Shown in pieces: positions 1 to 64,000 of a stretch of DNA of 64,000 bases. The stretch comes from Podarcis bocagei (taxonomy: Eukaryota), in the NCBI GenBank assembly GCA_964188305.1, contig OZ076893.1; one strand, 5' to 3'. Position numbers and translations under genes: made by a program. Below the pieces are notes generated by a model that searched no databases, was not told where the DNA came from, and saw only the letters and a program-made list of their open reading frames with translations. Numbering within the stretch: position 1 is the first letter of the stretch; each line of letters starts with the position of its first letter.

Positions 1-1767
1 TGTTGTGAGCCACATTAGGAACATCTATGTAGAAAAGTGTCATAAAATAAAAACAGCACCACTACTACCAAAACATAATGGCAGGCCCAAAGGATTACCA
101 TATCTAGAAATGCCTGTTATAATTAAACCACATATTTATGCCCACTTGATAAGGCTCTTGAAATTACAATATAATGTTGTTTTTATTCATGATTTTGGCC
201 TGGTTGGGACATCCAGCAGCCCTCTACACTCACACACATGTGCATGCATGCACAATCAAACTGGCAATATTTAAGTTCCTGCTGACCGTGAAATAAAATA
301 AACAACCTGGCAAGCAAAGGCAACATTGATTTGGGACACAGCTAATTGCCCTTGTGGCATGTTTTAAAATGGCAGACTGTCATTTAAGTGGGATGCCTTT
401 ATCCCTTAGGACACCTGGAGTTTCCCATAGAGCCATTGGCATTGTCTGCATGGTTGTGTAGCTGAAGTGGCAAAGCAGCAAACATTGGTGCTGAATGCAC
501 TAGAAGAAAAGACATGAACCTGGACAGCTCTGTTGGACGTCACTTTAGAGGGCTTTGCGCCCTGATGGGTCTAAGGACATAATGCATCACTCGGCTCTCC
601 TTATTGCAGAGGGGAGGATGTTTTCCTTGGCTCTGCCCAGCGTGCTAGGCATAAGAAGCCTACTTTCCTTTGTCCCATGGTTTCTTCCACCCCCCCCCCC
701 CGTGATTTCCAGGCACAAGTCTGGGCGGTTTTTCTTTTATCCTGTTTTCATTGTTGCCTGGGAAAACCCACAGTTTACTGCTGAATTGGAACAAATGTCA
801 ATCCACAGAAAACCTGACTGACGTTTGTTCCGATTCAGCAGAAAACAGCAGGTTTTCCTGGGGGAAGTAGAAGGAAAAACCTAAAACCTCTCAGACCCAT
901 GCCTGGACATCACAGGGCAAATGTGATGAGCCCGCAGTATAAAGACCACCATTTGTGTTGGTGCGAACTGATATGGCTACATTAAACCAGTTGTGTCCAA
1001 TAACAACAGTCAATTGTTAAAATGTTACTTCAATGACGTTCTGATCAGAGGCTATATAACAAAGGGAACTGGAGACAAATGACATTTTATAATGTTTTAG
1101 CTACTTAGCAAGAACCACCAAAGGCCAATCTACATTACCCGTTAATTGTGCTGCAATTAGCGGAGCTGAAATAACAAAAAGGGTCAGGGAGTCTGTGTGA
1201 GTTTTGAAAGCGACTGCAAGGCTCTTGCATGACTCTTAATAGAGGCACTCAGAATTTGCAGACTCGATGTTAACAAGGGGGCAGGGGAAAATCCCATGGA
1301 TGGTGCAAAAGGGATTTATTACTTTTGGCAAATTTCATAAGGGTATCCTATTTGAATCGTGTTCCTTCAGCGTCATTAAACCATTTTCTCTCTTGCGTTG
1401 TTTATTTTGTCTGAAAATGTTCATAGGAAGCTTTGGCGTTTTTTGTAGGCAATCCCTCCAAATTGAAACCAGACACAGACAGTATAGCCTATGGGTTCAT
1501 CTCTTGTCAGATAGCGCACTGAAGGAAGCAGTTAATATGTCAGGTAAGCCCCCCTCCCCCCAATATCAGCAAGCATGCCTTTCCAGGGACTATAAAGAAT
1601 AATCAGGGAGATTCTCAAGCTTTACATGGGAATACGCAGCAGTCTTTGAACATTTCTGGCAATAATTTTATTACTGTGCACGATTTCTTTTTTTTGATGC
1701 ATACTCCACTTTTTAGATATTTCTCACAAGGCAGTAACAAAAAACCACACACACACCATAAACAATA

Positions 1768-2008
1768 CAGTGGTACCTCGGGTTAAGTAATTAATTCGTT
1801 CCGGAGGTCCATTCTTAACCTGAAACTGTTCTTAACCTGAAGCACCACTTAGCTAATGGGGCCTCCTGCTGCCGCCGTGCCACCGGAGCACGATTTCTGT
1901 TCTCGTTCTGAAGCAAAGATCTTACCCCCAAGGACTATTTCTGGGTTAGCGGAATCTGTAACCTGAAGCATCTGTAACCTGAAGTGTCTGTAACCCAAGG
2001 TACCACTG
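1768..2008. mobile_element. Tigger/mariner-type MITE
   Basis: TA-CAGTGGTACCTCGGGTTA ... TAACCCAAGGTACCACTG-TA; same family as 49365-49582. Confidence 0.9.
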
Positions 2009-3546
2009 TACCACTGTATGTATAACGTTTTGCGAGGGGGAATCAACAACAAAGTCAAAATTGTAAGAATAGCAATCAAAGCTAGCAACCATTGATAACC
2101 CCGTGAATTTGTCCAGTGCCCTTTTAAAGTCATTCAGGTTGTGGACATCTGTCATAATACCCCCATCCACACTTTGGTTAAACAGAGGACGGGAGATCAG
2201 GCCAACCAGAGTGTTCCTCTCTGTTTGCCGTCCCTTATGATTAATGTTTCGCTACCACAATGTCAAAGTCTTCGTTTCACCAGGCTGCCTGCACCAAAAA
2301 GCTACAAACTCCCCCAAGAACACCTCTACTGTGGGGTTTGGTTGTTAAGGGTGGGTGGTTAAAATAATAGAGACCAGAAGGTTTCATGAACCAAGTTTAA
2401 AAGCTAATGAAAAGGATAAATAGAAAGGTTGTTCTTAGGATAAAATGTTTTCACATATGAATAGTTACATGCACACAATCAGTGGTGGACCTATATTTTG
2501 GGGGTCTGAATCTTGAATGGTCATGGGGGCCCCTTTGTAACCAGCAAAGAGGTCTGTGTAACCACTGTTATCTTCTACAACGGGGTTGTTCCGTGACAGA
2601 TTACCAAACCTTTACAACACCTGTGCTACTGACTCTCAAACTTTGAGTAACACAAAATTGATCAATTTGAGTTGTGTGACTCATATCACGTCTACTAGAC
2701 CCATTATTATTTTTTAAAGCAATGTTGGCTAAGGTCACTTTTGGGCCCCCTCTGGGATCAGGGGCCCTGATGCTTAAGATTCATTAGTTTTATAATAGAC
2801 ACAATCAATCCCACAGAGGAGCAAAGTACAGAAAACAAAAGTAGGTTGAACTCATCCCAACAGCTGAGAGTTAAGGCCTTAAAGATAAAAGTCCTAGAAA
2901 CCTTATTGGCAGTTTGCAGCTCCCTCTGGCTTGTCATCTTCCAACACCTACATGATTTATTGTTCTAGAGATCCGTGCCAGTCTGACAATCATTGCAAGT
3001 AGCTGGCTAAATATACCTTTGCATATCCCAAACTACAAACAGACACAAACATCAAAGAAGTGCACTTTTGTCTGAATCCCGTTTGTAGACTGGCCCACCC
3101 AGAATCCACACCTTACCTCATTATTTCCTAAAACCTCCTGAGAGGCTTACCTGAGAGAGATAGCAAATTAACTCCTTGATTCCCCAACCAAACTATATAC
3201 AATATTTCTGTTTCTTTTTAAGCAGCCCATTTCCTTCACAGCCATCACTATATCTTCTAGTAATAAATTCCATACTTTGGCTATGAATGGTGTGCATCCT
3301 CATGCTTCCTCCATGTGCCTGCAGAAAAACCAATGGCTGTCTTCTAGTTCACCCACCTGAGCCAAATCTCAGACAACCACAAAGCAGCCATGGTTTTTCT
3401 CTACTCTCACCCAGGAAGATGAGGCATGAGGAGAGCAGAGACTTGTTTGAGAACCAGAGCAGGGGTTTCCTCTTGCCGCAATCCCATTTGAAGTAACCCA
3501 ATCACATTTTATCTTAGAAATGAAGTAGGGTTGAGCCTGGCTAGTA

Positions 3547-3639
3547 AAGGCATAGGTAAACTTGGCCCTCCAGATGTTTTTGGCCTACAACTCCCATGAT
3601 CCCTAGCTAAGAGGACCAGTGGTCAGGGATGATGGGAGA
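3547..3639. mobile_element. Partial palindromic hAT MITE interrupted by a SINE
   Basis: Contains ggcataggtaaacttggccctccagatg...ctacaactcccatgatccc like 37773-37915; remnant right end ctatgcctg follows the SINE tail. Confidence 0.7.
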
Positions 3640-3927
3640 GCCAGTGTGGTGTAGTGGTTAAGAGCAGTAGACATGTAATCTGGTAAACTGGTTTCGCATC
3701 TCCACTCCTCCACATGCAGCTGCTGGGTGACCTTGGGCCAGTCACACTTCTCTGAAGTCTCTCAGCCCCACTCACCTCACAGAGTGTTTGTTGTGGGAGA
3801 GGAAAGGAAAGGAGAATGTTAGCCACTTTGAGACTCCCTAGGGTAGTGATAAAGCGGGATATCAAATCTAAACTCTTCTTCTCCTTCTCCTCCTCCTCCT
3901 CCTCCTCCTCCTCCTCCTCCTTCTTCT
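3640..3927 (+). mobile_element. tRNA-derived SINE (Squam3-like) with (CTT/CCT)n tail
   Basis: Head GCCAGTGTGGTGTAGTGGTTAAGAGC (A box), B-box-like motif; five similar copies in the window. Confidence 0.85.
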
Positions 3928-6900
3928 ATGCCTGGGCTGATACTTCGGTAGGAGGCTGATTGGGAATCCTTCGTGCTTTGACCTCCTATTTTGTGTTTCA
4001 GTGAATGGTCATTAACTAGCTCCAGGTTCTCTGGAATGAAATAGGATTTTCCAGATCCATTTCAGTGGGGCTTTAGGCCTGATTTTGGAACTGAAACTGC
4101 CTTAGTCACCCTGTGAGATTACTTTTGCCGAGAGAGGGGTGAGAGAGTTCAACACTGCTGATTCTCTTGAAGGCTTTTGACGCCATCAGTCATAGTATCC
4201 TCCTGGATAGGCTGCCTGGAATAGGGGAGGAAGGCCTTCTTTTGCAGTTTTCCCTCTCCTGTTTGGATGGTGAGTGTTAGTAGATTTTTGCTTCACCCAA
4301 CTTCCATTTTTCCTTTGCATCCACACATCTGGGAACCTGATATTTCAGGGTTCTGCACTTTAGATGTTTGTGTGGTATGGCGAAGCAGGGATATGTGATG
4401 TCTGGGTCAAGGCTAAGTGGTACACCCTTCTGCATTGCATGAGCAAATCTTCTGAAGGCAGCTATAATTTCCCCAACAGAATTTATATACAATGCAGCCA
4501 AGCGCTATGTGTTATGAAACAACTCTTTTTGCTAGAGCTGAACTCTCCTTGTCCTTTCTGACTAGGGAAGGCTGCCATATGGGTATTATTTGAATAATAC
4601 ATGGGTAGCATTTATTACAGCATCCCTAGAAATGCTGTACTCAGCCGAACCAAGCAGATATATAGCCACACGTCAACACAATTCCTCAAACAGATGTTAT
4701 CCAGTAACATTCACAAAGGGAGGATAGCGGATTCTTTTTACCACAAGCTCAGGCAAAGAAAGTGTAATCAGCTTTTTGTTCAGTAGCTGAGAAATGACTA
4801 TAAATTAATTAAACAAGAATGTATGTGGTGGCTTGTGGTTTTATCTAATAGGTTTGCTGAACTGCATGGGGCGGAAGTGTCTCAGCTTCTGGTTACATGA
4901 TTTTTGGCACAGCAAGTTTCTTCTGATCTTGTCCATCCATACCACTCAACCTTCTCCTTTCACCCAGCTGCAGACAGTTTGGTCAAGCAGTGGTACATAC
5001 CTGGCCTCTACTCTCCAATTTCTCATATTCCACCCTGGCCTTTCTTGTATATTGTAGGCTTATAGGCATTTAATTTTGCTTTCAGAAGATGCCTGTTTGC
5101 AGCATTTCCCCCCTTTAAAGTCTAGATTGCTGAGGCACCACAAGGGGTTTCAGGGATCCCTGATCAACTCATACCACCTCACAGAGATCTGCCTTCACCT
5201 CTAGAAATCCTCAATCCCACCAAAGTAACCCTGCTATGATTCGGAACTCATCTGAATATAATGCACATCCTTATCCTGGTTAAGTATGCCACATACCAGA
5301 AACAAGGAACTGAAATAATCTAAAGTAGCTGTATTTAAATTAACAAAGAACCGTAAAATCAATAGCATGAGTAGTTTAAAAATGCAGAATATTTATTTTG
5401 ATCAAAAACATACCCTTCAAACTAAGCCAAATGTTTTTTGTTTGACAAATGCATGTAAAAGTGTTTTTCCCATTAAAAAAAAAAATCATTAGTAGTGAGA
5501 GCAGAATGGAAACAGTGAAGCAGGCATGACTAACTCTGAAAACACAAAGCTTTTAAAAATGTAGTCAACACCTCATTTGAAAAAAAGAGGAAAATATTTA
5601 ATCAGGAACAATTTCTTCCTAATTTAATAAGTTGCTTGACATGATGTTTTCTAGTTTTAGCCTTGTGGTGTACCCTGGCATCCTTCAGAAAGTCTTGAAA
5701 CTTCTCTATACCCTACCCTCTGGAGGACACAAGGACAGCTAATTTCATTTGTCACAAGATCATGTGGAGAAGTGCTGTCAAGTTGTTCCTTGTGTTCCAG
5801 AAACCCAACAGGCTTCAATTACATTTGGGCATTTAGTGACAGTAGCCCCATGCTGTGGAACAATCTTCCAGCAGAGGTTTAGCAAGCATCATCAGTTTTG
5901 ACTTTCAGGCATCTCTCTCTCTCTTTTTAAAATAATGCTGACAGCCTATGCAGTTGTTTAATCCACCCCCCAGGTCAGTCATTTTAATGATTGTTTTGTA
6001 CTGATATATTGTGAATTATTTTTGTACACCACCCTGATGTTATAGTATACAAATGGCAATATACAAATACTTTCGTAATGGAACAAAAAACCCAACTATT
6101 TAAATAGTTGTCCCTTTATCTCTGGGATTACGGTAAATGCAGAACAGAAAAGCCCAAGTCAGTGTTAGCTGCCACCATCTACTGACTTCAGAACAGGAGT
6201 TCAGAGGAGGTGACTGAATATAAATAACGGTGGTGTAGAAATTCATTGTGTCCTTAAAAAAGAAGAAGAAGACCAACTCAATTCAGCATTTCTGAGTTTT
6301 CTTGCCCAGTAGAACACAACTATTAGTTGGATTATCCACTTCTTTGGATTTTGCTCTGCAATAGTGGTCTCAAAAGGTGCACATTTTAAAAACATTAGTA
6401 AGCACACAAAATGTGTATGTTAGGATGAAAAGGAATGTATTGAAAATGCATATTGTATGGGTAAATGAATTCAAAGTTCATACAATTTACATGTGAACTT
6501 TGTTTCTGTTAATTTTGGAAAGCCTGAAAAAAATAGGACGTATCAGATCTATAACTGAGAACACCAGTGAAACTGACATAGAACGGACTTAGGCGGGTCT
6601 GCCCGTCCTTAAATGGAAGGGGAAAACACTTTCAGCACTGAATCCAGACAAACCTACTTCCCTTCATGCCACTATTGCACAGCTAGCAGAAGGAATGCAG
6701 ATGTCCTCAGAGTCTGATGATTCATTCTGAGAAACCACACCATAGCCTCAGTCTCATCAGTGATAGTGGAGCCAATGGCTGCTAAAGCAGACCAAGTGCA
6801 TTTACCTACCAGAGGCAGAGGAAGCCAGCTGGACTGAGCAACAGCCCCATTTTAGTCTCAGTCTAGGAGTGCCTGGTGCTGAAGCAACATTTGAGCCTGC

Positions 6901-7226
6901 TCCTGTCAGTCTGTCTACAGCCTGAGCTGCTCTTGGAGCTGTCCATGGTTCTACCTTGACCCTGAACTCTTGCCTTCAACATATACTCTTCCCATGAATG
7001 TGAACTGCTTATGGGTCTTCTCCCTTCAGGTTGGACTGGAACATTCAATGGGCTGCAGTTACTACCCACTTGGACAAGAACACTTATGTGGTGACACAAG
7101 TTCAAACAGCACCTCCATCTGAGGGCATCCCAGCAATGAGTCTCTCCACAGCCCTAACATCTGTTGTTCCCCCACCTCAAATTTAATACAAATTTAATAC
7201 ATAATTTGTAAATGAATAATCTAGGG

Positions 7227-7362
7227 CAGGTTTTCCCAAACTTGGGTCTCCAGCTGTTTTTGGACTACAATTCCCACCATCCCTGACCACTGGTTCTGCT
7301 AGCTAGGGATGATGGGAGTTGTAGTCCAGAAACAGCTGGAGACCCAAGTTTGGGAAAGCCTG
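7227..7362. mobile_element. Short palindromic hAT MITE (136 bp)
   Basis: Near-perfect fold-back; 8-bp TSD ATCTAGGG at 7219-7226 and 7363-7370. Confidence 0.92.
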
Positions 7363-7903
7363 ATCTAGGGCAAAATATCTAGTATAGTAGTTTTCCTCAG
7401 AACAGTGACTGTGATCCAAACCAGCTTTCTCCTTTAAAATACTAGTCATTTCCCCGTGTTTCCTTTCAGAGACAAATCTCCCTCAGTACATGAGAAGCTC
7501 CCATTCTTGAGCAGAAGTCCTTTCCCCTTGTTCACAAGGGAGTTTGGAGCTCACCCAAGGTTACTTTTATTATTCATGCTGAATGTGACACATCCTCTTG
7601 GGGTGAGGAATGGAAAGCATAGACAAAGGCAACAGATACATCCCAAAATCTGCGAGGCATGGGGAGTTTCTGAGCAGAGAAGCTCTAAGAAGTATGATTC
7701 ATGTTAAATCAAATCAAGAAAGGGGTCTTTAGATGGCTATATGAGACTTGAGTCACATGGTTCTTCTGGCTTTCCTGTTTAAAGGCCACATTCCCAGCAC
7801 AAGTTCTTAACACAGTGTCCGCTTCAAAATAATAATGATTTTATAGCAATATCCCCATGGATTCTAGGGATAGAATTCCTGTAAGTAACTCCCCCCAGCT
7901 TAC

Positions 7904-8005
7904 CATCTTGTATTCTTTCCAGCTTTTTTGGAAATCTAGGCTTCCATCTTCTCGGTGTTGTATGACTGTCCAGCCTCCTCCTGCAGTCTCCATGTTACAA
8001 AAAAC
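7904..8005 (-). CDS. ANGPT1: Angiopoietin-1 coding exon 6 (102 bp; [34 protein letters not shown])
   Basis: Translated by hand. Acceptor gcctag|GTT, donor ATG|gtaagc; [12 protein letters not shown] fibrinogen-domain motif. Confidence 0.97.
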
Positions 8006-8807
8006 CTAGGCATAAGAAGATACACTCGTGAGGTTCACTGTGCGGATCTGGGCCCTTGATAGATCCAGTTCAGCTTCCTGCCTCCTGCAGTGGCCAATCT
8101 GAATTTTTAGAAAGCTTTGCAAAAAAGCAAATTAGCTAGTAACCCATGTTTTTTAATGCCTAGATTCTAAACCAAAAAAAAAAAGGGGGGGGAATAGAGA
8201 GTTACTGAACATGGAGGGTGGATTTCTCAATCTCAGTGACCCAGGGAGCAATCGTATACACAAGAAGCTGCCACAAAGCAAGCTGGCATAAATTACACCA
8301 GATCCAAACTCCACTAGCAGTGGAGCAACAAGCTAAGCCTGGGAGAGGGAAAACAAACCTTCAAAATAGTTTGAGTTACACTATCATCTGACCCTGTCAG
8401 AGCCCTCAGAAGACAGGCAAGCACTTACCACACTCTGAGAAGGCGCTGCACCACTCGCACTGTGCCCACACGCTGCCCACACGCATTGGTATGTAAGTAA
8501 GCCCCCCTTTCCACACACCAGCAGCTCTCTCAGAGCTGTTTCCCTCAGGTGATATCTAACACAGCTTTGATATCTGTCCGGTTGATACATCCGCATGGAT
8601 GGGATCTATAGCACAATTATTTCTAGCCTCAGCTGAGAGAGTGTAAGAGTTAGGTGGAAGAGACCCACACAACCACCGTTGGCCACGTGTGGGAAGGGTT
8701 GGGCAGTGGCTTCCATGTTCCTGCAGGTGCATGCAAATGGCACGAAGGATCCACACCACTGTGCGCTTTACACTGCACATCTTTTATGTGAGATGCTGGG
8801 CCATATA

Positions 8808-9288
8808 CCGTATTTTTCGCCCTATAGGACGCACTTTTCCCCCTCCAAAAATGAAGGGGAAATGTGGGTGCGTCCTATGGGGCGAATACAGGCTTTCGCT
8901 GAAGCCTGGAGAGTGAGAGGCTGTCACTCTCCAGGCTTCAGGAAGCTCTGCGCAACCCTCCGGAGCCCGGCTCGAAGCCGCGCCGGCCTCCGGAAGGTCG
9001 CGCAGAGCTACCTGCCCTCCCGGGGTCCGCGCAGCTCTGCATTCCGAAGCCTCGGGCGCACTCTTTAGCGTGCCCAGGCTTCGCACAGCTGTCCGCAATC
9101 CTGGGGAGACCGGCGAGGCTCCCTAGGCTTGCGGATAGCAGGCTGTTCTGGGGGCTGGGGAAGCTCGGGCTTCTCCTGCACCAGCCTCATGGGGGCGGGG
9201 GGGAAAATAATTTTTTTTTCTTTATTTCCCCCCCAAAAACCTAGGTGCGTCCTATAGGGCGGTGCGTCCTATGGGGCGAAAAATACGG
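8808..9288. mobile_element. Tc1/mariner-pogo-type MITE with GC/CpG-rich core
   Basis: TIRs CCGTATTTTTCGCCC(T/C)ATAGGACGCAC at both ends, with internal repeats of GGTGCGTCCTAT. TA on the left; the right side runs into GT/(TA)n. Confidence 0.85.
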
Positions 9289-9395
9289 GGTGTGTATATA
9301 TATATATATATGCTTTCGTAGATTTTCACGGGTACAGGAATGCAGGTTTTGGTGTCTTCGGGTGTCTTCCCGTGTAAGAGTTGGGGTGTCTAGGC

Positions 9396-9429
9396 GACGT
9401 TTCGACGAGGTCTCACTCGTCATCTTCAG
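9396..9429 (-). ncRNA. Minimal hammerhead ribozyme core in the PLE 3' pseudo-LTR
   Basis: CUGAAGA-U-GACGAG(ugagac)CUCGUC-GAAA-CGUC: conserved core boxes, 6-bp stem II and palindromic ACGU mini-stem III typical of PLE hammerheads. Stem I pairing looks weak. Confidence 0.7.
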
Positions 9430-9666
9430 GCTGGTGCTTTCGGCTTCTTGTTACTAGAACAGAGCAGGATCTCAGTGTTTGAGTTCCTATAAATACTGTT
9501 GAGGGGGTGTGGTGTATAGCCTCCAACGTTCTGGGCAGAGAGGAAGTTCCCAGGTTAGTGTGCCTTTTCTTCTTTTGTTCATTAATTACTTGAGGGATAT
9601 CTTGAGAGATTTCTTGAGTGATATTCTGAGTACCATTTAGGAGGGTCATTAGGTGTGAATTAGTTG

Positions 9667-11692
9667 CTAAAGCTTTCGTGTCTTGACCTCTTGAGCTTGT
9701 GAAGAGTTTTTCTGAGAAGATGGCTGTACTGCACTTAGTTGTGCTCTGGCTTGGCTTCGTGTATAGGGGCGAGCTGTGGTTTTGTGCCCTGTGCCAGCCA
9801 GATCTGTGTAGGGATTGCAGGGGGGTGCAGCATCCGGAGGTGCCACTATGGTTTGGCTACTGGATGGTGTCTGTAATTTATCTGTGGAGAGGGTCTGGGT
9901 TTGGGTCTGGTGTGGTTGATTGGAGATGGCCTTCTGTGTGCCTCTGGTTCTGGTGTCGGTTTTTGTGGGGAGGGCTAATTTCCAGATGTCTGGCAGGCGG
10001 GACGTGTCGTCACGCTTGTTCATGTTGTGAGGGTGTTTCTCTATCTCGATGGCTTCCATGATTATTCTCTTGTGGTGATGTTCCATGTTAAAGAGCAATT
10101 TGGAATCTGCAAAATTAATTTCGTGTCCTGTTTCTTTCATGTGTTGGTAAAGAGAGGAAGTTTTTTCTTCTTTTTTGACGGCATTCTTGTGTTCTGCGAT
10201 ACGTGCATTTATTCGTCTGTTTGTTTGTCCAATGTACGTGGCTGGGCAGACTTTGCAGGGTATTTCATAGACCCCTTGGTTTTCTAACTGGATTTTATCT
10301 TTGGGGTTTCTGAGGATATTGGCTATTTTTTGGTTGGTGCAAAAGGCTGTTTTGATATTGTGTTTATGGAGGATTTTGCTAATTTTATCTGTAGTGCCCT
10401 TGATATAAGGAAGGAGGGCCATGCCATTGTTTTCTTCTGTGTCTTGGTTTTTGGGGGGTGTTTCTTTTTGGATTAGTTTCGTAACCCTGTTTTGCTGGTA
10501 TCCGTTGGCGATTAACACATTTGAGAGATTCTGTAACTCAGTTGTCAAGTGGTCTTTGTCAGCCAGGCGTTTGGTTCTGGAGATGAGAGTCTTGGCTACG
10601 GAGTTTATTTGTGCAGGGTGGTGGTGTGATTGTGCATGTAAGTAGCGGTTGGTGTGTGTTTTTTTCCGGTAGATAGTGTGTCCTAGGGAGCCATCAGGTT
10701 TTTTGTAGATTAGGACGTCAAGGAAGGGAAGTTGGTTGTTGGCTTCTATTTCCATAGTGAATTGTATTTTGGGGTGTAGGCTGTTGAGATGTGTGAGGAA
10801 GCTATCTAGTTTTTCTTTCCCGTGTGGCCAAATTACAAAGGTGTCGTCAACATATCTGAGCCAAAGTTTGGGTTTGTGTTCTGACTTGTCTAAAGCATTG
10901 GTTTCAAAGTGTTCCATGTACAGATTTGCGATGACCGGTGAGAGGGGTGATCCCATAGGTGCTCCTTCTATCTGTTTGTATCTTTGTCCATTGTGGATGA
11001 AGTACGTGTTGGTTAGGCAGTGGTTGGTCAGGTCCAGGATGTATTCGGGGGGATTGTATTTGTTTTGAATGGCTGTCAAGGCTTCATTAATGGGCACTTG
11101 TGTGAAGAGAGATACAACATCGAAGCTCACAAGTAGGTCATCGGGATGTAGGTTTTGCTTCTTTATTGTTTCTATGAACTGGAAGGAGTTTGTAACGTGT
11201 GAAGCGATAGATTCTGCATAGGGCTGAAGTTGCTTAGCGAGAAATTTAGCGAGATTTTGTAGAGGTGAGCCTATGGAGCTGACTATTGGTCTGAGTGGTG
11301 TTCCTTCTTTGTGTATCTTGGGGAGACCGTAGAGTTTGGGGCATCTGGATGATTTTTCTCTGGGGATGATTCTTAGCTGGATTTCTTCACTGATAGGAGA
11401 GGCTTTTATTTTGGATTTGGTGGTTTTTTCCAGATAGGTGGTGGGATCTGTTTTTATAGGTTGGTAGGTAGGGTCTTGGAGTAGATTTGATAGTTTTGCT
11501 TGGTAGTCCAATGTGTTCATCACAACAGTGGCATTACCTTTGTCTGCTGGGAGAATGATTATGTTGTTGTCTTTCCTCAGGTTGGTGAGTGCTTTCTGTT
11601 CTTCTTTGTGTAAATTGCTTCTGGGTGGTTTGCTGGAGCAGAGGATGTTGGTGACTTCAAGTCTGATTTTATTGGCTTCATCTGGGTTGATT
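9667..11692 (-). CDS. Penelope reverse transcriptase + GIY-YIG endonuclease (N-terminally truncated, no internal stops)
   Basis: ORF track 9667..11523 (618 aa) contains LYGLPKIHK, SFDVVSLFT, GAPMGSPLS, RYVDD and GVYEIPCKVCPATYIGQT. The frame stays open upstream to the junction at ~11692 and includes the PLE motif ILPADKGNATVV. Confidence 0.95.
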
Positions 11693-11974
11693 AAAAACTC
11701 TTCACAAGCTCAAGAGGTCAAGACACGAAAGCTTTAGCAACTAATTCACACCTAATGACCCTCCTAAATGGTACTCAGAATATCACTCAAGAAATCTCTC
11801 AAGATATCCCTCAAGTAATTAATGAACAAAAGAAGAAAAGGCACACTAACCTGGGAACTTCCTCTCTGCCCAGAACGTTGGAGGCTATACACCACACCCC
11901 CTCAACAGTATTTATAGGAACTCAAACACTGAGATCCTGCTCTGTTCCAGTAACAAGAAGCCGAAAGCACCAGC

Positions 11975-12008
11975 CTGAAGATGACGAGTGAGACCTCGTC
12001 GAAACGTC
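11975..12008 (+). ncRNA. Minimal hammerhead ribozyme core in the inverted pseudo-LTR copy
   Basis: Sequence ctgaagatgacgagtgagacctcgtcgaaacgtc, the reverse complement of 9396-9429. Confidence 0.7.
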
Positions 12009-12059
12009 GCCTAGACACCCCAACTCTTACACGGGAAGACACCCGAAGACACCAAAACC

Positions 12060-12062
<3 letters not shown>

Positions 12063-12117
<55 letters not shown>
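12063..12117. repeat. (TA)n microsatellite
   Basis: Uninterrupted AT dinucleotide run directly abutting the Penelope element. Confidence 0.98.
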
Positions 12118-12121
<4 letters not shown>

Positions 12122-12153
12122 TGATGCATTCCTATGCCAAAAGGAGCTTTCAC

Positions 12154-12154
<1 letters not shown>

Positions 12155-12217
<63 letters not shown>

Positions 12218-12326
12218 TTATTATTTATACCCCGCCCATCTGGCCGGGCCTCCCCAGCCACTCTGGGCGGCTTCCATAAAAACCAAAAATACAGTAAAAT
12301 ATCACACGTTAAAAACTTCCCTGAAC
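12155..12326 (-). mobile_element. L2-type 3' UTR remnant with long (TTA)n tail
   Basis: ccccgcccatctggccgggcctccccagccactctgggcggc matches the other L2 ends. Confidence 0.75.
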
Positions 12327-14288
12327 TTCCCGTATAGCTTACACGGTCGTGTATTTAGGAAACAAGTTAGTCAAAATATTCTCAGCCCTTTCCCTTTCCC
12401 AGGAGGGGAAAAAAAATTGAAAACCCCTGATTTTCAGGTTTTGCTCAGTCTTCTTACTTGAAGCAATTTCCTTAAATATGTTCATACTCAGATGCACATG
12501 CTCCAGAATGGTTGAAAGTATTTCAGAGTTCCTCTCAATGTGATCTCTTAGCAAAGCTACATGCTCCGCTGGTGTTTAGAGCATGATTTTAACAAAAGTT
12601 GTTATGAATTCAGTGCAGGTCTCAGCATTCTCACGCAGGAACATAGAAGGAAGCGGACCTCATGACACTAGCTGGTAACATAACGCTGTACATGGCCTGA
12701 TCACATGGGGGTCACTACCCAATTCCTTTCAACTGTTTCCTTCATAATTGTCCAAAGGATGCTATTTTATCCTTAGCTGAATCAATTCCATGCCTTTCAC
12801 TCCAAGGGGTATTGTCCATTCTGGTGCTATGCGGTTCCCACTACTGAATGCACTTCCAGTCTGCTTTATGCAGCCAATAACCCCAAATTTTGTGTCAGAG
12901 GAAGGGGATTGTACAATGTCCCCCACCCCCACCACCAAATGGAAGCCTTATTTGAGGAGGTAAGATCAAAAAAAGAAAAGAAAAATCTAAAGAAGTGCTT
13001 TTGCTTGGAGAAAAACAATTTGGCTCTCTGCTTCCTCCCACAATGACATTTGAGTGCAAACATTTATCTGCACCATGCGGCTTCACTGGTCTTTGATTTA
13101 TAACCGCCTTTTTTAAGCAATTCATGTATCTTATTTAATACTCGCATCAAGCTCCCAGAAACACAGTGGCTACTTTTTTTGCACATTAAATCCTCATACA
13201 CCAGTCTGTAGGCTTATGTTTCCATATGGCAGCTGGGGGGAGGGCATGGCTGGGGGAGATATATAAGCACACCCACACATACAGGAAACTTCTTGAAGTG
13301 TATTTTTTAAAATTTTATTTAAAAAATCCATTCCTAAACAGGTTAGGGAGTTTTACTGTTCTGAGTAATGTAGCAAATTAAAAACAAGGAATCAGACAAT
13401 GACAGAGGGATTTGCAGCACTAAATTATTCACTGTGTGGTCTGGTCCACTCCATAGCAATGGAAGGGAACACCTGCCACATTAACAGGAATGGCAGGCTG
13501 ATTATAAATGTTAGCTTACCACTATCTGAGCCAACAAATGTCCTCAACTGGCTCATGTCCCAGACAAGGTCAAGGCACTCAGCTATTAAACACCTTTAAC
13601 ATGTTTTGAGGTCGAAACTTGAATACACACACGAAATAAGAACTTGAATTGCTCTGCTTTTTTATTTTATTTGCTTGATAGTGGATGGAATATAACCTGA
13701 ATCATCACAAGGCAGTGGAGTCTAATGAAATGAAACTCGCTAAACTTATAAGAGATGTATCAAAATTACAACAACCCTATGGAAGCGTGTGCTTTTGTTG
13801 TTGTTTTAGGATTAAAATATACCATAGCTCTCAACTTTATTTCAGATGCTGCCAGTTCCAGTCATATGTCAGCTGAAAGAATTCCATCAAAAATAGAAAC
13901 AGAAGTGGGAAATGTCATCTTCCTTTTCTGTCCCATGTCTGGTAAAGAATAAATCCAGTGACTATGATGGGTACAGCAACACAAATGACGTTATCTTTGG
14001 CCGAAGGTGAACAGTAGCTGAATGGAAACAATGCCACATGTGACTAATGTGTGGCAGGATGAAAAAGGATGCCTTCTTACATCCCTAATGATGGACTGGT
14101 CGGAAGAAGTCATTGTGGTACATAGGTGACTGCACCCAGGACTCTTTCTTCTCTCCCTCTGGTAACTGGAGATACCAGTGAAATGGATCGCTGATGGGAC
14201 ACGCACTTTGAAACTATCTAGCACTGCTCCAAGCATTGCTTTTTCTTGCTAGTTTCTTTAGACGTCTTTGTATTTAGAGGATCAGAGG

Positions 14289-14567
14289 ACCAGTGTGGTG
14301 TAGTGGTTAAGAGCGGTAGTCTCGTAATCTGGGGAACTGGGTTTGCGTCTCCGCTCCTCCACATGCAGCTGCTGGGTGACCTTGAGCTAGTCACACTTCT
14401 TTGAAGTCTCTCAGCCTCACTCACCTCACAGAGTGTTTGTTGTGGCGAGGAAGGGAAAGGAGATTGTTAGCCGCTTTGAGACTCCCTAGGGTAGTGATAA
14501 AGCGGGATATCAAATCCAAACTCCTCCTCCTCCTCCTCCTCCTCCTCCTCTTCTTCTTCTTCTTCTT
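14289..14567 (+). mobile_element. tRNA-derived SINE (Squam3-like)
   Basis: Same family as 3640-3927; (CCT)n(CTT)n tail. Confidence 0.85.
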
Positions 14568-14814
14568 TTGAGGCACAATATTGCAACTTACCTTATTACT
14601 GCAAAATTTCAAAATCCCTGTTAAGCAGACACCTGCTTTAAAATCCCTTCCTGCAGAAATTGAGGAGAGGGGCCAGGGATGCATCATATCTCTCAACATT
14701 AGAATTTAAAGATATGATACCCAGATTGCAAAAGGCCAACTCTTGAGCTCTGAAGAGTATCTAATGAAACAGGTTGTTTTTTTTTAAAAAAAACAACCCA
14801 CAAAAATTATTTAC

Positions 14815-14942
14815 CTTTTTAGGTTCGGATATGTTATTAACATAAATAGTGTAGACGCCACTTTTGTTGAAGCCAGCTTGGTATGCATCAGCACAGTCTC
14901 TGAATGGCCTGTCATCTTCTCTTTTTGTACTCTTTAGTACAA
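14815..14942 (-). CDS. ANGPT1: Angiopoietin-1 coding exon 5 (128 bp; VVLKSTKREDDRPFRDCADAYQAGFNKSGVYTIYVNNISEPKK), start of fibrinogen-like domain
   Basis: Translated by hand. Acceptor tttttcag|TT, donor AAG|gtaaat; contains the FRDCAD motif. Confidence 0.97.
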
Positions 14943-15627
14943 CTGAAAAACAGAAAACGAATATGGTGTTGACATCAGCAGTAACAGCCGCATTGCAGTG
15001 TTATTTCTAATGGTGTATTTTTTGTTAATGGTTGCTCTAATATTTTTACAGTGGTGACATAAAAATACTTTCATAAATAGATCAATATAATATACAAAAA
15101 TTAGAGGCATTTAATTCAGTGACAAGCAGAGTGATACCACAGCCTGAGCAACTGAGTCTAGGTTATCCTGGTCAAAGGGCAGATCCACACTCGTGGTTTT
15201 TAACGTTAAGGATGGGTTAAGGAATGCTGTTGATAATGTAGATGGACACATGGTATCCTACTTTTATGTTCATAAAACGTTATTATCTTGTCTTTTTATC
15301 ACTTAATTTTTAATTGTTTTATGCTGTTATATCAGTGCAACACTGATCATATGTCCCTAGGTAGTGTTTTGTCTGGTTTTTTTACTGCATTCAAACTCTG
15401 ACCCCCCTCCCATGGTATTCAAGGGGCAGATAACAAAGGACATGGAGGGAGAGAGGAAGAATTAAAATGTGAGACCAGATGGCAGAGCACAGCAACCAGC
15501 GTGGCCAGGTATTACTTACATTCGATGGGGGGAAAAACCAAAGGTTAAAAAATGTTTTTGATTAACAAGTATGCCCTGTGACATTTTAGGACGACATATC
15601 TAATAGTGTTCCAATAGGGGGAAATAA

Positions 15628-16145
15628 TGTTCAAGAGGTCAGTGTAGATCCAGCCCAAGAACAGCTGCAGTTGGTGAATTAGCCTACACTGGGCAGAAGC
15701 ATTCATAGCTGTAATAGGTATGAGTTACTCGTGCGTAAACTGGTGCCTTTCTCGGTTAATTTGCCTTGTTAAACCTTTCTGACTGCACAGCCCATTCTCA
15801 TCGTGGCTGCCTCAGTCACTGGCAGAATCCGTCAGTGGGCGTTTCTTGAACCTCTTCCAGCTTAAATGTTGTTTGACACCCAGTCTCCTCCTCCTCTCGC
15901 TGCGCGGGAGTCTTCTGCGCAGGGAAGGCGTGGGTAGCGGAGGAGCAGGGCTCTCCTCACTGATGTCCAGTGAAGAGTCCTGGAGCCCTCTCTCCAATTC
16001 CCCCGTCTGCCCCCCTTTATCCCTGGTGTTGCGCTGATTGGCTTCCCCCTCTACTGAGCTGTTTCTCCCCCTGCTGCTGGGTCCTTCGCCAGCATCATCT
16101 GGGAGCCTCCCCTTCACCTCTCGCTCCGATGTCAGTTCCCTGACA
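15628..16145 (-). mobile_element. Probable solo-LTR-like repeat
   Basis: TG...CA ends (tgttca.../...ctgaca), near-identical 4-bp flanks ATAA / ATAG, CpGs retained. Similar architecture at ~43347-43839. Confidence 0.5.
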
Positions 16146-16280
16146 ATAGCCACAAAAGCCACTTGAGACTCCAGTGATAAGCCCTGCAGAAAGAGGCAAG
16201 TCCTCACCTGGTGCCTAAAGAGATGGGGAGTGTTGATGCTACCTGGACCTCATGGGGAAGTGAGGACGATAACCCTGCTA

Positions 16281-16561
16281 CTCCTAGGGCCTTCTGGTGG
16301 TTCCCTCACTGTGAGAAGAGAGGTTACAGGGAACCAGGCAGAGGGCCTTCTCGGTAGTGGCGCCCGCCCTGTGGAATGCCCTCCCATTGGATGTCAAGGA
16401 AATAAACAACTACCTGACTTTTAGAAGACATCTGAAAGCAACCCTGTTTAGGGAAGTTTTGAATGTCTTATGTTTCATCATGTTTTTAATATTCTGTTGG
16501 GAGCTGCTCAGAGTGGCTGGGGAGGCCTATAAGTAATAAATTATTGTTGCTGCTGCTGTTA
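16281..16561 (+). mobile_element. L2-type LINE 3' fragment
   Basis: Shared with the copies at 46502-47006, 56450-56872 and 63170-63655 (RAFSVVAPxLWNxLP-type C-terminus plus 3' UTR). Confidence 0.8.
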
Positions 16562-16613
16562 CTGAGAAGGCCTTCAGCAAGGTATAGACCTCTCCACAAA
16601 TGATACAGTAAAT

Positions 16614-16862
16614 CAGGGGTCAGCAAACTTTTTCAGCTGGGGGCCGGTCCACTGTCCCTCAGACATTGTGGAGGGCCAGACTATGTTTTGAAAAGAAGAA
16701 GAACGAATTCCTATGCCCCACAAATAACCCAGAGATGCATTTTAAATAAAAGCATACATTCTATTCATGTAAAAACACGCTGATTCCCAGACTGTCTACA
16801 GGCCGGATTTAGAAGGCGACTGTGCCGGATCTGGCCCCTGGGCCTTAGTTTGCCTACCCATG
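16614..16862. mobile_element. hAT MITE
   Basis: Imperfect TIRs CAGGGGTCAGCAAACT / AGTTTGCCTACCCATG; 8-bp TSD CAGTAAAT. Confidence 0.88.
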
Positions 16863-17684
16863 CAGTAAATTAACAGATAGAAATAAACAGCTACAGGTTT
16901 GATGGAGGAAGCTTCTTTATCCTGCCAACATGCCTATCTGAAGCACACAATATCTGCTGACGAACGAAGGTGGAAGCCCTATGTTTAAGTTATGGTACGA
17001 TACATAAAACTCGCATTACCTATTAACGGCAGGATTCGTGACTCACAATCTGTTGGCACTATATAAATGTTTAACAGTAGCAGCAGTAAAAGTTTTATGG
17101 AGGAATCTTAACGTCTTTTGTTACACTTAGAGAGGGAAAAGGCAACAGAGCTACTGTTACATTGCCAGATTAGCACATACTCTCTCCCTTTTATTATCAA
17201 GGAAAACATCCATTTGCTGCCTTCTTCACCTCACTTTTCTTTTGAGTTCCTAGCACAGTCCGATGGATGAGGCCCAGAGTTTATTGTTTTAGGCTGTTTA
17301 TCTTGAAAGAAAAATCAAGGCAGCTTAGAAGTCAAACAGTGGGAAAATAGAATGAGAAATCGGAACAATAAAATAGGGTGCTGTTGGCTTCATTCAAATG
17401 TTATCATCAGTCTGGGTTGCTGAAAGATTGCTCAGATAAAAAAGATTTTATCTTCCTCTGGGAAGCAAATTCCACTAAATAATGGCTAAGGCTATAAAGG
17501 CTTGCCAGTTGCCTTGAAGCTCTGATAAAGAGAAAAGGCAGAACCCGGAACAGCCCCAGTCTTGCTCAGCAAGAAAGCTTCTATGAGAAGCTCCCTGTGT
17601 TATGCCGGTCTCAGGCCTTAAAAAATAAAGCCAGCATATTGAACTTTACCTAGAAGAACGTTAGCTAAAAGAATTGTTTTGTAA

Positions 17685-17933
17685 AGGTAAAGGGACCCCT
17701 GACCGTTAGGTCCAGTTGCGGACGACTCTGGGCTTGTGGCGCTCATCTCCCTTTATTGGCCAAGGGAGCTGGCGTTTGTCCACAAACACTTTTTACGGGT
17801 CATGTAGCCAGCAAGACTAAGCTGTTTATGGCGAAATCAGAGCAGCGCACGAAAACACCATTTACCTTCCCGCCGGTGCAGTACCTATTTATCTACTTGC
17901 ACTGGTGTGCTTTCGGACTGCTAGGTTGGCAGG
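17685..17933 (-). mobile_element. Sauria SINE, 5'-truncated
   Basis: 3' two-thirds of the same family; TSD TTGTTTTGTAA. Confidence 0.9.
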
Positions 17934-18985
17934 TTGTTTTGTAACCTAGGCCAAATACAAATTCCAGCAGCTGATCCGATCAACAGATGTCACCATATTC
18001 TATCATTCCAGCTGGAGTGAATTGCATGCTGTGATCGCTATCCAAGGAAGAATCCTGCTATTTTTATGGTAGATGTTTTGTTTCCTGTAAGTCACCACCA
18101 CCAAAAAGCACTTGCAGGAAGGAATCCAACAGGTAGAGAGTTTTTTTGTTTTGTTTTGTTTTTATAATCACACACATTCTTTACCTGCCGAATTTCTGGG
18201 GAAAAGTTTTTATTTATGGCAACAGAATATTGTTTCTCCAGCAGGGTAGTCATTGATTGTCCTCATACTCCCCCATCTATTATTTTAAATATTTATTAGT
18301 TGTTTTTTCTTACAAATCTGTATATATACTTATCTGTTTATGAAAAAATAAATATAATTTTTTTAAAAAAAGTTTAGTACACACAGAAGTTCAACAGGTG
18401 GGTCATTTACAATCACACTTATTCTCTATCTGTTGAATTTCTGCCTCTGATTTTATTACTAAACAATAGGAAAAAATGGCAGGAATGTTTTATTGTGAAG
18501 AAGGACTACATGAAGAAAATTAAATACAAGCTTGATAACTCAGTTCCTTTTGTTTTTACATCAAATCAGGAATCTCAGCATGGTGTGGTGGAACAATAAT
18601 TCCCTTACAGGTGCCTTTCCCCCAAAATAAAACTGGCATGAAAACTGAGCTGCCAAGCAATTGTGTTCCTTAAAGACTGATGCATTTCCTCTTTCTTTCT
18701 CTTTTTTGTGTGAGCAATGAAAACCTTTGCCTTCTTGGCAAAGTTCCAATTTGTAATTACTCCAGGATGGAACTATGTTCCCTTGTATCCAAACGAAATG
18801 ACTTCTGTGCCAAGAATTATCTTCCAGTCACTGCCCTTGTGCACCTCTATTCTATCTTCCCTTACTTGCTCCCCCCCCTAAACTGAACCCCCCTCAACAC
18901 TGTAACCCTTTCCTCCTCTAGGAATGTTGCTGCAATCCCTTGATCATTTTGGTTACTAGTTAACAAGCAGCTTTTAGAGATTTAG

Positions 18986-19126
18986 ATTCAGGCAGGTAGC
19001 CGTGTTGGTCTGACGCAGTCGAAATAAATAAAAAAATGTCCAGTAGCACCTTATAAACACATGAAAGCTTATACTCAGAACAAACTTAGTTGGTCTCTAA
19101 GGTGCTACTGGACATTTATTTATTTA
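18986..19126. mobile_element. Short fold-back remnant of a Penelope-type pseudo-LTR
   Basis: gtagccgtgttggtctg...tgtccagtagcacctta...gaaagctta...taaggtgctactggaca; 13-bp direct repeat TTTAGAGATTTAG at 18973-18985 and 19127-19139. Confidence 0.7.
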
Positions 19127-19162
19127 TTTAGAGATTTAGGATATACTTCTTTAAGACACTTA

Positions 19163-19515
19163 GGTAAAGGTAAAGGGACCCCTGACCATTAGGTCCAGTC
19201 GTGGCCGACTCTGGGGTTGTGGCGCTCATCTCGCTTTATTGGCCGAGGGAGCCGGTGTACAGTTTCCGGGTCATGTGGCCAGCATGACTAAGCTGCTTCT
19301 GGCAAACCAGAGCAGTGCAAGTAAACGCCGTTTACCTTCCCGCTGGAGCGGTACCAATTATCTACTTGCACTTTGACGTGCTTTCGAACTGCTAGGTTGG
19401 GAAGAGCAGGGACCGAGCAACGAGAGCTCACCCCGTCGCGGGGATTTGAACCGCCGACCTTCTGATCGGCAAGCCCTAGGCTCTGTGGTTTAACCCACAG
19501 CACCACCCGTGTCCC
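19163..19515 (-). mobile_element. Sauria SINE, full length
   Basis: tRNA-like head with A/B boxes and (ACCTTT)n tail on the minus strand; 12-bp TSD TTAAGACACTTA. Confidence 0.92.
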
Positions 19516-21327
19516 TTAAGACACTTACTTAGCAGTAAATTTGGGAGACCAGCAAAGCCAATGTGGTGCACTCCAGATTTTGGTGACTGCAACTCCCATC
19601 AGCCCAAGCCAGCACAACCAATCATCCACAACATCTGAAGTGCATCACATTGGCTACCCATGCTACAGACATCGGTAGGATTCACAATTAAACATGAAAG
19701 ACCATAATAACCTAAAGCTAGAAGACATGCTTCTGCTTTGCATGCAGAAGATCCTGGGTTCAGTCCCTGGGATGTCCAAGCATGCCTGGTAGGGTTGCCA
19801 TATTTCAATAAGTGAAAACCTGGACAGAAAAAGTTGTTGAGCTTATTTCTGCTAAACAGCAAAGAGATTTTGAGCTTTCTCCTTAGGAAAATCAGCAAAA
19901 ACAACACTGCCAACATTAGCTGCCATACGTCCAGATTTTCCAGGAACATTTAGCAGATTTTCCGCCCGGACACTGCTTGCGGCAGAAGAAAGACTTCTTC
20001 CTGAAACTTGGAGAGCTGCTCTCAACCTGTAAATCATTGTGAGTGATATAGAACAATGGTTTGACTCAGTATATGGCAGCCTCTTCATGATCTGGCTTCA
20101 TATCTAGGGCTTACATTGAAAGCTGAGTCTAGCTTGCCTCTCCTTCCTTGAATTTGCTCTGTAACTGGAAGTGGACCAGTCACATCCCTGTGGACGGAAT
20201 GTTAGAATGAATGGGCATTCACTCTCTCCACAGAGATGATTCTGGCTGAGAAGAAAAGGGCAGCAGCAGTAAGGCATCCATGTACTGTAGGCTGTTAGGC
20301 CTCTTTACTACATTGGAGCATGATCCTAGGGAGCAAAGTATATTGTGTGTTTTAATAACCACAATAGTGCTATGCCTGCACTTTAAAAAAAAAAAACACA
20401 CACACACCAACGCCCTCATTTCACAGCCACTTTGGAACCTTTTTTTGGCTGGGAATTGAAGCATAAATGCAAATAAGCATTTGTGGGTATATAGTGATCT
20501 TTGATATCAGTTGCTGGGAAGCAAGAGTAGGAGAGAGTTATTGCATTCATGTTCAGGCATTTATTTGGCTCCTGTGGGAAACAGGATGGTGAACTTTGGT
20601 CTGATGTGGCAGGGTTTTTTTAATGTTTAAATTTGCACTAATTAATGTTTAATTATCATGTTTAATTTGCTAAGCGGAGCAGTTCAGCTGCAGAAGCTTG
20701 TCTGTTTTATACCTATTTATGGGGTGGGGTATAATTAATCACAGGAAGACTTCAGCATTCCCAGTAGCTTGTGCTAGACAAGATAACAAAGTCTGGAGTG
20801 TAGATAGAACCTTGCTGACTGTCACTCAGCAACAATGCAAGATTGCAATTACTATACTCTCTTTTAAGGCCAAACTACATATGATATTCAATGCAACAAT
20901 TGTTGTTGTGAGTGAATGTGTGTACGTGTGTGTGTCAACACCAGTGCTGGAGGACCAATCAGGATCAGAATTGCAGTGTGTGGGGAGTGGGGATAACTTA
21001 TTCCTCCCACATTGCCTTCTTAGTGAAAATCACCCTCACAATTTGGCATTATTTGGTTTAGAACGGAAGCTTCCAATATTTCCAACTCTGTTGTTGTTGT
21101 TGTGGAAATTTTTATACTCCTTGAAATCCCACCTTTTACCTAGGAAATGTGCATGTTCAAAGTTGACACAGTATTTCCTTAGTGTTGGGATTCAGCTTTT
21201 TTCATGCTATAATAAACCTTGAGGTGATGTGTGAAAAGCTGAATATTGCAAGTAGGAGTTGATGGACACAGGAAGTTAGGCTGGAGGCTGGCACTTGTAA
21301 CATTTCCTTGCGTCTAACATACTCCCT

Positions 21328-21526
21328 GTTGTTTTTGTCCATTGAGTTGGGAAAGATTGAGGGAACAAGGAGAAGGGGACAACAGAGGACGAGATGGTTG
21401 GGCAGTGTTCTTGAAGCTACCAACATGAGTTTGACCAAACTCCGGGAGGCAGTGGAAAACAGGAGTGCCTGGCGTGCTCTGGTCCATGGGGTCACGAAGA
21501 GTCAGACACGACTAAACAACAACAAC
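21328..21526 (+). mobile_element. BovB (RTE LINE) 3' end
   Basis: Encodes LGKIEGTRRRGQQRTRWL...AWRALVHGVTKSQTRLN; (CAA)n tail; 10-bp TSD CATACTCCCT at 21318-21327 and 21527-21536. Confidence 0.9.
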
Positions 21527-23390
21527 CATACTCCCTAATGCATGCGGAAGGGCTGTATCTCGATGACAGAACATCTGCTTTGCATGAAGAAGGTCTTAGG
21601 CTCAATCTCCAGGTAAAGAGCACCCCACCTGAACTCCCAGATGCTGGTGCTGCCAGTCAATGTACTGACCTAGACGAACCAATGGTCATACTTCATGTGT
21701 TCCTGTGTTGGTGTGAATAGATTTTGAATTGTCCTCATATGGAGTCAGGAACTTTCCTTTGATCAGCCAAAGGTTGCCCAACGCTAGTTTAGTAATTCTC
21801 AAACCCCTGATAATAATGCAATATTATATATCAGAGGATGTTGAGAAAAGGCTGTGTCAAGCAAAATTAATTTTGATTTACTTAGTAATCTAAGATCTGA
21901 CACAATGAATAAGAAATTCAAAACATAGTATTTACTGGTTCCGATGTAAATTAACCAATCCTATTACTAATCGAAGGATGCTTATCTTGATACTAGCATA
22001 TTTCAACATTTCCTGACATTTCTAATCACATGTTGATATAATGAAGGATGTAGTGCTTTGTGGCTTTTCAAATATCTGTCAAATATGGTTGTTATATTAA
22101 CCTAAAACTGACTTTTCCTGATTGCATGCTCAACTATTCAACAGTGATCGCCGACATGGGTTTGTGATCCCACTTGTTGGTAAGACTGTTGATCCTACTC
22201 ATTACTAAGATTGTATAGTTCCATTCAAAGTTCAGCTAATGAGAGTCAAAAATTTCTTGTAGATTAGTAAAGACAAAAGCTCTGATGCTGTTGCACTTGC
22301 ACCTAAGTCACCATGATCCCCAGTGACAGTAGATCCACCATGTCCCACCGCAGCAGAGACCTCTAACTTTCCTAAGGTCACAAAGAGCACACCAAGTGGT
22401 GGTGCTCCATTTCAGGTCTGGGGGCTGCCCTTTCAATGATCCCTACTGGTTGGAAAGCAAATGAGACCCGGGAGAGGTTGACAGGGCCTAGAGAGATATA
22501 AAGGCTCTGCAGGAGTAGGGACTTTGTTGTGAACAAGTGGTTGACTCTGATGCCTCCTGGGGATCTGTCTGTGATTCTGCAAGCCCTGTGTCCAGTCATC
22601 TTTGCTATGTGGAACTGTAGTGATCTGCTACTCTTGTCATACTGGGTTTTGAACATGTACTTGGCTCACCCAGGTTGACCCAGGGTCCCTTCAACACCCC
22701 ACTCTGTTTAGGCAAACACAAGTCCCAGCTCAGCCACAATTCTCACTGTTATGCTCCCTCAAGGGATTGTTCTGAGGAAAAAACTTCCATGAGTGCTGCT
22801 TTAATACAAACATGTCAATATATGCTTGTATCATGCATGTGTTATGAAGATTACCATGGAAATATCTTGGCACTTACTAGTCCCACTCAATCCATTGGTA
22901 GGACTGGTCCTGGTGGCTACCTAGCAAAATCCTGAAAAATGGGAGTCTGGTTGCTGTGTTTAAGCTTAGAAGCCAGCCTTGGAACTCATCCCTCTCCCAA
23001 CAATTCCTTAAGCTGTCTTATTTACTCTTGCCCACTTAACTATGCTTAAGTTCTACTCATACGACACTTCTGTGAGGTCAGATGGGGACATGCAGAACTT
23101 AGGGGTGGGGCATCTAGTAGCCCACTGAATCATACTACAGTAGTTCTGAAAGCCTACATTATAATCTTAGGTGTTAAATTGGATAATGGCTTTACAATCC
23201 ACAAGGAGCATAATTCAGTACCCAATGGTCATTTGATTCTGAATGTGTTCAAGGAAGCTGGCCTAAGCAGGTATTTGGAAAATATAGTTTTATCCTCAGA
23301 ATGACATGCTAATAGAAATCTGGGACAGAATTGACTCAATAAGATGGCAGTCATTGTATTACAGACATTCTGGGGAGAAATCCATAACCA

Positions 23391-23459
23391 TTCCTGCTTG
23401 GCGGGGGGTTGGACTCGATGGCCCTTGTGGTCTCTTCCAACTCTATGATTCTATGATTC
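23391..23459 (+). mobile_element. CR1 extreme 3' end
   Basis: gggttggactcgatggccctt...ttccaactctatgattctatgattc (CR1 octamer tail), ~40 bp from the exon 4 donor. Confidence 0.8.
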
Positions 23460-23496
23460 ACCCCTGATTTAATTGTTCAAGCATATGCCATCTTAC

Positions 23497-23729
23497 CTCC
23501 TTCTTTAGAACAAAGACTGACTAAGTTGTGAACGGTGTCCATGAGCTCCAGCTGTTGTTTTTGCAGAATACTGTTATTGGTGGTTGCCTTACTCAGCTGC
23601 CTCTCCAGTTCTTGGATGATGTAGGTCTGACGTGAAACCAAGCCTTGCAGGTTCTCTTTCTCCTCCTTCAGCGTATCCAGCTCCCCTTTATGTCTTTCTT
23701 CCATTTCAAGGATTTTGTGTTCCAATAAA
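23497..23729 (-). CDS. ANGPT1: Angiopoietin-1 coding exon 4 (233 bp; LLEHKILEMEERHKGELDTLKEEKENLQGLVSRQTYIIQELERQLSKATTNNSILQKQQLELMDTVHNLVSLCSKEG)
   Basis: Lies within ORF 23477..23821(-). Acceptor cctactag|T, donor GGAG|gtaaga; frame consistent with neighbouring exons. Confidence 0.97.
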
Positions 23730-26700
23730 CTAGTAGGGGAAAAACACATCTTTGTTAGTGGTAGTGTATGGGAGTAGCTGGCTGGAGAATCAAGCAGAGG
23801 AGATGAGAGGCTGCAGGTCATTCATTCATTCATTCCATTTATATCCCACCATTCCTCCAAGGAGCTCCACATAGGACACATGGTTGTCCATCTCATGTTG
23901 CCCTCCCAACCACCCCGTGAGGTAGGTTAGGCTAAGAGACAGTGATTGGCCAAGGCTACTGAGTGGGGACTATTATCTTAGTCTCCCAGGTCTTAGTCCA
24001 TCACTCTAACTAGTACATCATGCTGACTGTCTTTTATATGTGGAAGGGGCCCAAAGCCTTTGAGAACCAGCCCAGCTCTGGAGGGTAGCCTCCCAACAAT
24101 AGGAGTGGTTGCATCTGTCACTTTTGGTTTCTCGGTTTCTCAATTTCCCCACTCTTAGTTTCAGTTCTCCACATTTCCACATCAGTTTGCAACTTTTTAT
24201 TTTAAAACATCCTCATGAAAATCATCAGCATTGAACTGCAACTTTCTCCTAAAATACACATTTGTTTTGAGGGGTGGATTCCCAGTACAGTGGGCAGCTA
24301 GCATCTGCAAAGAAAAGGAGGATAAGGGGAGGAGTGAAGGAGAACTACACTAGCCCAAAGCTCACCTTATTATTACTATAAACTATAGTCAAGGCATGCC
24401 TGCCCATGAGGTGGGCTGATGTTGCCGCCTTGGGTGGTGGAATCCTGCGGGGCAGCACTTGTGCAGCAATGACCTCTTCTGGCAAGATCTCGTGAGAGTT
24501 CTGTGAGATCTCGTGAGAGTTCTCCGAGATCTTGCCAGAAGAAGCCACTGCCATGTGACCTAGGCAACTGAGGCTTCTGCGGGAAAGGGCACCTCATGTT
24601 TTGCCACAGGTGGTTAAACAGGATGGGTCCCCCCCCTGACCATAGTTTATCATTACAGCAGAAGAGTCTGCACTAAAATACAGCACCGAGTTGCATTTAA
24701 AGTGTGATTTCAAGACAGTTTGGAGGTTACTGGCTGGAGAAATGCAAAGGGAGCAGAAATGAGTTTCGAAAAGCCTAGTGAGCCCCTCATTGCTCATCCT
24801 CAGAGGAGCAACATAACACAGGCCTGTTTCTGGATAATACTGCTGACAAACATGGCCAAACCTTGACACCTGGCAACATACCACCGTTATAATGTGAATG
24901 GTTTCCTATCTGAAAACTAATATTTGGCTAAAGAGTAAAGGTGACTAGACTGACTATGGCTGCATGGAAAATAAAAAATACCACCACTCACCCCCGCGCA
25001 CATTTTATTACGATTCAGATTTCCAAGTGAGATAACATGTACTGCATACAGGAATATATTAAATATGTGTTTAGAAAAAGCAAGATGATGTAAGATCTTG
25101 TCTCTCTCTCTCTAAATGAGAGTGATACCCAGATCCTCGTGAGTCCCCCTTGCCCCCGTAGTCTTTAGTTGTACTAGAATCCAAGGACATTTAAAGTTAA
25201 AAAATATCAGTTTCTCCAAATCTACTTAATTTCTCTGTGAGGTGTCAGAGGAAATATGGCACCCTAACTGTTCTCAGATTGTAGGGTTATGTGAGGTACA
25301 TAGCATCTTTAGAGAACAGGGAAGTGAAAACCGACACAGCAAAGGTGATCCAGATAAAGAATATAATAGTTCATCCAAAGAGGAAATTAGGCACAAGCTA
25401 ACATGATACTTCACTCTGCCAGAATTTCTTTCAGAGAAGTTGGCTTGTGCATGTTTGAAATATATTTTCATGGTGAATCAGAGGGCGTTCACTCTTCATT
25501 GAGAACTTCAGGCTACAATATGGGGACAGGGGAACCTTGGACCTGGGGGCAGAATGTGATCTTCTCGGCATCCCTCTCTGACCCTCAGTACTCTCTCCAC
25601 AGACCCCTCTCAGGGTCACACTACTCAACACCCCAGATCCACACTCTCCTCAAGTGTTTGGGCCTAAGCAGAATGTCCTTGAACCACAAAAATGCCTATT
25701 GCTTCCCTGAATGGAGGAGGCAGGTACGTATAGAAACCCCTGGTTTTTGTGTAGTTGAAATGTCCAAAGTAAGAGTCTCCTCCATTGCGCCAGCCACTTT
25801 TCTCTCTGGCCCTACCCACCACTGGAATGCAGCCCTTTCTGGAAAGTTCCCCATGTGGGAACATGGTCCTCCTTATTATGGGATTTTTATTCCCACCCAC
25901 ACTCAGATCTTGCTCCCAGTGGGATAGGAAGCTCGGAGTTTGGAAGAGTTGCCTCTCCTTTTGAGGTAGGTCTTCAAACAGCCAAGGTTCTTCTATCACA
26001 AGCATCTTTACATTTTTCTCTGGAAACTACATTTACGAAGGGGTCACCGGCATCCTTTTTCTTGGCCTGCTCTCCTTCTTAGCCTGAAAGAGGAAAATAT
26101 ATGGCTTTCTCCCATTCCTCTCCCTGTGGGCACATCACTGCTATGGGCTTTGTTGGTTTCAGAGGAAGGAAGAGGGTTGGAGGACTGCAAATCTAAATGG
26201 GACATGTTCTTCTCCCGCTCACTCTTCTCTGAGGTGAGCAATATGAGCTCCTTAAAGCTGTATCTGTTCCTGATAATCTTCTCTCACATCCCTAATCACG
26301 GGTCTTCCTCTTACAGAGATGATTGGGGAGCATCTTCATAAATGGATGTGCATTTTGCCCCGGAGTTCCACTGGACACTATAGCAATGGACTACTCGTGG
26401 TAGTTCAGTATTAGCATCAAGACTCAGCATCATAAAACCACTCATGTGGTGCTGCTTGGAGGTTTTAGCATCAAAACCTTTCTGTTATAAGAAGGAAAGA
26501 TGTAAATATATCCCATCTGCAGACCAGTCTTTTGATTCCGTATGCCAAAGATCATGCTTTTTATATCCACAGACTAACCAGTGGATTCACGACTGCCAGT
26601 GATCCACGTGCTATCCAAGATTTAATTTGAAATTCCCCCCACATCCCTCTTAAGGCATTTATTTCTGGATAACAGATCAGTGGCAGAGTGCCTTGAACAC

Positions 26701-27175
26701 AGTTCATCTACCCAAACCTCGGGATATAATAGTATCCATATGTTATTGTTTTTATTGACTATCACAGACATTCAATGTGGGATGTTACATATGATAAACA
26801 TATACTTAATTAAAGCCATGAATCTGCTTCTACACTATGGAGTAATATTTTTCTAGAAAGGAAAAGTAATGAAAATGAAACACAAATATGCTTTCCATTT
26901 AAATTATAAAACATTTGATGTACAAGAAACACACCTCCTAAAAGCATGACTTTTTGTCTCACAAAGTGAAAAGTAGGAGGGATTATGGATTACAAGAACA
27001 TGAAAAGAGCCTTGCTGGATCAGGCAAAAGGCCGACTGAGCCCAGCCTCCCTGCTTCCCACCATGGCCTACCAGATGTTTCTGAGAAGCTCAAAGCAGTT
27101 AGTGCAGTTCTTATTCTTACAACCACTTCTGCTTGGCTTTTCTAGGATGCTCATAAGAAAGCTGTCCCCCACATA

Positions 27176-27523
27176 GATAAAGGGACCCCTGACCATTAGG
27201 TCCAGTCGTGACCGACTCAGGGGTTGCAGCGCTCATCTCGCTTTATTGGCCAAGGGAGCCGGCGTACAGCTTCCGGGTCATGTGGCCAGCATGACTAAGC
27301 CGCTTCTGGCGAACCAGAGCAGCGCACAGAAATGCCGTTTACCTTCCCGCTGAAGCGGTACCTATTTATCTATTTGCACTTTGACGTGCTTTTGAACTGC
27401 TAGGTTGGCAGGAGCAGGGACCGAGCAATGGGAGCTCACCCCATCACGGGGATTCAAACTGCTGACCTTCTGATCGGCAAGTCCTAGGCTCTGTGGTTTC
27501 ACCCACAGCGCCACCAGTGTCCC
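27176..27523 (-). mobile_element. Sauria SINE, full length
   Basis: Highly similar to 19163-19515; flanking direct repeat (tgtcc)cccacata. Confidence 0.92.
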
Positions 27524-27638
27524 CCACATACTGAACCCTCTATACACCATTTCTGCAACAATTTGCTTTTTGCTTTCTTTTTTTGGTAGATCCTTATGAA
27601 AATACACCAGCATTTTAATGTGGTATTTTTTCCTAATA

Positions 27639-27881
27639 CAGTCGTACTTCCCGAATGGAATCCGTTCCGAAAGTCCAGTCAACTTCCGTAAATGTTCAAA
27701 AACCAAGGCGCAGCTTCTGATTGGCTGCAGGAGCTTCCTGCACTCAATCGGAACCAGCGGGGAAGCTGTGTCAGACGTTCGGCTGGAACATTCGCAAACT
27801 GGAACACTCACTTCTGGGCTTGAGGTGTTCAGGAGCCAAAATGTTCGAGTCACAAGGTGTTCCAGAACCAAGGTACGACTG
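27639..27881. mobile_element. Tigger/mariner-type MITE
   Basis: TA-CAGTCGTAC ... GTACGACTG-TA; related to 32476-32695. Confidence 0.85.
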
Positions 27882-30765
27882 TAAATACATTTTTGTATGT
27901 TTTGAAAAATATAGACATTTTTGCAAGTGCTTTCCCCGAATCAAATGCATTTTTCTATGTTATTGCCGTGTGCATATGCACTTTCACACACACTTCGTCT
28001 TAGTATATGCATTTTTGTACACGCTACTTGGGTGAAGACCTGCATTGCAAAATTCATGACAGCGTAAATTTCAAAGGATCTATGATGTACTGCTTCCTTG
28101 AGGAGGGAGGATAAGTGGGGGTGTCTGTATATATCTGTTGATTTCCACAATGCAGCATGCTGTCTTGTTTATTACCTCCCAGACAATATTTTACATAACA
28201 GTAAATTAATTCCCAGTAATGAGTCGGCCACGGGAGTTAGATTAGTGGAATGTTGCCTATGTCAAGGAAGGAAGAGAGATGGTAGCATTTTTAACCCCAC
28301 TGACTGGGATGTCGTGGAATGAGGAAGCCTACAGATGTTTTACTGCTTAAGCAACAACACATCTGACCGTTTATAGATGACTTCATGAAAGTCATGTCAG
28401 CTTCATGTAGTGCAGTAAAGAGTCTGGGTATTTTAGATTTCCCCTTCCCGTTTATATTTACAAATGTGGTTTTGCATTAATTTCAGAATCAGTGTATAGA
28501 TAAGGGAATCATACACACTGCCTTAATGATTCTCTCTGCAGAAATGGCAATGAAAACCATATTGAAGTGTTCAGAGTGGTATGCAGATCCAGAAAGGGTG
28601 ACATTCTCAGTAACATGGTAATTACTTGTCAACAGCAGTCAGACCACTAATTTCATGTCTCCTTTATTTAGCTGCATAACAAACCTCACAATGAAACCAC
28701 AGGCCTATATTTAGATGGTAGATCTCGAAGCCATGTTTAAAGGCAGAAATACCAGCAGAGAATAAAGTTCTACTGTTGAGACCTTCTATTAGCCTTTTAC
28801 TTCAGAGTTTGCAGGGCACACTGCGGCCAGCTCAAGACTTGGATTCTATTTATTTTAAATCAAGTGTTGGCATTTTTTAAGGGAAACTAATTGCATGTGT
28901 TTTGTGAAATGAACATTATAAAGTTCTTGAAAAAACAGGTACATTAGTAAAAAAACAAAACCACCCTGCATATAAAAATGTGTTTACTGGAAGAAATTCA
29001 CTCAAAAATGCTGATAAATCTTCACGAGGATTAAAAGAAGAAGAAAAAGAATTAGCAAATTGCTGAAAAATGTGGAGAACTCAATTTAATGTTGGGAAAA
29101 TGAGCCTGTGAGAACAAAACGTGACAGATCCATCCCTATTTCAAGGAAATAATTAGGGATGCTTCAAATATCATACGTTTCCTACATGGAGAGCATGTAG
29201 GAAAAGCAAGAAGGCCACATGTGGATTTTCATGAATAATGATCATGCTTGTGTCTATTACTACAGCCCACATAGGAAATACAGATCATTTGAAATTGGCT
29301 TTAGATGTTGCAAGATCAGGTTAAAGGTGCAAAGAAAAGTGTGTTGTCTTTAGGGCATGTTAGCTAGGGGGCATATTCCTTTAGATGGCAACGTTTAAGA
29401 GCTGCTAGTTCCTAGTCTCAAATGCCACAATATTATCTAATGCTGTCAAGTCTATTGATCTTAAATGAGGCCCGAAATCAATTTTCTACCGGAGAAATGG
29501 TGCGTTACTTTTGTCAGGATGTAAACCAGCAGGGTGGATCAGCAGGGGAGTATACTTAACCCTCTTCTCCCTGTTCTGCTAATAAACTTCACTCTTAGGG
29601 AGAGGTTAGACAGAAAGGCCAATGTAAAAAATTCTCTGTTGTAGCTACTGTGGAAAAAAAAAAAGGGTGATGAAGTAGACCGTGGAACCAGCCCTGATGA
29701 TTCTCCCCTGGGGCTAGGATTGCTTGATCCAGACAATTTCCTTTGCAAGGTAGATCTGCTAATCCGGTCCAGACCATGCTTGAAGTTTAAAAAGGATTTT
29801 AACTCAGATGCATTTGAGAACAGGATGTGGACCAGTACTTAGATATATATTAGGGTTCTCAAGAGCTTGGACATTTTAAAAGTACAGATAATAAGATTTA
29901 GTCTGCCCAACAGATACAGATAACTGCCATCACTGGGATAAATGCCCTGCATATCATCTACATTTTTACTGTATTTTATATGTATAAGGGAATTCGACAT
30001 GACACTTCACCTGCTATGAAGCTGGAATGGTTAACATCAATAAAGGGAGCCCTCCTTGCTCACCTACAACTTAGATCTGTGAGACAGACAGGCACAAGGC
30101 ACAGGGCCTTTTCTGTGGTGGCTTCATGGCTTCGGAATCTTTTACTGCCTTTACCTCCAGAAGCCAGTTTTCCCCCCAAGGGGGTTGAATGACTTGAAAC
30201 TTGGCATTCACGTCAGCAATATTCTTCTCTGAGAGAGCTTTCCTTCTGTTGTCTTATATTAGGAGGTCAATGTGTTTTATCTGGCTTATTGTTTTGATTT
30301 CTTAGCACATAAGTGGAACATGGTTCAGTGAAACTTGGTGATTCAGCCTACAAGTATTTTAAAACAAATAAAGCAATTCACAAACATCAGAAGTAAGAGT
30401 TGTCATCCTTTTTCAAAAAAACAACAACCGTAAGCAATCCCTTGCATTGAGCTACCTGGTGGGGCATATTTTGTTGCGGTTGTTGCTGTTATTAATAAAA
30501 TACATGTTATTTCTTACTGAAGATGTAAACTGGCTCTTTCAAGGAGTACTGGAAACCTTTTCTTGTCTATTTAAAAAGTAATTTTCCATATGTGAAGTCC
30601 ACAGTGGGGTTTGAAGTTTAAGGGGACAAAACAGCAGAACTTATTAAGAAAACCATTAAAGAAGATGAAACTGGATGTGATGGAATTTTAGAATGAAACT
30701 GTATGCAATACTGATTATAAACATTGAGGATGGGTGAGTGGGAAGGCAACAGTATTCCAGGAAGT

Positions 30766-30880
30766 TTTTTTTTATGGTTGATGTTTTATTGTGTTTGTAA
30801 TATTTTGTTGGGAGCCACCCAGAGTGGATGGGCAGCATGTAAATATAAATATATAAGATTATTATTATTATTATAATTAA
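30766..30880 (+). mobile_element. L2-type 3' UTR remnant
   Basis: ttttgttgggagccacccagagtgg followed by (ATT)n. Confidence 0.65.
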
Positions 30881-32475
30881 ATAGGATTTTAACTGTTGAG
30901 TGACAAAATGTAACTTTGAATTTTGAAATAAAATAAAATATGTATTGGGGGGGATGTAAACTGGACATTTTATTTAGTCATAAGAGCATTTCTCCAACCC
31001 ACCTTTCAGGCCAATGGGGCCACCTAGAAGGCATGTACACACACACACACACCACAAAATAACAAGCAATACAAACTGGGATCGTTTACACAGAGCCAAA
31101 CAGAACGCAAGCAAACAGCAGGAATGGGATAAAAACAAAAGCTTGGCAAGCTACTGAGGCTTTGCCGCAAATCAAAACGCCAGAACAGAGGAGCCCACGG
31201 AGCCTTTCCATAGCGGGGATTTCACAGGCAGAGGTGCTGCTGATGTGATGCAGGAGATCAGATCTCCTGGCTTTTAATTTTATTTTGTTAAAAAGGCTTC
31301 ATAGCAGAAGAACATCAGAAAAGCCTGCTGGATCAAACCAATGGCCCATTGACCACCCAGGTGCCTGTGGGAAACCCGTTAGGATGACCTTGGCACAAGA
31401 GCAATCTCCCCTCCTGTAGTTTCCAACAACTGGTATTCGGAAACATATTGTCTCCGTCTATGGAGGCACAGGATACCAGCTGTGGGGTGGCATGAATTGG
31501 AATGGGGCAGGGTGCTGGGGGAAATGATGTCCAGTGCTTCCCTGTTGCTCTGTTTCCCTGACCAAAATCCCCTTCCCCAAGCTGCTATTAGCTCTACTAG
31601 GAGGAAAGGGGGCCTCCTGAGCTTATTAGCTTCCCCCAACGGGACTTCAGGGGAAGGGACATATTTTAACTAGGAAAACAGCACAGAGACAAAGGTTTCA
31701 ACACTGCGCTACCTCCTGGTGCCACTGCCCTCGTCTAATTTTGGGGGTCCCACAGCTGCTTAAAGCTGTAATAAAACATCAAGAGCTCTGATTACAGATG
31801 TCCCACCGCATCATGTATGTTTTGGCCCATAGTTTTCAATGCATCTATATATATAAAAAATTACGTCCAAGGTATTACACATTCCTCTTACACGGAAAAT
31901 TATAGCACCAGATGTTTTTTGACAGCGCATTATACTAACACTACAGATTTTTTTTAAAAAAAATTGGTGAAGGGATCATAATGTCGCTGCTGTGGCAATT
32001 CTCATGCCAAAATCCTTTTTTAAGCACTTTTTGTTCATGGCTGAGCAGTCGCAAGCCCTTGTGTTGGAAACACAGGGATATCCTTTCCAACGAAAGGCTG
32101 CTCCTAAAGTTACAAAATTCTTACAGGGGAAGATTGGTATGTGGAGGGAGGGATAGGAAACGTGTAGATCAGGATGGGCCAACTCAGTTGACAAGATCTA
32201 TTTTGTTTGACAATGTAAGAAGAGCTTGCAGGATCAGACCAAATGCTCTTTTAGTCCAGCATTTAGACATGGCGGCTAACAAAAGGCCTGCAGGAAGTCT
32301 GTTAGCAGGACATGAGTGGAGTGGTCCTCTCCCACTCATGATTCTCAGCAAATCATGTTCAAAGGCATATTGCCTCTGGCACCGAAGGTAGTACATAACC
32401 CTCATGACTCATAGCCTTTTAAAAAATAACTGGAACCTTAAGATCAACCATTCAAAGCTGGATGCAAAAGACATA

Positions 32476-32695
32476 CAGTGGTACCTCGGAAGTCAAATGG
32501 AATCCATTCCAGAAGTCCGTTCGACTGCCAAAATGTTCAGAAACCAAGGTGTGGCTTCTGCGGAGCTGCGGAAGCCCTGTCGGATGTTTGGGTTCCAAAG
32601 AACGTTCGCAAACCGGAACACTTACTTCTGGGTTTGCGGCGTTCGGGAGCCAAAACGTTTGACTCACAAGGCGTTCGCAAACCAAGGTACAACTG
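32476..32695. mobile_element. Tigger/mariner-type MITE
   Basis: TA-CAGTGGTACCTCGG ... CCAAGGTACAACTG-TA. Confidence 0.85.
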
Positions 32696-35600
32696 TACTT
32701 AGAGTTAAAGAATTCTGAGCCCAAGGATTTGTTTCAGTACCAGAACCGATTGCACAGCCCCTAAAACCCCACTCCTGTGTGTCCCCCTTCCCCAATTTTC
32801 TTCATTTCAGCAATATAATTTGGAGTTGGGGGAGCCATTTTGCCATTGCCGCTGTTAAGCAATTGGAAGTTGCCAGTCCACAAACAGATCCAGAGCTACC
32901 TTTCACTCACCCCTGGCATGGATCATTCTTGGTGATGATCTCACATGCAGATACTTTTTGCTCTGAGTTGCAGTTGGACTCTACTTTCCAAAGCATGTAT
33001 GCTGCCAGTTCATTGAAGAGAACAGATGTGATAATTTTGCCTGCATTTTGTTATGTATGAAAAATGCATTGATTGAAGTACATGCGCTGATTAAAAGAAT
33101 TGTGATGTGATTGTGCAATCACACAGATTCCTTTTTATGCTGTGATTTAATCTAAGTGCATATTTATTTATTTTTATTTGATTTATTAGATTTATATACT
33201 GCTCTGCATCAAAAGATCTCAAAGTGGTACACAAGATTAAAACATGAGATAAAATCACAAATAGATAGTTAAAACAGAAACAACAAAACAGTAAGTGAAT
33301 ATGTACTGGTCTGCATTCATAATCCACAAAGGAAAAAGATGTTAACTGCACACTGCATCAAATTGATTATGTGCAGGGGTCTGAACAAACTCTGGGTTTT
33401 TATTTTATTTTTATTTGTTTAAGGTATGATGAACAGTTAAGGCATCAGTGCCATTATGGAAATAAACCAGATTCTAAAATCTGGGTAAAACATTAGAAGG
33501 GGGCAGTGCCACAAGAATATTGAGGAACCATCCTCACTCAATTATTATCCAAACTTTCAATTCAACCAGTTTGTGGGTTATGGGCTAGGCAACTTTTCTC
33601 CATTATCTATAGGGAAGTTTCTGAGTAGCCTAGTATCTTAATCCTGTTGTTCCAATTCAATTGCTTTTTGGAAATAAGCGAGACAGTGAAAAAGTTGTGA
33701 TCTCTACAAGAAGAAAAGATGATCTCTCCAGTCTGCTCACTCCTGCTAATTTTATTAATGGACCTTACTGCATTCTGCTTTCTTGAACAAACAGTTTCTG
33801 CTCCCCTTCCCTCCTTTAACTGCAGCATGAAAATAGGTTGATTTTCAACACATCCCTTCCTTCCATATACAAGGCCAGGCTATTTCATCACATTAAAAGG
33901 GCACATCAGTGTGTAAGTCGATGCAGCCACACACAGAGGTCAAGGCAGGCCATGTTTATTTACTGCCAAACATATCTTAACACTGTGACACATTATTAAA
34001 GCACATAAATAAATGCAAAATATTAAGGACACCAGTTATCACCTATAGGAATCTTTGCCTTCTCCACATTCTAAATAAATACTTAGGCCTAAGCCGATAA
34101 TTGGCAGGTCACTAATACAATCAGTAGGTCAGTGGGTTAAAAAGCCACACACATTTCCACTTTGACACTGAAGCTTTGTAATGGTCTTGCAGGTAATTCA
34201 ATAATACGGAAGCAAAAGTTGATAGAGCACATTACCTATATAGGGTCTAGATTTCAGCCGATTACCGAATCTCCCTGCTCTGCCTTCCTACGGGGCCAGT
34301 ATTCCTATATAACAAAGTGGCCTTTTATGCATTACCACAACGATGCAGAGACCACGTTCCCACAGTTTTACCTCTGGTTGTACAAGAGTGGTTGAATTCT
34401 AAGAACAATGTGAGCAGAGCCAATTGCAATTTTCACCCAATGGTTGCTGTCCAGTGGGATGAATATCAGATGGGAAATACCTATGTAATTTACCCCACCC
34501 ATATGGTTCTGGGGTTTCATTTCTGCAACGGAATGGAAAGATGGCTGTTGTGCTTTCTTGTGACATATGAAGGTCCTTAAGGGCGCTGCTCCACATTTTT
34601 TAAGCAAACTGGTCTGTTTAACAATTGCCAGACTAATGCATACTAAATCCTTGGGAGGCTTTTGGGGGAGGAACTACATTGATGAGCCTGTAATTAAACT
34701 TTGGATTTTTCCAGATAATGTGATATGGTTATTTTCTTTTATAAAAATGCACCAAAATACATATTTTAGGATAAAATATGCTTAGAAATGTCTATATTGA
34801 AAGAAAATGTGAATTTGCATTTTGTGATAAGATATGCATTTAAGTAAGTATTTGGATACAAAATTTCATATGGATTCTTTCCCCACCCCCAAAATGTACA
34901 GATCAATGCAGAAATGGGATGAAAACATGTGAAACGGGCATTGACTGGCAACAGACTGCTCCATCCATCCCTAGTGACAACCAAGTCAACTACTTGGTGA
35001 CTACAATAATTGCTTGATAAACTAGTCATTTAGGAACCATGCAATATCTCTCTATGAGATTGTTTTATCATCTCCTAAGTGCAATTAATGGAACGAAAGA
35101 TCCTGCAAAATGAGACAATCAGGATGTGAATGTCCTGTTAAAAGCATCTCTGAATACATGCAAACTGTTTGCTAAGCACGAAGCTGTTCCTAGGTTCTTT
35201 GAGAATATCAGTGTGTGTAAGTGTTTGTGCAGCAATTGTCCAAGAAGTACATTTCAAACAGCACAAAAAAGCAGTCCTTGATGTTAGTTAATAATTGGAA
35301 TGGTTTGGGAAAGCATAATAATATCCAATTTCATTTGTCTATTTGTCCCTTTCTTAAGCTACCCCCTGCCTTTACATGGAACAATGTTTCTTAAGATAAC
35401 ATGAATAGCCCTACTCCATATCCAATACTCCTGATAGGGCCATATAGAATTCCCCCTATAGTTAACTTGGTGGCCCTCTGCCAATCAACAGGGCAGTGAC
35501 ATGAGGCCACCCACAGACAAAGTAAGAATTTCTTCATACCTGGGAGACTTCCTAGGTTGTTGTTTTATTTTTTAAAAAAGTAGCACTTTGTTTTAAAAAT

Positions 35601-36014
35601 GAGAGAAACCCTCCCCCAAAAGCCTCCCAAGGATTTAGTATGCTTAGACCCTTCCCGAGCTATAGATGTTAAAAAGAGTTAAAAACAATGCTAGTGATGA
35701 ATGTAAGTGGGGGTGACAATCTCATTCCACGATCAACAAGAGAAATAAAGAAATCTCCAAAGCAAGGAAGGAGAGATGGGTAACCATATACTGTTCAGGT
35801 TGGAGATGAATAAATATATTCCTCCACAATCTGCCCCGCCCCGATTTCTCCCCATTGATCTAGAGCAGGTGCAGCTAAACCTGTGGTTCTCTAGATCAGT
35901 GTTTCCCAACCACTGTTCCGTGGCACACTAGTGTGCCGCGAGATGTTGCCTGGTGTGCCGCGGGAAAAATTAAAAAATTCGAAAGATTTTTTTTTTTAAA
36001 AGTCAGATTTTCGA

Positions 36015-36970
36015 TTGGGGCGCCGTCACTAGATGACCCCAGGGGTTCCCTCCCTCCCTCCCGCTCTGCGCCTCCCTCCTCCTCCTCCTCCGGGGAGGCC
36101 CTTCCTGGCTCTCGGCCAAGGCTTGGCGGCTGCCACTCACTCACTCGCTCGCCCACCCGTCCCTCCATCCCTGCACCCGGCCTCTCCCCCTCCGTCCCCG
36201 GCGCGGGGGCTGCCGGGAACCGTAGTCCCCTCGCCCTTGGGCTCCGCGCCCGCGCGGGGTGCACGAACTACGTTTCCCAGCGTGGCCTGGCGGGCCGGGC
36301 GTTTTGTTTGAAGCGCTCTTCTCCCGGCCATGGAATGAGCGCGGCGGCGGCGGCCGGGCGGGCAGGGGCTCTTCCGCGCAGCCCCCGCGCAGCCTGCCTG
36401 TGCCCCCGCGGAGATCGGGCGGCAGGATGGAGCCCGGGGATCCCCGTGGAGGCGGAGCGGCGGAGGCGGAGGCTGCCCCCCAGGTAGGGCTGCGTCAGGG
36501 GTTTTTTATTTTTGCAATGCTGCATCCGCGCCGGAGGGGACGCATCGGACCGCGGGGAGACCCCTTGGTGGGCGTGCAAGGCAATGCATGCGTGCAGGCG
36601 TTGCATGGAGTGCAGTGCAATGCAATGGCAATGCGGCGCCCTGCATGCATGCATGCAACTTCCACCTTCGCTCCGGACTTGGCAGGTGAGGGGGGTCCCC
36701 AGTGGGCGGCAGAGAGAGCCGGGAGGGCGAAGGGGAGCCGGGGGGGAGCAGCGCTGCTCCCCGAGCCGAGCCCGGGGGGGAAACTTCGGCGTCGTTGTGC
36801 CGGGTGTTGGAAGCGGAGGCTGGCGGGGGCCCCTCACCTGCAAAACCTGGTCGCCTCTCATATATTTCGTGCATTGCATTCATCGCCCGCTTTCTCCTCC
36901 AAGGAGCTCCCGGGGGCGCGCGTGGTTCTCCCCGTGTTATCCTCGCAACAACAGCACTGCGAGGTGGGTC
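36015..36970 (+). promoter_or_regulatory. CpG island / promoter-like segment inside the hAT element, with two oppositely oriented ZNF143/THAP11-type (ACTAC-N3-TCCC) motifs
   Basis: Very GC- and CpG-rich compared with the CpG-depleted background. Motifs GGACTACGGTTCCCGGCAGC (minus, ~36209-36228) and GAACTACGTTTCCCAGCGTGGC (plus, ~36265-36286). Confidence 0.7.
36427..36483 (+). pseudogene. Putative captured first coding exon of an unidentified host gene (MEPGDPRGGGAAEAEAAPQ | intron)
   Basis: Strong Kozak context AGGATGG at 36427, followed after exactly 19 codons by donor CAG|GTAGGG. Lies downstream of the promoter motifs. Source gene not recognised. Confidence 0.45.
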
Positions 36971-37772
36971 AGGCGAGTGGCCCAAGGGAGCACCCAGGGA
37001 TTGTCCTGGCCAGGTGGGGTGATTTGAACCCTGCTCTCTGCCCGGTCTTCGTCCTCATTTAGCCCCCACATGTGCATGACTGTGCATGACTGAGGTTTTC
37101 CCCCCTCGTCTTGGCTATGGTGTGAGTCTGTCCTGTTAATTAATGGGGTTCTGCCTTCGGAGAAGATGAGCCAGCCTTCAAGGAGGTGATTATGTAATTT
37201 GCTAGCAATTCATGTCCCTCCCGGCGTGACGCTGTGCGCTGACGTCATGGGGCTGTAATGGTGGTGTGCCTCGAGATTTTTTTCATGAAACAAGTGTGCC
37301 TTTGCCCAAAAAAGGTTGGGAAACACTGCTCTAGATGCTGCTAGACAGCAACTCCCATTATCCCTGATCACTGACCAATATCTTGAGAGGCATAGTTTCC
37401 CCAAGCCAATCAACAGCATCCTCTCATTTACCATGCTAGCTGCGATTGATTAGCACTAGGAATGTCAGAGGATTCCACTGTAAGCACAGTGCAGCGCAGC
37501 ACTGCCTTTCCACAATGAAATAACACAATGAAATAACTGCAAAGAAGTGAGATGTAAGGAAAATAATGCCAAAAAATGAATATCAAAATATGGTGTCTAT
37601 GTATGGCATTACATACCACAAAAATACATATACGGTATAATTCTACTTACGTGAATAATGAAGCGGGTAGCATATTACAAGGAGAAAAGAAAATTCAGTT
37701 GAGCATATTGACCAATATGTCAGTATGAATGAACGTCAGAATGGAATGAGGCACATTCCTACATCCCTAATG

Positions 37773-37915
37773 CAGGCTTCCTCAACCTTGGCCCTCCAGA
37801 TGTTTTGAGACTACAAATCACATCATCCCTGACCACTGCCACTGGTCCTGCTAGCTAGGGATCATGAGAGTTGTAGTCCAAAAAATAACTGGAGGGCCGA
37901 GGTTGAGGAAGCCTG
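37773..37915. mobile_element. Short palindromic hAT MITE
   Basis: TIR CAGGCTTCCTCAACCT; 8-bp TSD CCCTAATG; same central arm as 7227-7362. Confidence 0.92.
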
Positions 37916-38326
37916 CCCTAATGGGTCCAGCAATATTCAGAGGGCCATCATTTTAGCTACCACTTACCTACAGCAATAGAGTGCTTTAGCACTAATTCAG
38001 GACCAGTGATTGCATCAAATGTATGAAGGAAGAGTTCACACTCCTTTCACCAACTGTACTGCTCAGTATTTACCTTCCCCCAGTGATTGCCATGGGGGTG
38101 CATGGAAGCAGAGCCCCTTCATGAGTCTTCCTGGTTCCCAGGTTCTTTTGAGATGCCAATATCACACCTTGCTGCCTTTCATCCACTGGTATCATTCAAA
38201 AGTTTAGGGTCACTGTAAGCATAACAGTACAGAGTACTGGCCATTTTACCTGATAGCCTCATATATAATTGTATTGTTTCGTTGCTTGCCAGCCTGGGCT
38301 CCTTTTTAAGAAACAGTGGAGTAGAA

Positions 38327-38357
<31 letters not shown>

Positions 38358-38448
38358 TAATTAGAGAATGTCCGGAAGAAGGCCTCTTGGTACTGAAAAT
38401 GCTCTTCCACACATGCTTTACAACAGTATTAAAGAACTCTGCACTCAC

Positions 38449-38570
38449 CTATTTTTATCATGTATTTTCAAGATTTCATGTGTCTGCTGGAGCAGTTGTT
38501 TCTCCAGCTTGTAAGTAGATAATGAATTCTCCAGCAGCTGAATTTCTAGTCGAGACGTTTGATTTAGTAC
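38449..38570 (-). CDS. ANGPT1: Angiopoietin-1 coding exon 3 (122 bp; VLNQTSRLEIQLLENSLSTYKLEKQLLQQTHEILKIHDKN-S)
   Basis: Translated by hand (not in the ORF track). Acceptor ccttcag|GTA, donor AG|gtgagt; phase joins exon 2 and exon 4 in frame. Confidence 0.97.
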
Positions 38571-40898
38571 CTGAAGGAGGCAAGCGAGAAATAATAGATA
38601 GGCCTTCCAATACTTTTGACTTTAGCAGTCAACATTGCTGTTCTGCTTTGCTTGGTCCCAGACATATCATGATGATCCAAAAGAAAAATATTGCAAAATA
38701 GAGACACATCAACAGGACATTTTATTTTGGTCTCTACAGCTTTTCCATTGTTCTTTTATGAAGTGCATTTACCTAAGTAGCTTGCCAGGGTGATTTAAAT
38801 TTAAACACAAGCCAACCTGCTCCCCAGCTTCTGTTCTGTAAACAGAAGTTCCAAAACATCATTGTCCCAAGGTATTTCTTTGGCTGTGTTTGGTCTAGGT
38901 TTATTTATAGCATAGCTTCAGATATTGCATACCTCCTTGGAAGTAAGTTTACATTCCTCCCTTGAGCTTCTTCAATTTCAGTCACTCTAAGCCTCACTAG
39001 GTTCTTCCTGTGTCCTTACCGAACAACATCACCTAGAACAGTAGCCTTCAGTGTTCTCAGACCTCAGCCCACCTTTAAACCAAACATGTTGGGGGGGACC
39101 CATTCCTTCCTATATATAGGGATAGGGGAATCTTCCTAGATACACATAAAATATAAGGCTGTCAATGCCAATCAGGTTATGGAGAATTTATAGGACCACT
39201 ACCAATCATCATGTCTCTGCATGCCAAGCATGGTGCATGTGTGTTATTTAAAGAAGGCACCATTGGCCAAATGTAGAGTTGCCATAGAATATAACAGGCC
39301 TGTCATTACAGGGAGACAGACTATTTTCTACCACGACCCAAAATCATGTGTGCTCCAGCTATGAGCACTTCAGATCCAAGAATTCTGTCTTGTGGATCAC
39401 ATTGTGAATCTACTTATTTGTGCATGATCAAATCAGGTTTTGGGGCCGTCGTTATAAAATTAGAAAGAGAAGGCTCTGGCGGTTCTGATGGGCGATTGTC
39501 TAGAAAATTATTGAATAATACACATTTATCTTGTTGTATCACAACGCATATATTCTCTACATATTTGGATAGATTTCCAGAAAAATAGTTGGTGTTATGA
39601 GTGATTCAACAAAAAAAGGTCATAATCTTTGGCTGAAATCCTGTGTAAAGCATAAATTCTTGTGTTGCCTTCTGATAGTGGGCATCCCCCCTATATTGTA
39701 TGTGTGCCAAAAGTCAATTCTTATGTTTAATACTGTGACTGCAGGACTAAGCCAATGGGGATCAGCATCTACACTGCTCTGGTAATATAAAAGCCGGCCT
39801 TTGTTTATCAAGGATGATGGGTGAGTTGACCTTGACATGCTTATTTTCTCCTAATGCAGTTCAAATATATAGTGTAGCCTCTATTCTCTGTTATGACTTA
39901 AGACTAAAAATATAAGATTTTGGTTCCAGCAATTTCTCATGCTCATATTCCATTACCTACAAGCTAAGGCCGTCTTATATGAAACTTTTATTAGCCCTTC
40001 CATGGAAAACTAAGAAGCTGAGAGCTTGAGTAAGACTATATTGTCATCACCATGTGTATATTATCTCTAGCTAGACTAAATTAATTGTCCTTTCTTGTGT
40101 AATTGATCTTGTTACTCTATATGTTGATATGCGTTTTAAGTAATCATTTCGGGAAAGGATACTGTAAACACGGTTTGAGGCTCGGAGAATACAAAAAATA
40201 TGATCCATCTCAAACACTCTGCTGGTATAACTAACTGGCCAGTGTAGTGATTACATACATGCATACATTTGTTTTAAGCAGACAGTCTGGATGCGCAGCA
40301 TCTGCTAGATACCATATGCTTGAAACTGTAAGGGAAAGGGGAAAGAGTGGCGGAGAATTATGAATTGTGAACAGATAGATAATATCAAAGGGCTCTCAAT
40401 GAGTTAGGGCCAACGGACATGTATCAGAAGCTGGGATGCTGATCTTGTGGACTTCTCTGTCTCCTCCCTTCAAACCCAGGCCCTGTCTGTGATGGGTTCC
40501 CAACAGGACTGCAATTAGCAAACAGATGTTCTCTAGACCTCTTAGCCTCAGGTATAGACAGTTGGAAACATAAGACTATGAGAAGATCCTGCTGGATCAG
40601 GCCAAAATGGCCCATCTTGTCCGGCATCCTGTTATCACAGTGGTCAACCAAATGCGTGTGGGAAACAGGATTCAGACACAAGAGCCCTCTCCCCTCCTGT
40701 GGATTCCAGCAAATGGTATTCAGGAGCAGTACTGCCTCCAGTGGTAGAGGCAGTGCACAGCCATCTTGCCTAACAGTCTGTGATAACCTTCTCCTCCATG
40801 AATTTGTCTAATCCTCTTTAAAAGCTATGTAGAAACAGGGTCCCTACTTAATTACAGCTAGAACAGGCAGAAAGGTCTGGTCTTTTCTTTAGCCCTGG

Positions 40899-41176
40899 AA
40901 GAAGAGGAGGAGGAGGAGGAGGAGGAGGAAGAGGAGGAGTAGTTTGGATTTGATATCCCACCTTTCACTCCCCTTAAGGAGTCTCAAAGCGGCTAACAAT
41001 CTCCTTTCCCTTCTTCCCCCACAACAAACACTCTGTGAGGTGAGTGAGGCTGAGAGACTTCAGAGAATTGTGACTAGGCCAAGGTCACCCAGCAGCTGCA
41101 TGTGGAGGAACGGGGAAGCGAACCCAGTTCACCAGATTACGAGTCCACCGCTCTTAACCACTACACCACGCTGGCT
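40899..41176 (-). mobile_element. tRNA-derived SINE (Squam3-like)
   Basis: Reverse-complement copy; tail reads (GAG)n on the plus strand. Confidence 0.85.
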
Positions 41177-42171
41177 CTCCCCTAGGCCATCCTACCTCCA
41201 CTACCACCATTAAACAACAGGAGAAGTATTGTTGGACATGAACTTACACTGAAGGAATGGGTTTCCAAAACCCAAAACTGACTGTGCAGGCAGTTTGAAA
41301 CTGCACCAAAATCCCTATTTTTCCTTAGCTAAAATCCATTAACTTGAGCTCTGTGCTCAATGCATAAACAAAAGCCCAGCTGTATAGACAAGTGCTCAGA
41401 GCGCTCTCTTTTATCAGTTGTGACAGCAACTATGGCCTTCACTGTACCAGTAGTAGAACAGAACAGAGAGAAGACACGTCTGTGCTTTATCTTACGTCCT
41501 GGACACACTCTGACACACAAACCCAGGTCCGGGAACAAACGCCAGAGCGTGTTCCCGGAGATGATTACCTCTTCCTCCCAGATAAGAGTAGGAAGAGGAA
41601 GATCCTTTTATGGTAAGAAGTACAGGAAGAAACACCCTTTTATGGTTAAGAATACCAGAGCAAGAACATATGTGATGTCAACCTGCGTACATAGGCTGAT
41701 GTGGTTGGAAGGAGGGAGAGGGTGTCTGGAGGGTATAAATACTGCATGAAACTTCTCATTTCTTTGGACTTGCTGTGGACTCACCATGCAAGTGCCTTCT
41801 GCTATCCAAAGAGCAGAATAAACTCTTTCTTTGAACCAACTCGGTGTCATTTTGACTTCCTTCCACCTGTCCCAGAGCAACGCAGACCCAATCAGTGAAC
41901 TCCAATAAGGCTACAACACATGGGACATTAAATGACTTGCAATCTTAAGCATATCACAGAAGCCCCTACAATAACTTACAATTCAGGCCAGGTTCTCACT
42001 GAGATGATAAACCTGTGTTTTGGCCGTTCCCAGGTCCCAGGGCTGGATCCAGGTTCAAGGGGACCTACAGCAAAGTGCCTTCCACAGGTTCTGCCCTACA
42101 TTGGATCCTTCCTCCCCTCAGCTATGGGCTGCGCCCCACCATTGCCCTGCAGCAGCATTGATGGAGTAAGG

Positions 42172-42462
42172 GTGTTTTCTCCTGTTCAAGAGGGTAGGAC
42201 CTGCACCAGTGGATTCACGCTAAGGGAGAGGAGATTCCAAATAATCATCAGGAAGGACTTTCTGACAGTAAGAGCAGTTTGACCATGAAACGGACTCCCT
42301 TGGAAGGTGGTGGATTCTCCTTCCTTGGAGGTTTTTAAGCAGAGCTTGGACGGCCATCTGTCACTGTTGCTTTAGTTGAGATTCTTGCATTGCAAGCAGT
42401 TGGATTAGCTGACCCCAAAGGTCTTTCCCAACTCTACATTTCTACAACCCTGGGATTCTATA
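42172..42462 (+). mobile_element. CR1 LINE 3' fragment
   Basis: GFTLRERRFQIIIRKDFLTVRAV-type C-terminus, ccttccttggaggtttttaagcagag, and a degenerate ATTCTATG tail. Confidence 0.8.
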
Positions 42463-42934
42463 ATTGTCTTCGATAGCAATACTCCATGGGCACAGTGTAT
42501 TTTTCATGGCTGTGAACACTGAAGAGAAAATCAAAGCAACCCAAGCTACCCTAAAGCGGCAAGTGATCACATATATAAAAGGCACAATCAGAACTTTTCG
42601 ACACATTCAATGCTTCAGTTGCTCACAGCTAGTAGACAAGCTGTTTATTTGAAGTCAGCAGCAGCAGCTCACTTTCTTGGCTAGTCCAGCCTGAGATAAC
42701 ACATGCAGAGCAAACTATACCAAGCAACTCCCATTTGGCCCAAACCAGGACACTTTAGCTGAAACCAGCCTTTGCTGCTGTTACCACCAATCAAGAAGTG
42801 TGTTTCCTGCAGCAAAAATAAATAAATAAATGCCGAGAAGCACAGTATGAGGAATGTCACAGAAAAAAGTGGAGAAAAGGGGAAAATGTTTTGTCATAGT
42901 TAATGGCCTGGTGAATGCAACCATGGAAACATAC

Positions 42935-43090
42935 CTGTGTTTCGACATCTGTGAGTTTTCTTGTCTGCTCTGCTGTCTGGCTCAGGAGGCTGGTTCCTAT
43001 TTCCAGCATGGTGGCTGTATGGTTCTGCACAGCGTTCTGCTGTAACTGCGCCATCTCTGATTTCATGTTTTCCACAATGTAGTTCTCAAG
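42935..43090 (-). CDS. ANGPT1: Angiopoietin-1 coding exon 2 (156 bp; LENYIVENMKSEMAQLQQNAVQNHTATMLEIGTSLLSQTAEQTRKLTDVETQ)
   Basis: Peptide matches the ANGPT1 coiled-coil region as I recall it. Acceptor ttccatag| and donor |gtatgt on the minus strand; phase 0/0. Confidence 0.97.
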
Positions 43091-46000
43091 CTATGGAAGA
43101 GAACAGGTAACGAGTTTAAATGGCAGCAATGTATTTATGTTAAAATGCATCTGCAATTTAAATGTGTGTGTGTGTAATAAATTTATAAGCGCTTTTTCCT
43201 CTCCATAGCGGACTTCAAAACAATGTGAAATGCAAGAGTTTAAAAATAAAAATAAGCAAAGCAAAAATAACAAAGCTGGGAAACAATCCCATAAATACTA
43301 CCAGCACAGCAAACAAAAGTAAAATCAGCAACAGAACATAAGAAGATTTCAGGGGCAGGACTGAGGAGGAATGGTGCCCCCCCTTCTCCTGAACCTTCCC
43401 AGGAATAGGAGGACAGTATAGATTTAGAACAGTGGTTTGCAGAAGGGCCTAGTTCAGAGATTGCAGAGGGGGAAAGCTGGGAAATATTGGAAGAGGAACA
43501 GCAGGAAAAAGAAACACCAGGGGAGAGACACCTGGCGGACTCAGTGTCTTTGGAGAGCATTCCTGAGCCAACTTCCCTTAGGACTAGGTGTGCAGTGAGA
43601 GTAGCCAAACAGAAAGCTCAGAGACAGAAAGTCCAGTTCAGTTGGCGCAGGGATGACGTAGGATAAGAGAGACGGGGGGGGGGGGCTTTACTCGGAGCAA
43701 CGCCATTTCTAGAGAGAGACTGCATTCCTTTGTCTCTCACTGTGATTATTGAATAAACTAATTGGTAAGAACTTTTCTTTTTTTTATCTGCTTCTTTGCT
43801 GCCACCGGGGCAGGGATCTGATTCCCTGAAGCCTGACAGAAGATGAGTCCTGCCATCAAGCCAAAGGCCCACATTCTAGTCCAACTTTCTGGTATCATAC
43901 CAGATGCCTACAGGAAGGCCACAAGTAGGACCAGAACCACAATAGCACTGTCCCTGCTTGTGATTCACTTCAATAGGTATTCAGAAACATATTGCCTCCA
44001 GCAGTGGAGGTAGAACAGCCATCATGGCCAGCAGTGATTGATGGCCTTATCCACCACCAATATGTCTAATATTATTTTATAGCCATCTAAGTGGTGGCCA
44101 TCATTACATTCACTGGAATCTAGTGTGGAGAACTACACTGTCCTGAATTTTGCAACATTTAGCTTCCCTGGATTCATAGCCAGCAGCCTCAGGCAAACTA
44201 TTTTCTCATAAGACAAGGTGAGTTGTTGCTCTTCTGCAGTGAGATGTAGCCCTTTCATATGCAGTATGTTTAGGAATCAATCCTACCATTCCGGAAACAA
44301 AAGTTCATTGCAGCTTCCCTTGTAAAAATCAATCACCCAGCGCACTTTTACACAACAGCTGATTCAACAAACTATGTGATGAGCCATATAATAAAGTCAG
44401 TTGGGGCCAAATGAACTCTTACCTTCCCTTTGGCCTCTAATGTTGCCTTGGGGAGTACCAATAGTGTCCAAAGTGGTGGATGGAAAACACATTATAATAT
44501 ATTACAATGGGAAGGCTAGATTTACACATCTAGTAGCAAAATCATAATCAAGAAGTAGAGCAAAACCACAAGCAATTGGCTTGTGACTTTCAGAGGGGGT
44601 GTCTGAATTAATTTCCTCCAAAATAGTACTGGGTTGATGACATTTTTAGAGTGTGATAACCTCTCACAGAATAATTGTAACACAGAACTCCATTGTAATA
44701 ATTTCCAGAGAAATATCCTTGTTAGTCTCTTGAAACAAAAACAAGAAAGTCTTGTAAAGAAAGTCTTGTGGCACATTAAAGACTGACAAATTTATGATGA
44801 ATAAGCTTCTCTTGTGGACTATAAACCAGTACCTGCATCAACTGAAGTGGACTATAGTTCACAAAAGGTTATGCGATAATAAATATATTCATCTTTTTTA
44901 TTTTTTTTTACAGATGGCCATGCGGGGGCGGGGGCGGGAATCTGTATTTTATTATTGGGACAGTAAATGAGGAGTGCACAGCTTACAAAGTCAAATGTAC
45001 ATATTACTAAGTCATGTGATTAATTTTTCATATACATTTATTTAATTTGGTCATTAGCTAACTGTGTACTTACAAACTGGTTTGTGAAGATTTTTTTTAT
45101 TTATTTGAAAAGTGGACTATAAATTTATTAAATAACTGAAATAACAGCAACAACATTAGCATCATGGTAGAACTATTCAGCTCCATTTCTGAAATATGCT
45201 TAGTTTATTTTTGTAGGCTACATTAAATAGTATATTGATAGTCATAGTTATAGCTGAGACTTCTGGATAAAAAACTAGTGCCCATCATACTCATCAGACT
45301 ATATGGTTTCTGAGTCAATGGAATTCGTGGGTAAATGTAAAACTCCCATCTCCTAGAGATCTACGATTGTAGGGGGAAAGAGGCAGGCAAAGACAGCTTC
45401 ATATACAAGCCTGTGAATCAGTTTGATGGACCTCTCACTCCCCTGGTGATATTATCTCACTGCCCTGTGAGAGAGTCCTGAGAAAGGGAGGCAAATGGAG
45501 ACACCACCATCTTGTCTTCAGACAGAGCAATTCAGATTGCCTCTCCTGGAGTCTCCCTTCACAATGGTTACAGAAAGGGGCTCAACATGCATTGGACTTT
45601 GCAGATGATATTCACTGGGTAAGATATGAAAGTCTAGCTTGGGTTTACTGACTATCAATGAAAGTTAGCAACTTTCTAAGTCAATGTAATTCAGAGGAAA
45701 GCATTGCAAGTGGATTCAGAGTCTCTGAGTCTTGGCTAAGCTGTTCTTTCTTTGTCCCTGCCTGAAAATGTGCAGGATATTCGTTCCCATGTCAGATTTT
45801 CAGTGTTTCAGCTAGGGATACAGAGGATGAATTTAGGCATAAAGTGGCAGGAGACCTGAATGTCTTCTCCAGTGAAGAACAGATAGGCATTGTTGACCAG
45901 ATGCCAGGATCTCTGGAGTGTTTGCAGATGTAGGAGGTGTTTTCGCTATTGCTATTGGAGTTCGCAGCCTTTTAAAACCAATTCCAGGAATGTGACCCTG

Positions 46001-46501
46001 TGCTCCCTGTGTTACTGTCTTGAATAATGGTCATTTAAATACATTGAAGATGGAGTCATTTTTTTTGGGGGGGGGGAGAGAGTGAGAAGAAAAATTCAAT
46101 AACAGCTGAGATTCTTTGATGCAACACTCTGCAAAGACAATGCCAGTATGGTATTGCCTAAGCAGGCACAGTCTATGGCCCATGAGAGCAGTGAAAAAAA
46201 TTGAGACACTGGAGTTCGGTGAAAACCAGATGAGATTTTCACTGACTACGTTCAGTAAACTGGGTTGGCATGGCAGTAGGAGAAGGATGAGTTCCTCATT
46301 CCACTCTGCCTTTGCTGATGGAATGGCAATGTACTGAGCTTAGAAAGGCCCTCCATGGGAGTTCTCCAGCACTGAACTCTGGTTTGATGAAAGCCTGGCA
46401 TCCAGGATCTCACTAGGCAAGTGGGAAGAGATTCCTGTTAGGTAGAGATCCTAACTCATGCTGGGCATGTCTTAGTGAATCCTCCCCTCAGACCCATTTA
46501 C

Positions 46502-47006
46502 TAGGAACCAGGCAGAGGGCCTTCTCGGTAGTGGCGCCCATTCTGTGGAACGCCCTCCCATCAGATGTCAAGGAAATAAACAACTACAGTGGAACCTCGG
46601 GTTGTGGACGTAATCCGTGATGGAGGCATGTCTGCAACCCGCAGCGTTTGTAAGCTTCAGTGCCGCGTCTGCGCAAGCGCGTGGCATGATTTGGTGCTTC
46701 TGCGAATGCACAAAGTTGAGCACTTCTGCACATACGTGAGCAGCAAATCCCAGAAGTAACCATTTCTTGTACTTCCAGGTTTACCGCGGTCCGTAACCTG
46801 AAAACGCGTAACCCGAAGTGTTTGTAACCCAAGGTACCACTGTATCTCACTTTTAGAAGACATCTGAAGGCAGCCCTGTTTAGGGAAGTTTCTAATGTTT
46901 GATGCTTTATTGTATTTTTAATATTTTGTTGGGAGCTGCCCAGAGTGGCTGGGAAACCCAGCCAGATGGGGGGTATAAATAAATTACTACTACTACTACT
47001 ACTACT
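46502..47006 (+). mobile_element. L2-type LINE 3' fragment split by a MITE; (TAC)n tail
   Basis: Homologous to 16281-16561 on both sides of the MITE. Confidence 0.8.
46587..46842. mobile_element. Tigger/mariner-type MITE nested in an L2 fragment
   Basis: TA-CAGTGGAACCTCGGGTT ... AACCCAAGGTACCACTG-TA. Removing it rejoins the L2 sequence (aaacaacta|tctcacttttagaagacatc). Confidence 0.9.
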
Positions 47007-48196
47007 ATGCCGATCCTACCCAATTCCATTTCCACCCACACTTGTAACAAAAATTCTCTCCAATGCTTAACATAATGAGGGAAAAGGGAAACAAACAAAC
47101 AAACAAGCCTCCAAAGAGGCCAGTTGAGGTTGAGAGGAAAGAACCAGAGACCCTTTTAATGGCTTCCGCCCTTCCTTTCTCACTTGAGTTCCCATGGGAT
47201 GAACACCACCCCATGAGATCTTGTGAGGGCAGGCACAATTCTTCCTCCCCCATCCTGTTTCTGGGCTCTGCACTGCTGGGCAATGTTGCCCCATGTGGTG
47301 GTCACACCCAGAAGGAGGCTCAGAGGTGTATGAACTTTCCTTTATACAACCTGGAAACTTTTCATATGTGAGATTTAAAATACTTTTATACTTACATCAC
47401 ATTATTATGAGACTCCCAAGGCATTTTTAAAAGGCTCCTTTCCCTACTAAGCAAAGTTTTAGTCTTACATCTGAACCAGCCCTCTGAAGTTGCCTTCCCC
47501 ATTTTAGTCGGGTAACATCCTCAAGTTCTACTGCCGTTCCTTTTCTATTAAACTTGAAATGCTGCAGGGGAAGTGAGCATGTTTCATTCTGAACAGTAAG
47601 CAGCACCCAATACGGGCCAGATGTGTGCCTTGATTTAGGGACTGAGGGAAAAAGTAAGAAGGGAAATGTACAGCATGGGATTAATACAAAAGCACCCTTT
47701 CATCTTTTATCTATGTACTTCTGCAGATGCCAGACTGGCAAAGGCTGATGAATTGCACTGGCTGAGGTCAAGAAAGATTTGTAACAAATTTGATTGTCTA
47801 TGTAGAACTCCAAGTAGTGGGGTTTTTTTTGGGGGGGGGGGTTTGGTTTTTTGTGGGAGGCAGAGAATGTTTGCCTATGAGGAAGAAAATGGAGCTTTCC
47901 CTCCAGAACAAATATAGGTGTTTGAGAGATGATTTTTCAGCTCAGAAAAGGGAGAAAACCAATGGAAGCATTAGAATAAAAGCTCAGAAATATCACAGGC
48001 TTTGCTTGCAATAATGCTGAGTTACTGAATAATACCAGTGCAAACATGTTACCTGGCATTCTAAGGGCCTCTTCTTACAAATGCTAGGATTCATAAAAAG
48101 GGAATCACAAACAGGGAGTGTGCTGTTGTACTCAGGTCTGGCTTTTGGGCTTCCTATACACATCTGCTTAGTCACTGTGAGAACAAGATGCTTCCA

Positions 48197-48203
48197 ATAA
48201 TAA

Positions 48204-48234
<31 letters not shown>

Positions 48235-48266
48235 AAGAAGAAGAAGAAGAAGACGACGACGACGAC
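48197..48266. repeat. Compound microsatellite (AAT)n(AAG)n(ACG)n
   Basis: Directly visible, at the 5' end of a Sauria SINE. Confidence 0.95.
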
Positions 48267-48625
48267 GTGGGTGGTGCTGTGGTCTAAACAACAGAGCCTA
48301 GGGTTTGCTAATCAGAAGGTCGGCGGTTCGAATCCCTGCAACGGGGTGAGCTCCCGTTGCTCGGTCCCTGCTCCTGCCAACCTAGCAGTTCGAAAGCACG
48401 TCCAAGTGCAAGTAGATAAATAGGTACCACTCTGGCGGGAAGGTAAACAGCGTTTCCGTGCTCTGCTCTGGTTTGCCAGAAGCGGCTTAGTCATTGCTGG
48501 CCACATGACCCGGAAGCTGTACGCCGGCTCCCTCGGCCAGTAAAGCGAGATGAGCGCCGCAACCCCAGAGTCATTCACAACTGGACCTAATGGTCAGGGG
48601 TCCCTTTACCTTTACCTTTACCTTT
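48264..48625 (+). mobile_element. Sauria SINE
   Basis: Reverse complement of the family above, with (ACCTTT)3 tail, inserted in an (AAT)n tract. Confidence 0.92.
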
Positions 48626-49364
48626 AATAATAATAATACTACTTTTATTATTTATATGTCGCCCATCTGAATGGGTTGCCCATAAAACATTAAAAACACA
48701 AAGACATCCAAAGAGAGGGAGTGATGTGTGTATATATATTTATTTTTTAAAAAACACATCATATTGGATATCCTAGATCTTTTGCAGTCTTGTATGTGAA
48801 AAGTCTTCTGAGCATTTCCCAGTCAATCCAAGGTAAGTGTAGCACAGCTCACCCATTTCTAGTGGAACAACCTGTTCCCCTCTAATGAACCTAGAGAAAA
48901 ACCAAGAGGAAGCATAAACTTGCCATACATCAGGGAAATTCCTGACGTGTCCTGGTTTTCGGGTGTAAAAAGGGCATCGGGGTGAATTTTGCAGAATCGG
49001 CAAAACGTCAGGGAAAACCCAGATGTATGGCAATGTGATGGAAAAAGCAGCAGAAACAGCTCCAAAAGCTTAAAATCACTATTGGGGTAGGGGTCAAAAA
49101 TTTTGGTGGGTTTCATTAAAAAAGCAACTTTGCGGGTGTCAGGAATATTACTTTTTGAACTATGGCAACCCTAGAAAACATTACTGATGGTAGCTCACTA
49201 GGTTAAGTCCCGGTTATCATGGTTTGTACAGCAAAACCTTCTTTGGGAGAGAAACAAACTACAGTCTCTGGTTTGGATGCAATTCCAAGACAGGACGTGT
49301 GGTCTGTTTCCTCTGTGAGCTAGTTGGAAGGAGCAAAACAGAGCAAAGAAGCACAATCACAGTA

Positions 49365-49582
49365 TAGTGGTACCTCGGGTTACAGACGCTTCACGTTACA
49401 GACTCTGCTAACCCAGAAATAGTACCTTGGGTTAAGAACTTTGCTTCAGGATGAGAACAGAAATTGCGTGGCGGCAACAGCGAGAGGCCCCATTAGCTAA
49501 AGTGGTACCTCAGGTTAAGAACAGTTTCAGGTTAAGAACAGACCTCCAGAACGAATTAAGTTCTTAACCCGAGGTACCACTG
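49365..49582. mobile_element. Tigger/mariner-type MITE (opposite orientation to 1768-2008)
   Basis: TIRs (C/T)AGTGGTACCTCGGGTTA / TAACCCGAGGTACCACTG with TA TSD; interior is the reverse complement of 1768-2008. Confidence 0.9.
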
Positions 49583-52500
49583 TAAACCATTAACTATGGT
49601 TTACTGTGACATGAGATTGACAACATAGATTGCATGGCCTCATTTGTATATAATACTAAACCGTAGTTGGCTGTTGATTATACAGGAAAGCCTTTCTTAT
49701 GCATTTCTTTATTCGCTTTATGGCTTTCCTTTCTTTTTGCTTTGGAGCCTCTGTCTAAGCCAGCTCTTTTTATGCTTTATGTTAGCTTGCAGCCTGCCTG
49801 CATAACGGTATGGGTGCTCATGCTATTAAATTCAGCGGCATCTGCTTTCTGTAAACACTCATTACACTGAATCTGTGTTTTCAACAATGTGGTAATACTC
49901 AGCAGCGATGTAATAAAGCTCCAACGTTCTCCGAAATAAAACTGCCACAGAGTTAAATATTATTGTTTATTAAACATTCCAGGAGATCGCGTATTAGGAG
50001 TAACTGATTTTTTTATTTTTTTTATTTTTTGCTTTCAGTGTTTACCAAATGATCTTTATAGAAGCCACCCAAACGCTAATGATTAAAATGCAAACAGAAA
50101 TGCTGAACATGAGTGCATGTTAAGGTTAGTGGCTTCCGGCATATGCCTATAAATAATGTAAGAGCTATTCTCTTTTACTTTGATTGACTATTACTCAGTG
50201 TAGTTTACACTTTTACATTTGACCGGAAGAAGTACAATGGCTACCTAGATGATTCTGAGATCACAAACAGGCTTCAGAATTCTATTAATTGGCCTTAGTA
50301 AGAGGGTGAAGCTTAGCATGACAAGAAATGGTTTTCAAGCTGAAACCCGTTAAAAACCTTTTAAGTATACAGTGTGTTTTGGAGGTTGATGAAAGGCGAT
50401 AGATTGCTCCATAGCTCAACAGCACACATGGCAGCTGGTACATGCATCCATACTAAAAAGGTAAAGAAATCATGAACAACATTGGGAAAGGAACTATGAG
50501 CATGTGTGAAATGTAATTCACAAACTGATTGGTGCACCAGGTAGGCTGATAATTTATTATCAGCATGTATTTGCTGTGGTTCAGGACCGAAGCCTTCCAT
50601 GTTAAAACATGAAACACAGATAAAATCAAATTAATTAAGACGGTAAGCGGCAGTGTGAAAGGTCCAGCACAAGCAAATGCAGTAATGCAACTCAAAGCTA
50701 TTTAAAACTGAGACCGTATCGGTATAAAGAATAAAATATTGGACACTGCATTTTAACTAAAAGGCAGAGGGGAACAAAATGATTTCCTGGAGCTGTTCAA
50801 AGGCTGCTAAGGACAAGGTCAAAGATATATCCCTCAAGGGAGAGTCCCACATATATGGGGCCATATGTATGGTTGCAGAATACATAGCATTTCCATAACA
50901 ACAATTCATGTATTGAAAGACAGGCTTTGGCACGGTACACTTTTGGAGGGTGCTAAACACTAAAAATATTATTTTTACAGCCTTTCCCAGAAGGGTGAGT
51001 TGACTAGTGGGGAAGTATCTGACTTCTTTTTTGAGAACTTTTTGGAAATTAGTTTTTACTTCTTATATTCTTTTATTCTTTTACTGCTGTATATCACCCA
51101 AGGCTTGTTCTTGGCTGCAGCTCGCAGTTAGTGATGAGAGAGCTTAACTGCAGGGTCTGGTTCAGACAACATGCTAAGCCAAACTTTGGCTTAGATCAGT
51201 GGGGTATGGCAGTAAGAAGGACCAGGGGGGAGACAGTGGCTATGAATTCCTCTCTATCTACACATTCAATTGCAGTCCTTGGTCAGCTATAGTTTGGGCT
51301 TCCTATAATGTGTGAACAAGACCACAAAGAAGAGATTTGCCCCTGTGTTTCTCAACATATTGCTCCATGCTGAAGCCACTTATATCTGTCAAGGCTGAAT
51401 TGCCGGCATAATCTGTTAAAAAACAAGAAAATCACATCCATTCACTAGGGATAATTCAGAGTTAGCAGCTGATTTATCAAGGGGGCGGAGAAAGCCTATA
51501 CAGAACTGTGGCCGACCACACATGTTCAGTTTCTGTCTCTCGACATGATATTTCAATAAACATATTGAGAGCATTTATCTGAGATGTATACCGGATCACA
51601 CATACAAATAAACAGTTGGTGTTTATTTGAATGTGCAATCACTGAAGTAAACACAGCTGTATTTGGAGTACGTGATGTTTAAATGTGCTGCTTCTAATCC
51701 AATTGGCTAGCAAGGGTTCAAATGCACTTATGCTTGATAAGGATCACCTTAGGGCAACAATGCCTACTGAAAAATCAAAATATATGCACAATTTGAGTAG
51801 GAAAATATTGGGTTTGCCAGTGAAAAGCCACCGTTGCCTGTGCTTTCATGGCCGCGGTCAAAATGCATTTATTTCCCTTCTTGCACTAAATTAGAAATTA
51901 ACAAGCTGTTTCACAGTATTTCTTTATTATTTCATGAAATGTATATACCACTTGATTATTAAAAACCCCCTCAAAAAGCAAAAAAAGATAAAACAATAAA
52001 AGCCACCAAAAAAAATCACAAAAACCATACAAAAATTAGAATACTAAAACCGATTAAAATCACCTCAATTTTCTAAGCGTCTTGGTAGACTCTTCTAAAC
52101 AGGAATGTTTTTAGCAGGTACCAAAAATAGTACAGTGAAGGTGTCTGCTTGATCTCAATAGGCAGGGAATTCCAAAGTGCAGGCTGAGATCAGAAATGTT
52201 CAGCGCGTTGGGTTTGCTGTCCCAGGAGAGTCCCTTTGGATAATAACAATAACAATAATAATAATTTAATCTATTTATATACCACCTTTCTCCCAAACTG
52301 GGAAAAGGCAGCAGCTCTGCAAGATCTTTTAAACTTCCCTATCCCTTCAGGTTTGTTGAAGGAGAAACTTTTGTTAAATAGCTGAGCAGATTGCATAATC
52401 ATCTAATGTGTTTCTCTGCTATTCATCCATATCCTGGTTGTTAATTATAACTTAGACAGGGAAGTGTGGAAAATCTGACTCTTGGGCCCTTTCGCACATC

Positions 52501-54362
52501 TCCAAGACATGGACAACAAAAAGTTGAAATTTCAAGGGTGCACTTGAAAGCAATGAAAGCAGTGAAACCCAGACTATATCTACTGTTGCTGTTCAACTCT
52601 CCTGAAATCCCAGATAATAAAGTTTAGAATTTCTATATCCAATGATCATAATGTTTCATGGAGGTATGACCCTCTATTATCTTCAGGGGCAAACAAACAT
52701 CTGCGGTGAAATACTCTTAAAATTAACTACAATAAATTATACTGTATTTCACTACTGCACTTCTCCCCCAATAGGTGTAACTCATAATAAGCGTGAGAGA
52801 GGCTCTCACTCCTGATTTAAATAAATCAAGATTAAATCAAGAGGAATTCATATCAAAAGAATGACACATCTACAATACACTAATGCCAAGTGGACTTAAT
52901 TGGGGTTGTTATGCAGGTAGGGAGGGGGAAAGGATGAAACTGTAATTTATTGTAGGTTTGTTCCTATATTCAAAATTAATAAAAAATATTTTTTAACAAT
53001 GTGCAATTAACTTTGCCGTTCACTATCATGAAGGAAGCCAAAAATCTAATCTATATGGTTCATCTCTGTTCATTGAAATAAACAGAGGATGGTATACATA
53101 CCAGAAAACTTGATTAGCTACTTCCAGTCACCGGCAATTAAAAATTAGACAGAGGATTATTTCTCCCATGCATGGCACTTCTGTTCTTGGATTTACATGT
53201 AATATCTACTTTTGATTACAGCTTCGCTTAATATGGTTAGACAACCATATTCATTGGTGTCCTGTAAAGTTTGGTATATTTATGGTCTTCAGTTTTTATA
53301 GCACTAATGTGTAGCACAAGTGGTTTCGTGATGAATATTCCATATAGATGGCAATGTTTACTTTAGTTCCTCCCCAAGAATTGTATCAATACATCTCTGT
53401 TGGACTTGCTTTATAATTGTAGGAGCACATAAACTGAACAATTCCAGAAATGACCATGGCAATAAAGGAGCAATTTTCAGTTTCCCACATCACCATAAAA
53501 ATAGCAAAATGCTAATGGAAACTACAGTACATGTCTTCCTTTCCACTCCCATAATTCTGCACCCATCTATTAAACTCCACATGGCCTTAGCCCTAACTTT
53601 ACTTTTAATGAGATTGCCTGCATAACTCTCCACATATAAAACTCTCCAAGTATTGAGAACAAAAACTTTCAACGTAAGTGTGCAGCCTCCATTTACCCAG
53701 GATGCACCAGTATTCTGAATCGCACATGAAAAACAAAATGGCCGCTGAGTATTTTCAACATTGGGCTTAGTGCCTGACTCTGAATTCGACTTGTTTGGAA
53801 TTTAGGGAAATCTGCATTTGGCTTTACTGAGACATCGAACTATAAAGCTGAATGCCCTTAATATTGATAGTACCAAGTGTAGTCATTTCTTAGAAGTGTT
53901 GGGTGTGGCTGTATTCCACTGAGCAAAAGAAAAAAAGGCTTGGATGTTACACAAGGGTTTGTGTGTGAAATTACACATCACAAACCATTAATATGTTTAT
54001 CGCGCCAGTAAAACCTTACCAGATTTAATCCCTTCCACCCTTACATTTATTTTCGGTCTTTCTTCCATGCGTGGAACTTAAGGTAGTGTAAATGTGGTTC
54101 TTGGGCAGTCACTCATCTGGGTACTGACCAAATCCAGACCTGCTTTGTTTCAGCAAGGTGGTGAATTCATGCACATTCATACCATAAACTGGAACCAGGG
54201 CAATTCTGTGCATGTCTAATCAGAAGCTAGGGGGTTAATATCAGGTTAGTGGGTACAGGATTTCATCCCACCATGGAGAATCCACCATAAAGAACCGCTT
54301 ACAGAAAAAGAAGCTGAAGTGAGTCCTACTGTAAAGGGTAAGGGAGCACTTGTGGATTTCAT

Positions 54363-54611
54363 CAATGTGGTGTAGTGGTTAAGAAAGGTAGACTCGTAAT
54401 CTGGTGAACCGGGTTCGCATCTCCACTCCTCCACATGCAGCTGCTGGGTGACCTTGGGCTAATCACACTTCTCTGAAGTCTCTCAGCCTCACTCACCTCA
54501 CAGAGTGTTTGTTGTGGGGGAGGAAGGGAAAAGGAGATTGTTAGCCGCTTTGAGACTCCTTAGGGTAGTGATAAAGCGGGATATCAAATCCAAAGTCGTC
54601 TTCTTCTTCTT
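54363..54611 (+). mobile_element. tRNA-derived SINE (Squam3-like)
   Basis: Same family; (CTT)n tail. Confidence 0.85.
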
Positions 54612-56449
54612 CACCAACCCCAAAGGCCACCTTGTGCTCAGAGAACTCCATTTTGGTGAGATCCATATGTTCCACTTGAAATAGAATGAAATGAGTTGCC
54701 CGTGCCTCTTAGTTTTTCTTGGGCAGTGGTTTGTTACTGCAATAACAAACACTTAGCATGCTGGCTATTGAAAAAGATTCAAGCCAAAACTGAGAGGCTT
54801 TGCCTGTGAGTGACATGGCCATTTGGATGAACAATGAACAAGTTCCACTTGCACATCTAGCTTGACATCACCGCTAAACAGAATACTGCTTGCTGTTATT
54901 TCTGTTTAGCTCTTCATCTGAGTCTTGTTAAAATAATAATAATAATAACCTCTCTCTATTTTTTTTTAACTTGGCTCCATTTTCCTGGACTCTCCTGCGG
55001 TCCATTTCAGTGCTACAATAAATCCAAGTTAGATAGTGGACATTAATAAACCTATATTATTCTGCCAAGTAAAAGCCTTGGCCAGAGGAACAGCTTTGTA
55101 ATCATGCTAAGACATTACAGTGTAATCAGAAGTCCATAAAACAGCGCAGCGGAGAAAGATAACAGGGCTGCCAATTTATTTATTTATTTTCTGAAAAGGA
55201 AAGGGGAGATCTGCATTCTCTGAAATCACATTCAAGGACATTAAAACACTGATATGTGAAGTTCAGACTTTTATTTGTGGAATGACGGTGAGCCGTGTAG
55301 CTTTGCAGAGAAGAAATATTAGCTTTTTATTGCACTGAGTCTCTGGATGACGCATGAGGATGCAGGCTATCGTTCATCACAGCACCCACAAAAGCAATAC
55401 GGTACTGAATCAGAGACCATCCTAATTCTGGAGGAGGGAATGAAGAGCCTTCAGAAGGAGCTCTAACTAGGTCACAGACTTTATATCATGTCATGAAGTC
55501 TGAGGAAAGAGCAACACCATAGCTTGAGTGGAGCTTGGTCCTGCCATGATCGAAAGGTAGTCAGGAAACATGTGTGATGCATCTTACATTGATGGGATGC
55601 CTGGGTTCAAGGCAGAGGCAAGATCAGGTCCAAGACCGGCGGCAAGAACACAAGCCCAATACACTGCTAGTGGCATCTGATCTGACATATGGGCTCTGCT
55701 CTCCATGTTTTTCTTTAAAATCTTCCCCAATGAGAATAACTTGTTAAGGGCAGGTTTAGGTTAGGGCATATAAAGATTTATCTGTAGGAAAGCAGCAGGC
55801 AGCCCTCTATAAGGATGAGACAGGGAGGTCAACGACAAGCTATTTCCTGCCCCCAAAAGAGATGCAAATAATTCTTCTCCAGGCTGACAAACTGCTGACC
55901 AGCCCCCTCAGTATTACCCACCCTCAGAAGCCTTGCTTGACGTTTCTGGCAACGAGTTTTGTCCTTTCACTGTAAACTTTCCTCACATGTTGTCCGCGAT
56001 GATTTTCTTCTAAAACTCGAGCTGTTAACATTAGTGCAAGACGTATGCAGGGGGATTTTTTTACTTTGTTTCCTTTGGAACAAACCACCCATTTTGTTAA
56101 GCATGAAAAGGAAATTCGTAAGTGCTTCTGTTTCAGTTGAAGTGAGCTATCATCGTTCCATGAATTCCCAGCTGAAGGAAGGAAAGGTGGAGTGTACTAT
56201 ATGAGGTGTAGGACACGTGAAATATTTGCACATCATGAACTAGGGTTGTTGTCAGTGGAGGGTGGAATCTTGAGAATATTCATTTCCCTAGCTTGGAGGC
56301 AAAGCTTCAATGCAGCATACCTTTGGGTCTGATTTGTTTAACATACATAAAGGCATCTCACTGTAAGCAATTATTTCATGAGTCAAGGGCTGTAAAAATT
56401 ATTGCTACTATTATGCTGACATCATGATGAGCAGCAAACCCTGCATGAT

Positions 56450-56872
56450 TAATAATAATAATAATAATAATAGTAATAATAATTTATTACTTATGCCCCA
56501 CCCATCTGGCTGGGTATCCCTAGCCACTCTAGGCGGCTCCCAACAGAATATTAAAAACACAATAAAATATCAGACATTAAAAACTTCCCTTCAGATGTCT
56601 TCTAAAAGTCAGATAGTTGTTTATTTCCTTGACATCTGAAGGGGAGGGCGTTCCACAGGCTGGGCATCACTACCAAGAAAGCCCTCTGCCTGGTTCCATG
56701 TAGCCTCACTTCCCACAGTGAGGGAACGGCCAGAAGACCCTCGGCGCTGGACCTCAGTGTCTGGGCAGAACGATGGGGGTGGAGATGCTCCTTCAGGTAT
56801 ACTGGGCTGAGGCCATTTAGGGTGTTAAAGGTCAGTACCAACACTTTGAATTGTGCTTGGAAACGTACTGGA
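56450..56872 (-). mobile_element. L2-type LINE 3' fragment
   Basis: Peptide PVRFQAQFKVLVLTFNTLNGLSPVYLKEHL...RAFLVVMPSLWNALP; (TTA)n tail. Confidence 0.85.
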
Positions 56873-56977
56873 TCTGAAACTGACATTTCCTACCATATCC
56901 CTCTTGTGATGGGGAAAAAATATATGGGAATTTGCTTTAATCAACATGCAGAATTGGGCAGATTCTTAATGTGTGGA

Positions 56978-57358
56978 TTCTTCTTCTTCTTCTTCTTCTT
57001 CTTCTTCTTCTTCTTCTTCTTCTTCTTCTTCCTCCTCCTCCTCCTCCTCCTCTTCGATCACTCGTAGCCGAGTAAGATTGTCTTCCATAAACACGGTGTG
57101 GATTTGCCAAGTGTGCCTTCCTCCTAGCATATTTCTCCCTTGCGTCCTGAGTTTGAGTGTCTTCAAAGCCCATGACACCTTTGGTAAAGGTTGTTCTCCA
57201 ACTGGAGCACTCGCAGGCCAGTGATTCCCAGTTGTCAGCGTTTATACTACATTTTTTTAGATTTGCCTTGAGATAGTCTTTAAACCTCTTTTGCTGACCA
57301 CCAGCATTACGCTTTCCATTTTTAAGTTTGGAATAGAGTAGTTGCTTTGGAAGACTAT
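56978..57358 (-). mobile_element. RTE-clade LINE 3' fragment with (GAG)n(GAA)n tail
   Basis: Peptide SLPKQLLYSKLKNGKRNAGGQQKRFKDYLKANLKKC..NWESLA...SW is typical of an RTE ORF C-terminus. Confidence 0.8.
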
Positions 57359-59318
57359 GCACATGCAATGAATAATCAGAAACACCCAAAACATACAAAG
57401 TTAATAAGCCCACCACAAATATACTATACACTGATTGCACGTCTGACATAGCATCTAATGACAGCTGTCTGTCTAATTCAACTGCAGCTCCACAATGCTG
57501 CTCCAACAGCGATCACATCAGAAGCACCCCATGACAACAACCATGCAATCGCATGGTAGCAGCCCAAAGCTCAGCCCCATCTCTGCCCCCAAGTTGGGGA
57601 ACGAATCCCATTTTCTACAGCAGCAGTGCATTGTAATTTGAGTGCTGGGAAAATGCTGAAGCCCTCCCCCCCCCAAACATGAAACTTTTAAAGAGGTTGA
57701 TTATTTTAACCCTTATTCTTGTGCAAGAGCTTTCAGAGAAATAACTAATGAAGCTCGGAATCAAAGTCATCAACAGCAAATGTCAAGTATGGATAAATGC
57801 AGGGATACGTTTGATTGGACAAAGGCGGAGAAACTTGGCTCAGACTGTACCGGGGACCAGCAGAACCAGCACAAAAGCCCAACATAATAAACCATTCTTT
57901 GTAATGCCTTTTGCTAATCCTCACCTTTTAGCACTTGTGTTGGAGGACAAGAAAGGCGAGAAAGATTTAATATAAACTGGCTTTTCTGACTACAAAATGT
58001 TAATATGATTGGCATTTCATATCATTTCCCTTCTATTTAAACTCGGTTCTATTCTTAGGAGCACTGTAAAGCTTTTATTGAGAAAAAAGAGTGAAATGCA
58101 TATTTGTGTGTGTATATATATGCACACACACATACACAGTACATAATTGGCTCCAGTTGAGTTGGCAGTGGGGCAATACTCTAGACAGCATAATCCTGAA
58201 CTGGCAAAGGATGAACAGAATGACCTCATCAGAGCATTCCACCTCTGGCTTTCTATGAAATGAGTAGCTGCTTTCTTCCTTTCTTTTTTATTCAACCAAT
58301 AGAAGGGCGGACAGGATTAAATTCAAATTACAGGCAAATAAATCTTACATAACTTTTTGTAAGGGAGGAGAGACCTAATGGTACAAATCTATTTTTACAA
58401 CGTAGAACAAGCTTCCAAACTTAGTTAGCTGATCATTAATCAAGTGTCCTATTAAACTCTGGGATAAATTTCAATACAAATTGGATTTTGAAATGCATGA
58501 GCTTTTTGTTCCTGGAAGGATCTTGTGTTTAACTGGAATTCGGAAGAGGAAAAAGAAGCTGATTGGCTGAATTCATGCCTTGGCAGTGAGTAAGCAAATG
58601 TGCTCACTAATTGTAAGTAACAGAACATATACATGTAAACACTAATCTCCAAGGAAGACTTCAGGTTTTGCAGGCAAAAGTGTTGATTAATATCTGGGCT
58701 GGATCAGATATGAAAAAAGGTTCTCTATCTGATAGATGTTTTGCACGTTTCTACTTAATTCATTTCCAGATGTTTTCCTAATCTCATGTTCCTCTAAATA
58801 GTACATGCACCAAATACATTTTTGCAGCTAATGCAAGTCAGGAGCATTTGTGAGCTTGCAAATCTGGGCTATGAATTAGAAAGTCACTAATTTAAAGCCT
58901 GCCTCTTCCATGAACTCACAGGGTGGCCTTCACCAAACCACTCTTTTGGCCTCGGCCCCATATGCAATATGTGGGATAAGAATAGCAGAGGTTGCTAACC
59001 CATAGGTTGTATCATGCCCCCAACATTTCTGTGTGATCACCAAGACCTTTCTTGTTGCCTTTTTAAAAATAAACAATGCCCTTCTTGCCCCTCTTCCAAA
59101 CCACCCTTGGCTGAAGGTTTGTATGCAATGTGTTTACATCTCTTTGTATGTGGCTGAGGGGGACAACCCTTGAAAGGTTGGCCAACCATCAATGCAGCTC
59201 TAGGTTAGCTGCTTTTGCCATCCAGGTGTGTTGTTGGGATTACAGCTAGATAATGCAGGTGAAAAACCTTGAGCACCTGAAAGCGCTTTCCATATGATAT
59301 AATGATGACGATTCTTAT

Positions 59319-59587
59319 GCCAGTGTGGTGTAGTGGTTCAGAGCAGTAGACTCATAATCTGGTGAACCGGGTTCACTTCCCCGCTCCTCCACATGCAGCT
59401 GCTGGGTGACCTTGGCCTAGTCACACTTCTCTGAAGTCTCTCAGCCTCACTCACCTCACAGAGTGTTTGTTGTGGGGGAGGAAGGGGAATGAGATTGTTA
59501 GCCGCTTTGAGACTCCCGAGGGTAGTGATGAAGCTGGATATCAAATCCAAACTCCTCCTCCTCCTCCTCCTCTTCTTCTTCTTCCTC
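59319..59587 (+). mobile_element. tRNA-derived SINE (Squam3-like)
   Basis: Same family; (CCT)n(CTT)n tail. Confidence 0.85.
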
Positions 59588-59962
59588 CTATCATCCTATC
59601 ATCATCATGCATCTCAGAGTCATATCTTTCCATGAATAAATTGCAGAGAGAAAGAATGAGAGTAGCCTGTGTCTATTATCATCAAGTTGTTTATCAGAAT
59701 GGGAAACTGCCAGCTATTTGCAGGATCTGACTGTGGCTCAGGGTCTGCCTTGAAGCCGACTGTGGTTAGAGGAAGAGGCTGGTGTATAATCATTTGGACA
59801 GGCAAAAGTTGCAAACATGAAGCAGTAATTTGGAAGGGAAGAGGAAGATGGCAGCAAGACGGAGGAGTTCAAGCGAAGAGCAAACTACTTGCTAACCAGT
59901 GTGGGTGAAGTTTCAGCTGCTGTGCTTGGCTGTGTTTGGCTGGCATCAGTCCTAAGGACCTG

Positions 59963-60453
59963 TGTGGCATTCGTATGGAGCCCCCAATCGTCTCACGGAC
60001 TACTGACCTGTACACCACTAATCCGCTGCCACCAACCAGGTCCTCCCCAATAAATCACTTAGTCTCAGTCAGGTTCTCAAGTTAACAAAGAAGAGTCTAG
60101 TTTATTTCAGACACAAGCAAACTTTAACTGCATTCCAAATGTTGTTACTCTTTACCTTCTTAGTCTTATTTTATCCTGTCCCTATCTCTTCTACCTCCCC
60201 TCACACAAGAACACACTGCACTAACTGACTCTCTATTTCCTACTGCCTGCCAACTGCTTTTCCAACTGCCTTTCCCAACCAACCAACCAACCCACTAAAA
60301 CCAACCAACTAACCACCACCAACTAACTCAAACCTCGGGCTAAGCCCTTTTATATACAGGTAGGCTCCGCCTCTGGCTTTCCTATTGGTTTACATATTAA
60401 CCCTTTCTCTCCCCCTGTACAGACATTTTTCAAACGAACGGGCAAATGTCACA
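59963..60453 (-). mobile_element. Solo LTR
   Basis: TGTGGCATT...AATGTCACA ends; 5-bp flanks ACCTG / ACCGG. On the minus strand, CCAAT, GC box, TATATAAAA and AATAAA occur in LTR order. Confidence 0.75.
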
Positions 60454-63169
60454 ACCGGACTTGCTGTTCTTGGCATAGCACCACCACCTGAACTTCAGGC
60501 TCCACCTAACTTCTTCTGCTGAATCTCGAGCTCCAACCACTGACCCTGAGCTGGAGAACTCATCCTCCAAGTGTAGTTTTGGGTCAGGGCCAGCCCCAGG
60601 TTTCAGATGGAGGTCTGAACAATGTGTCCATTAGGATTCACTATGCCTTCCTGGTGCCCTCCCCTATAAGCCTTCCAGGTGATGGCGGCCAGAAGCGAAG
60701 GTGGGCACCTTCCCCTTTTATTTTATTTTAAAAACCAAGGCTGAAGGAGTAAAAATGCTCTGAAGCAAAGCACTGAGTGAGAATGCAGCCGCCTCCCATC
60801 TTCATCCCGCAGAACACCTCTGTTTCTGTAACCCTAATTTAAAAGAAATTGTAAGTCGCTTTGAGCTGCCTTGGACAAGATAAAGTGGCTAACAGATTTA
60901 ATAAATAATAAATATAATAAAGGGAATGGGATGCTTCTGACATGCATTTGCCTCACCATGCCAAGCGCTGAGGATGAGTCTGATTCCTGGAAGTATGGTA
61001 TATTTAAAGTTCTTGTTTTTACCTTGCCCTGCTTGTTTTGCACAAGATGGTGCATGCTGCCTAGGGCAACAAACTCTGAGATGTTAGAACCCCGGAGAAT
61101 GATGAAGCACAGGAGCAGCTAGGATATCATCTTTCTAAGGTGACTCTGATCATGCCACTTCTATGTTAGTAGCACGAGCCCAGCTGAAGCATGAACATAA
61201 TTTGCAGCCTGCGTGGCAAAATGCCTGAAATCTACCAAGAAATATCCCAGAGGAGCTCCCCAAATAGTAGCCAGTATTTAAAGTTCTTTGCTTTTCTTTC
61301 AGATCTTTTGCATAGTGTGTAGTTTTTACATTGTATTTGGGGATATATTAGTAGATTTGCTTGTCACTCAAACAAATGGGAAATAAATGTTTTTCCTTCA
61401 GAATCCTTACTTTTTTCCAGTAAATTTAAACCAACCCGGAATTTTTCTTTCTACACCCTTTCTTGACGAATGAAGGTTCTCTCGGGGTTCCTAGCGCTTA
61501 ATAGCTTCTTTCAACTATTGACTGTTCCTTCCTAATGAAAAGCCATTTTTAAAAACAAAACAAAACAAAAAGTATTTGTTACATTAAAGGGTTCTGATGA
61601 AATGATGAAAGCTCAGTTACAGCATGTCCTTAAATACACAAATTATGTTACACGGCGGAGGACAAACAGTATATTTGTTCAGGGTATGCAATAATCCCTT
61701 GTAAGTTGTTTGCTACCTTAGAACTGCACACACATAGAGAAAGAATGAAATAAAAACACACATGACTTCTTAGTCAGCTTGAAACTTCAGCTTATGCAAA
61801 ATGCAGCTGCCGTAATTAGTGCAAGAGCTAGACAATTTGGTCCTATGACCATACCGATTTTGCATCTGTTTCATGTGTTACCCTGTCTCAGGTTAGAATG
61901 CCAGTGCTAACCTGTAAAACTGAGACAGTCTTGCAGACCAGGTTATCCAATGTGTTGCTTAGATCTGTAGGAACCTGCCCAGGCGCTAGGATCAGCCTCA
62001 GAGGAGCTCTCTAGTCTGCTGCTAAGTTCATTCAGGTTGGCAAGTACCAATGATAGGGTCTTTTCAGTGGTGGCTCCATACTTTTGAAATCCCCTCCCCT
62101 GAGAATTCTACTTCTGCATGCAAAACAGATGCTGTGCCACTGAGCTATGGCCCTTCCCAAATGATCAAGACAGTAAGGAGAGGAGAGGAGGGCGATGCCT
62201 GCTGCCACAGCCCCAGAAGCCCTTCCCTTTCCCCATCCACACACTGAGGGATAAGCTCAGCAAAGAAGAAGGATCTTTGAAGAATCTTTGTGAGGCTTAC
62301 GGCACTTTCTTTGAAGAGGCTTCCTCAGGATGAACTGGAGTACTCTAGAAATGCAAGAAAGTTCTGCCAGCTCAGCACCTGAGCTATAGTTATTCTAACC
62401 TTTCAGATTATTTTTTCAAGTTGGATTTACACCAGTGAAAAACTGCTTTGCCTGTGGTATCAAGAGACTTCAGCTTAGACCTGTGTTCTCTGAAAAGACT
62501 ACAGCTGTTCGGGGAAAGACCAAATCTCGATTCCAAAAATGTTCTGCTTATGCACATGTCTGGAACTGATTTTAGCTGACCTTGAGACTCTGCATCCATT
62601 CAGGTAACCTATCCAAAAAGAACTTGGAAAAGGATTTTTGGTACTCATCTTTAGGACACCTGCGTTGTCCCTCCCTGAGTGCATACCTCATTAATCTCCA
62701 AAGCAGATACGAATATATTCCATTGGCAGTAGATGTGGCTACTGTCCGGCCCTGGTTTAGCTCAGCTGAGACGGATTGCAGCTGGAACCCCCTTTGTCTG
62801 AGGGCGGAAGAGAACGAGAAGAGCAGCAGACTTGGTCACAGATGGGCTGGATGTCAAGGCCTGAAATCAGGCAGGTGAGAGTCAAAGGACCAGAGACAAT
62901 AGCAGAGCAAGAGCCAGGAAGAAGAGCTCTTTTCAAGCGTTACAAAGGTGGAGATGGAGCCATGTAAGGGGGGAGCTGTGAGGACCAGCATAATATTCCA
63001 CACCCCACCCTGTCCCCATTTTTGTCACCTTCCATCTTGTGAAGGACTGTGTGAAGCAGGGAGCCTCCTGCATCTTTGGAGGCTGCCCACACATTTTTCC
63101 AGTTCCAAAAAGTGTGGGCAGCCTTCACATAAATGTATGGTGCAAATGCACCCAGTGTCTGCTGCTGCA

Positions 63170-63224
<55 letters not shown>

Positions 63225-63655
63225 GTATACCCCACCCATCTAGCTCACCCAGCCACGCTCTGCGGCTCCCAACGAAAGATTAAAAATACAATAAAACATC
63301 AGACATTAAAAACTTCCCTAAACAAGGCTGCTTTCAGATGTCTTCTAAAAGTCAGATAGTTGTTTATTTCTGTGACATCTGATGGGAGGGCGTTCCACAG
63401 GGCAGGTGCCACTACCAAGAAAGCCCTCTGCCTATAACCTCACTTCTTGCAGGGAGGTAACCACCAGAAGGCCCTCGGAGCTGGACCTCAGTGTCTGGGC
63501 TGAACAATGGTGGAGACGCTCCTTCAGGTGTACTGGGCCGAGGCCATTTAGGGCTTTAAAGGTCAGCACCAACACTTTGAATTGTGCTCAGAAATGTACT
63601 GGGAGCCAATGTAGGTCTTTCAAGGCCAGTGTTATGTGGTCTCGGTGGCCACTGA
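63170..63655 (-). mobile_element. L2-type LINE 3' fragment
   Basis: Closely similar to 56450-56872; microsatellite tail at 63171-63222. Confidence 0.85.
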
Positions 63656-64000
63656 GGTCTGTTTAAAGAAGGGGAAAGCAATGCCAGGAAGGGTGTTTGG
63701 GAAGCTGCAGCTGCAGTCATGTGTGCACTTACCTAGGATTATGTTGCCTTGAATCAAGGGACTTACTTCTAAGTAGACATGCACAGGACTTTTCTCATGT
63801 GAAAGGTTTCCAGTTTCCTAAAGAGAGTCACTTATGCTGCAGAAGGCAGGCAGGCAGGCAGGCTTGCAAGGTTGCCAAACAGCATTCTGCAAGATGCTGC
63901 TGTCATTTAAAATTTTTATTTTAAATGCACCAGACAGACTAAAAGTGGAGCAAGGGATAAGTTTGTACAAGCTGTTGGGACCTGGCTCAAGATTTCTGGA

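Follow-up and report, generated by a model that had tools for sequence, protein, structure and literature searches.

An apparently young, non-autonomous hAT transposon in intron 3 of ANGPT1 carries about 1.05 kb of filler between its ends that was most likely copied from host DNA, a reading given a probability of roughly 0.6. Bracketed by its TSDs and TIRs, the element measures 1,432 bp; it was found in a 64-kb window, which is the whole stretch of lizard DNA that was analysed. Its interior appears to be a mosaic resembling host DNA, combining a CpG island and a pair of M4 motifs with an arrangement of ATG and splice donor and with the relic of a SINE. Judged from the sequence, the element is put forward as a candidate Pack-TIR.

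The element and its insertion site

ANGPT1 runs through the window on the minus strand. Its exons 2 to 4 match ANGPT1 of Podarcis lilfordi at 100% identity and that of P. muralis at 99-100%, which marks the window as DNA of a Podarcis-like lacertid. The exons are placed as follows.

43090-42932, minus strand: ANGPT1 exon 2
38573-38451, minus strand: ANGPT1 exon 3, matching residues 151-191 of Podarcis ANGPT1 at 100% identity
23731-23498, minus strand: ANGPT1 exon 4
near 14943-14794, minus strand: ANGPT1 exon 5

The element is found within intron 3, just 1.1 kb downstream of exon 3, so that the earlier note, which had placed it in the middle of this intron, was correct about the intron and not about the position within it. 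The putative exon carried by the element is antisense to ANGPT1. The sequences that flank the element, at 35866-35896 and 37337-37400, resemble an older 7227-type MITE, of which they would form the left half (AACCTGTGGTTCTCTAGATGCTGCTAGACAGCAACTCCCATTATCCCTGA), and since the target reads as half of such a MITE the hAT element is taken to be a nested insertion. The copy at 7227-7362 is itself a 136-bp palindromic hAT MITE with TIRs CAGGTTTTCCCAAAC and GTTTGGGAAAGCCTG and TSD ATCTAGGG, and its TIR is related to that of the element.

The two ends of the element consist of the following parts.

35889-35896: left TSD, CTCTAGAT, identical to the right TSD and fitting the hAT target consensus NTCTAGAN
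35897-35911, plus strand: left TIR, CAGTGTTTCCCAACC, complementary to the right TIR at 15/15 positions
35912-36019, plus strand: left subterminal hAT backbone, AT-rich, with GGCACAC at +26 and two copies of GTGTGCCGCGRGA
37076-37313: right inner region and right subterminal hAT backbone, with TGACGTCA at 37240-37247, GTGTGCCTCGAGA and GGCACAC
37314-37328, minus strand: right TIR, the exact reverse complement of CAGTGTTTCCCAACC
37329-37336: right TSD, CTCTAGAT, the same 8-mer as on the left

The inner boundary of the left backbone, at 36019, was set by composition alone, and 37076-37313 is taken as one block in which cargo and backbone are not split. The 15-bp TIRs and the identical 8-bp TSD that the earlier note had described are thus confirmed in every position. 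Within the 64 kb the 15-mer CAGTGTTTCCCAACC has just two matches at up to two mismatches, where 0.22 are expected, and no inner copy of the TIR is found between the two ends at up to three mismatches. Both ends also share GGCACACTNGT, located about 26 nt in, and subterminal GGCACAC motifs, in inverted orientation. The string GTGTGCC(G/T)CG(A/G)GA occurs three times in the element, twice at the left end and once at the right.

Elements of the hAT group are recognised by a TSD of the form nTnnnnAn or NTCTAGAN, the latter being the target consensus from a table of Anolis hAT families (PMC3014272), by short TIRs of about 10-25 bp that start with CAG or TAG, and by subterminal repeats. Here the TSD CTCTAGAT has this form, the TIR is 15 bp long and starts with CAG, and subterminal repeats are present on both ends. 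Moreover, the TIR is identical at 14 of 16 positions to that of the Anolis element hAT-N3_AC, CAGTGGTTCCCAACCT (PMC3014272). Since the TSD fits the consensus and the TIR agrees so closely with hAT-N3_AC, the assignment of the ends to hAT is sound, and the unit is best described as a non-autonomous hAT-type element. The same fit to the hAT target consensus means that the matching 8-mers are less informative than eight random bases would be. No autonomous hAT with the same ends is found within the 64-kb window. The earlier note had suggested, from the perfect ends and the retained CpGs, that the element is recent or unmethylated; the ends are indeed perfect, but they probably set no more than a loose upper limit on its age, in the range of tens of millions of years.

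A scan of metagenomes with the left end returned two insect-like contigs, in which 24-25 nt of the terminus are identical and the interior is unrelated.

JGI contig Ga0136643_10330030, 1106-1128: match to the element terminus
JGI contig Ga0123354_10206628, 1048-1070: match to the element terminus

In these two contigs the matches adjoin CTCTAGAA, and the interior contains a LINE-tail-like ORF. Their hAT-like element may represent the same hAT clade in arthropods. The left end has no match in viral contigs and none in prokaryote genomes. A right subterminal 23-mer is matched exactly in the bacterial MAG contig JAGYWI010000014.1 (4786-4808), but this was rejected as a transposon because it sits inside a bacterial phosphofructokinase-like coding sequence, and it is therefore regarded as a chance match.

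Composition of the interior

Between the hAT ends lies an interior of about 1.05 kb, in which the following features are distinguished.

36020-36960: CpG-island part of the cargo, GC 0.70, CpG o/e 0.79, 91 CpGs
36214-36226, minus strand: M4 (THAP11/ZNF143) motif ACTACGGTTCCCG, an exact match to ACTAYRNNNCCCR (PMC5006282)
36267-36279, plus strand: M4 (THAP11/ZNF143) motif ACTACGTTTCCCA, an exact match to ACTAYRNNNCCCR
36427-36489, plus strand: putative first-exon coding start and donor, comprising an ATG, 19 codons (MEPGDPRGGGAAEAEAAPQ) and CAG|GTAGGG at 36484
36571-36660: TGCA/TGCAA-type low-complexity repeats inside the cargo
36862-37075, minus strand: diverged host SINE relic, with its tRNA-like head toward the right

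With thresholds of length >200 bp, GC >0.5 and o/e >0.6, the 941 bp of 36020-36960 qualify as a CpG island, within a window that as a whole has a GC content of 0.43 and a CpG o/e of 0.31. The other CGI-like stretches of the window are all at most 500 bp long, and the claim that the element holds the sole CpG island of about 1 kb in the window is therefore upheld. A second SINE family, at about 19290, 27300 and 48290, is the source of other short CGI-like windows. A TIR-bounded element at about 8808-9288, with TIRs of about 27 bp (CCGTATTTTTCGCCCYATAGGACGCAC), is probably Tc1/mariner-like, and its interior is CpG-rich, contains a hairpin and scores as a small CpG island. As this element shows, young TEs can have a CGI-like composition of their own.

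No Pfam domain is present in the seven longest ORFs of the interior, and no transposase remnant is therefore recognised, in agreement with the earlier note. The 267-aa interior ORF has no match among 5.8 billion proteins, and exact look-ups of the interior, junction and exon-4 ORFs in prokaryotic, viral or metagenomic collections gave no record. Compared with the rest of the 64-kb window, the element has a single match, a SINE-related stretch of 45 bp. Rfam searches of the cargo gave nothing but sub-threshold matches to miRNA models, at chance level. Outside the element, the palindromic hairpin at 37775-37913 matches the mir-3524 model on both strands with 42 bits against a gathering score of 99, and is probably another MITE.

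M4 is a core-promoter motif associated with THAP11/ZNF143 (PMC5006282, PMC3627581). The two M4 motifs of the cargo are divergent and 41 bp apart, and 0.07-0.16 would be expected per 64 kb. That the pair might represent a degenerate palindromic MITE was considered and ruled out; the motifs are divergent, not convergent, and are not the arms of a MITE because the likeness stops at the 15-mer. Sites for Sp1, NRF1, ETS and CRE occur in the cargo at the level expected by chance for its composition. The MITE at 7227-7362 carries an M4/ZNF143-type motif, ACTACAAYTCCCA, in both of its arms, and M4 is therefore not exclusive to host promoters in this window. Hence the evidence for a core promoter is mixed, in that the M4 pair is highly non-random and yet M4 also occurs in a MITE of the same window.

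The ATG at 36427 stands in a strong Kozak context, with A at -3 and G at +4. Three ATG/donor arrangements are found in the cargo against 0.09 expected from dinucleotide-type shuffles, 8% of which contain any, and the arrangement at 36427 is suggestive only. A search with the exon peptide (residues 47-86 of the ORF) against proteins of 147-467 aa gave no match. Thus the ATG and the donor at 36484 to which the earlier note had drawn attention stand as features of the sequence, whereas the 19-aa peptide finds no counterpart among proteins of that size range.

The SINE relic is colinear with five young SINE copies in the window, and is closer to an old copy beside ANGPT1 exon 4 (23830-24022) than it is to these young copies. 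Aligned to the old copy at 23824-23932 it gives a local score of 44, compared with 17.8 +/- 2.4 for shuffles (z of about 11), whereas an nhmmer search with a profile of the young family detects the relic marginally, at E=0.017. The five young copies, which are tRNA-derived and located at 3645-3881, 14295-14529, 40934-41169, 54366-54603 and 59324-59560, have 92-97% identity to their own consensus and a (GAGGAG)n-side tail. A promoter-like island that gives way to repeat-bearing, intron-like DNA is the expected appearance of a copied gene 5' end, and the cargo may be read in this way.

Origin of the cargo

A series of events can be proposed for the formation of the element. The transposon backbone would consist of the two ends only, a few hundred bp in total, with the transposase region replaced by about 1.05 kb of filler DNA. 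This filler would comprise a CpG-island promoter region with M4 motifs, a possible short first exon, and the start of an intron together with the SINE relic. A double-strand break would have occurred in or at a hAT copy, and repair synthesis would then have switched template to an ectopic locus in open chromatin. Subsequently, an autonomous hAT recognising the same ends would have acted in trans to mobilise the loaded element, which would have inserted into older MITE-like sequence at the CTCTAGAT target in ANGPT1 intron 3. Should the cargo act as a promoter in its new place, the transcripts would run antisense to ANGPT1. Such a scheme draws on published routes to hAT filler and Pack-TIRs, in which template-switching break repair acts where the element resides or precedes a further round of transposition (PMC8277862, PMC3260210).

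It is less probable, and on balance unlikely, that the element belongs to an ordinary multi-copy non-autonomous hAT family whose members have this GC-rich interior as native sequence, with no recent capture from a host gene. The interior could then be what an internal deletion left of the transposase gene of the autonomous element, for example its promoter, leader and first exon and intron, with the SINE nested within it. The M4-type motif in both arms of the related hAT MITE and the CpG-rich interior of another TIR element in the window would both accord with such an origin, as would an 'exon' for which no host protein of 147-467 aa gives a match. Against it, the interior combines segments that are promoter-like, microsatellite-like or the relic of a SINE and does not form a coherent TE unit, and any remnant of a transposase ORF is absent. 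The TE-borne M4 and the other CpG-rich TIR element do mean that neither the CGI composition nor M4 is proof of an origin from a host promoter. Of the host capture proposed in the earlier note, the non-autonomous hAT element with a host-like mosaic inside is supported, and capture from a host gene stands as probable; the protein searches led to no parental locus.

How the cargo came to lie between these ends is a related question. The earlier note had the element arriving as a cut-and-paste unit; a bracketed unit it is, but cut and paste is not the sole route, repair-mediated filling at the site being another. Under such filling, which is judged improbable here, a small hAT-N already resident in ANGPT1 intron 3 would have been filled later by break repair, so that the full 1,432 bp would never have transposed together; this is the gap filling of Tan et al., which is independent of transposition. 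For single-copy Pack-TIRs such in situ repair is the favoured route (PMC8277862), and 98.6% of animal Pack-TIRs are single-copy, which has been ascribed to gap filling (PMC8277862); one copy of the present element is visible within the 64 kb. Gap-filled TEs are nevertheless old, with a median divergence of 18% from their consensus (PMC8277862), whereas the TIRs and TSD here are perfect and suggest a young insertion, a difference that mildly favours the insertion of an already loaded element. Finally, the bracket itself might be a coincidence or an artefact of assembly, with a resident CpG island caught between unrelated TIR-like sequences or between two MITEs. This is very hard to credit. The TSD is a preferred hAT target, and two independent insertions would share the 8-mer about once in 16 cases; against this, there are just two copies of the TIR, the inner ends are absent at up to three mismatches, the subterminal motifs are common to both ends and inverted, and the window contains no Ns. 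The specific case of two independent MITEs around a resident island was rejected because the inner TIRs are absent.

Relation to known capture systems and significance

Gene capture by TIR elements is already documented in animals, where 370 Pack-TIRs are known, of which 208 are hAT (Tan et al. 2021, Nat Commun, PMC8277862). The earlier note, in calling such capture much less well described in vertebrates than in plants, overstated the point, and the element on its own is a candidate for one further case. In that survey, a Pack-TIR has to show both ends of a single TIR element around 100-5000 bp of sequence that is not TE-derived and encodes no transposase, and to have elsewhere in the genome a unique parental copy of at least 90% identity and 80-120% length, itself free of flanking TEs (PMC8277862). 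The present element has ends of this kind around an interior of about 1.05 kb with no Pfam match, an interior that does contain a SINE relic, and its size falls within the 100-5000 bp class of Tan et al. 2021. The one lizard in the survey (anoCar2) has 0 Pack-TIRs and 77 annotated TIR TEs (PMC8277862), and the zero is explained by the small number of TIR TEs annotated, such that squamates were effectively unsurveyed there. No paper on a lacertid Pack-hAT was found in the literature.

The nearest precedent is a hAT Pack-TIR of Xenopus in which a captured 5'UTR has been amplified (PMC8277862). This element, Pack-hAT-N8_XT of Xenopus tropicalis, which carries the 5'UTR of CAPSL, is likewise a non-autonomous hAT whose ends are intact and whose TSD is 8 bp long. 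Inside, it has non-TE DNA that derives from a gene's 5' end, which in the present element is the candidate reading. Unlike its cargo of a 291-bp UTR piece, the cargo here is a whole CpG island of about 1 kb with an M4 pair, in a squamate host. In maize, Ds2 and Ds-like-4 (Du et al. 2011, PMC3260210) belong to the same superfamily, hAT, and have kept their termini and subtermini around an interior of unrelated filler. Occasionally the Ds filler derives from genes, introns included, although such capture is described there as rare among hAT elements (PMC3260210). The maize elements differ in their plant host and in a filler that is not notably CpG-island or promoter DNA (PMC3260210).

Two systems outside the hAT superfamily are also comparable. 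The Helitrons of bats (2014, PMC4224331) are again vertebrate transposons that carry a promoter, a first exon and the start of an intron, with a bias to gene 5' ends, but they are rolling-circle elements without TIRs or a TSD, are present in thousands of copies and have identified parental genes (PMC4224331). The Pack-MULEs of rice, which are TIR elements too, prefer GC-rich gene fragments and abruptly raise the local GC content where they insert (PMC5861414). They differ in belonging to the Mutator superfamily, in their TSDs of 9-11 bp and long TIRs, and in having a plant host and known parental genes (PMC5861414).

A broader reading makes the element a single member of a young lacertid hAT family in which various CpG-island promoters and first exons of the host have been loaded, one after another, into a single cargo position between constant ends, the copies then being scattered through the genome. 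This is offered tentatively, with the odds somewhat against it. Capture by vertebrate TIR elements has so far been described mostly as rare, single-copy and driven by repair; a single case adds little to this picture, and a family that captures serially would be the more interesting object. If true, it would represent the vertebrate TIR-transposon counterpart of GC-rich capture by Pack-MULEs and of promoter capture by Helitrons. Serial capture of CpG islands would bear on the origin of orphan CpG islands and of new transcription start sites, on changes in local GC and CpG landscapes, and on a capture bias towards open, GC-rich 5' ends that would extend across Mutator, Helitron and hAT elements. 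Such a family could seed new CpG islands and, with them, alternative first exons and antisense transcripts, in this instance in ANGPT1. Should the cargo prove to be a genuine promoter and first exon of the host, a cut-and-paste transposon would have moved a ready-made CpG island into a new vertebrate gene and, if active, this copy would drive transcription antisense to ANGPT1 near exon 3.
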